A model generated the notes under the pieces. It was not told the origin of the DNA. It saw only the letters and a list, made by a program, of their open reading frames with translations, and did no database searches. From NCBI RefSeq assembly GCF_009914755.1, contig NC_060941.1: a DNA stretch of 64,000 bases; one strand, 5' to 3'. This DNA comes from the human T2T-CHM13v2.0 reference genome, Homo sapiens. This document shows positions 1 to 64,000 of this stretch, in pieces. Positions within the stretch are counted from its first letter, which is position 1, and every line of letters starts with the position of its first letter. The translations under genes were made by a program, and so were the position numbers.

Positions 1-213
1 ACAAGCAGCATTTCCAAGGGCACCACCAGCATGGCTCCCACCAGGAACACTGCCCAAGCCCCCTCCCAAGGCACAGGAAAATTCACTTCCAGCAACAGAG
101 CCACCACATGCACTGCTGCCTGCAAAGCCTGCACCTCCATTGAGGGGTCTGACAGATCCAGCTCCAGACCTTAAGCAAACATGCCTGGATCCATTAGAAA
201 ATTGGAGAGACAT
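1..213 (-). CDS. KRT28: Keratin 28 exon 1, partial (head domain; continues off the window edge)
   Basis: Reverse complement from ATG at 213 (context ACACCATG) is open for 71 codons: MSLQFSNGSRHVCLRSGAGSVRPLNGGAGFAGSSACGGSVAGSEFSCALGGGLGSVPGGSHAGGALGNAAC. This matches the recalled K28 N-terminus, and the position next to KRT10 fits cluster order. Confidence 0.92.
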   Translation of the reverse strand, partial: MSLQFSNGSRHVCLRSGAGSVRPLNGGAGFAGSSACGGSVAGSEFSCALGGGLGSVPGGSHAGGALGNAAC

Positions 214-300
214 GGTGTTTTGAGAAATGTTCACCTTGTCTATGCAAAACTGTAATGTCCCAAGAGAACAGAATATCATGCACTGATAATTTCTTTGGGT

Positions 301-309
301 TTTTATATA
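301..309 (-). promoter_or_regulatory. KRT28: KRT28 TATA box
   Basis: TATATAAAA on the - strand, about 90 nt upstream of the ATG at 213. Confidence 0.8.
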
Positions 310-929
310 TCATTATTGGGGCGTTCCTATTTGAGTTATACATGCCAAAAGCAAAATGGCATCACTTAGATTAGCATAAAATTATGTATAATTGGGTGAT
401 TTTAAAAATAATTAATGTCTAACATCCCTCGGTGTTGCTTTGGGCTATTTCTTATCTTAAATATAATAGGGTTTGTTCTATATTAAGTTTATTAATTTAA
501 CTTCTAATTTTGAGTGAGTAATCCTTTCCTTTCATCTAGACCCTAGGCATATACTGTCATTATCTGGCGCCAGGTATTATCAAATTTTTTATAAAGTTAA
601 GTAAGATTATGATAGAGTTCTGTGAGGTACAGTAGGGTCTCAATTACCATGGAGGGGTATAAAGGACTGCTAATTACAGAAACAGATATTTTATCCCACC
701 AGAAAAAAATGTGTTATTTAGAAAACAGAGGCTAGTGACATCTCTGTTCTTACCATGATTATAACATCTATTTATTATCTTGGACAATGACACAAATATT
801 GACCTATTATTTTGTTTAAAATAGCATGGTTATGATGTTTGGTGCTCTATGCTAAGTGCTAAAATGAAAGACATAGTGTTAACTAAATGCAGAAGTGAAA
901 AATGCGTGATTACAATCTTTAAGAAATCT

Positions 930-1400
930 ATTGTCAGGTCCAGACAGGGGCTGGATCATGGTTAGCTTTCTGTGCTGGTCTAAAGAGTTTGTAATGAATC
1001 CTAAGTAAAAAGCAGAGGGCAAAATGATCAGGTTGAAATGAAACAAGGTGGTCAATTACAAGGTTGGAATAATGGTCCAGGTGAGAAGGATGAAGGCAGT
1101 GGGGATGCAGAGAAGATGGCTTTGAGAGCATATGGTAATATGATTGAATTTGGAGAGTAGGGAATAAGGCAGAATTGGGGATAACTCTTAGGTAATTAAT
1201 TTTAGATTCTGGGAACTCATAATATTCACTGAGATGGGGAATAGAGGAGGAGGAAGACACTGAGTTTAGGTTTGGACCAACTGGATTTGAGGGGTTGCCA
1301 GAATGTTCCAGATGAAGGTGACTGATAGCAAGAATGACTGTTTAGAATATGTATACTGAACTGGAAAAATACTTGACTAGCAATGAGTAAAAGAAAATTG
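930..1400 (-). mobile_element. Old L2 LINE fragment
   Basis: Purine-rich degenerate L2-like motifs (aataatggtccaggtgagaaggatg, gagatggggaatagaggagg, tgagtttaggtttgga). Boundaries approximate. Confidence 0.55.
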
Positions 1401-3561
1401 GAGGGTCCAGCTCTCATTTATAATGATGTTCAACTGCATATTTGGAAGTAATCCTGGTGCAGGAATAGAAAGGATGATGATCAGATTGATGTGGGTTTTG
1501 GGATTTGAAGACAGGTCCAGAAGAAGGAAATAGTGGCAAAGAAATTTCTGGTGTTCTTGAGAAAACAATTGAGGCGATTGACTGTATGATCATATAGCAA
1601 GAAGAAAGTAAAACCAGAGGGACAGATGGACTGAAGAAAAGGGCAGAGGGTGAGTCATTGGGTATCCTTATGAGGTCATGGAGCAGGCGGAGTGTGAGGA
1701 GGAGATTGATAAAGGTGAAGGATGACAGGCTAAAATTGGATAGTGGAAACCAGAATTTAGAATTTTAAAGTAGGCACAACTCCAGGTGTCACCAAAGTCC
1801 ACAGAGTAGTCATGGGAGTGGACCAACAGTCACTGGAACAAGAAGTCAGAAGTGGATTGGACCTGAAAGGCAAGAGAGTAGGAGGTCAGGAACTATCTGT
1901 CTGTGACATTAAATGTACCATCTATAAAGGCGTGAAGTTTCTCATGATGGCAGGAGACAGGAGGGAAGTGGGCTGTGAGCCATTGTCAAGGTTTTTGGAT
2001 GATGAGGCAGAGGGGAGTGTATGTGGTGAGGGGCCATTGGATGGCATTTGCCTCAAAAGAGGAGTCTTAGCATAAGAATTAAGTGGCACAAAGCTAGATG
2101 TGGCATTGGGGATCTAGAGAACACAGACTCTGCCTTGAAGTCCTTATGTTAGGTGTGTGGAAGTGGGAGCAGAAGAGGAGATGGAAGTGAAGAAGGAGGA
2201 TGGAGAGGAGATGACAAGAAAAGATGTGGGAGAAAATGAGAGGAAAAGATGTGGGAGAAAATGAGAGGAAAGGGGAGAGAGATGGGAATGGAGATCGAGG
2301 ATGAAGGATAAGTTTCTGATAGAAAAAGTTGTTAGGACAATTCAGCAGAAAGTGGTTAATGCTATTAAAGAATCATTTCAGTTGAACTATTTTGCAGAGA
2401 GGTCTGCAGAAAAGGTTCATGTAATTGTCAAAGTGTGGGTAAAAAGAGTTTCCACCTCATAAGCTTGTTGAAAAACTAAATGAGATCATGCTTAGTGCGG
2501 TGCCTGGCAAATGGAAAACTGTCAATGAATGGAAGCCATTATTATTACTATTGGTGTTGTTCCTAACTGGGTGTGTGAGTGTGGAGGGCTGGGACATCAG
2601 GCTGGAAGGGAAGGAGAGGTGACCAAGGAGAAGCCTCCTTCCTCTTGAGGCCATGGCTGTGGAGGGTGGGGATGAAGAGGGTTGGCAGGGCAGGAAAAAG
2701 GAGGGACAAGGGACAGGAGACACTTGGTTGGACGTGACTGGTTTTGAGTCCACTTGGTTGGATTTGACTGGGTTCAGGGAGTGATGACAAGTATAAAATT
2801 GTTTTGCCACCAGAATAGTCAGGGGTGGTCTCCTGGAATTGCCTTGGCCTAAACAGTCTGGAGCCTGATTAGCTGGTGCTGAGGGTGGCTCGCGTGTGGC
2901 CTCTAAGATGCATTTTCTGGACAAAGTTGTAGGATATTTTTAGAGTTGCAAAGAGCCTTAGACATCACCTAATTTAGCCCCTTATTTGGCAGTTCAGGGC
3001 AACTGAGACTCAGAAATGTTGAACAATTTGCTCAGAGCTGTGAGGGATAGGCCAGGTGAAAACGTGGCATATGTTCAAGTTGACCTTGGTATTCTGGCAC
3101 CGTGAATATATTTAGACATAAGTAATTACTCTATGATGCATGCTCATACAAATACTTTATATGTTGCCATTTGTAGTCTTTTTTTAAACATTGGCAACCT
3201 CTTTAATATCTAGAGACTAGATATTATAAAATTAGGACTCACTTGTCCAGTATGTACACAATATACACAGTATAACAAAGTTAAATAAAACGCATGTAAC
3301 ACATAGGGAAATATATAAGCTGAAATTTTCTAGCATACACCATCCATAGTCTTAACACGCGTGAGTTGTAAAATGATTCTAATTGAATTGCTGAGATTTA
3401 GCTATAAGGAATTAGAATATGAAAATGTATAAAGAATTGCAAATCTCTCATTTATTACTAAACTCCAAATAATAATTAGACAACTCATTGGTGTAACGTG
3501 TCTGTATCCTTTATAAGTAAGTAAAATGTTTCCAAAAGGCCATTTTACAACAAGAAAAGAA

Positions 3562-3890
3562 ACAACAATGCATTGCATACTTGAAAATTGCTAAGAGAGT
3601 AGAATTTAAGTGTTTTCACCACAAAAGATGATACAGATATGGGGTGATGTGTGGGTTAATTACTTTGACTGAGCCATTCCACAATGTACACGTATTTTCT
3701 TTTTGTCTTTTTTTTAACTTTTCTTAATCAAAAGAAAACTGGGTTTTTTTCCTTTAAAAATGTATACATATTTTAAAACATCACCCTGGGTTTTTTTTTG
3801 TTTTCTTTAAAAAGTACATATATTTTAAAGCATCATGTTGTACAACATAAATATACACAATTATAATTTGTTAATTTAAAAAACACATGA
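3562..3890 (+). mobile_element. L1M 3' end fragment
   Basis: Typical L1M 3' UTR words (ttgaaaattgctaagagagtaga, catgttgtacaacataaatatacacaatt) followed by an A-rich tail. Confidence 0.75.
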
Positions 3891-4026
3891 AAACAACAAA
3901 AAGAAAAAATGACAAACTATTTCTTTAAAAAGTATATGCTTAAATAAGCGGATTCTCCTTTTCAGCCAGCGTCTGTCATTAGGATCCTGACCATCCCAGT
4001 TGCCGGGCACGCTCACCCTTCTCCTT

Positions 4027-4040
4027 CCACCAGGGGGCAG
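4027..4040 (+). promoter_or_regulatory. Consensus CTCF motif in a small CpG-containing patch
   Basis: CCACCAGGGGGCAG matches the CTCF core consensus. A GC box (GGGGCGG) lies at ~4078 and several CpGs are retained at 3949-4083. Confidence 0.7.
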
Positions 4041-4632
4041 GGCTCGTTTACATATGGATTTCGCCGCGCAGATGCCAGGGGCGGAACCTCCTCTCCAGCC
4101 TGGGTCCCTGCTGTCCTCAGGTGGAAATGATTAAACCTCTGCAAACAAGCAGCTTCAGCATTTAATTTTGTGAAGTTACAGAGTGTGATAAGTACAAAGA
4201 CACGATGGCCTTACATTGATATGCTGCTTTACAGCTTCCAAAGGGATTTCTTGTATATGATCTCATTTGAACCTTATAATGAAGGTGGGAATTAGGAAGA
4301 GAGAGGTTTTCTTTCCCTGTTTTAAAGATAAGGAAACAGAGGAACCATTCAAGGATACACAGTGTGAAACGGGATGGACAAGGCCCAGAACGCGCCTTGT
4401 GTCTCAGTGAGGTGGTCCTTTCAGTTCATAATTATCTTAAGGTCAGGTAGAGAAATGAAAACCAAACAATGCAAAAATCTGTCTTTAATGTCTTTAATTT
4501 GTCTTCTTACAAATTCTTTGCAGAATTTCGAATTAATAGCAAAATAAAATTTTTGGCTACAGTTCTGCTATCAGGTGTCATTCATTCATTCACTCATTTG
4601 TTCAGTCAAGAAATATTTAGTGATCACCTATT

Positions 4633-4775
4633 TTTTTAAAACGTTTATTTTAGGTTCAGGGATACATGTGCAGGTTTGTTATACAGGTAAACTCATATCA
4701 TGGGGATTTGCTGTGCAGATTATTTTGTCATCCAAGTACTAAGCCTAGTGACCAGTACTTTTTTTTTTTTGATCT
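4633..4775 (-). mobile_element. Short L1P 3' end inserted into an L2
   Basis: ttttaggttcagggatacatgtgcaggtttgttatacaggtaaact is an L1 3' terminus. It is flanked by the repeat TAGTGA(T/A)CACCTATT at 4618-4632 and 4776-4790. Confidence 0.75.
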
Positions 4776-5500
4776 AGTGAACACCTATTATGTGCCAGGC
4801 ATTGCATTAGTGGCAGGTGGTACCAAGGGGAAGAAAATAGAGGCCTTCTCAACTCTCATGGAACTTATTGTTTATTGGGGAGTTGAGCCTTAAGCAAATA
4901 AGCATAAAATTACAAATTGCTGTAAAAATTAGGGAAGGAAGGAATATGGAACTATTAGGGGAGGACCTAATTTAGATTAAAGCAATCCTTTTGAAGAAAT
5001 GACATTAAGCAGACACTGGAAAGATGAGAAAGAGATTGCTAGGCAAGGGGGTGGGCGAAGAGGCATTTTGGGAGGGGAAGAAAATATAAATAAAATAAAG
5101 TTTTTTTCTTTTAGCTTGAGAAGAGAAGGGTATGGTGCCTTCAAGGAACTGGAAGAAAACCATTATTGCTGGTGGTGAGTGTGCAGGGAGAGAGGACTGC
5201 AGAGGGCTGCCCATGAAGAGATTTATTGGACCAGGCTAGGGATTTTGAATTTGAACCCAAGCATAAAGGGAAGCCATTGAGAAGTTTAAGTAGATGAGTG
5301 ATGGAGAATGGATGGGAGGGGAGTGAGAGTGTGTCGGGGGAAACCATTACAAAGCCAGTTGCAGTAATTCAGATGAGCCAGGGTAGTTAAGATAGAAGTG
5401 GATGGAATTGGGATAATTTTGGAGAATGTCTTTATTGCACCTGGTAATACATAGCTGTGGTAAGGATGGGGAGGACAGGAATAGAGAAGAATTAAAGATG
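4776..5500 (-). mobile_element. L2 fragment
   Basis: L2 3' end words (cacctattatgtgccaggcattg; gggaagccattgagaagtttaag), continuous with ttcattcattcactcatt at 4581. Confidence 0.7.
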
Positions 5501-5504
5501 ATTC

Positions 5505-5850
5505 TTGAGATAGGCAAAATAATGGCCCTACCAAAGGTGTCCACGTCCTAACCCCCAGAACCTGTGAATACATTACCTTCCATGGCAAAAGAAACGTTAC
5601 AGATGTGATTAAATTAAAGATATTAAGATGGGGAGATTATCCTGGATTATCTGGGTGGACCCAATATAATCATAAGGGTCCTTAGAAGGAGGAAGGAGTG
5701 TCAGAGTCAGAAAAGGCAATGGGATAGTGGAAGCAGAGACGGAGATTGGAAGATGCTATGCTGCTGTCTTTGAAGATGAAGGATGGGGCCATGAGCCAAG
5801 ACATGCATGTGGCTTCTAGAAGCTAGAAAAGGCAAAGAAATTGATTGTTT
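5505..5850 (+). mobile_element. MaLR LTR (MLT1-type), partial
   Basis: aggcaaaataatggcc...cccagaacctgtgaatacattacctt...gatggggagattatcctggattatctgggtggacccaat is characteristic of MLT1. Confidence 0.8.
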
Positions 5851-5978
5851 CCAAATGGTGAGTGATGGTGCTAGCATTTGCAGCTATGGTTGTTTCTACT
5901 GTGTTGTGCTGTCTTCTGGGATTATGTCACCAACTATCAATACCCTACTACCGATGTTGATCAGAAATAAAGATTCTG

Positions 5979-6421
5979 GGCTGGGTGCTGTGGCTCATGC
6001 CTGTAATCCCAGCACTTTGGGAGGCTGAGGTGAGTGGATCACTTGAGGTCAGGAATTTGAGACCAGCCTGGCCAACATGGCAAAACGCTGTCTTTACCAA
6101 AAATACAAAAATTAGCTGGGGGTGGCCACGTGTACCTGTAATCCCAGCTACTCAAGAGGCTGAGTTGTGAAAATCACTTGAACCCCGGATTTGGAGGTTG
6201 TAGTGTGCCAAGATCATGCCACTGCACTCCAGCCTGGGTAACAGAGTGAGACTATCATCTCAAAAAAAAAATTAGCGAGGCATGGTGGCATGCATCTGTG
6301 GTGTCAGCTATTCGGGAGATGAGATAGGAGGATTTCTCGAGCCCAGCAGGTAGAGGCTGCAGTGAGCTGTGGCAACAGAGTGAGACTTTACCTCAAAAAC
6401 AAATAACAGCAACAACAACAA
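5979..6421 (+). mobile_element. Alu plus an extra right-arm monomer (trimer) inside one TSD
   Basis: Full Alu 5979-6270 followed by a second, degenerate right arm 6271-6421. 16-bp direct repeat AGAAATAAAGATTCTG at 5963-5978 and 6422-6437. Confidence 0.9.
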
Positions 6422-7560
6422 AGAAATAAAGATTCTGTAGAGATATCACATGGATCACAGTTTTGAAGTTGGGTACCTCAGTGTAGTATTTGTAACTACG
6501 CCCCCAGTTGTTCTATAATGCTCTTCCCAACCTTTTGAAATATTTAATTTCTACCATCCACCAAGGCTCAGTTCAAGAGCCACATCTTCTAGCAAACCTT
6601 CCCTGACATTCCATTCTGATTTGGATGTCACGGTGCCTTGTCCATGGTCCTTAGCCCCCGACATGTACATTTTCTATGGCATGTATCACAGGGAATGGCT
6701 ATGTCTTAACTTATTATCTCCATGGCCTAGCACATTGCCTGCCTCAATGATATTTGTTGAATGAATGAATGAATGTATCCCACCCACTGAATTAAAGTCT
6801 CAGGGACTCCAAATCCCTACCCTCCTCCTGGCAAGGTGCTGGGGATGATTGTTCTGAAAAGAGCTGGTGCACCAAGCCCTTGATGTAGTTCAGCAGCTTC
6901 ATCCGTTGTCGGACACAGCTGTTTCTGCTACACCATTCCTCTGCTCTGTTCATGGTGGTGAGGGGTTTTTTTTGCACCAGCATTTGCAGCTTTTATGAAG
7001 CTCCCATAGGTAACTGTTTATTTCAGCCCTTCTCTTGGTTCCTGAGAAAGAGGGGAACAAATAGCACCAGTGAGTGAATTGGAAAGCATTTGAGTGACAC
7101 TACCCAGATTTGCACCTAGAAGTGTCGTCACTGGTTATGATCCAGTGTCTCAAGCCCCTAAATTACCCGCTGTGGGGGAAGTTGCTATTATTGGGGGCAG
7201 TCTTTAACGGAGTTTAGGTGTTTACCATGAAGAAAGTCATGAAGATGGAGAGCTAGAAAAGTTCCTAGCACTTGGGAGAGCCTGGATGGCATGAATTATT
7301 TTTTCCATTTTTTTAAACCCCAGCATCCCTGGATTTGCCTTGGGAGGTCTTGTAGTCCATGGACTCACTTGTAGGTGACTCACTGATTTTGTCACTGGCT
7401 TAACCAATATTTATTGAGCCTCAGCTTGTGTGTTGAGAATTGTGCTAGGTGTGGGTTTACAGCTACCTATGAGTAAGGCAGACAGACCTAACCTTGCTGA
7501 GATTAAAATCTAATTTACAAAAGGACTACCCAAGGTGTTACCAGGGACATGCTGACAAGA

Positions 7561-7845
<285 letters not shown>

Positions 7846-8551
7846 TAGAGATTCTTGATACACCAGGAATGAAAGCCTAGTCCTCAATCTCTGTGCAAGG
7901 GGTACTGCTGCTGAGGGCATATTTTGGAAGTGTGTGTGTCTATGTGTGAATGTGTACACATGTGGTCATCATAATGATAGGGGTTGTTGCTGGCATTTGG
8001 GGTCGGGGAGGGATGCCAGACATAATGAAATGCATGATACAGTCCTGGACATCAAGGAATTGTCCTGTGTTCCACATGACTTTTGAACCATGAGCTATTC
8101 ATGAAAGTGAAAAACCTGTTTATAATTACCTGAATCTGGAAACGAGTTCTAAGTTATGTAAAAACACAAAGTTTTTTTTTGTGTGTGTGCAAAGTTGTAA
8201 CTGAATTTTTTTAGGAATGTAATTGCTGTATAAATCAAGGAAGATTGTACTTAAGCTTATTTTGCCCAGAATTTGATCAAGGGTTGTTTAAAAAATCCCA
8301 TCACCAACAACATTGCTGCTCATTGTATTTAAGTCAGTGATGTGCCCACGTTTATCAGTCTCTCTTCATTTGTACCTTTTTGCATTCTCGCTGGTTTTGC
8401 ATATAGATGCAATCATTTGACTACTTCATTACATCTTCTGGTACAATCATACTCGAACATTTCCATATTGAAATGCAAATAATTTTATTACAAGTTATCT
8501 TTCCTTCTGTTTTTCTTTTACATCTATCATTAACCTTTCTACACACTATAG

Positions 8552-8900
<349 letters not shown>

Positions 8901-11469
8901 AGTTTCTATATATGATATATAAAAATGTATATATGAAACACAGAAGTGATAAGTATATGTTTTGTACATGTGATATTTATAGTACCCACCCCTGCTCCTC
9001 CTCCGTATACTAGGATAAACTGTGTGTTGGAAGGATATATTACCTATGAATTTCATTTCTCAATAGTAAAGGGGGTGAATCAAAATATTTGCTATAAAAA
9101 AGGAATGTAAGTCAGAACTACTGGCAAAATATAGGAAGGAGCAGGGCTAAGCACTACAGAGCACTGGTCTCCAAGTAAAGTATGTACTTTTAGGAGATGC
9201 AGGCAACCCACTGGGTGGGAGGAAGAGGGTGTCAGAACTTCTATTTAAGTTTTTGTATTAGAAAGTAAGAATTAAACTAAACTCATATTTAATATAAGAA
9301 TGACATTGGCATTCTGATTTTATCTTTATGTCAATCTCTCTTCTCAATCAGCTCAAAAGATATTCTGAGAAAAGAATGTTCACCCCACAATGTAGAGAAG
9401 TGGATAGTGACATCTTCATTTGCTTGCAATGCACTGTGACATTGCAGTTTATGTCCATTGTATTTCAGGATTGTATTGCTGCTTTTAATGGAGCGAATCC
9501 CCCCTCCCCACCAGAAACAGCAAAGAAACAGCAACTGGAAGATAACAGAATCATGAAAGCATGATTGAAGAACAAAAAAATGGGACAGCTGACACTTCCA
9601 CTTCTGTTAAGAGTTCTTTGCCAGCCACATTATTGGGTAAAATATAATACAATAATCATCATAATGGTGGTATTATATTCCACAAGAAATCAGCTGATAA
9701 AATTTGGAGTTCTCAAAAAGATTATTTAAAATAAGGATTTGGGTCTACAGTCTTTATGCTAAATACATGTTGTGCATTGAGCTATCTGATAGTATATATA
9801 CACATACATATATTTTATATAATTTTAAAATAAATATGGACATCTTGGGGGTGCATACTCAAATGTTTTTACTGTAATAAGAAATGTCTAGTAATCACTG
9901 CTCTAGAGGAAGGAGCTCTAGGCTTGAAATCAGAAATCCCACATATAAGACCTAGGTCTGCCAGCTGCTATCCATGAGACCTTGGGGAAATCATTACATA
10001 TTTCTGAACCCTGCATATGTCCCCAGGTTGTTCTGAAGATGATTTCTACATAGAGGTGTAAGTATATTGAGAATTGCAAAGATCTGTGCACACACACAGT
10101 GTTACACTGTTCTTCTATACTACTTCTTGACATACTTTGGTATGTCCTGACCGCATAACACAGTATCCCGCACATGGAGATAATTATAATTCTAAGTAGT
10201 GTTTATGAACAATAGAGTCTTATCACTGTTTAAATGGCTTTCCATAATTAGAACAGAGTGGAAATTCCAGTGTGCTTATTTCATTTTTCCCCTCTTAACA
10301 CAGTTTCCACAAATAAATACTGTAAAGCATGGTGTTCCTGCCAAGATGTGATATCTTAGTCTTTGTCCCCATTTTTGCAGAAGGTAATCAGCTCTACTGA
10401 CAGGGCAGATGAAAAAACAGTGAAATAATAGAAAGTTTAATTTGAATGTGTATGTAGATTACCTGTAGACATTTTGGAAGGCATAGGTTGCTAGAGGTCA
10501 TCTCAATTGTACAGGGAGGACTATTGCATTGTCAAGCTCCCATGGCAACCTGGGCTTACTTCTGTGTAGTGCTTTCTACCATGTCTGTGTAGTTGTACAT
10601 CTATTTCTACTTCTGAGTTCTTTGAAGGCAAGGACTGGGTTTCATTCATTATTTTTAATCACTGTTGCCTGGCACAGTGCTTGACACTGCAGAAGGAATG
10701 ATCAACCAATACATATTTTAATGCATACTGTGAACCAAGGTCTATGATAGGCGTTGGATTGATTTATATAAATTCCAGTTATTTTTTAAAGGCAGAAAAT
10801 GATAGTTGGGCTTGGGGAGATGTCAGTGAAAGGGAATAGGTGATGGGCAGTAGTGAGACTGTTACGCATTCTTTTTCCAAAGAGAAAGTGGAAGATGGAC
10901 TTTTGATTGGAGAAAAATCTTGGCAGGAAGATCACCATGGAGCGTAGAAGGGTGAGGATACACCTAGGTGAGAGGAGACATTGCCGTGAGTTTCTATATT
11001 TCTTTTGGCTTGGCATCAAGTAGCGATTACATACCAACTCCTTTTAACTCTTCCCACCATAAGTAACCCAGTTGTCCAAACATTACTCATTCACATTCCC
11101 AAACCAACTACCAAAACAACATTCCAGGAGAAGCAGGAGTTTTAAAGGTTGTGCGTTATGACACCTCCATCTTTTCTTTCTAATAACAGGCTGCACAAAT
11201 ATAAACGTGTGATTACAGGCAGGCTATGGTTCAACTTTAATTAATCCGTTGGTTCTATAGATTAAGAATATGATTCACAAAGTTTGTTCATTAAAAAATC
11301 CATTATAAGGAAATTATTTACCTGTGCTATTTTTTTTTTTTGCTATAAAGAAATTTTCATGCTCTTTAGTCCTCAGAGTACAAGCTTTTTTTGGAGCTGA
11401 AAATACAGCAGAAACTGACCACACTAGAAAAATAAAAAGCTAAATGTTCAATTGCTGTTTTTAATTTTC

Positions 11470-12410
11470 ATTTTTTTTTAAAAGTCAGGTTTATTGAGGT
11501 TTAATGTGCATAAAGTAAAATTTACCTTTTTTTGGTGTATAGTTCAATTAATTTTGACAAACAAATTCAGTTGTACAATGGCCACCATAAACAAAACAGA
11601 GAATATGTGAATACTTCCATCATTCCAAAAAATCCTCTTGTACCTCTTTGTGGTAAACACACTCCCTTTACCCTCTGACAATCTCTGATCTGTTTTTAGC
11701 TCTCTAGTTTGACTTTTCCTTGAATTTCATATCAATGAGCTATAACATATAGCCTTCTGAGTCTAGCATCTTTCACTTAGCATAATGCTTTTGAATTTCA
11801 AGATGTAATGTGGTCTGTTTCTTTTGTAGCATTTCATATATGGGTGTACCATATTTTTTTCCATTCACTAGTTTATGGGCATTTGGGCTATTTTCAGATT
11901 TCATGATTATGAATAAAGCTGCTCTAAATTTTCCTCATAGGTCTTTATGTAGATATTTTTATTTCAGTTGGATAAATGTCTATGAGTGAGATTGCTAGAT
12001 TGTATGTTAAGTCTATGTTTAACACGATGACAAACTGCCAAACTATAATTTTGCATTCCCACTAGCAATATATGAGGGTTCCAGTTGCTCAGAATCCCTA
12101 CTTGCACTTGGTATTGTCCATCAAAAAATTTTTTTTGAGTCATTCTAATAGTTGTATAGTGGTATGTTTAGAATTTGTATTTCCCTAATGTCTAATGATG
12201 TCAAGCATCTTCTTTGTGTGCTTATTTGCCATTTGTATCTCTTCTTTGATAAAGTATCAGTTCAAATCTTTTGTCCATTTTTTAATTGGTTTGTGGTTTT
12301 TTTCTTGTTATTGAGTTGTAGTTTTTTATATTTATATTCTATATGCCAGTCCTTTATAAGATTTGTATTTTTGTGACTATTTTCTCCCAGTCTTTGGCTT
12401 TTTAAAATTA
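11470..12410 (-). mobile_element. Old L1M 3' region
   Basis: Reverse L1 3' motifs (ttgcattcccactagcaatatatgagggttccag; tttccctaatgtctaatgatg). Confidence 0.8.
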
Positions 12411-12429
12411 TTTTGACGGTGACTTTCAA

Positions 12430-13930
<1,501 letters not shown>

Positions 13931-14413
13931 AAATGTGATTACACATTTTTTTCTGCTTTTTTTTTACTACTTATATGGATGTTTAAGACACTCATTTGGA
14001 TTATTTCTAGTATGTTTGTTATGGGTTTAATAGTTTATCATTTACTGAATAAACCTTACTTTCTTAGGGTTTAGATTCTTCCTTTATCATACACTAATGT
14101 CCATTTATATATAATCATTTCCTACACTCTTAGTTCCAGTGATGAATTAAATTGTGCTTCAGTTTCTTCATCTGTAAAATGGAGATAATAATAGTATATA
14201 TGTCATAGAGTTCATTCCTTCAAAAACGATATTTTTGGTACCTAACCTGTGTTAGTCACTGTTCTAGTGCCTCAGGATACATGAATGGATAAAGTAGACG
14301 AAGATCAAGCGTTGTCTTTCTGGAGTGTACCGTCTAGCAGGGGAAAAGGATGACTAATAATGAATACATTGTATAGTAAGTTGGAAACAGTGCTGTGAAA
14401 AAAAGAAAAAGTG

Positions 14414-15512
14414 GAAAACCTAGGCAATACCATTCAGGACACAGGCATGGGCAAAGACTTCATGACTGAAAAACCAAAAGCAATGGCAACAAAAGCCAAA
14501 ATTGACAAATGGGATCTAATTAAACTAAAGAGCTTCTGCACAGCAAAAGAAACTATCATCATGGTGAACAGGCAACCTACAGAAAGGGAGAAAATTTTTG
14601 CAATCTACCCATCTGACAAAGGGCTAATATCCAGAATCTACAAAGAACTTAAACAAATTTACAAGAAAAAAACAACCCCATCAAAAAGTGGACAAAGGAA
14701 ATGAACAGACTTCTCAAAAGAAGACGTTTATGCAGCCAACAGACATATGAAAAAATGCTCAACATCACTGGTCATCAGAGAAATGCAAATCAAAACCACA
14801 ATGAGATACCATCTCACACCAGTTAGAATGGCGGTCATTAAAAAGTCAGGAAACAACAAATGCTGGAGAGGATGTGGAGAAATAGGAACGCTTTTACACT
14901 GTTGGTGGGAGTGTAAATTAGTTCAACCATTGTGGAAGACAGTGTGGCAATTCCTCAAGGATCTAGAACTAGAAATACCATTTGACCCAGCGATCCCTTT
15001 ACTGGGTATACATCCAAAGGATTATAAATGATGCTACTATAAAGACATATGCACACGTATGTTTATTGTGGCACTATTCACAATAGCAAAGTCTTGGAAC
15101 CAACCTAAATGTCCAGCAATGATAGACTGGATTAAGAAACTGTGGCACATATACACCAGGGAATACTATGCAGCCATAAAAAAGGATGAGTTCATGTCCT
15201 TTTCAGGGATATGGATGAAGCTGGAAACCATCATTCTGAGCAAACTATCACGAGGACATAAAACCAAATACCACATGTTCTCACTCATAGGTGGGAGTTG
15301 AACAATGAGAACACATGGACACAGGGTGGGGAACATCACACACCTGTTGTGGGGTAGAGGGCTGGGGGAGGGATAGAATTAGGGGAAATACCTAATGTAA
15401 ATGACGAGTTAATGGGCGCAGCCAACCAACATGGCACACGTATAACTACGTAACAAACCTGCACATTCTGCACATGTACCCTAGAACTTAAAGTATAATA
15501 ATAATAAAAAAA
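14414..15512 (+). mobile_element. 5'-truncated L1PA (ORF2 C-terminus plus 3' UTR, ~1.1 kb)
   Basis: ORF track fragments 14411-15301 translate to the L1 ORF2 C-terminus ([44 protein letters not shown]) with frameshifts. The end reads ctagaacttaaagtataataataa. TSD AAAAAGTGGA. Confidence 0.95.
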
Positions 15513-15849
15513 GTGGAGCAGATAGGGGAGTTGGGAGATTGGCAGGTAAAATTTTAAGCGGAAAATCAGAGTGGGTCTCAAAGAAAAAGTGACAACTGTG
15601 CAAAGGCTTGAAGGAGGTAAGGAAGACCATCTTGTTAAAGAATATTAACCAAGGTAACATCAAAAGAGAAATGGAGAGACATCAAAGAATTTTGATCAAA
15701 TATAATTAGACTTACAATTTGATCTAATATATTAGACTTACATTTTAAAAGGATAACTATGGTTCTGTGTTGAAAATAAACTGTAGGGTAGTAGCTAAGC
15801 TTAAATGAGTTCATATACATGTTATATGTACTGAGTCTACCTACCTATC

Positions 15850-15851
15850 TG

Positions 15852-15889
<38 letters not shown>

Positions 15890-15905
15890 ATCTATCTATC
15901 TATCC
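15850..15905. repeat. (TATC)n microsatellite
   Basis: Direct reading. Confidence 0.95.
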
Positions 15906-16699
15906 ATCCACACATTTACCCACCTACCTACCTATCTATCCATCCATCATTTACTCAGAACAATGCCCGGTGTGATTTAAAGGCTATTATTATCATTATT
16001 TTCATTGTCAAGCTTAGTTTAACCACAACTACCTCATATAAGGTAGCTATCCCTTATTGTATAGGTAAGTAAACAGACTCAGAAGGGTTGAAGTAACTTG
16101 TCCAAAGGTACATAATTTGTAAATGCCAGTGCCAGGATAGGAAGTCCAGGGATCACTGTGTTTCAGTTGCATGCTCATAAACCATGAATAAGCTCTTTCC
16201 CTAATTCCCATTCTCAAAATGCAATATAGATGAGAAATATTAGATGCATCCTATTTAACCTTAATCGAGTTACTTCCCTGATAAAGATGACCCTAACAAA
16301 GCTATTTCTTCACTCCCAAGCAAAATATCAAGCCATCATGGGCACCAAGATTAGGGTGCAAAGCTTTTAGGCCTTTAGCATCATAAGAGAACATCTTTGG
16401 GGAAACAGGATTTTATCGTGTAATATTTTTTGACATGGGTGCCGAATTGGCTCTGCCAATCTAATTAGGCACTACCCTGCTTAAATAGCAGGATTCTGTA
16501 ATGACTTTAGAATCTGTAAGAATGCATACAGAATTTTTTGATTAATAGGTACATGCAAATTTATTTGGTAAAAATAGTGCCCTGTGCTATTTAATAATTT
16601 TTAAAAATAATTCTGTAATTTTTTTTACTATAAATACCAATGTCCTTATTAAAGACAAGTGGCTTATTTAGACAGATTATCTTTATTAAACCATAGTGT

Positions 16700-16837
16700 T
16701 GGGCACTGCGGCATGTGCCTATAATCCCAGCTACTCAGAGACTGAGGTGGGAGGATTGCTTGAGCCCAGTTCAAGACTAGCATGGGCAACACAGTGAGAC
16801 TTTGTCTCATTAAAAAAAAAAAAAAAAAAGCAAAAAC
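16700..16837 (+). mobile_element. Monomeric Alu (FLAM/FAM-like)
   Basis: Single monomer plus poly(A). Repeat AAACCATAGT at 16688-16697 and 16838-16847. Confidence 0.8.
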
Positions 16838-18457
16838 AAACCATAGTTATCCAAGTCCAATCAAGAAAGCAGCTGTTTATCTGAGATAAAGTATTTACTT
16901 TATCAGAGAGAATATAAATAATTGTTTAAGGAGGTATTGCAAGATTGAAATGGTAAGAAGACAGGACCACGATGTATGCAGACTTTTCAGGAATGAAAGT
17001 TTGGGTCACCATCCAACCACATAGAGGACTCTGACTGCTAAGATTGTGGCCTGGGGGAGGAGGGCAGAATGGGTAGAAGAGACAAACTTAACAGCAAGCA
17101 CTGCTATCTCATAGTAACATATGTGTACTTGCCTCGTATCAGTGGTATTGAATATAAAAAATCTATTTCTTCAGAATAAGGTGAATGGTAACCTCAGATT
17201 ATAAGTACAATAGGTCCCGGGGATTTGGTTAACCTTATAATACATATTTTAAAAGATGGTGTTTCTGAACAGCAGGCAGTATAGCACTATTTACACAGTA
17301 GGAGTTCAGAGTCCTTATACAGCGACGTAAGGACTTCACAGTGTTTCAGGGCTCTACGCAGTGAGGCGTGTTGGGACTTCAATAGTGGATCTGAGAAGAC
17401 TGGCTCCCAAGGTTAGCTGGTACAAATATCCAGAGGCATGTGAGCATTTAGACATTTAGGCATTTAGAGGCACAGGAACGAAAATGGAGAGCCTCTGGGC
17501 TGTGCTAATATTTGGTGCTAAGCAGGTTATGAAGCCTTGACTATAGGGAAATCCATCCCATTGAAACAAGGCTCCTGTCATCAATTTGGGGTACAGAGGG
17601 TAGTGTCTACAGAGTGGAGTGCCAACAAATGGCATGGGGATCAGGGCTCAGATCTGGAGCTCAAATCAAGGATACTGAGGAAAGCTGCTACTTGGTGGAC
17701 ATGAGTAATCCAAGAACTCATCAGAGGACACAAGGTAGTCTAAGGGACACGCCAGCTTATTCCCTTCATAGGATCCCCAGTAGAGTACTAAGTAATGTTG
17801 GTTGGGTTCTTATTGGCTGAGGGATGTGACTGGGCTATGAAAGTACAAGGTCTTTAGTCCTGATCACTGGGCACAGTTGGGGAAGGCAGAGACCTAGTGG
17901 TGTCCTTTTGGTTACACTGGCATCACTACTTCCTGACAGCGTTTCTCACGTTCATCTGATGGACATCAAATAATTTTGTTGGGGGTGATATGATTTTACT
18001 TGGGTGGTGTCAGAAGATATGTCAAGCTATATAACAATTGGGAAGAAGTAATATAGTAACTGGAAGAAAGTAAGAAAAGGCAAAGGTGAGAAGTCAGGTA
18101 ATTAGAAAATATAAAATTTCCAATTATTATTATTTTGGGGGTTTTATTTGAGATATTCCAGAATTTCCAGGATTGAAATAATTTAAAGCCAGAGAGCTGG
18201 GAGCCTTCCACATATTGTGTATCTTAAAGAGTAATATTGGGGATTTACAGACTTTACTCAGTGAATTTACTGACGGTGGTCTGAACATACATGATTAAAA
18301 AACTTAGAAAAGGCATGACAATAGTTCTGTCTTCCGAATTTCTGGATACATCAACCTTCAACTGCTATGGGTTACTAATCTTTAATTTTAAAGAGTATTA
18401 TGTACTTAAGTAAAGATAAATTCTGACAAATTGGGATAGTTTGCATCAGTAAGAAAG

Positions 18458-18463
18458 TTTATT
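18458..18463 (-). terminator. KRT10: KRT10 polyadenylation signal AATAAA
   Basis: tttatt on + strand, about 330 nt past the stop codon. Confidence 0.8.
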
Positions 18464-18795
18464 GAAATTCATTAGTAAATGAGAACAGAAAGTTGTTTTT
18501 CTTTCCATTAAAGAACACTTTCTGGTAAAGTGAAAAGAAGAAATACAGAAACCACAAAACACCTTGTAGACACCTTATTTTCAAGGTCTATTTCCATAGA
18601 CCATCAAGACAGAAGTGTTTTCTTGGAGACTTTGTTTTCCATGCATCTGTAAATAATGGTCTGTGTGAAGGGAGACTCTTTCCTCTTGATGCAGTTTAAT
18701 AGTAGTGTTTCTTGGTTTCTGATTCAACCATAGATGAAAGAACTCTACCGTCGGGCGCCACCTCTTCAATAATTGTCTTGATTACTCTGGTTTTG

Positions 18796-18802
18796 TTAGT
18801 AT
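18796..18802 (-). CDS. KRT10: KRT10 exon 8 coding part ((AG)A TAC TAA = R Y stop)
   Basis: Acceptor CACACAG|ATACTAA. Exon lengths sum to 1755 nt = 584 aa plus stop. Confidence 0.93.
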
Positions 18803-19075
18803 CTGTGTGAATGATGGAAAAAAAATTTTAAACAGTCTGTAGGGATCCTTAGTAATTAACAAGCAAATATTGTAAAAAGAAGGAAATTTCAACTTTACAT
18901 TGTTAAGCCCAAAAAAATGCTTAAGGTATGACATTTTGATCATGCCATTTTTCACGGCTGGTGTTAAGAGTAGTTTGTGAACAAATGCAAACGGAACCGT
19001 CTCTAAGATTTTTAATTTTTTAAAACAACTCTAGAGCTTAAAGCGCAAAAAAACCATCACAGGAAGTTAAAACTA

Positions 19076-19560
<485 letters not shown>

Positions 19561-19835
19561 AAATAAGCAAAACGTGTTGAAAAAATAAAACCCTGCCAGG
19601 TATATATTTTAAAACCCATCCTTTGAAAACAATGTTAAGTTCACAGAACTCTTAAGAATCATTTTGGGCCAAATTCATGAGAAAGTGAGATTGCGGTTGC
19701 GTACTCCTTTTTCTGTACTCTACCCTCTCTCCTCCCTTCCTCTCATTCTCTGGCATCTTCTTGGGGTTTAGATAAGCCTTGCTATCTGGAATATTGAATA
19801 AAAGAAACTGGGATAACTTTTCATTTTAAAATTTA

Positions 19836-20120
<285 letters not shown>

Positions 20121-20362
20121 TTATTTAGTAAGGCATTATATAGAAGAATAAGAAAATGAACAGAATTTGTTGTATGTTTAATGGCACCATTTCAGTTTCA
20201 GCACTTTTAGATCAACACTAGTAGTACTTTTCCTCCATTAACATGAGCTTCACTTTGTTTTCTCTTTCTTACCTCCAACTCTGCATTTTTTTGTTGCATT
20301 GCATATTCTTAGGTGAGCATGAAACTTTGTATGATAAAGTTGAAGTCATTTCATGAGAGTTA

Positions 20363-20494
<132 letters not shown>

Positions 20495-20575
20495 CTAGAG
20501 TATTAAAAACAAGGAAAAGGGTGAGGAAATTCTGAAATGATAAAACCTCCATGAGTTTCACTATAAGGAAGATTA

Positions 20576-20764
<189 letters not shown>

Positions 20765-20767
20765 TTA

Positions 20768-21004
<237 letters not shown>

Positions 21005-21353
21005 TCAATACTGGTTATAACTTATATAGGGGAGATGTATCTGGGCAGAGACTATTTAAAAAGCAGCTACATAGTTGATCTCATGTAATGGCAATATTTG
21101 TCATGTACAGTTCTCTTAGAAGTAATAGTGGTTTAATGGAAAAAACCTTAGCAGTTACTTTAAAATGCATTTTCTTCCTTTAATATTGCCAAAAAGGTAA
21201 CACTGACATGGAAAATTTCTCAGATAACTCCAATACTATTTAACTTTGGGTGAATTCAGAAAAATGTAAATGTTATTGAGGGCATCCCAAGTCATTGTTA
21301 AAAACCACTGATGTATTCGTTGTGATAGTATTATACAACGATCACTTAACTTA

Positions 21354-21455
<102 letters not shown>

Positions 21456-22215
21456 TTATTTGAGAAGAGGTCAGATGCAGATATGGCTTTTGTAGTGACA
21501 TAGATGCACTCTGCACTTTTATGTTGTTCTCTTACAAAATCTTGGGAAAATTTTTTATTTTAAATATGAAATATTGCAGGCTTACCCATATACTTAACTT
21601 TGAATTATTTGTTCTCTTGGAATTTCTCCAGTCTTGTATTTCTGTACACGAATTATTCCTTTCTGAAAACTAACTGGAATTATATAGATGTATTCCTGTA
21701 AGTGTGCCCTCCTCTTTTAGACTATGTGATTTCCATGTATTTCAGCCATGCTTTGGCTGACTCACACCTGCATTTGTTTAACTCATGATAAATACTAATA
21801 AATAAATACACTCTGAACTGGTACACAATAGGTACAATTCAGAAATTCCTTAGAGGCAAGCAGTGTCCCATTTTCATACTGGAAAATTTATTTTTCTTGC
21901 CATGTTGGTACTGAATATGGCTTGTTATCAGTCTGAATAACATTTTGTTCTGATTCATATCATGATTTTTTTTTTCAGTTTCTACATTTGTAAATAGCCT
22001 AGCATATTTTAACTGTGGACTCATTGTATGCTCATTAAAACCTCAAAAGTGCTTAGTAAATCTCCCATCCTCTTAAGACAAGTAGCACACTTGCTGGATG
22101 AAGATTGCCATGACCATAGTTTCACAGATGTTTATCTTTGATGAGACTGGGTTATTTTTGAAGGAAGAAAGTAACATGGGTAAGCATAGTGAACAGCCAC
22201 ATTGTGCTTAATTTA

Positions 22216-22935
<720 letters not shown>

Positions 22936-22957
22936 CTACCAAGGACAGTGACAAGCC

Positions 22958-23077
22958 TTTATATACTGAGAGGGTGTGTCCACATGTGTTAGAGTTTGCT
23001 TACTTACATTGTTTTCTTTTTGCCAACTTAGCATCTTTGGCTTATGATTGCATAAATTATCTTCAGTAATAACCAAT
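22958..23077 (-). promoter_or_regulatory. KRT10: KRT10 proximal promoter
   Basis: TATATAAA at 22958-22965. AAGCCAAA (AARCCAAA epidermal-keratin octamer) at 23036-23043. C/EBP-type ATTGCATAA at 23047-23055. CCAAT at 23073-23077. Confidence 0.8.
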
Positions 23078-24148
23078 CCTAATATGTACAATTTTGAATT
23101 TGCCCTAAGAATAAACAGGAGGTTTGCTATGTTGAAATTGAAAATGGGTGGAGTTCAGATGAGCATGTTTTATTATGCTTTTCACCTGTTGAAGAACATT
23201 GAGCAACCGTTAAGATCCATTTTTCTCAGCACTAATTCAGGTTGCATAGAATGTTTGCAAAGTTTAGAAAAAAAAGTTTCAGCTACAAAATTATAGTTAA
23301 AATAAGATTTTTCAAATTCATGTTTTAAACAGTTTTAATTGGAGCAACAAATAGCATAAAGTCTGGCAGGATCATGCTACAATAAGGTTCTTGTAGACAA
23401 CTGTAGGGAATCAAAAAGAAAAAGTTTCTAAAAATTTAACTAGCATCAATAGTTGCCACACATAAAACATTAAAGCCATAAAACCACAATTTAGGAGATT
23501 GTGTTTGTAGGAGATCTTTTAATTTATTTGGCAAATGAGAGTATATTGATATTTTGCCTAAGAAAGTGGAAGTAATGATTTTAGAATTTTCTAATTAATG
23601 ATGGCATTATTTTTAACATTAAAAAATCTGAAATCATAAAGTTATCCTGGATTATTTTGCACTTTTAAATTCATCATAGTTAAGGTTTCTGTGAAGACCA
23701 TAATAATGCAGAAAATCTGCATTATTTTCTTAGCATGAAATCCGAAGAACTAACTTGTAGTACTTTACACTAAGTTCTGATTGAGTAAAAAGGGAAAATT
23801 TGGATATGTTATGATTGCAAGTAAAAATTTGCTTGCAAAAATGTAAATCTATATTAGAGAATGATACTTGCACCAAATATTATGAACTAGACTGTGCACA
23901 TGTGTTCCCAAGCTAGGTTCAGTTTCTCAATAAAAACAACACATTTTCTTGGATATACTGTGTACAGAATTTGGTATAACAGTTTGTCTAGTGAAGTAAA
24001 TTGGGATTTTGGTACATTGTATAAGATTATATCTACCCATAGGCTATGACATTGCTGTTGTTTGGATGTATATATTCATACATGTTTTACAATTATGTAG
24101 TGCTGTTTGTGATACTGTGCTTTAAAAATTTCTAGAACAAGCTGTTGA

Positions 24149-24474
<326 letters not shown>

Positions 24475-26545
24475 GTGGTTATTGTTATTTCTAATTTATA
24501 GAAGAGGAAGTTGAAGTTGAGAGGTTGTGATTTTTTCCTGAAGATATGTAACAGGTGGTTGAACTGCAATTAGAAGCTTGGTCTTTTAACTCCTTGGTTC
24601 TTTTCCACTTTACCAATGTGTATATATATTATCTGCTCCAGTGGATTTGGTCTAATGGAGATGAATGACTCTAATTCTCACCGTAAACTTCTCCAAATGG
24701 GGAAAAAGAGCAAAACAAAAAGAACTTAGAATCATGAAAATATTCAAAGGGTAATGATTTGGCACACACTCTACCTTTAGTAATTGTTTTTTCAAATTAA
24801 GTTTATTGCTGCACATTTTGGTTTATGAAAACTACAGAAATAGTTTCTGTAGGGAAGGGAGTGTGGTTGGGAGCATTAATCAAATGTTGATTGTTAAAGT
24901 GGAGGTTACTACCCAGCAGATTGCAACTCTTCCAACTTGTTAGCACATGCAAATGGGGCAGTAGTTAAAAGAAAAACTGAAACCCAACCATGGGAATTGA
25001 TTCTTGATGAAGATAACCTACAGTTAAAGAAGGCTATGATAAATCAGGATAGGAAAAGAAAAAACTCCAATAACTTCAGAGAACATGTTGAAACCTTGAT
25101 ATTAATGAAATCTTTTTGGAAAGAAACATTTTAATTAAAAAGATATTTTGATTGATTTTACCTGTAATTAGCACAAGTTTTGGATCTTAGTATTACCAAT
25201 TTTGTTTTAGTATTAGCCTATAATTTCTCCCCCCAGTGGAAAATATAAAAATCCCAGTCTCCTTTCAGTTAATTAACAAGTGGTATGAAGAGAGCTCTGT
25301 TACAATCATATTAAACCAAAGAATATATGAAAGGGAATCTTTGCATAAAAGTACATAAGAACAAATACAGGTATGGAGGGCCTTCTAATACTATAACATT
25401 TAATTTAAGCTACCTTTACTGTTATTACCAAAGATTACTTATTAACTTGTATACTGTAGAAATTGATTTGTCTTTATTCACACTGTCATTTGTTGAAATC
25501 AGCCTTTGGCATGAGTAAAATTAAGAGATGCCACATAATAATTCTACAGCTAAATTGGATGAACATTTATGATTCTAGTCTTGGCACCATTTACACTTGA
25601 TTGCTATAATCCACTGTAACTGTATTTTCATTGTGCTCAATTTTTATTGTGTCTCTATGTAAAGTGCATTGGTAGGTATTTAAAATATAGAAAAATGAAT
25701 GAGATACACCTCCCGTCCTTATGGATCTTGCCAGTAGTTACAGTCTAATTGAGGAGACATGACATATACCATCAGTTTAAGCACTGTATGCTATATAAAT
25801 GGAAAATGATGGTGGGGCTTGGATGTGTAGGGGGAAGGAGTTAACATTTCCGGAATATCTCTATGATCTAGATGGTTTACTTTTCTTTAATCCTGCCCTA
25901 GGTTCTCTAAGATAGGTATTATTATCTCGTTTAATAGCTAAAAAACCTAAACCTTAAAAAGTTTTAGAAATTTGCCAGATTATGTATGTATTTGTTTATT
26001 TATATATCAGCAGTGTCTGTGTGATGACACACAGCCTGGTTTTGAATCAAGAGATACAGTTACAAAGGTGCTAGTTTTCATGACACCAGACTGGCATTCT
26101 TAAGACTAATGAGCAAGGGGTCATGTTGGAATGGGGCCAATTGACAAAGTTTCATGGTGCAGTTGAAATTTAAGCTGAGTCCTGTAAGGATGAGTAGGAC
26201 TTTTCATGTGTGCAACAGCAGAGAGAAGACTTCTGGGAAGTCAGGACTGTGAAAATGCCAAGCAAGTGGAGACACTGAGTGACCAGTTTGGCTGGAGTAG
26301 ATCATCCGTATATGTTAATTTATTCATACCTTCAGCAGGTTTTATTGAGCACCTGCAATATGGCCTGGGGAAGGCGTAGGTGACCAAGATACAGCTCCTA
26401 CCCTTCAAGGAGTTTACAATCTACTTGGAGAGGCAAACAAACATACCCACGAATCAGAGATTATAATATAGGGTAATCTGGGCTATATTTGAGCAATGTT
26501 CAGGGTTCCGAGGAATTACAGAGAGGTTGTCTAACAGTCTAGTGA

Positions 26546-26546
<1 letters not shown>

Positions 26547-26576
<30 letters not shown>
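26547..26576. repeat. (TG)n microsatellite
   Basis: Direct reading. Confidence 0.95.
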
Positions 26577-26577
<1 letters not shown>

Positions 26578-27812
26578 TGTGAGTGCACAATGAAAGAATA
26601 TTGAAGTAAAGTTCGGGATTGAGGATGAGTTTTGGTTTAAGACGTGAATTTGAGGTAATACCAGGATATTCATGTAAACATGTCTTTAAGCAATTATGGG
26701 ACTGCTGTTAAGGAGAGAGATTCAGAATAGCAGATTTTGGGGGTAGTTAGGATCCCTAAGGGAAGGAATTTAGAGAGAAATGTACAGAAGGTCTAATTCT
26801 GAACTTTTGGAGTCACTTTAGGGGCTGGGAAGAAGAAGTAGAGCTAGAGAATAATCCTGAAAAGAAGGACATCTAGGACCAGGGAAAGGGGGAAAGAGGA
26901 TCAGTGAAGCCAAGGGAGAAGAGAACGTGGGTGAGGTGATCATCCGAGAGGTCAATGAAAAGATGGATTGAGGAAAGTAATTTGGAACCATTGGCATCCT
27001 TCCAGAGGACAATTTTAATTGAGTAGTGGTGGGGCAATTCATGATGCATACCCAATATTGGAATTGATGACTTTGCTTATGGTATTTTATTTTCATGTTG
27101 TCCAGTTTATCAATTTCTTCTTTAATTGCTTCTGAACTTTGAGTCGTGGTTAAGACGGATATAGTTGCTATTCGCATGGGGTTAATTTGGCCGGAGCTCT
27201 AGAAGCATGTTGTGGATTCAAGTTTGTTATCAGTTTGACTTGTCTCACTGTTGGGATTTGGATCCTTTTTATTTCTTCCTTATTTTGCTTCAAGTAAAAT
27301 CCGCTTTTGAAGTTTCTAGCTGAAAATTCTATTTGCAAGTTTCTTTTTCTGATTGAGATATAATACATATAATTGAGATATAATGCATAGTTTAGGTAGT
27401 TGCAGAAGGACAAATCTGGTAATGCAGGTTATATCTCAAGATGGCAAGGTTGATCTAAATATTTAGAATTTTCTGTTGTTTATCACAAAGTTTAAGAGTC
27501 AGGCATTTTCTTTTTACTGTTCTGTGACTGTGCAAATTGCTTAATATACTTTTGTGATTACTACCCACAGAGTCAAAACAAAGTGGAAAATTGTATCATT
27601 ATTTGATAGATTTGGTACCCTCTTCTCAGATAGCTAATTGTTGGACAACTAAGATATCAATTGATAAAGTTCATGTCTTGTCATTGGTAAACTTCTAAAA
27701 TTCAGGGATTTAAAATCTACAAACACTCCTATATCAATTTTTCTGAAACTTCTGGGACTGTACTGTGATGGAAGCCACAAAAATATGGAAACTGCTTGAA
27801 GGCTTTTGAGTT

Positions 27813-28035
27813 TTGAGGGTAGTGTAGCAGGGTAAGTGGGTGGGCTCTGGGGTCAGACTGCCGGGGTTACAATCCAGGCTCCCCCATTTACTGTGAGGTT
27901 TCATCTCAATGTCCTCCTCTCTAAAGTAGGGATTATAATTTTTCATACTCTGTGGAGTTGTAGCAGGAGTCAAATGAGTTAATAAATATAAAGCGTTTAG
28001 AACAATGATTTGCATGCATAGAATAAGCACTTAAT
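27813..28035 (+). mobile_element. MIR
   Basis: ggctctggggtcagactgccggggttacaatccaggctcccccatttact...aaatgagttaataaatataaagcgtttagaaca. Confidence 0.75.
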
Positions 28036-29619
28036 GAATATATTTTTGTTGCTATTACTGTTTTGTGATCTCTGTTTCTCATAGGTTAACCCACTGTCCA
28101 ACCCACAGGATGCCTTCAAAATAGGAATGAATGAAAGGATAGGGTGAGAAGTTAGAAAATGGCTTGTGAGGGAGGAGAAAATGGCTGGAGAGGAAAGTAG
28201 GGTGGGGAAAAGGTGTTCAGCTTGATAACTTTTGTGATAAACCATGCCATCTGTTTTTCTTTGAGTGACACTTCCTTTCACTTTAAACTTCATTTCTTTA
28301 TCTCCTACATCCACCAAGGCACTAATTTTGTCACCTTCTCTTTGTCATAGCTAATGTATTCGTTTCTTTCTGTGTAGCCCCACTGTAACTGCCCTAATCT
28401 GAGCTTTCACCACTTTTCTCGAAGATTACTTCACCAGCTTCTGAAGTGGTTTTCTTGACTCAGCACTGTCAATTAAGATCTGTTCACTGCGGCAGGGTTG
28501 ATGTTCTTGAAACAGTACTGTCATCACTTCATCAACATACTCGGACCTCTTGTGGATGGATTAAGTCTTCTCCATAACCTTGCCCGACTCTGTCTGTCCA
28601 ACCTCATGCTCCCTGCGGTGAGTCAGGGTGGGGAGTGGAAGGAGTGCTACATTCTCTTCATAAAGTAATTATGTGGCCCTGGGCAAGATACTCAGCTTTC
28701 CGTGTCTCAGTTTACTACCCTATAAAATATGGATAGTAATGTTAAATATTAAAATATGGATAATAATCCATGATTCAGTGAAAAAATGTGTGTTAGCATC
28801 TCCTTTAAGAATCCTTTAATTACTTAATCCTTTAAGCAGGCCTTTCTACTCTTGGCTAAGATACTATGCTTTGTTCCATTTTAAGGCTTGTGTTTGTTGC
28901 TCTTGGCTTAGAATGCCCATCTTCTACTTTGCTGTTTATTCAAGTTATTCTACCTCAACTCCAGACTCTGACTTAAATGCCATCTCCTTCATGAGACTTC
29001 CCACCGTTAGTCTGTAGTTCACGGCTGTCTCTTTCTTCTCATTTCCTATGTTGAACAACTTGGTGTTTTATAATTTGTTATAATATTCTGGCCTCTTTAT
29101 TAGTGTTTCCAATGCAATACGACATTTAAGTTCCTTTAGAGAAGGGAGGGTGCCTCTGTTCTTGCTGCACCCAGTACTCATTGTTCTCTGAATGTTTTCG
29201 TATTGCCTCAGTGCCTTTCCCCACTTTCTTTGCCTTTATTTTTTTCTCCAAACTCTTGGCCTGTATGTTTTGGCAATAGTGCAAGTTAAAAATTTAAATG
29301 AAGGCTGGTTGAAGACAACTAATTTAATTTTGCTTTAAAGGAAATTATGATACTTTTTGATGTAAGAATATGTAAGAATGATAAGAAAACCAAGATTCTG
29401 CATAGGAATTTTAAAATACCTTAAAGTATATAAAGATATATTCCTTAGAATGGAAATACACTATATATATTAAGAAAACATTTTGGCCCTCACTTTTTCC
29501 TCTTCATTAAAGGTCACTTTTTTTTTGTCTTGGATCTGTTGAGATTATCTTGATACTAGTAACCTGCTAAAATATATCTGTAGTTTTATTCTAAAATTTG
29601 AATTTTTTTCATACATCAC

Positions 29620-31105
29620 ATCAAATTAAAAAGCTTCTGCACAGCAAAGGAAACAATCAACAAAGTAAAGAGACAGCCCACGGAATGAGAGAAAATATTT
29701 GCAAACTATCCATCTGACAGAGGGTTAATAACCAGAATATATAAGGAGCTCAAACAACTCAATAGGAAAGAAAATCTAATAATCTGATAAAAAAAATGGG
29801 CAAAAGATCTGAATAGACATACAAATCTCAAAAGACATACAGGCTAGGCATGGTGGCTCACACCTCTAATCCCAGCACTTAGGGAGACTGGGATGGGAGG
29901 ACTACTTGAGCCTAGGAATTCAAGACCAGCCTGGGTAACGTAGGGAGACCCCATCTCTACAAAAAATAAAAATAAATTAGCTGGGTGTGATGGCATGTGT
30001 CTGTAGTCCCAGCTACTTGGGAGGCTGAGGTGAGCCATGTTCCTGCCACTGCACTCCAGCCTGGGCAACAGAGTGACCTCAAAAAAAAAAAATAAGAAAA
30101 CATATAATGGCAAACAGGTATGTAAAAAGGGGCTCAACATCATTGATCATCAGAGAAATGACTCAAAACTGTGCAATGAGAATGTGATTCTCACTGCAGT
30201 TGAATGAATAATGTAAATTATTACAGTCACAGTAATTTGTTGTACAACTCACCCCGCTTAAAATGGCTTTTATCCAAAAGAGAGGCAATAATGAATGCTA
30301 GTGAGGATGTGGAGAAAAGGGAACCCCCTCGTTCACTGTCCTTGGGAATGTAAATTAGTACAGCCACTATGGAGAACAGTATGGAGGTTCCTCAAAAAGC
30401 TAATAATAGAACTACTGTATGATCCAGCAGTCCCACTGCTAGATATATACCCAAAATCATGGAAATCAGTATATCAGTGAGATATCTGCACCCTCATTTT
30501 TTTTTTGCAATTGTGTTCACAATAGCCAAGATGTGGAAACAACCTAAGTGTACATCAACAGACAGGTTGATAAAGAAAACGTGGTACATATGCTCAATGG
30601 AGTACTATTCAGCCATAAAAAAGAATGAGATCCTGTTATTGCAACAACTTGACTGGACCTGGAGGACATTATGTTAAGTGAGATAAACCAGGCATAGAAA
30701 GATAAACTTCTCATGTTCTCATTTGTGGGAGCTAAAAATGAGAACAATTGAACTCATAGAGATAGAGAGTAGAAAAATGGTTACCAGAGGCTGGGAAGGG
30801 TAGTGTGGGGTGAGGGGGCTGGGAAGTGGGGATGGTTAATGGGTACAAAAATATAATTAGATAGAACAAATATAATCTAGTATTTGATAGCACAACAGGG
30901 TGATTATAGTCACAATAATTTATTGTACATTTTAAATTAAAAAAATATTATTGGAATATTTGTAACACAAAGAAATGATAAATGCTTGAGGTAATGGGTA
31001 CCACGTTTACCTGGGTGTGATTATTATGCATTGTTGCCTGTATTGAAATATCTCTTGTTCCTTCTGAATAATACAGTTACCATGGACCCATAAAAAGTTA
31101 AAAAT
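29620..31105 (+). mobile_element. L1M(A) 3' portion, interrupted by an Alu
   Basis: aaaagcttctgcacagcaaaggaaacaatcaac, gaatgtaaattagtacagccactatgga, 3' UTR words. Confidence 0.9.
29842..30098 (+). mobile_element. Alu (J-like) with internal deletion
   Basis: Alu consensus plus A tail, inside the L1. Confidence 0.9.
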
Positions 31106-31904
31106 TTTGAATGTTTTTTATATTAGGAGAATTGACAATTCTAGTTGGGTTTCTGGCTAGGTAGCCTATGAGTATGTTGTAATTTAAGGATTAAATATAA
31201 TATAACTTAGCTTTTAAATTTCATTAGTATGTCATGGGATTTCTTTTCAGGTAAATTAATTTCATTTTGTAAAAGACAATTGCTCACTATGAGTTAGCGC
31301 ATTAGTAGGATAATTAATTAACATATAACATAAAATAGAAATGTAATATCCCTTTTAGTTTTCATAAAAAATAGTGAAGCCGAAAGTACCAAACAATTCT
31401 CTACAGACCCATTTTAAAATATTGAAACTGAACATTGTCCAAAATTCAGTGGCTGTTTTCTCCCCCTCATAAATCTAAGAAAATTCCTTTAGGTCCAGCT
31501 GTGGTTGCTTGTCCAATTGGTCATTTCAAGGATGGCTGGATATGAGAGAAAATAACATTATAATTGGGTATAACTTCATAATTTTTACTTAGAGAGTCTG
31601 GACAGATCTAAATAGAGTAGAGAAAGTTTTGGATTAGAAATGATACATACAGAGGTTAAGGTTTACAGTGAAAGCATTTAATCCCCCACTCTAGTGATTT
31701 TAAGTCAGTATATGTAACATGCTTAAATTTAAAGGAAAAAGTCTTAAGGAATCAAATTAATTTCCTAATTTTAAAGGTTTTTAAAAAATACTTGACCTTA
31801 TGGACTCAGACAACTAGTCAATTTCATAATAAATGGACCCTCTGTCTTTGAATCACTTTTTTTTTTTGGTAAGGGGGTTGTAAGAATGGTAGAGGAATAG
31901 ATTT

Positions 31905-31986
31905 AAATAATTATTTAAATGTAACACACAATAGTAGCAGAGAAAATAATTATTTAAATGTAACACACAATAGTAACAGAGAAAAT
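31905..31986. repeat. 39-bp tandem duplication
   Basis: aaataattatttaaatgtaacacacaatagta(g/a)cagaga twice, starting at 31905 and 31944, one mismatch. Confidence 0.9.
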
Positions 31987-32213
31987 GTACCACAACCATT
32001 CTGTGGCTTCTTTCACAAGGCTGACGACTGATAATCTCCAAAGAACTTTTGATTTCTTGTATTAAACCCATTAAACAAATATGCAAATAACATTTGCAAA
32101 GTCAGTCCTAAGATAGAGTTTATAGAGCTTGATGAGACTTTTTTATGTTCCAAGACCTGTTCTAAATTTTACTTGCATTTTTGTCTCATCAAATCCTGTT
32201 GGCAACTTTATGA

Positions 32214-32523
<310 letters not shown>

Positions 32524-32538
32524 AGAAATTTTATTTTA

Positions 32539-32903
<365 letters not shown>

Positions 32904-33435
32904 AAATTAGTTAAAATTTAGCATGCCCAAAACGATTCAATAAAGGGACTTTGGTGGGATTTGAACACAGACCTATCTTCAGAGCTTTTTAAAAACACAA
33001 TGATTAACTTTTTTCTTTTTTTAAACACACTGTTGCTGGCTTAAACTGAGTAACTCCTAAAACTCTTTTGAAATGAGCTAAAATTGTATTTTTCAGTTAT
33101 GTGACTTGGAAAATTAACAAGAACATAAGGGATTTTAGTTTCTTTTTCAGACTAGACAAGCCTTCCTTATCATACTTCTGTGATGAAAAAAATAGACTAA
33201 TTTGAAAAGAAAAAGAACTAATGAGGCAAGATATCCTGCCCTGGAAGAGATCAGACTTGTAGGCCTTGTCTGTTCCCAGGAGAGACTCTGCACTAACTTC
33301 CTGAGGGTCCGTCTGGCATGGGTTAATGAAGGTTCCTAACTCTTTGGCAGACCAGTCATTAAAATAACAAATCACAGCAATTAGCCACCATGCATAATTG
33401 AAGCATTAATCCTTTTATAATGCTGGCTTTTTCAG

Positions 33436-33520
33436 ATGGAGCTAACACCCATTATGGAGATTAACCACTTTTCATCAGGTTTTTAACTTAAGTCGTGAGG
33501 AATACAACGGTGAACACAAG
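33436..33520 (+). ncRNA. KRT10-AS1: Probable internal exon of KRT10-AS1/TMEM99 (85 nt)
   Basis: Acceptor ctggctttttcag|ATGGAG and donor cacaag|gtgtgt, upstream of the last exon. Assignment partly from recalled gene structure. Confidence 0.55.
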
Positions 33521-33934
33521 GTGTGTATGTGAATTAATTTAGTAGTAAACTATGACATGGAGGGGTTCTGTTGCTTTGAAAGTTTCCAACTTATATACAT
33601 TCAAAAGCTATTAAACTTTTTGGTGTCTCTCCAAATATTTTCCATATTGATAATTTTGGTTGAAATGTAGAGCTAGTTAGAATTTTCTAGTCTAATGCTT
33701 AGATATAAATGAGTGCATATTTGCAGAGCTATAAGATGTTGCATTATTTTTTTTTCTTGGCATCTGGAATATAAATGCTAAATTTGGTCTAGTTAGAATT
33801 TCCTGCTTCCCTCCCTCCCCTGCTTCCTTCCTTCCATCTCAAAACTCTCCAAGGATGAAGACCCCACAAGCTATATTGGGGTAACATATTGTAACAGTAG
33901 TTACTTTCAGTTTCTGTCAAACTAGATTAAAAAG

Positions 33935-34345
33935 AAGACAAGTATTACATGTTCTCACTCATATGTGGGAGCTAAAAAAATTGATCTCATCGAGATAAAG
34001 AGGAGTATAATGGTTACCAGAGAGGCTAGGAGGATAGTAGGGAGGTGAGGGAGAGAAAGTAGGGGATAAAGAGGGTTGGTTGATGGGTACAAACTTACAA
34101 TTAGAAGGAATAAGATCTAGTGTTCAGTAGCACAATAGAGTGACTATAGTTGACAGAAATTCACTATATATTTTAAATAACTAGAGTGAAATTAGAATGT
34201 TCCCAACACAAAGAAATAAGTGTTTGAGATGATGAATATCCCCATTATCCTGATTTGATCATTACACATTGTATGCTTGTATCAAAATATCACATGTACC
34301 CCATATATATGTATAACTACTGTGTATCCATAAAATTTTTAAAAA
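33935..34345 (+). mobile_element. L1MA 3' end
   Basis: catgttctcactcatatgtgggagctaaaaaa...atcacatgtaccccatatatatgtataactac plus A-rich end. Confidence 0.88.
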
Positions 34346-34675
34346 ATTTAAAAGAGGAAAGGAATGGAAAATAAAAGTAAAAAGATGATTCATCAAAAAT
34401 TACATTGTAGAAGAAGAGTGCAGAATGGCATAAACTAGTACCACATAGAACTTAATTTGTAATTGTGAAGAAACCATGTAAGTATATTTACTCCTGGTAT
34501 TGTGTCTTTCTCTCTTATCCTAATTTACTGTTCCTCTATAGTTTAAAATTAAAGAATTGCCTTTAAATTTTACAGGGCAAACTAATTATACTGTGGAGAC
34601 ACAAAATGTTTTGAGACATCTGTGACCAGACATGTCACGTGTGAATATACCATTGGATTTCAAAGCAACACATAA

Positions 34676-35235
34676 TTTTTTTTTTTTTTCCTTTTACAAC
34701 AGATTCATTTTATTTTCATCACCATGGGACGTATCCTGTTGTTGAGTTCTCTGGGTCAGACCTCTGAAGACTTCTCAGATGGATCCTAGTCTCTGGGCTT
34801 GCCCTGAAATTACTCGCTGCTCAGGGAGAGAGTTGAAATGGTTGGCATCCTCCCACTCTGTTGCTCCGGCTGTGTCCCCTCGCTCTGTTGTTCCAGCTAT
34901 GTGCCCTCTGTTGCTCCAACTGCAGCTCATTCTGTTAGAGTTCCTCATTCAGCTGGTCACTGTGGCCAGAGGGTGTTGGCCTGCTCCCTTCCTCAAGTAT
35001 TCTTAAAGCCATGGATTTTTGTGGAGCATTTTTCTTCCTGGCTCTCCCTTGAGTTATTTTCCTTTCTTCGCTATCTTGGGACTCTTCTTTGTGCTTGCGG
35101 TCATCGGTTGAGAGAAGGACTTCTTCTTCCTTGTCTCCTTGGTGTTGGCTCGTGGTTGCTCTTCAACAACTGGACTGGAGGCTCTTGGTTTTCTCTTCAT
35201 CTTCAACAAGTCAGTCTCTCTCAAGGGTCTCACGT
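34676..35235 (-). pseudogene. Processed VCX/VCY-like retrocopy
   Basis: - strand ATG at 35200: MKRKPRASSPVVEEQPRANTKETRKKKSFSQPMTASTKKSPKIAKKGK, frameshift, GRARKKNAPQKSMALRILEEGSRPTPSGHSDQLNEEL*QNEL...SEGTQ. Colinear with recalled VCX/VCY. AATAAA at 34709-34714, then poly(A) at 34676-34689. No intron. Confidence 0.75.
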
Positions 35236-35830
35236 TGCAGCATTCTTACCAGAGGCCATTGGGCCTGGAGTTCCAGTTCCAGTGTCTGGAGAGTCCACCT
35301 CAGCTCAGCAATCTCATGCCGGTTGGCAATTGTCAGCAGAAGCCGATGCCTGCCCATCAGTTCTTTACTCTGAGGTGTTAGAGTGGAATAAAAATATAAA
35401 TACTTATACTAGTTTTCATGACTTCTGCTTAATATTGGGTATTTTTTTGTTTTGTTTTGTTTTGGCGGTGATAGGCTTACCTTACATTAAACCAGGCCTT
35501 AGCCTTTCTGTGGCTTTGTTATGGCAAAGCCTCATATTACTCTCTAGTCTGGTTCAGCAGGACAGTCAGGTCCACACCTGGGGCTGTTTGTTTTCTACGT
35601 TTACCTCAACATAAGGTACCTTATCATTGTCAGCCTTCATCTCCTGATCCAAAATAAAATAAAATGCCACAGGTTACTTGATTTTGCATCTGGAATATGA
35701 TTATTTAAAGAAATTAAAAATTTAAAACTGAAAATGTAGAGTTTAGAAATCTTTTTTAAGGTTTCAAAAAAATTTCTAGGAGACAACAAAATAGTGTTAC
35801 TAGATTTAGCAAATAAAATACAGAATGCCA
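34703..35830 (+). ncRNA. KRT10-AS1: KRT10-AS1 (TMEM99) last exon; 3' end uncertain
   Basis: Strong acceptor T14-CCTTTTACAACAG|ATTC at 34702. Contains the TMEM99 ORF. AATAAA at ~35653 and ~35812. Confidence 0.7.
34838..35614 (+). CDS. TMEM99: TMEM99 ORF (258 aa, doubtful protein; locus now regarded as lncRNA KRT10-AS1)
   Basis: Single-exon ORF matching the recalled TMEM99 sequence (MVGILPLCCSGCVPSLCCSS...). It lies entirely antisense to pseudogene sequence, so coding status is questionable. Confidence 0.6.
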   Translation: MVGILPLCCSGCVPSLCCSSYVPSVAPTAAHSVRVPHSAGHCGQRVLACSLPQVFLKPWIFVEHFSSWLSLELFSFLRYLGTLLCACGHRLREGLLLPCLLGVGSWLLFNNWTGGSWFSLHLQQVSLSQGSHVAAFLPEAIGPGVPVPVSGESTSAQQSHAGWQLSAEADACPSVLYSEVLEWNKNINTYTSFHDFCLILGIFLFCFVLAVIGLPYIKPGLSLSVALLWQSLILLSSLVQQDSQVHTWGCLFSTFTST

Positions 35831-35978
35831 ATTAAATTTGAATTTCAAATGAACATTGAATACTTTTTTTGGTATAACTATATTCCATGCAATATTTGGG
35901 ACATATCTGTTATATTATTCATTGTTTACCTGAAATTATAATTTAAACTGAGAGTTCTGTATTTTATCTGGCAACCTT
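35793..35978. mobile_element. MER53-like palindromic hAT MITE
   Basis: aaaatacagaatgccaattaaatttgaatttcaaatgaac pairs with gtttacctgaaattataatttaaactgagagttctgtattttatctggcaacc. Central ccatgcaatatttgggacata. Confidence 0.8.
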
Positions 35979-36457
35979 ATTATGAAAATATTTAGGATCA
36001 ATATAAAGGAATAATATTTTTAATTTTTACAAACTATTTTAATATAAGTAATTTATTTGATTTTCATTGTCATCCTGAGAGTTAAGTTTTGCCTTACAGT
36101 CTATGTTACTTTACCTGTGTTTTATGAAAAGACTGTCTCTTATAATGATAGCCACCACCACCATATCTTGACAAGTATTGACATACTGAAACTTTAAATT
36201 CATTTTGTGTAGTTCCCGCCTCTTCATGATTGTTTCTGAGGTAATTCAGCTTCTCCGTCTGGCTTTCCATTTTCAACTCTAGGTTAGTCTTGTTCAAAGT
36301 CAACTCATCTAAGACACTTCGCAGGCCCTTGCTATCAGCCTCAACACAGTGATAAAGGACAACTTTACTCTGGCATCTGAACAGAGCCCAATTGGAAGAA
36401 TCAATACAGCTTAGATGGAGGTCTCCTCATCCAGTGGTAATAAAACATCCCACATAG

Positions 36458-36925
<468 letters not shown>

Positions 36926-37607
36926 TGAGTTAATGTGCAAAAGTGCTTAGCACAGCATCAGTATTTAGTAAATGGTAGGAATAACATTATTAAAGCCATG
37001 AAAGAGTGAAAATCTCCCCTCTGCTCTTTTGACTAGGAAAGGAAGCAAGCTCCTTTTCACGTACAGTGCAATGCACCTTTGTTTTACAAGGACTGTGTCT
37101 CCCTAGTTAAAAAAAAATTAAAGTACAGTATGGGGGACCTCCTGCAGTTCTATAAAAACCAAGTCTCTGACCTACGGATTGGAGAGTCATACACCATACA
37201 TGAGATTTCAAATCGCTAGCCTGGGAATTTTCACATTGCTAACCTATGACCACTATTGTAATTTAAACATAAAAGAGATTGTTTTATGTTGAGATGTTTA
37301 ATAATGTGAAATAATGATATTGTAAATTTTGTAGTAACTGTTTAAAGTGGTGAATTGGGGAGGTTTTTTTTTTTTTTTTTTTTTTCAGTTCTTTACATGG
37401 TTTCTGACTTACTTGAGCTTGAAGTCATCCACAGTGAGCCTGGCATTGTGGATCTAATGCGGAATGTTGGCATTTTCCAAAGTAACATTCGTTACCTTCA
37501 AGGGAGGAAAAGGAACCATATAATTTAACAAAATATGTTGGGTGCCATTAGGTCCAGATTATATACTTCATGGATTTCAATAATTATAAGTTTGTCAGTC
37601 ATATTTG

Positions 37608-37886
37608 TGCTAGTCATGGCGGCTCATGCTTGTAGTCCCAGCACTTTGAGAAGCTGAGGCTGGAGGATCACCTGAGTCCAGGAGTTCAAGATCAGCTTGA
37701 ACAACATAGTGAGACCCCATCTCTACAGAAAAAAATTTAGCTGGGAATGGTGGCACATGTCTGTAGTCCCTACTTGGGAGGCTGACATGGGAGGATTGCT
37801 CAAGCCTGGGAGGGTGAGGCTGCTATGATCGTGCCACTACACACACACCAGCCAGGGCAACAGAGCAAGACCCTGTCTCAAAAAAG
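37608..37886 (+). mobile_element. Alu (J-like) in pseudogene intron 1
   Basis: Diverged Alu. TSD agt(c/t)atatttgt. Confidence 0.9.
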
Positions 37887-38507
37887 TTATATTTGTATAA
37901 ATATATATCAGATAAACAGTAAATTTAAATTTTTCTCGGACTATTACAGAACTTTTCAGCTAAATATATTTTTTAGAGCTTCTGAAATACAGGATAAATG
38001 TTTCTCTTTCAAATGAATGAGCCATTTCATATTAATTTTTATGCACGTTAGACACTTTTCTCGACATTAGATGCATTAATTAATCAGATACAATATATGT
38101 TTGCCAGGAGAAATGTAAGTTGTCAAGGTAGTAGGCCTGGCATTTGTTTAAATTCTGTGTGGTTTTTGTCTCATTACTTGAAAGAAGGCCACCACCATCA
38201 GAGTCACCAGAATTTCACAGGCCCCTATTTAGTCCAGCACTCATGCTACTCCACCCTGTGCCAGGACCCAACCTACCCTCAACACCATAAAAGCCACCAG
38301 AAGGCCCACTACCACGGCCCTCTGCTCTCTTGAGAGCCCCCTACAATGACATAGGTTCCCCTGAGCCTCAACAGACTCAGAGCCACTTTCAGTGCTGCTG
38401 TGCTGCCACAACCCAGAGGAACAAGCCACTGTGTGGAGGTGTAGCAGAGATCTAAGGTTAAAGTATAGCCCCAAAGTCGGTGCATTATGGGGACCATTAT
38501 GGAGCCT

Positions 38508-38508
38508 A

Positions 38509-38561
<53 letters not shown>
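38508..38561. repeat. (CTAT)n microsatellite
   Basis: Direct reading. Confidence 0.95.
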
Positions 38562-40823
38562 ATCTGTGTAAAGTTACATCATCTTTAATGAATTTTTTTA
38601 AAGTATAGGTTTTTTTTTTGGTTAACAATCTCTTCACCTTATTTTAGTGATTGATGAGCCATGTGTGCTCAAGTGCTATCTCATCAGGGTGTTGGGTACA
38701 TGCAAGAAAACCGTGTGTGAGCAGGAAAAACAGAGAAGACCATCATTTCATGACTTCATCTTTTGAACCATGATAAGTGATTACTTTTTGAAACACTGCA
38801 GGCATTCCTCTAACAGACATCCTTTCTTTCCTTCTGACCCTATAGTCTTAACATTCTCATGCTCTTGCTCAGTTTGCGTCTATTTTTCCATGACCTTCCA
38901 GGCTTGCTACAGGGCCCTTTCCAAGGAGTCTAAGTTGAGTAGTGCATACTGCTGTAGAGTTAAATAGGTCTTTGAGTTCTAGCCTACTGTTGCTCAGCTT
39001 GGATAAAGTTACTTATCTTCTCTGAATCTCAGTTTTGTCACCTGTACAAATTACAAAATAATTTGGAGGATTAATGAGAAACAGGTAATAGTGTCTGGCA
39101 CATACTAGGCTCTCAATGAATGCTTGTTCTCTCCCTTCTCTTCTCTCCCTGGTCCCCACTCTAGCTCACAGCAGTCTCTAAAACTCATAATCCTAATTAT
39201 ACCACACTTCTTTCAAGAAATATTTATTGAATGCCCAGTGTGTGCCAGGAAGCCTTATGGACTATTATGGGCTCTGGTTTTATACAGTTGTCATACATGC
39301 GTCTTGATCAACATCCCTTCTAAGCTCAGTGTCTGAGCATTGATTCTAGATATCCATGAATACCCTAAACTGAACAGAGTTGCCTTTACACTAAACTAAG
39401 AAGTTGGCAAAGTTTGCCATTTGTGTCTAAAAGGCCCGCTTTCCTTTTCTTCTCTAGGTTGAAATATCTCTGCACTTCATCTGAAGCCATTGGCTTTCTT
39501 GTGCTTTAACTCATTTTTTCTGTCTAGGGAAAAGACATGATATTATTCATTTACACTAATAGAGACAGTATTATTTGCTCTATGTCATTCAGGAACCTAG
39601 GCATTTGAATTTTGAGCTTTTCCTTTAATTATGAAATGAAGGATTGTTCCTTGTGATAGAAATTTCCGTTCTTGGTGAGGAAGAGAGAATTTATTTTGGG
39701 CAGAAATCTGCTGAAATTGCACTTTGCCCGCCTAAAAGACCAGCCTTAAGCAAAAGTGTTATTTTGTCTGTTTAGAATACATGTGGAGGAGTAGACTGAA
39801 GAGAAGGCATACATGTCTTTCTTTTACCCCTCCTTACTCTATACAAAGATTATCTTCCAGCTCCTGTGCCCACGTCTGAGTTTAGTTCCTGGAGTTCCTT
39901 CTGAATTTCAGGAAGTTACCTCTTCTTCAGACTTCCTTCTGTGACTTATTCCTTTCATATCTCCCAATCTATCCTAAGAATCCAAAATGTCTGCAAGTGG
40001 AAGCTCTGTGGCACCCCATTCCCTTTGCCATGATCTCCACCTCTTCCACTGCACCCTGTCCCCACTGCAAGGGGACTGTTCTGTCTTTCCTGTGTCAGCC
40101 TCCTATGGCCCTAAGGGCCCATGATTTTGTTACACTTAGGTGTACAGGATGGAGAGGATGACAGTTACACATGATTAAGGAATCCCTCAGAGGATGAGGA
40201 GAGAAGAGCATGGAAAGATAGAGTCGTCTCAGCTTTCATCAGGGTTTCAAGAGGAGACACTGATTATTGGGGAGTTAGATTCAGGACAGTTTTCCTTTTA
40301 GTGTTGGTGTGTATATTTCTATAGCAGAGAGGAAGATGAGAATTAAACTTCTATGTATCAGGAAAATCTGCCAACAAGAACACTAATGTAGGTACTTGAG
40401 AACTAAAATGAGAAAAGAGAAACTAGAAATTGTCTGCATACATGTAGTAGCAATAATCTAATTCAACATACATGTATTGAGTGCTGACCCTACAAAGCTG
40501 TTTGCCCTTCCATATCCTCTTTCCACCTTTCTCCATTCTGCTCTCTGCACCATGAATTTAACCTTGCCCTCTGGCTTTCATTATGTTTGCCCAGTAGGGA
40601 CCCCAGTGGAGGGAGGGAGGAGAATGAGTTGGGGGACTTATTCCCCTGGCCACCTCTACAGCTTTGTTGGATCCTTTCATTGAACACCACAGCTCCTGTC
40701 GAGATGGCCCTTTCTGTGACTTTCCCTTCCTAAATTACCTTCCTTTGTTCTTGTAGGCATGGGGGTGACACTAGCTCGCCTGGTGGTTTCCCTACGCCAT
40801 ACCCACACCTTTGTCAATAGTCC

Positions 40824-41114
40824 TTTTTTTTTTTTGAGTCGGAGTCTCACTCTGTTGCCTAGGCTGGAGTGCAGTGGCGCAATCTTGGCTCACTGCAACC
40901 TCCGCCTCCCAAGTTAAGCAATTCTCCTGCCTCAGCCTCCCGAGTAGCTGGGACTATAGGCGTCCGCCACCGCGCCCGGCTAATTTTTGTATTTTTAGTA
41001 GAGACGGGGTTTCACCATATTGGCCAGGCTGGTCTGGAACTCCTGACCTTGTGATCCGCCAGCCTCCGCCTCCCAAAGTGCTGGGATTACAAGCATGAGC
41101 CACCGCGCCCAGCC
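40824..41114 (-). mobile_element. Alu
   Basis: Reverse Alu. TSD aatagtcctttt. Confidence 0.95.
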
Positions 41115-42042
41115 AGTAAATAGTCCTTTTCTTAAATTTGCCTTGACTTATCCTAATTTGAGCGTGCCAGTTGTTTCCTGTGTGGACCCTACTGTATGAT
41201 AGGAATTTGTATTGAGTCTTTACTCTCAAGGAGGTTGATAGGAAAATGAATAATTGCAACACCATGCAATAAGGGTTAATACTTGCTTATCAAAGTGTAA
41301 GATCCTTGAGGGTAGAGACCATACATTATTCACATTTCTTTCTTGAGACTTAGCATAGTGCCAGGTACAGAGCAGGTGCCTACCAATGTGGAAAGGTAGA
41401 GGTACGTATACGGGGTGGGGAAAAATGGAGGATGGAGTTGAGAAGCTGTTCCAGGAAGGCCCAAGTGGCTTCATGGTTTAATTATGTTGGTCAGAAACAG
41501 ACTGGTTGCACTAAACAAGAAGAGAATTTACTAGAAGGATATCATTGGCTTCTAGAATCAATGGAAGGTAGGAATATAGGAATTGGAGGACAAGGAGAAG
41601 CTGGGGTGCTTTGGAGGGCTAGTTTACACAAACCACAGCAAAAGTCAAACAATGGATATGATCCTCAGTGTATGTTCCCACACATTGGTCTCTTGTTCAA
41701 ATTTCAGTGTCCCGACTGGCTAAGTCTGAGTGGTGGGAGGGGCTGCTATCTCCTCCTACTGCACACACTAGTACTGCACGCTCCCTTTCAGGGGCCTCTT
41801 CTGAGGAGACAGCAGCTACTTTCTACTTCATATGGTTTTTATTACTTAGTTGAAATGCTAACATGTTCGTGACCTTGGGGAAATGATTTAACACAGATAT
41901 GTGTGTATTTTAATAGTTTAGGTGAAAAGAACTGATTTCTGAGACAACTTTTGATAATCTTTTTTTCTTTCAGGATGAAGTAATGTTAATTTTATACCCT
42001 ATGTATTGCATCTTTTGCTGATACCAAACCTTTAATGGTTTA

Positions 42043-42389
<347 letters not shown>

Positions 42390-44090
42390 TCACGGAGATA
42401 ATCTCCGATTTCCTCATTCTAAACAAGAGTAAATGAAATTAAAAAATGGTGAGTGTGACTTGTCTGAGACCACATCTTAACCAAGGAGTGGTATTGTTTC
42501 TGTTTAATGTAGTCCTTATGATTGTGTTGGTGTTCAGCCTGTGTCAGAAGTAGAGCGAGGCCAGTAGAGTATGTGAACCCTCAAGTCGGCATGGCGGTTG
42601 CCTTTTGGCCTAATCGAGGTCAGAAACATGTTGATACCCTCAGAAGAGATTTCCCCTTAAGGTCCCTCCTTTCCTTATCCCTCTTGGGAAAGGATATGGA
42701 GATTTCTATCATAGGAAGAGAAAAAATGGCTGGAAAAGGACATAGTCACATTCTTTCTGTACCCATAATACTCTGTGTGTGCCTTTATTATTCTACTTAT
42801 CACATTTATCTTGGGGAAGTTTCACAAATCACACACAACATAACACTCCCACCCAGAGATTCAGAATTCATTCCCTCCCCTGCCAAGCACCACTGCAAAT
42901 AAATTGTTACTATTGGGTATATTTTGTGTCCTTGAGCTGCTTTAGGAAAAAAAAAAATTAAGAACCCCTGATAAGCAATTTGGAGCTTCAGATTGCTTTT
43001 GAGAGGGGCAGTGACTCAAGAAAAGTATTGCTTCAGGAAGATTAGCCTGTTGGAAGTATACTAATTGGTTTGGGAGAGATGGAGCAAGGGAATCGGTTAG
43101 GAGAATGTTAGTGTCTACATATGTCATCATGGACACAGAAAAAATAAGCTGATTGAAAGAATAATAATTATTATTTGATTACTGATTGGATATTGAGGTG
43201 GTCAAGACCAAGAAAGTGTCAGAATAGGAAAGCCAGGAGAAAGAGTGGTTTAGAAGTACAGATACTGAATCGGAAATGATGGTTGTACATTCTCATGGTC
43301 AGCCTTTTGCTTCAATTTCTTTAACATGTATTGGTGCAGGCTTCACAGAGCAGAAAACACTCCTGCATGCATATTGTTAGCTGTTCAGAAGCTTTCTGGA
43401 CTTTCTTCCAATCCTTCTCTCTGTTCACTGCTGCCTGTTCACTGCTGCAGGTAAGGTAGGAGGAAAGAGAATATCTCAGGTGGGATCTGGTAATAAAATA
43501 AGAGGAGATCTAGTTATCTGTGGCAGCCTTATCTATTGGAACTACAGAAACAAGCTCACTTCTCTCCTGCTTGTCTCCTCATTAGATAAAAGGAAAGATT
43601 ATGGGGGCAGTGGGTGGGAAGAGTAGTTAAGTTACAGGAGTTAACAGAGTTAAGTAACTATGATGATGAGCTCTTTCCCTGAAGAACCAAGCCTGTGTGC
43701 CAAGGTGGGGCCGCTTTTGCTCAGTGTGAGAGAGGGTGTTTCCCCCATCTCTGGGGAGGAGTAGAGGAACCAGTACCTGCTGAGGTTTCCGTCATTGTTT
43801 TGCTGCCCTCTTCCTCTCTGCCGCACCACTCTCCCACCCCCTGCCAGCTATCCTGTGTTCTGAAGTTGCTGCCTGGTACCCCAAAGCCACATTCCAGTTT
43901 AGTTTGTCCTCCTTTGACTTGCTCCATTTGTCTGTTTTCTCCTCTTTACATACTGAGACTTCTCAGCCTGGTGTGGGAATAGGTATTAGGAGGATAACCA
44001 TCTGGTGAGTCTAATTCAGTCTAAGGTGTGACTTACTGACTGACTGCCAAAGGTGGGTAGGGTTGGAGAGGTATTCACTGAAGCTATTTA

Positions 44091-44381
<291 letters not shown>

Positions 44382-44569
44382 CTAAGTGGAATTTCAGGCA
44401 CCGTGGTGGTAAAAATTTTGAAGAAAATATTTTTCTGTATTTTTCCAATTAATACAACTTGACTTTAAAATTAACTGTAGCAGGAAAAGCACTTTGTTGT
44501 CTCTAGGCCTCTTTTCCTCACCTTCTGGAGGGAAGGGACAGTATCTTGGCTCTGATTGTCCTATCTTTT

Positions 44570-45780
44570 GTACAGTTCACTGAATATATATCATATGCCA
44601 TATATTTTACTGGGGTTCTGAGGATGCAAGGATAAGTAAGATGTGGTCTTTACCTTCAAGGAAGTCATATCTTTTGGGTCAAAGGGTAGGAGACAAGGCA
44701 CAAATAATTACAAAATAGGATGAAGAGTTTGGAAATACAGATTTATCTAAAGTATATGAAGCACCAGTAAAAAGAAACCAGTTTCTGGAGGACTTAATGA
44801 GATGTCTTTTGAATGATGTCTTAAAGAATGACTTAGAATTCATTGTATGGGAAAAAAAAAATCTAGGCTGAGGGACCAGCAAGTATAAAGGAGACATAAA
44901 CACACACGACGTATTTCAAGAACTGAGAAAAGTTTGGTTTAGCTGGGACATAAAGTTTATGTGAGTGAGTGCCAACAAATAAGTCTGGAAAATAGGTTTG
45001 TGCTACATAAGAAAAGACCTGTAATGCCATTTTAAGGAATTTGGACTTGATCCCTTAGTCATGGAGTGGACCGTTGAAAGCTGCTAAATAGGGGAGGAAC
45101 ATGACCTTAATTTTTTGAAAGATAACTTTGTTGACAGTGTACTAGATGGATTGGGGGGAAACTGGACAAAGGGAGATGAGATGGGAGAATTTGCAAGAGT
45201 CTGGGGAGGGGAAGAAACAATGAAAATTTCACAAAAGTGTCAGTGCAGTGATAAGAATGGGAAGATAGTCATAGATAAGGTGGCATTTGACTTGGCTGTT
45301 TGCCCGTTGATGATGGAGGGCATCTAAGATGACAAGACGTTTCTAGTTTTGAACTTCGGGGAATGCTATTGACTGATATGTGAATGCAAAGGGGGAGCAG
45401 TTTTTGTAGGAAAGATAACAAATTTAGGGAAAGGAAGATTGAGCCTGAGGTACCTATCAACATTCAGATGTAGATATTCCATAGGCAGCTGCAGTGTGGG
45501 TCTGAGATTAGGAGAGAAATTGTGATTTGGAAGTTACTGGCAAAGAGAAACCATGAACTACATGAGATTTCTCAGGGAGAATGAGTAGAGATGAGGACCA
45601 TGGATAAAACCTTGAGGAGCTGCAATATTTAATGAGAATATAAAAGGCTTGAGAGATAACATTGAAAGATAAAAGGGAGAACCAGGGGACAGAAGTTTCA
45701 AGAGAGCCAGTGGAGAGGAGAATTTTGAGAAGATGGGATGGCCAACAGTGTTAAAGATGTCAAGTATGACTAGAACTGCA
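44570..45780 (-). mobile_element. L2
   Basis: Long degenerate L2 (taaggaatttggacttgatcc; gagcctgaggtacctatcaacattcagatgtagatattcc). Confidence 0.7.
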
Positions 45781-46282
45781 ACATTACTTTACAATCTAGC
45801 TGTTTGTTCTGAAAAGATCCTAGAAGTACTGTTGTCTTTTGAGAACAGGGAATGAATTCTCTCAAAGCTACCAATTACAGTTAATACACATTCTCAGTCT
45901 TTATAGTTTAAGCATCATTTAATATGACCAATTTTGCAAATTAAAGGATCACTGAAATTGAAATAATTTAGGAAAGAGCTGAAGGCCAGAAATTACCTAT
46001 ATTGAGGTGGTAGTTGAAGCCTTTAGAATAACTGGATTTTATAAAGGGGAGAGCAGAAGTTTAAGGCTGAATGGTGAGGAAACCCTCAGTTAGGCTTGGC
46101 ACAGAGGAAAAGTACCCAGTGAAGGAAGTGAATAAGGAGTGATCTGGAAGTCTGGAAAAAAATTCAGGCAACCAAGGATGGATTGTAGCATATTATGATT
46201 CACCTGGTAGAGTTTCCAGAAGGAGGTTCTTCCGGGTCTTGAGTTTCAAATTCTGCATAGAGACCAGGAAGAATGAGGACTA

Positions 46283-46999
<717 letters not shown>

Positions 47000-47792
47000 T
47001 CAAGACACAGTTCAAGAGCTCACATCAGTAATATAGGAAACCATCTGTTGAATGAGCCATTTAAACTGTATCATAGGGAACTTAGCATAAAGAACAGGCA
47101 TGTGGTATAATTAAAAATGACTGAAAAAATTCTGCATTTTAGAAGCATCATTGTGGCGAATGTGCAGGAAAGTGAGTGCTCAGGAAGTTGGCCTTAGACA
47201 GCTGGAAAGATATGTCCTTCATTGCCAGTAAACTGGCATTCTAATGTGCACATCAGCATTGTGTGAATACAGTCACTGTAAGTCTATCATCAAGTGTCAG
47301 GTTACCTCTGGGCATGGTGAAGTCTAGTTTCTGGACCTGCAGGGCTATGAGGAACAGATTCTGGACTGTGGTAAGTTTTTTGAAGTAATTCAAATTTATA
47401 TTAAATTTGTATTTTAAAAAACCCTTTTGATAATCAATCTAGTCTTGTGGGCAGCTTTTCATTTGCTTCATGATATATTCCTGTACCCTCCATGAGTGGT
47501 GTTAGGAAAAATGGCAGTAAGTATTACTTTTAACAGTTAGTTGGTAGAATAATTTACTCACCGTATTCACTAAAAAGCTGATGATTACAAATAGAAAAAT
47601 AGTTTTAGGAAATGTGGAGCTTAGAGAGAACAAACACAAGTCATTCTTGCTGCCACTCTCCTGTACTCATGTCAGACATTACTAATTGATAACACATCTT
47701 CCTGCTGAACCCAGACTGGCTGGAGAATTATTCTTAATAAAATTAATCCAGGAAGCCCACAACCAATTGCCTGAATTGAGCCATGTGAATAA

Positions 47793-48110
<318 letters not shown>

Positions 48111-51100
48111 CCAAAACTCTGCCCTTTCTAGTGTAAATGAGTTGCTAGGAATTCTGGTCATCAAAATTACAGAATTCAGCTGGAAAGAACCTAAAGTATG
48201 ATTTATCTTTTGAATTTAATGTCATGGGGGAAGCTAAATATGCTCTTTGGCCAAAAGTCTGTGGATATTCTGACAGAAATAATACCAGACTGGATAAATA
48301 GACAAATTATCAGGATAGAATTATCTAGACCAATAATACATTCACTGTTATAGCTTCAACCAGAACAGAATTTGCAAAGGATATTAGAGGTCATTGCCAG
48401 GCTTCACCTTCCAGCATTGCCTGTTACAGGGTGTATGGTAAATTGCTTAATCTCTTTTAATCTTCACGTGAGAAATAATATCCAATTCATAAATCTGAGA
48501 ATACCAATTTAGATAACACATACAAAGTGTTCTTCTACAAAGTGTTCTACACAGTGGGTACTCATAGACATCTGTCCTTTCTTTCTTCTCTTGTTAAATA
48601 TTCAACACTAAACGGAACCCCTTATCAGATATCTCCAATCTCTACTAAAATATTTCTAGTGATGAGAAACTCATTGTCTCATGAAGCACTTCACCTTCCT
48701 TTGAAGTGCTCTAATTATTAAAAAGCTTATCTTTCTATTTAACTGAAATCTGCCACACAGAATATAGCTTTGCTGATGGAGAATCTTTTGGGTATTTGAC
48801 AAGATTACTCTGTGTTTCTAAGTCTTTTATTTTCCAGGTTATGGATCACCAGTTCATTCAACTGTTCCTTAGATGACGTGGTTTTCAATTCCATTATCAT
48901 GTAGGTTGCCTTAACTTGGATCACTTCTAAATCTGTAGGATTAATCTGACCTCTCTTTTTCTGTTTCTAGTATTAGCTTAGGGAATATTTTTTAAGGAAT
49001 GCCTGCTAACTGTGTTTTATCCCATTGCACTTGATCACCAGCATAATGCTACTTCCAAAGATATAACACAGAATTTATTGTTTTCATATGTAAATTTATA
49101 GAAACTATTTAAATTTAATAATTAATTATTAGTAACCTATAACCCCCCCCCCCCCCTCACCACTCCTTGGTTTCAGGGTTTGGTTTCAGGGTGGCTCAGG
49201 TGTCTTGAACACATTTGTAATGGAAACTTGATAAACTCCTATTTTGGGTTCACCCTCTTTTCTTGGGTGTGGGGCCAAAGTTTGTCACTTAGATTAACTA
49301 GTTGGCTTGCAAGCTATAATTATCTTCCTCCTCCAATTAAAATCACATTTCTGTATTGCCACATCTAGTTATTGCAAAATCTAGCAATACACCTTGGATT
49401 CTTATTTCCCTCTAAGCAGACTTTCCCTGACGATTCATATTTTTTCTTCTGGGTTGTTCAACTCTTAGGTATTGCTCTTGTCCCACTGCTGAGTAGGACA
49501 TTGTTTCCAACAAAGATTGATCATTGGGTAATTTACAATATTGTTGGTTTTGTTTTTCTGTGTCTCATTTGCTGTATTAGAATGATTAACACACATTATT
49601 ATATTATTATTTCTAGATTTGATTAATAGAATTTTGGGTGACTCATATACTCCAGCTATACCTATGTGACAGCATAATTGGATCCAAAATGAAAAATTCA
49701 ATCAACATAGGGTTTTATTTTTAATTGTGCCAAATGAAAGGCTTAATTAATAATTTTCATTGGATTTTAGCTAATCCGTTTACCGGAATTTTTCAATCAT
49801 GTGTTATGAATGTATAAACCTAATGTGATATTTCTAAACATCATTTCAACCTACATGTATTTGGCATGCCCACATTTTCTGCCAGATGCTGCATTAAGTA
49901 CTGGGGACTTATTTCTGGATGGCCAATAATACCTGGCCCAGCCTTTGAGGAGGAATAAGATACAAAAATTCGTCTTCTAAAAAGGAAGTGCAGACTACCT
50001 GGGTCAAGGAACTTATGGTTCTCAGCTGGTGTGATGATTACTTAGTTTTATGGGAAAACACTCCAGAGGACACGCTCTTTGGTCCTATTCTTGCCAATCC
50101 ACTCCCATTTAATACCATATGTTGAAATTTTATGTACTCCTCAAGGCTCTGCTCAGATGCCTTTCTGCTGTAAAGAGTGGTCCTCATATCCCAGCCCTTT
50201 ATATTACCTCCCTTTTCCAAACTTCTGTGGCAGGTCACTTTATACCTGGCGAGGCAAGGTTATTTGCATACCTGACTAGTCCGCTCCCATTTGCTTCCAT
50301 AGTGACCAGTAAATATTAGTTTGATTGAGAGAAAAGTGTATTTTACTTATTTTTAATTTTTATTCCTAACTGCTAGACCACCAAAGAGAGAGAGCACAAT
50401 GTTTTTTAGATAGAACACCTCGTTATTAAGGGAGAACAAGTTCTATTTTGATCTAGATTGGCAGGAGTATTACATTTTCAGACTGAATATTTTCATGGAA
50501 AGCCAGTGTTCCATCAGCCATTTTAAGATAACTCAGTTTTGTATCTATGGTTAGGCGATTGCCTACATACAAAGCACACTTTAATGACGAATTAGAGGAT
50601 TCCAAGCTTGCCTTTATAAGTGAATATCTACAGATTTTTTTTTCTTATAAATACTACATGGAAACCAAGTTACTCTATGTTTTGAAAGCAACTTCTAGTA
50701 CTCTTTAGATGTATGGGAAAAAGTCCTCAGGTTAATTTCCTTAAGAAAAAGCGTCATGAATTAAAAGACTGCTTGTTGAAACTGAAGATCACTTTCTACT
50801 GAGTCACCAGATATTGAGCAATATGATTTATATCAATATGCCTTGTGAAATTGTCAAGTTAAAGATTGTACATATTAGATAAGAAAATTTTGTGTCCCTA
50901 TAGAGTGACAAGTATCTTGAGGGTTTTCTGGAAATATTGAATTCAACAAATATCTCAGTAAAATGCAAACAACTTCTTGATGGATTTTTTAGTCTCAAAC
51001 AGCCAGCCTAATTCCTTTATTAAGATTTAAGGAGAAGGAAGTAAGTGGAATTCAATTTCATATGACGCAAGCATATTTTAAATAGAGTAACCAAAACAAA

Positions 51101-51365
51101 TAGATTCAAATGGAATCTATGCAAACCATCCTCTTTGCTTCCTTTGTGATGGACACTCCTTAGCTTCTGCGCCTTAATAAGGTAGGGTTTGTTCATTCAG
51201 TCTTTCCAAAGATAAGTGTTGGAAAATTTAGAGTTAATAAATCAGTGGATAAAAATTCAATGACTATTTCAAGAAAATAATAGAAGAAATATATCGCCAC
51301 CATTCAATGTTTGTGCAACCAGTGTTTATTGAGTGCTTTTAATGGTACCTAGAGAGTAATACAGG

Positions 51366-51440
51366 TGGTCAAGCACAGTGGCTTATACCTGTAATCCAAG
51401 AACTTTGGGAGGCTGAGGTGGACAGATTGCTTGAGCCCAG
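51366..51440 (+). mobile_element. Tail-less, 3'-truncated Alu left-arm fragment with TSD
   Basis: ggtcaagcacagtggcttatacctgtaatcc...gcttgagcccag between two copies of GAGAGTAATACAGG (51352-51365, 51441-51454). Confidence 0.85.
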
Positions 51441-51519
51441 GAGAGTAATACAGGCATTATTCCAGCTTTTATTGAGTGAATATTCTAGCATTTGTACGTA
51501 ATTCTGTGCACATGTATTC

Positions 51520-52270
51520 AACAAGTATTGATTGTCTCCTATGCAGTAGGGTATATGTGCTGTTTTATGCACTGTGCTAGATGCCAGGGCTACAGTGGAG
51601 GGCAAAACAGACATGGCCGCTTGCCCTTAGAGAGAATGCAGTGGTAGAGCCAGACATTATTTCAATATTCATACAAATAAATGTATAATTGCAAATTGCG
51701 CTAAGAGCTGTGAAGGATAACTACAGTATAGTATGAGAAGGTAGAATAGGAGAACCTGACTTGGTTAATGAGGGGCATTTGAGTTAGGACCTAACTGGTG
51801 ACTAGGATTGTTAACTAGGCCAAAATGGGGGTGGAGGCTCATTCTAGGTAAAGAGGGAAAGTTTGTGAGAAGCTGCCAGAGTGGGAAGGAGCATGGCGTT
51901 AGAATTTACTTGACTGTAGTATTGCTGTCACTCAGTATATGTATATCAAAACCTCATATGCTGTATATCTTAAATATATACAAAAATAAAGTAAACAAGA
52001 CCAGTAGGTTTGGAGAAGATAGAGGGGGAGAGAGGGCACACGATTTGAAAGAGGGTAGAGGGGGCCAGGCCAGGCCATACCTTGCTGGGTTTTGGTCTTT
52101 ATTCCAAGGACAATAGGAAGCCTTTGAAGGCCTTTAAGCAATGGAGTGACTGGATCAGCTTTTTCAAAATGATCCCCCCAGCTCTGGTGGAAAGAGTGGA
52201 AGAGAGGTGGGTACAGGTGGAAGCTGTGTGGTCAGCCAGGAGAGAGACATAAATAGTGGCTTGGATGAGG
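51520..52270 (-). mobile_element. L2 fragment
   Basis: tattcaacaagtattgattg...gcactgtgctagatgccaggg...caataggaagcctttgaaggcctttaagca. Confidence 0.7.
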
Positions 52271-53534
52271 AGGCAAAATACCAGATATGGCCAGGATATG
52301 TATAGGTATCTGTTGAATGAATGAATAAATAAATCTAGGGTCAGGAGACTTGGAGCTTGACCTAGTTAAAAAGCTACAATTGAAAGATTTTTAGATCAAC
52401 ATTGATAGAGGAATAATTTTTCTTTGATTGTTTAGTTAAAGTTCAATTTAACTGAAAGGTAAAAGCCAGTTAAAATAATGCTTTATTATTTGATTTTTTT
52501 TTCTGACAAAATGAAACATAATTTAAATGATCCATAGTGATCCTAAATAGATTTTTAGTTCAGAGATAAATTATCATAAGGACATAAGATGTTTGGATAT
52601 ATGTGTATAGCAAGTGTTTTATGATACATATTCTACATGTTGGGAATGTAGTTTTATATGATTAAGTTTTCAGAGTGCCAATGCTTTGGAAAGTGCAGCT
52701 AAAAAGTCTCCCTGTGGACAAATTGGCAAATAATTGTGTAACCTGCTACTTCAGCTTTGTGTCTTTGGTGTTATAATATTATATTGTCCTTTAGCTCCTC
52801 AGAAATGATCTCCTCTTTAATGCAACTGTTACCTGTGTACCCTGGAGGTGACAGATAATCATGATAATGATGACTAAAACTTTCATCAGGTTCTCCTCCC
52901 TACTGAGACCTTCCTTTCCCTTGAGCAGTTCTTGTCTTCCCACTGGCCAGCGTTCAGTTCTATCTCCTTCAGCTCTGCAAGCTGTAAAAACACCTTCCAT
53001 AGTCACACAGGGGAACTGAGTAAAATTCTCCTAACTTCACATCACCCGAAGGACTTTTTCTTACCCCTAGCCTCTGAGTAATAACACTGAGAAGGACTTC
53101 ATTGTTGTGCTTTCCTATAACACCACTGCTGGATTCTGATTAGCCTGGATCTAATTCTGTAGTACTAATTTTTGTTCCAGGATTATCTCTATTGGATGCT
53201 GATTATATATATTTGTATTTTTTAAATGATAAACATTTATTTTATTATTTGTCAGCCTACTCAGTCATATATTAGATAGGCTAGGGAAGTTTAACATTAA
53301 AATTATCATCCAGAATCAGCACATAAGGCTGTTTAAAATGGGTATCCAGTGAAAACACCGTAAAGCACCTTGGGAGGTACTTTTTATCCAATGTAAATTG
53401 TAATATACAATGTAAAAACTGTATGAAACTTTATCATGTATTTGCCTTTAGATCATAAAAACTGAGGTTATTTTCAATAGACTATGTAGAGTCTTACATA
53501 TAGTTGGTGCTAAATAAAAGCTTGTTGAAGGAAT

Positions 53535-54063
53535 TGAAGCCATCCTCACAGAATTAAGAATTCTGGGCAGAAATGTAGTTATAATTAAGCTTTAACCAGG
53601 CTGCACTTTGACCCACTTCCTTGTAACTAAACATCACATAACCTTAGATTCTGACCATTTGCATCCCCATTGTTCCTGTAGATAGAAATTCTAATGTTAG
53701 AACCATGAGGCTTTTGTTTAAGAATTGCTTAAACGGATCCTGAATTACTGTGGAACTGCTAACGCCAACCAATTTAAAGACTCCCACAGACAAACCAAAT
53801 GAGCATGAGAGTACAGTTTCTTTCTCTCCCTGTCCTGGGACTTCACCCTGTACTCTTCAACTAATCAACAATCTCTATGCTTTGGCTCACTCCAAAACTC
53901 TTAAAAACCCTCGCCCCAGAGTCCCTGGGAAGATGGATTTGGGGTTTTCTCTTTTCTCCTCATTTGTTGGCCTTACCATTAAACCTCTGTCTCTGTTGCA
54001 ACCTGGTGCCTCTGGGTATTGACTTGCTGTGAACATCCAGGCAATGAACCTATTACAGCTACA
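53535..54063 (+). mobile_element. ERV1-class solo LTR (MER4-group/LTR26-like)
   Basis: TG...CA termini (TGAAGCC...GCTACA). 4-bp TSD GAAT at 53531-53534 and 54064-54067. Internal cttaaaaac and attaaac signals. Family name tentative. Confidence 0.8.
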
Positions 54064-54114
54064 GAATGAATACACAAATAAATGCATATGTGATGCCCCA
54101 CTTGTATACATAAA

Positions 54115-54388
54115 TAAGCCAGCGGAGAAAACCAAACACCACATGTTCTCACTCATAAATGGAAGTTGAACAATGAGAACATGTGGACACAGGGAGGGGA
54201 GCATCACACACCGGGGCCTGTCGGGGAGTGAGGGACTAGGGGAGGGATAACATTAAGGAGAAATACCTAATGTAGATGATGGGTTGATGGGTGCAGCAAA
54301 CCACCATGGCACGTGTATGCCTATGTTACAAATCTGCACGTTCTGCACATGTATCTCAGAACTTAAAGTATAATAATAAAAAATAAAA
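54115..54388 (+). mobile_element. L1PA 3' end (~270 bp)
   Basis: catgttctcactcataaatggaagttgaacaatgagaac...agaacttaaagtataataataaaaa. Confidence 0.92.
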
Positions 54389-55136
54389 ATTACACTGCAA
54401 CTTGTCAAAAAAGTTATACTTGTTGCTCTGTTTATTTGAAACGTGAAATTGCAGCCTGACGTGATTTCTTTAAAATCCCATGTTACTTGCAAATAAATGA
54501 AATATTTCAAAATGAGTACACTTAGCAGAAACTTAGTAGTGTATGTATAACTTCAGGAGATCAATAAGTGCAAGTCAGTAACTAAAATGACCATATTCTT
54601 ACCAACCAAGGTCATAGCGTCGTGTGTTTACAGTGTTTTTAAAGATTTCAAAATGCCGGGCTAATGTGATTATATGTGATATTATTGTTGTCTTTTTGTA
54701 CAAAGTGAGTCATCTCAAGTTGAGTAACTTGTTCTGAGTAAGATAATGACTCACTGAGAAAGCCTGAAATACCATCTAAATGGCTTCTATTAGAGCCCAC
54801 TGCTGTCTGTGGACTGTTTTATCAGTGTGATTTATTTACAGGTCTGCTTCTAAATTGCGTATTTGTTCCATCATTTTGAAGAAGAGTTGCATTTCATTAA
54901 GAATATGTACATAGTGAAAAAACAATGACATCTTTTAGCAACTAGAATTCGCAATGAATTTAATTCTAAAGAAGAGTAGTATGCAGAATTTTTTTCCTGA
55001 AAAAGCTTGATGCTCATGTTTTTACAGTCTATAAAGTTAAAATATCTATTCTGAGTTTTGCAAACAATTTACTGCATGTGTGTAAAGCATTGCATTTATT
55101 TATAATTCTGCTATATTATGCTAATTTAAGAAATAA

Positions 55137-55464
<328 letters not shown>

Positions 55465-55617
55465 CCAGTTTTTCTTAATTTATTTTATATACTCTGTATT
55501 TAGTTGTAGAATCCTCCCCTTCAATTTGAGCAGCTACATTAATATTAGCATTTTAGACAGGCACCGTGGTTTGCACCTTTCATCAGGCATCTGACATTTG
55601 ACTAAAATGGCAGTAGT

Positions 55618-55722
55618 CTGAGGTGGGAGGATCACTTGAGCCCAGGAATTTGAGGCTGCAGTGAGCTATGAGCACACCATTGCACTACAGCCTGGGTGAC
55701 AGAGAGCGACCCCATCTCTGAA
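55618..55722 (+). mobile_element. Alu right-arm (J/FRAM-like) fragment
   Basis: ctgaggtgggaggatcacttgagcccagg...gcactacagcctgggtgacagag. Confidence 0.8.
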
Positions 55723-56206
55723 GAAAGCACATCTTATAGTTTCAAAGTGCTTTATGGCTTGTTAAGCTCCTTCACAGAAGTTGGCTTATTTGATGCTCAC
55801 AACTTGTGATAGAGGGAAGATAAATATTATTCCCCCCTCCCCATATGTTGGGTGAGAAAAGTGCACTTTTTTTTTTTACAAAAGTGGAATAATTTAGGAT
55901 TGTGCATGAAGGGAAGAAAAAGAATAAATATGTCTGGGGGAAATATGTAAACCAGTTCATTTCTTTAGTTGTAGAGAGACTTTTTTTCTTTGCATAATAA
56001 TAGCAGGTAATATTTAGTGCTTACTATATGCCAAGTGTGAATTGACCCATAGAATTCTCATAATAGGGCGTGAAGCAGGTATCCTTTTTTGCCTTGATTT
56101 TAGGGAACAGAGAACTATGGAACAGAGAGGTAAGTAAAACCATTAGAAAGTGCCAGAGCTGGGACCCAAACTCAGGCCTTTGAACTGTGCTTTTAACCTC
56201 TATGCT

Positions 56207-56385
56207 CAGTGGTGTACTGGTGTAAAACAGTTTTCTGGGAAATACATTTTAAAAGCCCAAGTTCCATTTGTGTAAATACTCCCATCATGGCCAATTTCAA
56301 GCTGCCCATGGTTTAATAGCCAGCTTGGAAAATTCCTGAATATTTACTGATCAGTGATTAAGAGCCAGCTTGCCCTAGGACACCT
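56207..56385. mobile_element. MER63-like hAT DNA transposon remnant
   Basis: cagtggtgtactgg start; gtgtaaatactcccatcatggccaatttcaagct; aaaattcctgaatattta. Confidence 0.6.
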
Positions 56386-57078
56386 TTGACGATCCTACAT
56401 GGCCTCTCTGCGCCTGTGGACAGTATCATCTGAAGAAAGAATATTCAATTATTATTTTAAAATTGACTATTGAGTTAATATTTACTTACAATGAAATATA
56501 TTCGTTTTAAATGTGCAGTTTGAAGAGCCTTGCTAAATGGACCCATCACCACAGTCAAGATACGGAACACTTCCATCGGTCCCAAAGGTTCTCAGGTGCC
56601 CCTTCCAGGTTAACCAGTTAATTCTCACTCCTCCCACACCTTTCAGCTCAGGTGACCACTGAGCTTATTTCTGTCACTATAGATGAGATTTTATCTTTCT
56701 GAAAGTTTCATATAAATGGAATCATACAGTATGTATTCTTTTGTGTCTGGTTTCTTTAGCTCAGCACAATCTTGGATTCAGTTCCAAGATTTAAGAAACA
56801 TTTACTACCCCATAAAAAAATCATTTACTCAGCTATATGATTAAGAATTTCATTTTCATTTGATATTTGAGTATGTTTTTAAAGCCTGAGTAGTTATTGA
56901 TTGGCTGGTTTTCTTAACTCTAAATAATTGCTAACTTTCTTTTTCACTTTATGCCTTGTAGAACTGCCTCCTTACTGGTGAACTTTTTGGAAACTAATTA
57001 TTAGTTAAATAAGACAATTTTAATTTGCTAAGTTGATCGTTGTAAAAGGTTTGCTTTTTTTCTTCTTTCTTGTTTTAA

Positions 57079-57516
<438 letters not shown>

Positions 57517-58022
57517 TAAAGCTTTGGCTTTGTTTTTCTACGTGGTTGTTTTTCTAGGTGGTTCCTTCCTGCTGTGACCCATTTGCAAAGCCATTTGTTT
57601 GGGAGAATAACATTTATTTTTTTTTCTGATTATCAGAGTCATATATGCTGTTTGTTAAACATTTTAATAAAGGTATTCTTCAAACCCCTTGCTAATCCCC
57701 AAGAGATAACTACTATAACAGTTCAGTATATATACAGTATTTTCCAGACCTTCCACTAGCTTTTACACACAACATATGCATATCAAAGTAAAAATTTAAA
57801 TTTGTAAAATTTTAGATTTTAGGATAATCATAAACAATGTACTTGTCTTTTGCTATAGGATTCTTTATTCAGTTTTTTTTTCTTAGGAGTTCTTTTCTTT
57901 AAAGACAGACCTTCCACTTCTGCAATTCATTACTTGCCGAGTCCAAAGGGACCTCTCACATCTGTGTTGAATTAGGGCTTGTGGCCTAGTGAATGAGGGA
58001 TAGACTCTCATGATAAGTATGC

Positions 58023-58355
58023 TGCTATGGTCTGAAAGTTTTTGTCCCCCCATATTTGTATGTTGAGACCTAATCACCAATGACCCAGTATTAGGAGGTG
58101 GGGTTTTCGAGAGTGGATTAGGTCATGAGGGTGGAGCCCTGGCGAAGGGGATTATTGTCCTTATAAATGAGGCCCTGGGGCATTGCTTTGTCCCTTCTGC
58201 CATGTGAGGATATATCGAGAAGCTGTGTATGATCCAGAAAGCGGGTCCTTATCAGACAGTGAAGCTGCCTCCAGAACTGTGAGAAATAAGTTTCTCTCAT
58301 TTTTAAGCCACGCGGTCCGAGGTATTTTGTTCTAGCCGCCCGAAGGGACTGATAG
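58023..58355 (+). mobile_element. MaLR LTR (MLT1A-like)
   Basis: tgctatggtctgaa...gtattaggaggtgggg...ttaggtcatgagggtggagccct...cctccagaactgtgagaaataa. Confidence 0.85.
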
Positions 58356-58839
58356 ATGCTGTGCTAGTTGCATTTCTTGTCAGTGAGAACAGGGCAAAGT
58401 GAAGTTACATAATAAGAAATGTAATGCTTCCTTTGCCAAGTGAAGACTTATAGGATATTTTGGCCAAGATAGTATCAGAAAAGGACTATTATTTGGGTCT
58501 TGCTGGCTGTGCCATGAAATCCTAGCCATTGGAACTTCAATGGGAAATTTTGTGAAATCACGAATTTTTTTCAGATAGTTTTTTCCCCCACGATATAACC
58601 CTGCCGGTAGCTGACTTCCCCAAGAGCATATAGTCCAGGAGACCAAGGAAGAACTGAAAGGCCTTTGTGATCTATCTTTGGAGGTCATATACTGTCACTT
58701 CTTCAATAAATCTGCTCCTCGTTCATTGTGAGAAGGAACTACACAAGGGAATGAAGACCAGGAGGCAGGGATCACTGGCACCAACCTGGAGGCTGCCACA
58801 AGTCACCAATATGTGGGTGCTATTTAAAACCATGGGATT

Positions 58840-59149
<310 letters not shown>

Positions 59150-59658
59150 TCAGGGAGGAGAGGCTGGGGAGGGATCAGATGAGGTTACCTGGGGAGGGAG
59201 TATAGAGAAAAGACAAGAGGATTGAGCCAACATTCAGTCACAGAAGTCTGAGAAAAAGCTGCCTACAGAGTGATGGCTCTGGGAGCTTTGTGGTAAAAAA
59301 TTTCCAAGAGAAGGGAATGCTGAGAAACTATGGTACTAGCTAATAAATGACCCTTGCATTTATACTTGTGCAAAATCCTTTCCCCTTTGAGTCTCACACC
59401 ATTCTTATGTAGTTGTAAGGAAAACAGATGTTATTTAAAGCAGTAACTATTTGCAGACACTTTTGAGCACCAGGGAAGTAGAATCCTTTATTTATTACTT
59501 GGGGGCTGTGGACCTTGTTCAGAGGCCTTGATAAAATCCTTTTGAGTCTGAAAGGTAAAGGTTACCCTAGGATGTGTGCTGGAAGGTGAAGGCTAGACAA
59601 AGAGAGCTGAGCGTATAATAAAGTGAGATGAGTGGAGGATCTGAAACCATTAAAAATA

Positions 59659-59976
59659 TTTTTTTCTTTTCTTTTTTTTGAGACAGGGTCTTACTCTGTT
59701 GCCCAGGCTGGAGTGCAGTGGCACGATAACAGCTCACTGCATTCTTGACCTTCCCAGGCTCAGGTAATCCTTCCACCTCAGCCTCCCAAGTAGCTGGGAC
59801 TACAGGTGTGCACCCCCACACCCGACTAATTTTTTTTTTATTTTTTAAATTTTTTTTGTAGAGACAGAGTTTTACCATGTTGTCCAGGCTGGTCTTGAAT
59901 TCCTGGGCCCAAGCAATCTGCCCATATTGGCCTCCCAAAGTGCTGGGATTACAGACGTGAGCCACTGCATCTGGCC
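59659..59976 (-). mobile_element. Alu (J-like)
   Basis: Reverse Alu (gagacagggtcttactctg; acagctcactgc). Confidence 0.93.
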
Positions 59977-60594
59977 ATATAAATGATATTAAAAGGAAAA
60001 GCTGCATACTGAAGCAAATCAGCTTAAGTTGGCTGACTAGCCATTGGCCTTTGGACTCAGCTCTGGAATTCCTCTTGTCTAACACAACTCCTCCCTCTCC
60101 CTTCTGCTTCTTTGACACTCCTTATTCACCATGTCTCCTTGTTTCTTCATCCCACTTTGGTTTCATACAGTAAATAATAATAAGACACAAATATTGAGTA
60201 CTTTCTAGGTGCCAATAGTTTCCAGGTTCCTAGTGCTTTAGGTACACGACCTCATTTCATCTTCACAAAACCCGTGCCATGAAGCAGGTGCAGTCATTGC
60301 TATCATTTCCACTTTAAGAAACTGAGGAACACAGAGGTTAAATTACTTGTTATTAAGTAGCAGAGCCGGAAATTGAACCCAGTGTGATGTTAGAGGCCAG
60401 GCTCTTAATCATTGAATTTTGCCCATTTTCCTTTTAGGGTTTTGAATTTGGCAACCCATGTTGAACCACCATCTACTCAGGCTGAGACTTTGGCTGCCTT
60501 TTTCCCTAATGCAGAACATGATTTTTGTTACTGACTTGTGGGTCTGACCTGCCCCAGTGGGGACCCCACCCTGGGCCTCACTGCTGCCAGCTAG

Positions 60595-61068
<474 letters not shown>

Positions 61069-61409
61069 CTTTGAACTTCTATTCAACAGATCTCACTGTA
61101 TCAACATTCTTGGTAGGTGTTTATCTCTGCCCTCAACCATGAGCTCTTCAAGGCAAGGACCATATCATATTCATCACTGAGCCTCCAACCTGGCACACTG
61201 TAGGGGCTCAGCGTTTCTTGACTGCATGAATGATGGTGCTAGAAAATGAACAGGACAACTCTCAACTGCTGTAGTAGACAATATAATTTTGCTACAACCT
61301 TGATGAGCTTACATAAAAAGGCCAGAACTTCTAAAAGAATCTTCTTTTAGCTTAATCCTCAAACCCTGACATCTTCATCCCAGTTTTATCTACATTATCA
61401 TTATTGATG

Positions 61410-61535
61410 TTTTGTAGAGATGGGGGTCTCTCTATGTTGTCCAGGCTGGTCTTGAACTCCGGGCCTCAAGCAATCATCTTGCCTCTCAGCCTCCCAAAGT
61501 GCTGGGATTATAGGTGTGAGTCATTACTCCCAGCC
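61410..61535 (-). mobile_element. Alu left monomer (FLAM-like)
   Basis: ttttgtagagatgggggtctc...cccaaagtgctgggattataggtgtgag. Confidence 0.8.
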
Positions 61536-61630
61536 TCTATTTTATTAGTAGTATTTCAAAAACTTCTCTCTATGCTCTTGACATTCTTGTTGGAATCAAG
61601 GCATACATTTCACATTATTACCATTCATCT

Positions 61631-61636
61631 TTTATT
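61631..61636 (-). terminator. KRT12: KRT12 polyadenylation signal AATAAA
   Basis: tttatt on + strand, about 340 nt past the stop. Confidence 0.75.
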
Positions 61637-61975
61637 ACAATTAACTCTATTAAAACAATACTACTTGATTAAAGCTCTATGATTAAAAAATATTCCGGGT
61701 TACCAGAAGAAAGTTCGTTAAAAGACTACTCCAGGTCCAGAAGGATATAAGGTAATTTTGATTTGTTACAAAGACCAACATGACCAAAATGACTTGTGAC
61801 TGAATATTGTTTCAGAAGGGCAAAAAGGATTCAATGTGAATAGGGAATCCAAAGAAAATGGAACAGACAAAAATAGGGATTGAAGTAATACAGCATGTTA
61901 CTCTGAAAGGAATAATTTCTACTTGTAAATTTCTTGTTCCTAAGGAACCAATCATGGGGCAGATCTTGTGAAATT

Positions 61976-62113
<138 letters not shown>

Positions 62114-62364
62114 TCAAATATTAATCCAACACTGGTTGTTTAATGTAGGCTTCTAAATTAAGCATTGGTTGATACAATCCATCTAATTAAACTTTCAAAA
62201 GTAAATTTTACTTCTCAAAAATGTGTTTTAGCCAATGACAATGAAATGTATTCAGTGTTGCCTTGTACATATATGAAAACTTTTTTTAAGAAAACATTTC
62301 AAAGGTGGTTATGGTGATCATAATACCTTGCAGCAGAGTAGGTTTTTTCCCTTCTGCTTTGCCA

Positions 62365-62688
62365 TTTTTTTTATTTTTTAATTTTAATTTTAATTTTCTT
62401 AAAGACAGGGTCTGGCTCTGTTGCCCAGGTAGGAATGCAGTGGCATGATCATAGCTCACTATAACCTCTAACTCCCGGGCTCAAGCGGTCCTCCTGCCTC
62501 AGCCTCCAGAGTAGCCGAGATCACAGGTATACACCACCACACCCAGCTATTTTTTTTCTTAAGTTTTTTGTAGAGATGGGGTCTCGCTATTTGCCCAGGT
62601 GGGTCACGAACTCCTGGCCTCAAGCGATCCTCCCACCTCAGGTTCCCGAAGCTATGAGGTTACAGGCATGAGCCACCATGCCCAGGCC
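62365..62688 (-). mobile_element. Alu (J-like) in KRT12 intron 7
   Basis: Reverse Alu consensus. Confidence 0.9.
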
Positions 62689-62879
62689 CCCAAAAGTTTT
62701 AATATGGTATAGACTACTCATTTTGTGCAGGAATGCATAAATGTTTTTCCTTGGCTCAGAATATAAATATGCTTTAAATTAAAATTAATAATAATGCAGT
62801 AGTCAATGAGGTCTTACAGGTTTTGCATTAATAAATGTGATTCCGACTTATTCTAAGTGATTCTAGGGTTTCTGCATAC

Positions 62880-62950
62880 CTTTAGAGGAATCAGTTGACT
62901 GTGCTTGTGATTTGGAGTCTGTCACAAATAAACTTTCCTCCAAACCATCA
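62880..62950 (-). CDS. KRT12: KRT12 exon 7 (71 nt)
   Basis: CTTACAG|TGATGG...TAAAG|GTATGC. DGLEESLFVTDSKSQAQSTDSSK. Phases fit exons 6 and 8. Confidence 0.93.
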
Positions 62951-63436
62951 CTGTAAGAAAACAAAGGAGATGACCTCAAAAAGTGAAACAACCTGGCTTT
63001 TAATGGAAGATCTGGTCTGAGAAATTAGATTTCCCAATTTGTAGGCCTGAGTTCTTCCAACTAGTGCAGACTCTGATCACTTTTGGAAAGCTTGTTAGAG
63101 TAGGTGGTTCAGGTGGCTACTATGTGTCCTTCTTATCATCAGGTCTTTGATATCAGAAATTGAGTAAGTGACTTTTATAGTACAGGGAGTACTCATTTAC
63201 AAACTGTTTCTGACCGTGGTGCCTTTGTTCTTTGCAGCATTTTATGAATTATCAAGTAAGATAATGGGTGAAAACACTTTGCAAAGTGTAGAGCATTTAG
63301 TAAATCCCAGGCATATCTTTACTAGACTTGTGTTTGTTTGTTTGCTTTTCTGTCAACTAAAACCCCATTCCTTCTATTTCTGCTGCCCACTCTTGGTCAG
63401 CCCCTGAAGGTGTTTACAGCCTCCGTTGTCTGCTCA

Positions 63437-63727
<291 letters not shown>

Positions 63728-63799
63728 CTAATGTAATTTGGATGCAGCATTTTCTTTGGAAGTCCAAAGGATGCTACGTCTGTTTGCGCACGAGCCTAC

Positions 63800-63925
63800 C
63801 ATGGCGAGCTGGGACTGTAGCTCGATCTCCAGGTTCTGAAAGGCGCGACGCAGGTCGGTGACCTCGCTCTTGCTGGACTGAAGCTGCTCGGTGTTGGTGC
63901 TAATCTCCTTACGGAGCTCCCCGCT
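63800..63925 (-). CDS. KRT12: KRT12 exon 5 (126 nt)
   Basis: TTGCAG|AGCGGG...GCCATG|[48 protein letters not shown]. Confidence 0.96.
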
Positions 63926-64000
63926 CTGCAACAGCAAAGACAGCCAGGGGGCTCGAGCGCTGAGCTCGTTCGCAGGCCTTTCTGTGAATGTATCAAAGCC

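What the first reader, a model, noticed from the sequence alone, without database searches (positions are those of the whole stretch)
34676..35643. The TMEM99 ORF and its exon are built from the antisense strands of two nested dead genes
Seen: the 258-codon + strand ORF (34838-35614) runs antisense across a VCX/Y-like retrocopy (34838-35235), keratin-pseudogene exon 5 (35250-35369), its intron 4 and most of its exon 4 (35481-35614). Both sense-strand genes carry stops and frameshifts, while the antisense frame is open. The retrocopy's poly(A) tail, read as T14 at 34676-34689, is the polypyrimidine tract of the exon's acceptor (AG at 34701-34702). Inference: the exon could not exist before the retro-insertion, so this is a reconstructable de novo exon/ORF birth. 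The 'transmembrane' character is explained by antisense reading of Lys/Glu/Arg codons (AAG, GAA give CTT, TTC) and of a T-rich intron. The probable promoter is also borrowed: the CpG island in KRT10 exon 7.
Basis: partly seen in the sequence, partly recalled or inferred. Interest (0 to 1): 0.88.

Follow-up and report, generated by a model that had tools for sequence, protein, structure and literature searches.

The report
lncRNA exon built from dead genes
The last exon of the human non-coding RNA KRT10-AS1 (formerly TMEM99) runs backwards across a dead VCX-like gene copy and a dead keratin gene, and its long reading frame looks like a by-product, not a protein gene.

Summary
The 258-codon + strand ORF (34838-35614) lies antisense to a frameshifted, intronless VCX/Y-family retrocopy (34676-35233) and to exons 5 and 4 of an unannotated KRT10-like pseudogene. 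Comparison with 16 relatives in the same genome shows that T14 (34676-34689) is the retrocopy's poly(A) tail. The AG acceptor just downstream is the reverse complement of the family's conserved 3'UTR end, so the exon boundary at 34703 cannot predate the insertion.

The "gene birth" reading is only half supported: the exon's origin is reconstructable, but a functional protein is not indicated.
- RefSeq lists the locus as a lncRNA.
- The frame is reported broken in chimpanzee, bonobo and gorilla.
- Two Old World monkey-type protein models run through other frames at both ends.
- Human-monkey amino-acid identity (83%) matches a neutral simulation.
- Four upstream ATGs precede the start.
- One paper reports no polysome association and no product from tagged constructs.

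Antisense strands of all 17 family members are A-poor and often carry long open frames, so the openness comes from composition. Antisense-retrocopy exon acquisition was described as a class in 2008. This is a well-resolved new example of a known kind.

The parts
34676..35233 (-). Processed, full-length, disabled retrocopy of a VCX/Y-related X-linked gene, including its A14 tail. The ATG is at 35200; a frameshift and TAA lie near 35056; a second TAA lies at 34935-34937.
   Evidence: It is contiguous where 12 of 16 relatives carry a ~190-230 nt intron. Similarity starts ~30 nt past the TATA box of the X genes and ends at the cleavage site after the conserved AATAAA. Pfam gives two frames; indels against the chr8 copy are.
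34676..34689 (.). T14 on the + strand, which is the A14 poly(A) tail of the retrocopy, used as the polypyrimidine tract of the acceptor.
   Evidence: Homology to all relatives ends here, about 20 nt after AATAAA.
34690..34702 (+). The rest of the 3' splice site, ending in AG at 34701-34702. It is the reverse complement of the conserved last bases of the family's 3'UTR.
   Evidence: Counting from 34676 to 34700, 22 of 25 bases are pyrimidines (read).
34703..36595 (+). Terminal exon 3 of KRT10-AS1 (NR_160888.1). It runs antisense over the retrocopy, keratin pseudo-exons 5, 4 and 3, and their introns.
   Evidence: Hub annotation; canonical splice sites and ATTAAA at 36572, 23 nt before the end.
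34838..35614 (+). The 258-codon 'TMEM99' ORF.
   Evidence: No Pfam family.
34724..34789 (+). Upstream ORF with a strong start context (21 codons). It is one of 4 ATGs ahead of the main ATG in the spliced RNA; another opens a 75-codon overlapping ORF at 34779.
35234..35249 (-). A 16-nt stub of keratin intron 5 (GT donor at 35249-35248) between exon 5 and the retrocopy.
35250..35369 (-). Keratin pseudogene exon 5 (40 codons, 6 nt shorter than KRT10 exon 5, no stop).
35370..35479 (-). Keratin pseudogene intron 4. It is T-rich on the + strand and is the source of the strongest hydrophobic segment (ORF aa 196-214).
   Evidence: (5, 4 and 0 stops by frame).
35480..35643 (-). Keratin pseudogene exon 4 (two stops, one frameshift). 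The ORF ends inside it.
36220..36381 (-). Keratin pseudogene exon 3.
   Evidence: tblastn E 7e-13; Pfam Filament E 2.9e-9; the best other match in the genome is KRT10 exon 3 at 59%.
37412..37498 (-). Keratin pseudogene exon 2 (one stop).
38113..38193 (-). Keratin pseudogene, end of exon 1 (start of the rod domain).
   Evidence: E 0.001.
33894..33920 (-). Possible remnant of keratin exon 6 (22 of 27 nt match KRT10 exon 6). Not significant.
   Evidence: blastn E 0.2.
19060..19560 (.). CpG island (69% G+C, CpG observed/expected 1.20, 70 CpG) coinciding with the Gly-rich KRT10 exon 7. The KRT10-AS1 start at 19465 lies at its edge.
   Evidence: hub table.
19465..19528 (+). KRT10-AS1 exon 1.
   Evidence: Hub annotation; GT donor.
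33436..33520 (+). KRT10-AS1 exon 2. It is unique in the genome and holds two of the upstream ATGs.

Best explanation
The terminal exon of the lncRNA KRT10-AS1 is a patchwork read antisense to two dead genes.

The two dead genes. A KRT10-like type I keratin duplicate decayed in place; its exons 1-5 are still recognisable. A full-length mRNA of an X-linked, TATA-driven VCX/Y-related gene was reverse-transcribed into this relic 16 nt past its exon 5 donor. Old World monkey and gibbon protein models already contain retrocopy-derived sequence, so I infer the insertion predates the split of apes and Old World monkeys.

The splice site. Read backwards, the retrocopy's 3' end supplies a ready-made 3' splice site. 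The A14 tail becomes a T14 polypyrimidine tract. A CTG in the conserved 3'UTR end becomes the CAG acceptor. Transcription starting at the CpG-rich, Gly-coding KRT10 exon 7 splices into it and ends at an ATTAAA about 1.9 kb downstream.

The ORF. The 258-codon frame exists because the sense strands are purine- and A-rich, so the antisense strand is A-poor and has few stop codons in any frame, and the 110-nt intron 4 happens to be open in this one frame. The frame is hydrophobic because it reads T-rich intron and codon-aligned antisense of Lys, Glu and Arg codons. It is most likely a neutrally drifting, untranslated frame; any function of the locus belongs to the RNA.

Shown here: the anatomy, the origin of the splice site, and the compositional basis of the open frame. 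Inferred: the order of events, promoter use, and lack of translation, which rests on one paper plus comparative models.
For: Retrocopy.
- The chr17 copy aligns to the VCX/VCY loci in two blocks joined at window ~35085. There, 6 of 6 VCX/VCY loci and 6 of 8 distal-Xq relatives carry a ~190-230 nt intron; the other 2 were undetermined.
- The 3' similarity ends about 20 nt after the conserved AATAAA and is replaced by A14. The 5' similarity starts ~30 nt after the X genes' TATA box.

Acceptor.
- The CTG that gives the AG is shared by chr8 and most Xq members. VCX/Y have GTG at that place.

Keratin relic.
-.

The open frame is compositional.
- 17 of 17 family members have 11-17% A on the antisense strand.
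- Antisense open runs reach 178-222 codons in the VCX copies, 175-193 in the chr8 copy and 141 in the chr17 copy.
- The segment 34808-35369 has only 4 stops across all three + frames.

No sign of a conserved protein.
- Florio 2018 (passages) reports a frameshift in chimpanzee and bonobo, a stop in gorilla, and an intact frame in human and orangutan.
- The gorilla, gibbon, macaque and snub-nosed monkey models (4 of the 7 database hits) carry 20-28 gapped columns within the central 152 residues.
- The gelada model and one unnamed 215-aa model map to other human frames at both ends.
- Human-monkey identity is 126 of 152 (82.9%), against a simulated neutral 86.5% (range 81-92%) at an assumed 6.5% nucleotide divergence.
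- Four upstream ATGs precede the main ATG.
- Polysome profiling and FLAG constructs were negative (passages of PMC12412623).
- RefSeq lists the locus as lncRNA (hub table).
Against: - The 268-codon run is the longest in the window and was rare in Markov simulations (3 of 2000 local, 0 of 200 window-wide).
- The central 75 residues (aa 126-200) differ from the macaque model at only about 4 positions, by my reading. That is fewer than the roughly 10 a neutral rate would give, so weak local constraint is not excluded.
- The main ATG has A at -3 and G at +4.
- The translation tests come from one lung-cancer study of which I saw only passages, not the supplementary figures.
- No target-site duplication was found (best 7-mer; 20% of 500 shuffles score as well).
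- Exons 6-8 of the keratin relic were not recovered, so the insertion may have come with a deletion, or may sit at the truncated end of the relic rather than inside an intact gene.
- The primate proteins are automatic gene models, not DNA. I could not examine any other primate genome.
Confidence: 0.8

Rival explanations
1. TMEM99 is a real, young protein-coding gene. The 258-aa frame is translated in some tissue (for example fetal neocortical progenitors) into a small membrane protein that arose de novo in great apes and was secondarily lost in chimpanzee, bonobo and gorilla.
For: - A long ATG-initiated ORF with a good start context.
- Four hydrophobic 19-residue windows with KD of 1.6 or more.
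- The frame is reported intact in human and orangutan, with expression in fetal neocortex progenitor data sets (passages of PMC5898914).
- The open run is statistically unusual.
- Low divergence in the central 75 residues.
Against: - The frame is broken in three of five great apes.
- Monkey models use other frames.
- Overall divergence is neutral.
- Four upstream ATGs precede the start.
- There is no polysome association and no FLAG product.
- There is no Pfam family.
- RefSeq demoted the gene to lncRNA (hub table).
- The hydrophobic segments are explained by composition.
Confidence: 0.07
2. The anatomy is as described, but the exon is transcriptional noise. The splice into 34703 is a weak by-product of antisense transcription from the KRT10 CpG island, and neither the RNA nor the ORF has any function.
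For: - The sequence evolves at about the neutral rate.
- The exon is a mosaic of dead sequence.
- Most papers that mention the gene only list it: 43 papers for TMEM99 and 5 for KRT10-AS1, seen as listings.
Against: - A curated BestRefSeq transcript has three canonical splice junctions and a proper poly(A) signal (hub table).
- The gelada model begins with two residues that match the end of exon 2 joined to exon 3. This suggests the same junction in an Old World monkey.
- One paper reports RNA-level phenotypes and IGF2BP2 binding (title and abstract, PMC12412623).
Confidence: 0.1
3. The T-run and acceptor are not retrocopy-derived. The T14 belongs to pre-existing keratin intron 5 or to another repeat, and the exon boundary could predate the VCX-like insertion.
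For: No target-site duplication marks the insertion limits.
Against: - Family homology runs uninterrupted through the AG and the 13 nt before the tail, and stops exactly at the tail, about 20 nt after the conserved AATAAA, in the alignment of all 17 copies.
- NCBI's masking lists no repeat there (hub table).
Confidence: 0.03

Closest known systems
Antisense retrocopy exon acquisition (Type Ib / Type III events of Baertsch et al. 2008, BMC Genomics 9:466, PMC2584115; passages read)
   Same: A processed mRNA copy inserted in reverse orientation contributes an exon. Its splice-site polypyrimidine tract derives from an antisense purine tract. The ORF mixes antisense retrocopy with adjacent intronic or intergenic DNA.
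   Different: Here the tract is the poly(A) tail itself and the AG lies in the 3'UTR end, so the whole acceptor came ready-made. The rest of the exon is a second dead gene, a keratin relic.
Alu exonization from antisense Alu elements (Lev-Maor/Sorek/Ast work, recalled; Zarnack 2013 seen as listing and abstract start only)
   Same: The antisense poly(A) or A-rich linker of a retroelement becomes the U-tract of a new 3' splice site.
   Different: The donor element here is a single-copy mRNA retrocopy, not a SINE. The exon is a 1.9 kb terminal exon, not a short cassette exon.
De novo or 'proto-gene' ORFs in primate lncRNAs; TMEM99 itself is listed as a Hominidae-specific gene in Florio et al. 2018 (eLife 7:e32332; passages)
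   Same: A lineage-restricted ORF in a spliced, polyadenylated transcript, intact in some species and broken in their sisters.
   Different: This ORF's raw material can be traced segment by segment. The evidence points to no translation and no constraint, so it fits a proto-gene at best.
VCX/VCY family (Pfam PF15231) and its genomic relatives
   Same: It shares the N-terminal basic region, the intron position of the source genes, the 3'UTR with AATAAA, and an acidic repeat region.
   Different: The chr17 copy is not inside the VCX/Y clade. It branches alone between (chr8 copy + VCX/Y) and (distal-Xq group + chr12 copy). Its p-distance is 0.30-0.31 to VCX/Y, against 0.21 to chr8 and 0.22-0.25 to the Xq group.

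Membership tests
Processed (L1-type) retrocopy | Loss of the parent gene's intron | tested here: met
   chr17 is contiguous at window ~35085, where 12 of 16 relatives have a ~190-230 nt intron. Two relatives were undetermined and two (chr8, chr12) are also contiguous.
Processed (L1-type) retrocopy | Poly(A) tail at the mRNA cleavage site, downstream of AATAAA | tested here: met
   A14 begins about 20 nt after the family-conserved AATAAA. The X/Y genes continue with unrelated genomic DNA at that point.
Processed (L1-type) retrocopy | Flanking target-site duplication | tested here: not met
   The best direct match between the flanks is a 7-mer; 20% of 500 shuffles score as high. It may have decayed or been replaced by a target deletion (inference).
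Processed (L1-type) retrocopy | Location away from the parent locus | tested here: met
   The intron-bearing relatives lie only on C23 and C24 (X and Y). This copy is on C17.
VCX/VCY family (PF15231) | Pfam score over the gathering cut-off (27 bits) | tested here: not met
   18.9 and 17.0 bits for the two frame pieces. The genome-wide Pfam search did not list the copy. Homology rests on DNA alignment and collinearity.
VCX/VCY family (PF15231) | Placement inside the VCX/VCY clade | tested here: not met
   In the tree of 17 copies (458 columns), VCX/Y plus chr8 form one side (support 100/99), the Xq group plus chr12 form another (100/100), and chr17 lies in neither.
Unprocessed type I keratin pseudogene | Collinear exons separated by introns at the keratin exon boundaries | tested here: met
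   Exons 1-5 lie in order on the minus strand. The exon 4 and 5 limits match KRT10 codons 290-343 and 344-385, with AG and GT present.
Unprocessed type I keratin pseudogene | Intermediate-filament rod similarity | tested here: met
   Pfam Filament E 2.9e-9 on exon 3 (37.4 bits for one exon; whole-protein cut-off 40). The best genome matches are type I keratin exon 3s, with KRT10 first at 59%.
Unprocessed type I keratin pseudogene | Disabling mutations | tested here: met
   Two stops and a frameshift in exon 4; a stop in exon 2.
Unprocessed type I keratin pseudogene | Complete eight-exon gene body | tested here: not met
   No exon 6-8 match in 23501-35300 apart from a 27-nt remnant at E 0.2.
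De novo protein-coding gene | Transcribed ORF absent as an ORF in outgroups | tested here: inconclusive
   The human ORF is present. The literature reports it broken in chimpanzee, bonobo and gorilla. Monkey models show other frames. No outgroup DNA was available to me.
De novo protein-coding gene | Evidence of translation | not testable with these tools
   Only a paper's statement is available: no polysome association and no FLAG product (passages).
De novo protein-coding gene | Purifying selection on the frame | tested here: not met
   126 of 152 residues are identical to the monkey models, against a simulated neutral 86.5% (81-92%). The 6.5% nucleotide divergence used is recalled.
Antisense retroelement exonization | Polypyrimidine tract and AG lie within the inverted element and are used in a spliced transcript | tested here: met
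   Searches give the origin. Use rests on RefSeq NR_160888.1 (hub table) and on the gelada model's junction residues.
CpG-island promoter | At least 200 bp, G+C over 50%, CpG observed/expected over 0.6, at the transcript start | tested here: met
   19060-19560 has 69% G+C, o/e 1.20 and 70 CpG; the TSS is at 19465 (hub table). CCG/GCC repeats are listed in the TMEM99 core promoter. Promoter activity was not tested.

The most novel reading that the evidence does not exclude
The 258-residue frame is translated in a restricted human tissue, for example fetal cortical progenitors. That would give a hominid-restricted membrane protein in which every segment (signal-like N-terminus, hydrophobic helices, start and stop) traces to the antisense strand of a dated retrocopy, a keratin exon or a keratin intron. 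It would be a fully reconstructable de novo protein birth, with independent losses in chimpanzee, bonobo and gorilla.
Probability: 0.06. Interest if true: 0.75.

Novelty: new member of a known kind. Interest (0 to 1): 0.38.

Why it matters
This is an unusually clean worked example of how a spliced exon and a long ORF can appear from dead sequence. The whole acceptor site is traceable to a retrocopy's 3' end, and the open, hydrophobic frame is traceable to base composition. It also explains why a gene once named as a transmembrane protein is better treated as non-coding.

Three by-products may be useful:
- A KRT10-like pseudogene relic between KRT10 and KRT12 that is missing from the annotation table and from the catalogue text I saw.
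- Three autosomal fossil copies (chr8, chr12, chr17) that time-stamp the history of the fast-evolving VCX/Y gene family.
- A group of intron-sharing relatives on distal Xq.

Tried and rejected
- Target-site duplication: none above chance.
- Keratin exons 6-8: sensitive tblastn and blastn with KRT10 and KRT12 found only a 27-nt, non-significant remnant. 'Nested' stays unproven.
- Pfam on the keratin exon 5, exon 4 and exon 1 pieces and on the 258-aa ORF gave no hits.
- A literature search for a chr17 VCX retrocopy or for a VCX link to the distal-Xq relatives turned up nothing on point in the listings. The CSAG1 preprint passages held nothing on homology.
- Naming the Xq relatives: a protein search with one Xq exon returned only a 41-aa unnamed fragment, and Pfam found a sub-threshold VCX_VCY match in 1 of the 9 Xq ORFs tested. 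My recollection that some of them are CSAG-type genes is therefore unverified.
- Shorter homologues of the ORF: none.
- My recollection of a mouse Tmem99 gene found no support in the two searches that bear on it. One preprint lists TMEM99 among genes absent from mouse. I dropped it.
- Exon 2 as a repeat: it is unique in the genome.
Full report
**1. What is in the sequence**

The + strand ORF runs 34838-35614 (258 codons from ATG); stop to stop it is 34808-35614, 268 codons. T14 occupies 34676-34689, followed by 13 nt ending in AG at 34701-34702, and the annotated KRT10-AS1 exon 3 starts at 34703 (hub table). All three exons have canonical junctions. The exon ends 23 nt after an ATTAAA at 36572.

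**2. The keratin relic**

I translated KRT10 from the window's own coding exons and searched it against 23501-61000. This gave five collinear minus-strand matches, plus one noise hit at E 7.7:

| Exon | Window coordinates | E-value | Note |
|---|---|---|---|
| 1 (end) | 38193-38113 | 0.001 | |
| 2 | 37498-37412 | 1e-4 | one stop |
| 3 | 36381-36220 | 7e-13 | |
| 4 | 35584-35480 | 2e-7 | two stops |
| 5 | 35321-35235 | 0.005 | |

- Reading the frames shows a further frameshift in exon 4, and places exon 4 at 35480/1-35643 and exon 5 at 35250-35369. Splice signals are present.
- Exon 3 hits Pfam Filament at E 2.9e-9. Its best match elsewhere in the genome is KRT10 exon 3 at 59%, with other type I keratins at 43-56% (30 matches listed).
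- The relic is not in the hub's RefSeq table. The text I saw of the 2006 nomenclature (five type I pseudogenes) and of a 2017 catalogue (four) names none that fits. I could not see their figures.
- Exons 6-8 were not found. Only a 27-nt stretch at 33920-33894 resembles exon 6 (22 of 27 nt, E 0.2).

**3. The retrocopy**

Evidence that the sequence is VCX/Y-related:
- Pfam VCX_VCY matched two of the ten pieces tested, in different frames and collinear (profile 1-42 and 35-86), both under the cut-off.
- The window's genome turned out to be searchable. PF15231 finds four X loci, two Y loci and a contiguous copy on chr8.
- A DNA search with the chr17 copy adds a chr12 copy and nine places on distal Xq. 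Eight of those loci were analysed further.

Evidence that it is processed:
- chr17 aligns to the X/Y genes in two blocks that abut at window ~35085.
- All six VCX/VCY loci and six of the eight Xq loci have a ~190-230 nt intron at that point. Two Xq loci lacked a usable first block. chr8 and chr12 are contiguous like chr17.

Evidence on its two ends:
- At the 3' end all copies share the AATAAA and the next ~20 nt. The genes then continue with genomic DNA, whereas chr17 has A14.
- At the 5' end, similarity among the three processed copies begins ~30 nt after the TATA box of the X genes, at window ~35233.

The retrocopy therefore spans 35233 to 34676, full length. It leaves 16 nt of keratin intron 5 after the exon 5 donor. 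It is disabled: relative to chr8 it has a net 4-nt loss with a TAA near 35056, and a second TAA at 34935-34937. No target-site duplication is detectable.

**4. Consequence for the exon**

The T-tract is the tail. The AG is the complement of a CTG in the conserved 3'UTR end. That CTG is present in chr8 and in most Xq members, while VCX/Y have GTG. The acceptor was therefore probably complete on arrival. The exon boundary, the first 136 nt of the exon and the ORF's start codon cannot predate the insertion.

**5. Which gene was copied, and when**

- p-distances from chr17 are 0.21 to chr8, 0.22-0.25 to the Xq group and chr12, and 0.30-0.31 to VCX/Y.
- In an ML tree of 17 copies (458 columns), chr8 joins VCX/Y (support 100/99), chr12 falls within the Xq group (100/100), and chr17 stands alone between them with an end branch of 0.092. 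The VCX/Y stem is long (0.24).
- That long stem is in line with the reported rapid evolution of VCY (passages).
- So 'VCX/Y-like' is apt, but the copy is not a VCX or VCY copy proper.
- Protein models from gorilla, gibbon, macaque, snub-nosed monkey and gelada contain peptides encoded by the antisense of the retrocopy's N-terminal region. The insertion therefore predates the ape and Old World monkey split.
- The end branch gives a loose upper bound that I read, from recalled neutral rates, as early-primate at most.

**6. Why the frame is open and hydrophobic**

Open frame:
- The retrocopy's + strand is 15% A, against 30% for the window.
- The segment 34808-35369 holds only four stops in all three frames together. 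Intron 4 has 5, 4 and 0 stops by frame.
- As a natural control, all 17 family members have A-poor antisense strands, with long open runs: 178-222 codons in VCX, 175-193 in chr8, 141 in chr17 and 26-97 in the others.

Hydropathy:
- The strongest segment (aa 196-214, KD 3.06) is intron 4.
- The next (aa 221-239, KD 1.93) is codon-aligned antisense of exon 4.
- The N-terminus (KD 1.70) lies in the acidic-repeat part of the retrocopy.
- The codon-aligned antisense of the basic VCX N-terminus turns 12 of 12 Lys codons into Leu or Phe, but reaches only KD 1.42-1.44.

**7. Is it a gene?**

- RefSeq lists a lncRNA (hub table).
- Florio et al. report the frame intact in human and orangutan, frameshifted in chimpanzee and bonobo, and stopped in gorilla (passages).
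- Four of the seven database homologues have 20-28 gapped columns within the central 152 residues, at the places where frames break.
- The two ungapped monkey-type models run in other human frames at both ends.
- Over those 152 residues, identity is 126 of 152 (82.9%). Random substitution at 6.5% (a recalled divergence) gives 86.5%, range 81-92%.
- The spliced RNA has four ATGs before the main one. One has a strong context, and one opens a 75-codon overlapping ORF.
- A 2025 paper states that the RNA is absent from polysomes and that FLAG-tagged ORF constructs gave no product (passages; supplementary figures not seen).
- Against this reading: the ORF is a statistical outlier, and the middle 75 residues are better conserved than the rest.

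**8. Promoter**

The region 19060-19560 is a CpG island by the usual criteria and coincides with the Gly-rich KRT10 exon 7. The TSS at 19465 lies at its edge. A published list shows the TMEM99 core promoter filled with CCG/GCC triplets. Promoter activity itself was not tested.

**9. What is known**

- Antisense retrocopy exon acquisition, with polypyrimidine tracts from antisense purine runs and ORFs drawn from antisense retrocopy plus flanking DNA, was described as a class in 2008 (passages). Alu exonization works the same way (recalled).
- Searches for TMEM99 (43 papers, listing plus passages of five) and KRT10-AS1 (5 papers, listing only) showed no account of this locus's origin.

**Verdict.** The exon-birth mechanism is well supported. 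The protein-birth claim is unlikely. This is a new, well-resolved member of a known kind.

Noticed in passing
window 35250-38193 (-): An unprocessed, KRT10-like type I keratin pseudogene relic (exons 1-5) lies between KRT10 and KRT12. It is absent from the hub's RefSeq table and from the pseudogene lists in the text I saw of the 2006 nomenclature and a 2017 catalogue.
   Followed up: partly
L017-L027 (G000 C23:147.3-151.5 Mb): About nine distal-Xq loci are related to VCX/Y. Where both exons were found, they share the intron position, a TATA box and the 3'UTR. Several of them read the shared exons in other frames. From memory, some of these peptides resemble CSAG-family proteins; this is unverified. 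Two of the loci (147.94 and 148.00 Mb) are identical inverted copies.
   Followed up: partly
L014 (G000 C8:94354392-94355048) and L016 (C12:273368-273824): Two further intronless family copies. chr8 (Pfam 90.5 bits, one TAG, tail decayed to a GA-rich run) is sister to VCX/Y. chr12 sits within the Xq group. Together with chr17 they are dated snapshots of a fast-evolving family.
   Followed up: partly
window 36480-36640: The KRT10-AS1 poly(A) signal (ATTAAA at 36572) lies in sequence that I recall as MIR-like. It is followed by a TG repeat and the T-run of an antisense Alu. Repeat identities were not tested.
   Followed up: no
P0006, P0007 against window 34696-35487: Old World monkey-type protein models keep a long open frame over the same exon but in different frames at both ends. 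The gelada model starts with two residues that match the end of exon 2 spliced to exon 3, directly after an in-frame TGA. This suggests the same junction in a monkey.
   Followed up: partly
window 46283-46999 (-), 59570-60121 (-), 41354-41869 (+): Other long stop-free runs (239, 184 and 172 codons) lie outside annotated coding exons. The first overlaps the start of lncRNA LOC105371777.
   Followed up: no
window 33894-33920 (-): A 27-nt stretch matches KRT10 exon 6 at 22 of 27 nt, collinear with the relic. If real, the retrocopy sits inside a ~750-nt intron 5 rather than at a truncated end.
   Followed up: partly

What the first reader, a model, noticed from the sequence alone, without database searches (positions are those of the whole stretch)
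34676..35235. Autosomal processed retrocopy of a VCX/VCY-family (testis X/Y) gene inside the keratin cluster
Seen: - strand GAAGATG at 35200, a basic N-terminus (MKRKPRAS...TKETRKKKSFSQP...KKSPKIAKKGK), a frameshift near 35056, then GRARKKNAPQKSMALRILEEGSRPTPSGHSDQLNEEL*QNEL, later SEGTQ, then AATAAAATGAATCTGTTG and poly(A). Against VCX as I recall it (MSPKPRAS...KRKSSSQP...TKVAKKGK...[42 protein letters not shown]...SEGTQ), the middle block aligns without gaps at 19/42 identities. The 5' and 3' UTR words also resemble recalled VCX mRNA. It starts ~15 nt after the pseudogene's exon-5 donor. Inference: a molecular fossil of an ancestral VCX/Y member. VCX/Y is usually described as primate-restricted and fast-evolving, so the copy could date and root the family.
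Basis: partly seen in the sequence, partly recalled or inferred. Interest (0 to 1): 0.82.

Follow-up and report, generated by a model that had tools for sequence, protein, structure and literature searches.

The report
Old VCX-family retrocopy in keratin cluster
This is a dead, intron-less copy of an ancient X-linked testis gene, from a lineage near the split between today's VCX/VCY and CSAG genes, that landed inside a keratin pseudogene at least before apes and Old World monkeys split; its tail, read backwards, now supplies the splice site of a non-coding RNA.

Summary
In detail: every quoted reading, the AATAAA, the 14-nt poly(A) (34676-34689) and the neighbouring keratin exon are there. The interpretation largely holds. 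The element (about 34690-35233, minus strand) is a processed pseudogene of the VCX/VCY-CSAG superfamily. It reads straight across the position where all 17 X/Y genomic relatives examined carry a 156-213-nt intron. It begins within 4 nt of the annotated VCY gene's 5' end, downstream of a TATA box that it lacks, and its poly(A) starts within 1 nt of VCY's annotated 3' end. No target-site duplication was found. It is not a copy of modern VCX/VCY. In the tree it stands alone between a VCX/VCY+chr8-retrocopy clade and a CSAG+Xq28+chr12-retrocopy clade (both bootstrap 100), sharing 20 diagnostic sites with the first clade and 17 with the second. Protein models from Old World monkeys that run antisense through it show it predates the ape/monkey split. 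Its branch length (0.106) suggests an origin on the simian stem or in early primates. Its poly(A), read antisense, is the polypyrimidine tract of the KRT10-AS1 terminal exon. The VCX-CSAG-SPANX kinship was already published (Hansen 2008, seen only via a citing paper). This is an ordinary kind of element from an interesting family.

The parts
34690..35233 (-). Body of the processed pseudogene (5' end between 35233 and 35229; last templated base 34690)
   Evidence: Colinear homology to the chr8 and chr12 retrocopies, 8 Xq28 copies, CSAG1-3, VCX x4 and VCY x2. The ends coincide with the annotated VCY gene ends.
34676..34689 (-). Poly(A) tail, 14 A
   Evidence: T run on the + strand at 34676-34689. 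It begins where all genomic relatives diverge into non-A sequence and within 1 nt of VCY's annotated 3' end.
34709..34714 (-). AATAAA polyadenylation signal, shared with most relatives
   Evidence: AATAAAATGAAT conserved in chr8, VCX, VCY; one mismatch in the MAGEA4-AS1 copy.
35198..35200 (-). Remnant start codon of the VCX-type ORF (MKRKPRASSP...)
   Evidence: It aligns with the ATG of VCX, VCY, CSAG and the Xq28 copies.
35083..35084 (-). Exon-exon junction: the parent's intron is missing here (...AAAGAAG|AGTCCC...)
   Evidence: In VCX the exon ends ...AAGAAG|GTGAGT and the next exon starts CCTTCCAG|ACTACC, giving an intron at L023:1545-1736 of 192 nt. There is an insert of 156-213 nt in 17 of 17 X/Y copies and 0 nt in chr17, chr8 and chr12.
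35054..35056 (-). First disabling lesion: in-frame TAA, followed at once by a 4-nt deletion private to chr17
   Evidence: chr17 reads GGAAAATAA----CTCAAGGG, where chr8, VCX, VCY, the MAGEA4-AS1 copy and chr12 have 4 more bases and no stop.
34935..34937 (-). Second in-frame TAA (relatives have CCT, CAT or AAT)
34856..34908 (-). Tandem repeat, 27 nt x 2.0 (84% matches), at the position of the VCX repeat array; contains the SEGTQ codons
   Evidence: TRF. Searches show the block present in chr17, chr8 and VCX and absent in chr12, CSAG1-3 and the 8 Xq28 copies.
34676..34702 (+). Splice acceptor of the KRT10-AS1 terminal exon: T14-CCTTTTACAACAG, i.e. the retrocopy's poly(A) tail and 3' end read antisense
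   Evidence: sequence; RefSeq exon start 34703 (given annotation).
34703..36595 (+). KRT10-AS1 terminal exon; its first ~530 nt are antisense to the retrocopy and the rest is antisense to keratin-pseudogene exons 3-5
   Evidence: RefSeq NR_160886-8; keratin remnants.
34838..35614 (+). 258-aa antisense ORF; codons 1-134 are the reverse reading of the retrocopy
   Evidence: Catarrhine protein models cover it. No Pfam family.
35235..35321 (-). Exon-5 remnant of the host type I keratin pseudogene; the retrocopy sits in its intron 5, in the same orientation
   Evidence: tblastn with KRT10: 48% over aa 362-390; donor GTAAGA at 35249-35244.

Best explanation
A spliced, polyadenylated mRNA from an X-linked, TATA-driven, two-exon gene of the VCX/VCY-CSAG superfamily was reverse-transcribed and inserted into intron 5 of a type I keratin (pseudo)gene, presumably by LINE-1 machinery in the germ line. 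It inserted as a full-length copy without promoter or intron, and it then decayed through two stop codons, a 4-nt deletion and frame changes in the repeat block. The source gene lay near the split between the lineage leading to VCX/VCY and the lineage leading to CSAG and the Xq28 relics, so the copy preserves a slowly evolving snapshot of that stage. The insertion is older than the ape/Old World monkey split and probably dates to the simian stem or early primates. Later its antisense strand was co-opted: the poly(A) tail became the polypyrimidine tract and acceptor of the terminal exon of KRT10-AS1, and its reverse reading supplies the first 134 codons of a young primate-only ORF. The homology, intron loss, end coincidence, poly(A), lesions, tree position, presence in catarrhines and acceptor are shown. 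LINE-1 mediation, germ-line expression of the parent and the absolute age are inferred.
For: Homology: chr8 E 5.4e-52 and 1.8e-41, chr12 5.1e-30, eight Xq28 loci; CSAG1-3 72-76% over four colinear blocks and VCX/VCY patches at 68-85%; reciprocal search from chr8 gives chr17 at 6.3e-52 and VCX3A at 2.1e-47. Pfam: the two pieces hit only VCX_VCY, at profile positions 1-42 and 50-86. Intron loss is at the exact VCX splice junction. Seven of 9 X/Y copies examined share CCAAT and TATA boxes, and all 3 autosomal copies lose homology about 25-30 nt after the TATA. The VCY annotated ends coincide with the element's ends. AATAAA plus A14. Flanks of chr17, chr8 and chr12 share only a dispersed repeat, so the insertions are independent. 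Tree: both clades have UFboot 100 with chr17 outside them, and chr17 shares 20 diagnostic sites with clade A, 17 with clade B and 3 with neither. Protein models from macaque, Rhinopithecus, gelada, gibbon and gorilla align over the part antisense to the element. Acceptor.
Against: No target-site duplication above chance: best 7 nt, 22% of shuffles reach it, and the abutting 25 nt give nothing. Each Pfam piece is below the 27-bit cut-off (19.2 and 14.8 bits). The genome-wide profile scan did not pick up the chr17 locus at E<=1, and the genome-wide DNA search did not list VCX/VCY; that link rests on the small-database blastn and on the chr8 intermediate. The tree rests on 462 columns of purine-rich, indel-prone sequence, is unrooted, and could be distorted by gene conversion among X copies. 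The absolute age uses recalled neutral rates. No genome of another species could be inspected.
Confidence: 0.88

Rival explanations
1. It is a retrocopy of a CSAG-type (Xq28) gene, not of the VCX/VCY lineage.
For: By raw similarity the Xq28 copies and CSAG1-3 match better than VCX/VCY: K2P 0.30-0.36 against 0.42-0.43, and there are longer blastn blocks. The chr12 retrocopy shows that this lineage did spawn retrocopies.
Against: The CSAG/Xq28/chr12 clade excludes chr17 with UFboot 100. chr17 keeps the repeat block that all 12 members of that clade lack, and it lacks the CSAG1-3 4-nt gap. Diagnostic sites split 20 to 17. The low similarity to VCX is explained by the long VCX/Y stem of 0.24.
Confidence: 0.1
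2. It is a retrocopy of a crown-group VCX or VCY gene, as the title read literally would imply, that merely diverged a great deal.
For: Pfam sees only VCX_VCY. It shares the repeat block and the ORF frame with VCX.
Against: chr8 groups with VCX/Y at UFboot 100 to the exclusion of chr17. chr17 shares 17 diagnostic sites with the other clade.
Confidence: 0.04
3. It is a chance resemblance or a DNA-level duplicate of an intronless segment.
For: No TSD was found. The sequence is purine-rich and low in complexity.
Against: E-values reach 1e-52. It is colinear over about 540 nt, including both UTRs. The poly(A) sits at the conserved cleavage site. The promoter is absent. There is no flank homology.
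Confidence: 0.01

Closest known systems
VCX/VCY genes (Pfam PF15231 VCX_VCY; Xp22.3 and Yq11)
   Same: Same ATG context, the same basic N-terminus in the same frame, the same exon junction, the same SDQ..QEL/NEEL..Q.EL block, a SEGTQ-containing tandem repeat at the same place, and the same AATAAAATGAAT 3' end. The transcript ends match the two-exon VCY gene. PMC3055243 (passages) states that VCY has two exons.
   Different: It is autosomal, intronless, promoterless and broken. It lies outside the VCX/VCY+chr8 clade, with K2P 0.42-0.43. It has 27-nt x 2 repeats instead of long arrays. GC is 0.47 and CpG count 6, against 0.62 and 23-27.
CSAG1-3 and eight unannotated or lncRNA-annotated CSAG/VCX-like relics beside MAGEA genes at Xq28
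   Same: Colinear nucleotide homology at 72-78% over both exons and the 3' UTR, with the same intron position.
   Different: They keep the intron and most keep the promoter. They lack the repeat block. CSAG1-3 read a different frame after a 4-nt gap (no Pfam hit). chr17 is excluded from their clade.
chr8:94354392-94355061 retrocopy (inside lncRNA LOC105375643)
   Same: It is the nearest relative of chr17 genome-wide, and this holds reciprocally. It is also intronless and starts at the same nucleotide region.
   Different: It is sister to VCX/VCY, so younger and from that lineage. It keeps a 113-aa open VCX_VCY frame at 90.5 bits, and a gelada protein model is 90% identical. It has no clean poly(A).
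Exonisation through antisense poly(A) tails, best known for antisense Alu elements (recalled general knowledge, no call)
   Same: A retroposed poly(A) read antisense gives a T-rich polypyrimidine tract in front of an AG that is used as a 3' splice site.
   Different: The donor of the tract is a processed pseudogene rather than an Alu, and the exon is a terminal lncRNA exon.

Membership tests
Processed pseudogene (retrocopy of a spliced mRNA) | Colinear homology to the whole mRNA of a multi-exon gene located elsewhere | tested here: met
   homology runs from within 4 nt of VCY's annotated 5' end to within 1 nt of its 3' end.
Processed pseudogene (retrocopy of a spliced mRNA) | Precise absence of the parent's intron | tested here: met
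   0 nt in chr17, against 156-213 nt in 17 of 17 X/Y copies; junction at 35084|35083.
Processed pseudogene (retrocopy of a spliced mRNA) | Poly(A) tail at the parent's cleavage site after AATAAA | tested here: met
   A14 at 34689-34676, 19 nt after AATAAA.
Processed pseudogene (retrocopy of a spliced mRNA) | Absence of the parent's promoter | tested here: met
   CCAAT and TATA boxes are present in 7 of 9 X/Y copies examined. Upstream of chr17 lies keratin exon 5 instead.
Processed pseudogene (retrocopy of a spliced mRNA) | Flanking target-site duplication | tested here: inconclusive
   no match above chance (best 7 nt, not abutting, 22% of shuffles; abutting 25 nt 91%). The test cannot see short or decayed duplications; one of 10 nt or more should probably still be visible, so this hallmark is missing.
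Processed pseudogene (retrocopy of a spliced mRNA) | Disabling mutations | tested here: met
   two TAA codons, a private 4-nt deletion and a frame change in the repeat block.
VCX/VCY family (Pfam PF15231) | Profile match above the curated cut-off (27 bits) | tested here: inconclusive
   the pieces score 19.2 bits (profile 1-42) and 14.8 bits (profile 50-86). This is the only family hit and the pieces are colinear, but each is below the cut-off, and the pieces could not be scored jointly across the stop. The genome-wide scan missed the locus.
VCX/VCY family (Pfam PF15231) | Branches within the clade of VCX and VCY genes | tested here: not met
   chr8+VCX/VCY form a clade (UFboot 100) that excludes chr17. 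I therefore file it as a stem relative in the superfamily, not as a crown VCX/VCY copy.
VCX/VCY family (Pfam PF15231) | Tandem repeat in the last exon after the SEGTQ motif | tested here: met
   27 nt x 2.0 at the homologous position. VCX has longer arrays.
VCX/VCY family (Pfam PF15231) | Testis-specific expression of the parent gene | not testable with these tools
   No expression data are available. PMC3055243 (passage) states male germ-cell expression for VCX/VCY.
CSAG family | Branches within the CSAG/Xq28 clade | tested here: not met
   that clade has UFboot 100 and excludes chr17.
CSAG family | CSAG-specific 4-nt gap that shifts the frame after MSRKPRASSP | tested here: not met
   the gap is present in CSAG1-3 only, and chr17 has the full-length sequence there.

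The most novel reading that the evidence does not exclude
The chr17 element was retroposed from the common ancestor of VCX/VCY and CSAG, or from an extinct sister lineage, before the two lineages became distinct. It has the shortest path to the central node of the tree, which makes it the best surviving proxy for that ancestor. On this reading the ancestor was a TATA-driven two-exon gene encoding a basic protein of roughly 110-130 aa in the VCX frame, already carrying the SEGTQ-type 27-30-nt repeat. The CSAG proteins would then be a later frameshift invention and the loss of the repeat a derived Xq28 trait. The same fossil then seeded, on its opposite strand, a splice acceptor and half of a de novo primate ORF. 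One retroposition event would thus have produced both a record of the old gene and raw material for a new transcript.
Probability: 0.35. Interest if true: 0.55.

Novelty: new member of a known kind. Interest (0 to 1): 0.4.

Why it matters
VCX/VCY, CSAG and SPANX are fast-evolving cancer/testis gene families under positive selection (PMC13616518, passages). Their orthology is described as unclear (PMC8327908, passages). Living copies are blurred by selection and gene conversion. Autosomal retrocopies escape both and evolve neutrally, so the three fossils found here (chr17 deepest, chr8 on the VCX/Y stem, chr12 in the CSAG-like clade) give dated, intermediate sequences. These link the families at the transcript level, show which features are ancestral (frame, repeat, two-exon structure, transcription start) and can calibrate the order of events once other primate genomes are compared. 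The element also explains where the acceptor and the 5' half of the KRT10-AS1 terminal exon come from, and it shows that the primate-only antisense ORF in that exon is a reverse reading of two pseudogenes.

Tried and rejected
TSD search: a local alignment of 45-nt and 25-nt flanks found nothing above shuffles.

SPANX as outgroup: SPANXB1 and SPANXN1 gave no hit to the element at E<=0.01. They share only the promoter with the X-linked copies, over 62-75 nt at 73-79%, with E down to 2.9e-11 in a two-locus database. The retrocopy lacks the promoter, so the tree stays unrooted.

Protein word search for family members in other species: the chr8 ORF returned 1 protein among 3 scored candidates, with 25 unnamed-source candidates left out. 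This says little about taxonomic range. I did not use the third search.

Dating through non-catarrhine species: one search returned 5 proteins, all catarrhine, among 61 scored candidates, with 737 left out. The absence of others is uninformative.

Literature: searches found no held paper that describes an autosomal VCX-type retrocopy. Hansen et al. 2008 is not held and may mention such copies; I saw only its description and reference entry in PMC8327908. No paper holds both 'KRT10-AS1' and 'TMEM99', so that alias, and the identity of the 258-aa ORF with the TMEM99 protein of PMC5898914, are recalled and not shown by a call. Supplements were not seen; those of PMC5898914 and PMC8327908 could bear on the age of the ORF and on family orthology. 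Papers seen as passages only: PMC13616518, PMC3055243, PMC5898914, PMC8327908, PMC12412623, PMC13102300 and bioRxiv 10.64898/2026.05.18.725836.

Rejected readings: a known interspersed repeat (not masked) and a functional coding gene (stops in all frames).

Full report
OBSERVATION. An ATG at 35200-35198, preceded by GAAG, opens MKRKPRASSPVVEEQPRANTKETRKKKSFSQPMTASTKKSPKIAKKGK and stops at TAA 35056-35054. A second frame continues GRARKKNAPQKSMALRILEEGSRPTPSGHSDQLNEEL, then TAA (34937-34935), then QNEL. A third frame holds SEGTQ. AATAAA lies at 34714-34709, followed by ATGAATCTGTTG, and the tail is 14 A at 34689-34676. The stretch is not repeat-masked. A type I keratin pseudogene lies on the same strand, with KRT10-like exon 1-5 remnants from 38193 to 35235. 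Its exon-5 donor (35250|35249) is 16-20 nt upstream of the element. I took the VCX reading frame from the genome, not from memory. With it the middle block has 19 of 42 identities without gaps by my hand count, and BLASTP gives 16/37, E 2e-4. The N-terminal block is weaker, at 11/27 and E 0.11.

RELATIVES. A whole-genome DNA search (23 matches from 11 scored candidates) did not list VCX or VCY. The best relatives were an intronless copy on chr8 (73-79% identity, E 5.4e-52 and 1.8e-41), one on chr12 (E 5.1e-30) and eight loci scattered among the MAGEA genes at Xq28. RefSeq annotates two of these as lncRNAs (MAGEA4-AS1, LOC105377213) and the others not at all. I then ran blastn against 18 fetched loci. 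CSAG1-3 match in four colinear blocks at 72-76%. VCX and VCY match in colinear patches: q92-137 at 80-85%, q243-327 at 68% for VCX, q409-449, and q484-548 at 79-83%. The best is VCY at 67 bits. By my arithmetic, not a tool result, 67 bits would still give about 2e-8 against the whole genome. SPANXB1 and SPANXN1 gave nothing. The reciprocal search from the chr8 copy ranks chr17 first (6.3e-52), then VCX3A, VCX3B and VCX (2.1e-47 to 3.3e-46), then VCX2 and VCY. It found no further autosomal locus; closed regions are not shown, so these counts are lower bounds.

At protein level, both chr17 ORF pieces hit only Pfam VCX_VCY, in colinear order (19.2 bits at profile 1-42; 14.8 bits at profile 50-86). 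Each is below the 27-bit cut-off. The chr8 ORF scores 90.5 bits. A genome-wide profile scan found VCX x4, VCY x2, chr8 (94 bits) and the MAGEA4-AS1 copy (24.7 bits), but not chr17.

PROCESSED ORIGIN. In VCX the coding exon ends ...AAGAAG|GTGAGT and the next begins CCTTCCAG|ACTACC. The intron is L023:1545-1736, 192 nt. A 20-sequence MAFFT alignment shows an insert of 156-213 nt at this point in 17 of 17 X/Y genomic copies and none in chr17, chr8 and chr12. In chr17 the junction is 35084|35083. Upstream, 7 of the 9 X/Y copies examined (VCX, VCY and five Xq28 copies, but not CSAG1 or CSAG3) share a CCAAT box and a TATA-like box. All three autosomal copies lose homology about 25-30 nt downstream of that TATA. 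The RefSeq VCY gene (702 nt) aligns from its nt 5 at window 35229, and its last base corresponds to 34689, the first A of the tail. PMC3055243 (passage) describes VCY as a two-exon gene. The element is therefore a full-length copy of a two-exon transcript of this type, with its tail at the conserved cleavage site. The flanks of the three autosomal copies share only a dispersed repeat, so they are independent insertions. One hallmark is missing: no target-site duplication exceeds chance.

PLACE IN THE FAMILY. The ML tree used 462 columns, leaving out the 5' 11 nt, the repeat block and the tail, with model TN+F+R2 and 1000 ultrafast bootstraps. It has three lineages meeting at one node. The first is chr17 alone, with a branch of 0.107. 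The second is chr8 plus VCX x4 and VCY x2, with support 100 and stem 0.114. The third is chr12 plus CSAG1-3 and the eight Xq28 copies, with support 100 and stem 0.157. At sites where the two clades differ, chr17 agrees with the first clade at 20 sites, with the second at 17, and with neither at 3. chr17 shares the tandem-repeat block with chr8 and VCX, whereas all 12 members of the other clade lack it. TRF finds 27 nt x 2.0 at 34856-34908. The apparent closeness to CSAG in BLAST reflects the very long VCX/VCY stem of 0.24 (K2P values). The tree is unrooted. chr17 may be sister to either clade or basal to both. What is robust is that it is nested in neither.

CSAG FRAME. The CSAG1-3 coding frame differs from the VCX frame after a 4-nt gap private to those three genes, and their ORF has no Pfam hit. 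The CSAG3 frame corresponds to the third frame of chr17.

LESIONS. Relative to the open-frame relatives, chr17 has TAA at 35056-35054 with a private 4-nt deletion directly after it, TAA at 34937-34935, and a shortened, frame-shifted repeat block.

AGE. The plus-strand 258-aa ORF (34838-35614) runs antisense through the element for its first 134 codons. UniRef protein models from gorilla, gibbon, pig-tailed macaque, snub-nosed monkey and gelada align over that part. The element was therefore present before apes and Old World monkeys split. The chr17 terminal branch is 0.106 substitutions per site, with a bootstrap 95% interval of 0.061-0.147. This is an upper bound for neutral decay since insertion. 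Recalled approximate human-lineage neutral distances, which come from no call, are about 0.03 since the Old World monkey split, about 0.055 since the New World monkey split and about 0.11 since the tarsier split. Against these, the branch points to the simian stem or early primates. The chr8 copy has a terminal branch of 0.064 (0.029-0.110) and a gelada orthologue, so it is younger. I could not inspect any non-human genome, so the empty site was not found.

PRESENT ROLE. The terminal exon of KRT10-AS1 starts at 34703 (given annotation). The plus strand there reads T14-CCTTTTACAACAG|A. The polypyrimidine tract is the retrocopy's poly(A) tail read antisense, and the AG comes from its 3' UTR. The first ~530 nt of that exon are antisense retrocopy, and the rest is antisense to keratin-pseudogene exons 3-5. 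I recall that this gene was formerly called TMEM99, but no call confirms this (one search found no paper with both names). PMC5898914 (passages) describes TMEM99 as a primate-only ORF, intact in human and orangutan and disrupted in chimpanzee, bonobo and gorilla. If the alias holds, that ORF is a reverse reading of two pseudogenes. It has no Pfam family.

WHAT IS KNOWN. PMC8327908 (passages) reports that Hansen et al. [quoted passage not shown] I could not read that paper. I reproduced the promoter similarity to SPANX. PMC13616518 (passages) treats VCX and CSAG as separate ampliconic families under positive selection. PMC3055243 (passage) mentions four VCX sequences in a New World monkey. My searches found no held paper that describes autosomal retrocopies of this family, and RefSeq annotates none at chr17, chr8 or chr12 (given annotation).

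VERDICT. The element is an old, full-length processed pseudogene from the stem of the VCX/VCY-CSAG superfamily. It is not a copy of modern VCX/VCY. It can bracket but not yet root the family's history, and it has been co-opted antisense as the acceptor and 5' half of a lncRNA exon. It is an ordinary kind of element and a new, unannotated member of that kind. Interest is moderate for people working on cancer/testis gene evolution and on de novo transcripts.

Noticed in passing
window 35235-38193 (-): Type I keratin pseudogene with KRT10-like exon 1-5 remnants (48-59% aa identity) between KRT10 and KRT12. It is absent from the RefSeq list given, and no exon 6-8 remnant was found downstream of the retrocopy at E<0.1.
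   Followed up: partly
window 34676-34703 (+) and 34838-35614 (+): The KRT10-AS1 terminal-exon acceptor is the retrocopy's poly(A) read antisense. A 258-aa ORF in that exon is antisense to the retrocopy (codons 1-134) and to keratin-pseudogene exons 5 and 4. Catarrhine protein models exist for it, and it has no Pfam family.
   Followed up: partly
L002:1520-1858 (chr8:94354392-94355061, inside lncRNA LOC105375643): An intronless VCX-type retrocopy that keeps a 113-aa open frame scoring 90.5 bits on Pfam VCX_VCY, followed by SEGTQPDPL-type tandem repeats. A gelada UniRef protein (118 aa) is 90% identical. It is sister to VCX/VCY in the tree.
   Followed up: partly
L044:1441-1972 (-) (chrX about 150.1728-150.1734 Mb, under lncRNA MAGEA4-AS1): Both VCX-like exons are open (63-aa and 102-aa ORFs, the second at 26 bits on VCX_VCY, just under the cut-off), with CCAAT and TATA boxes upstream. 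This may be an unannotated small coding gene.
   Followed up: partly
chrX 147.94-151.50 Mb (loci L005-L008, L010, L012-L014): Eight CSAG/VCX-like intron-containing relics lie beside MAGEA genes (MAGEA11, MAGEA4, MAGEA10/A5P, MAGEA6-DT, MAGEA1 neighbourhoods). Two of them were identical over the tree columns and lie on opposite strands about 60 kb apart (147.937 and 147.998 Mb). This suggests the MAGEA duplication unit carried such a gene.
   Followed up: partly
L029:5925-6242 (CSAG3) versus the alignment, q76-79: CSAG1-3 share a private 4-nt gap after MSRKPRASSP, so their annotated proteins read a different frame from VCX. The VCX-like frame is still visible in their last exon.
   Followed up: partly
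L023:1347-2195 (VCX): The 192-nt VCX intron is a multiple of three and open, so an unspliced transcript would still give a 282-aa read-through ORF.
   Followed up: no
L004:1501-1960 (chr12:273368-273824, between SLC6A13 and KDM5A): A third processed copy, belonging to the CSAG/Xq28 clade, with an internal A-run expansion and no clean poly(A).
   Followed up: partly
L027:463-537 and L030:350-424: The SPANXB1 and SPANXN1 regions at their annotated gene starts share 62-75 nt at 73-79% identity with the CCAAT/TATA promoter of the VCX and Xq28 copies. This reproduces the shared promoter attributed to Hansen 2008 in PMC8327908.
   Followed up: yes
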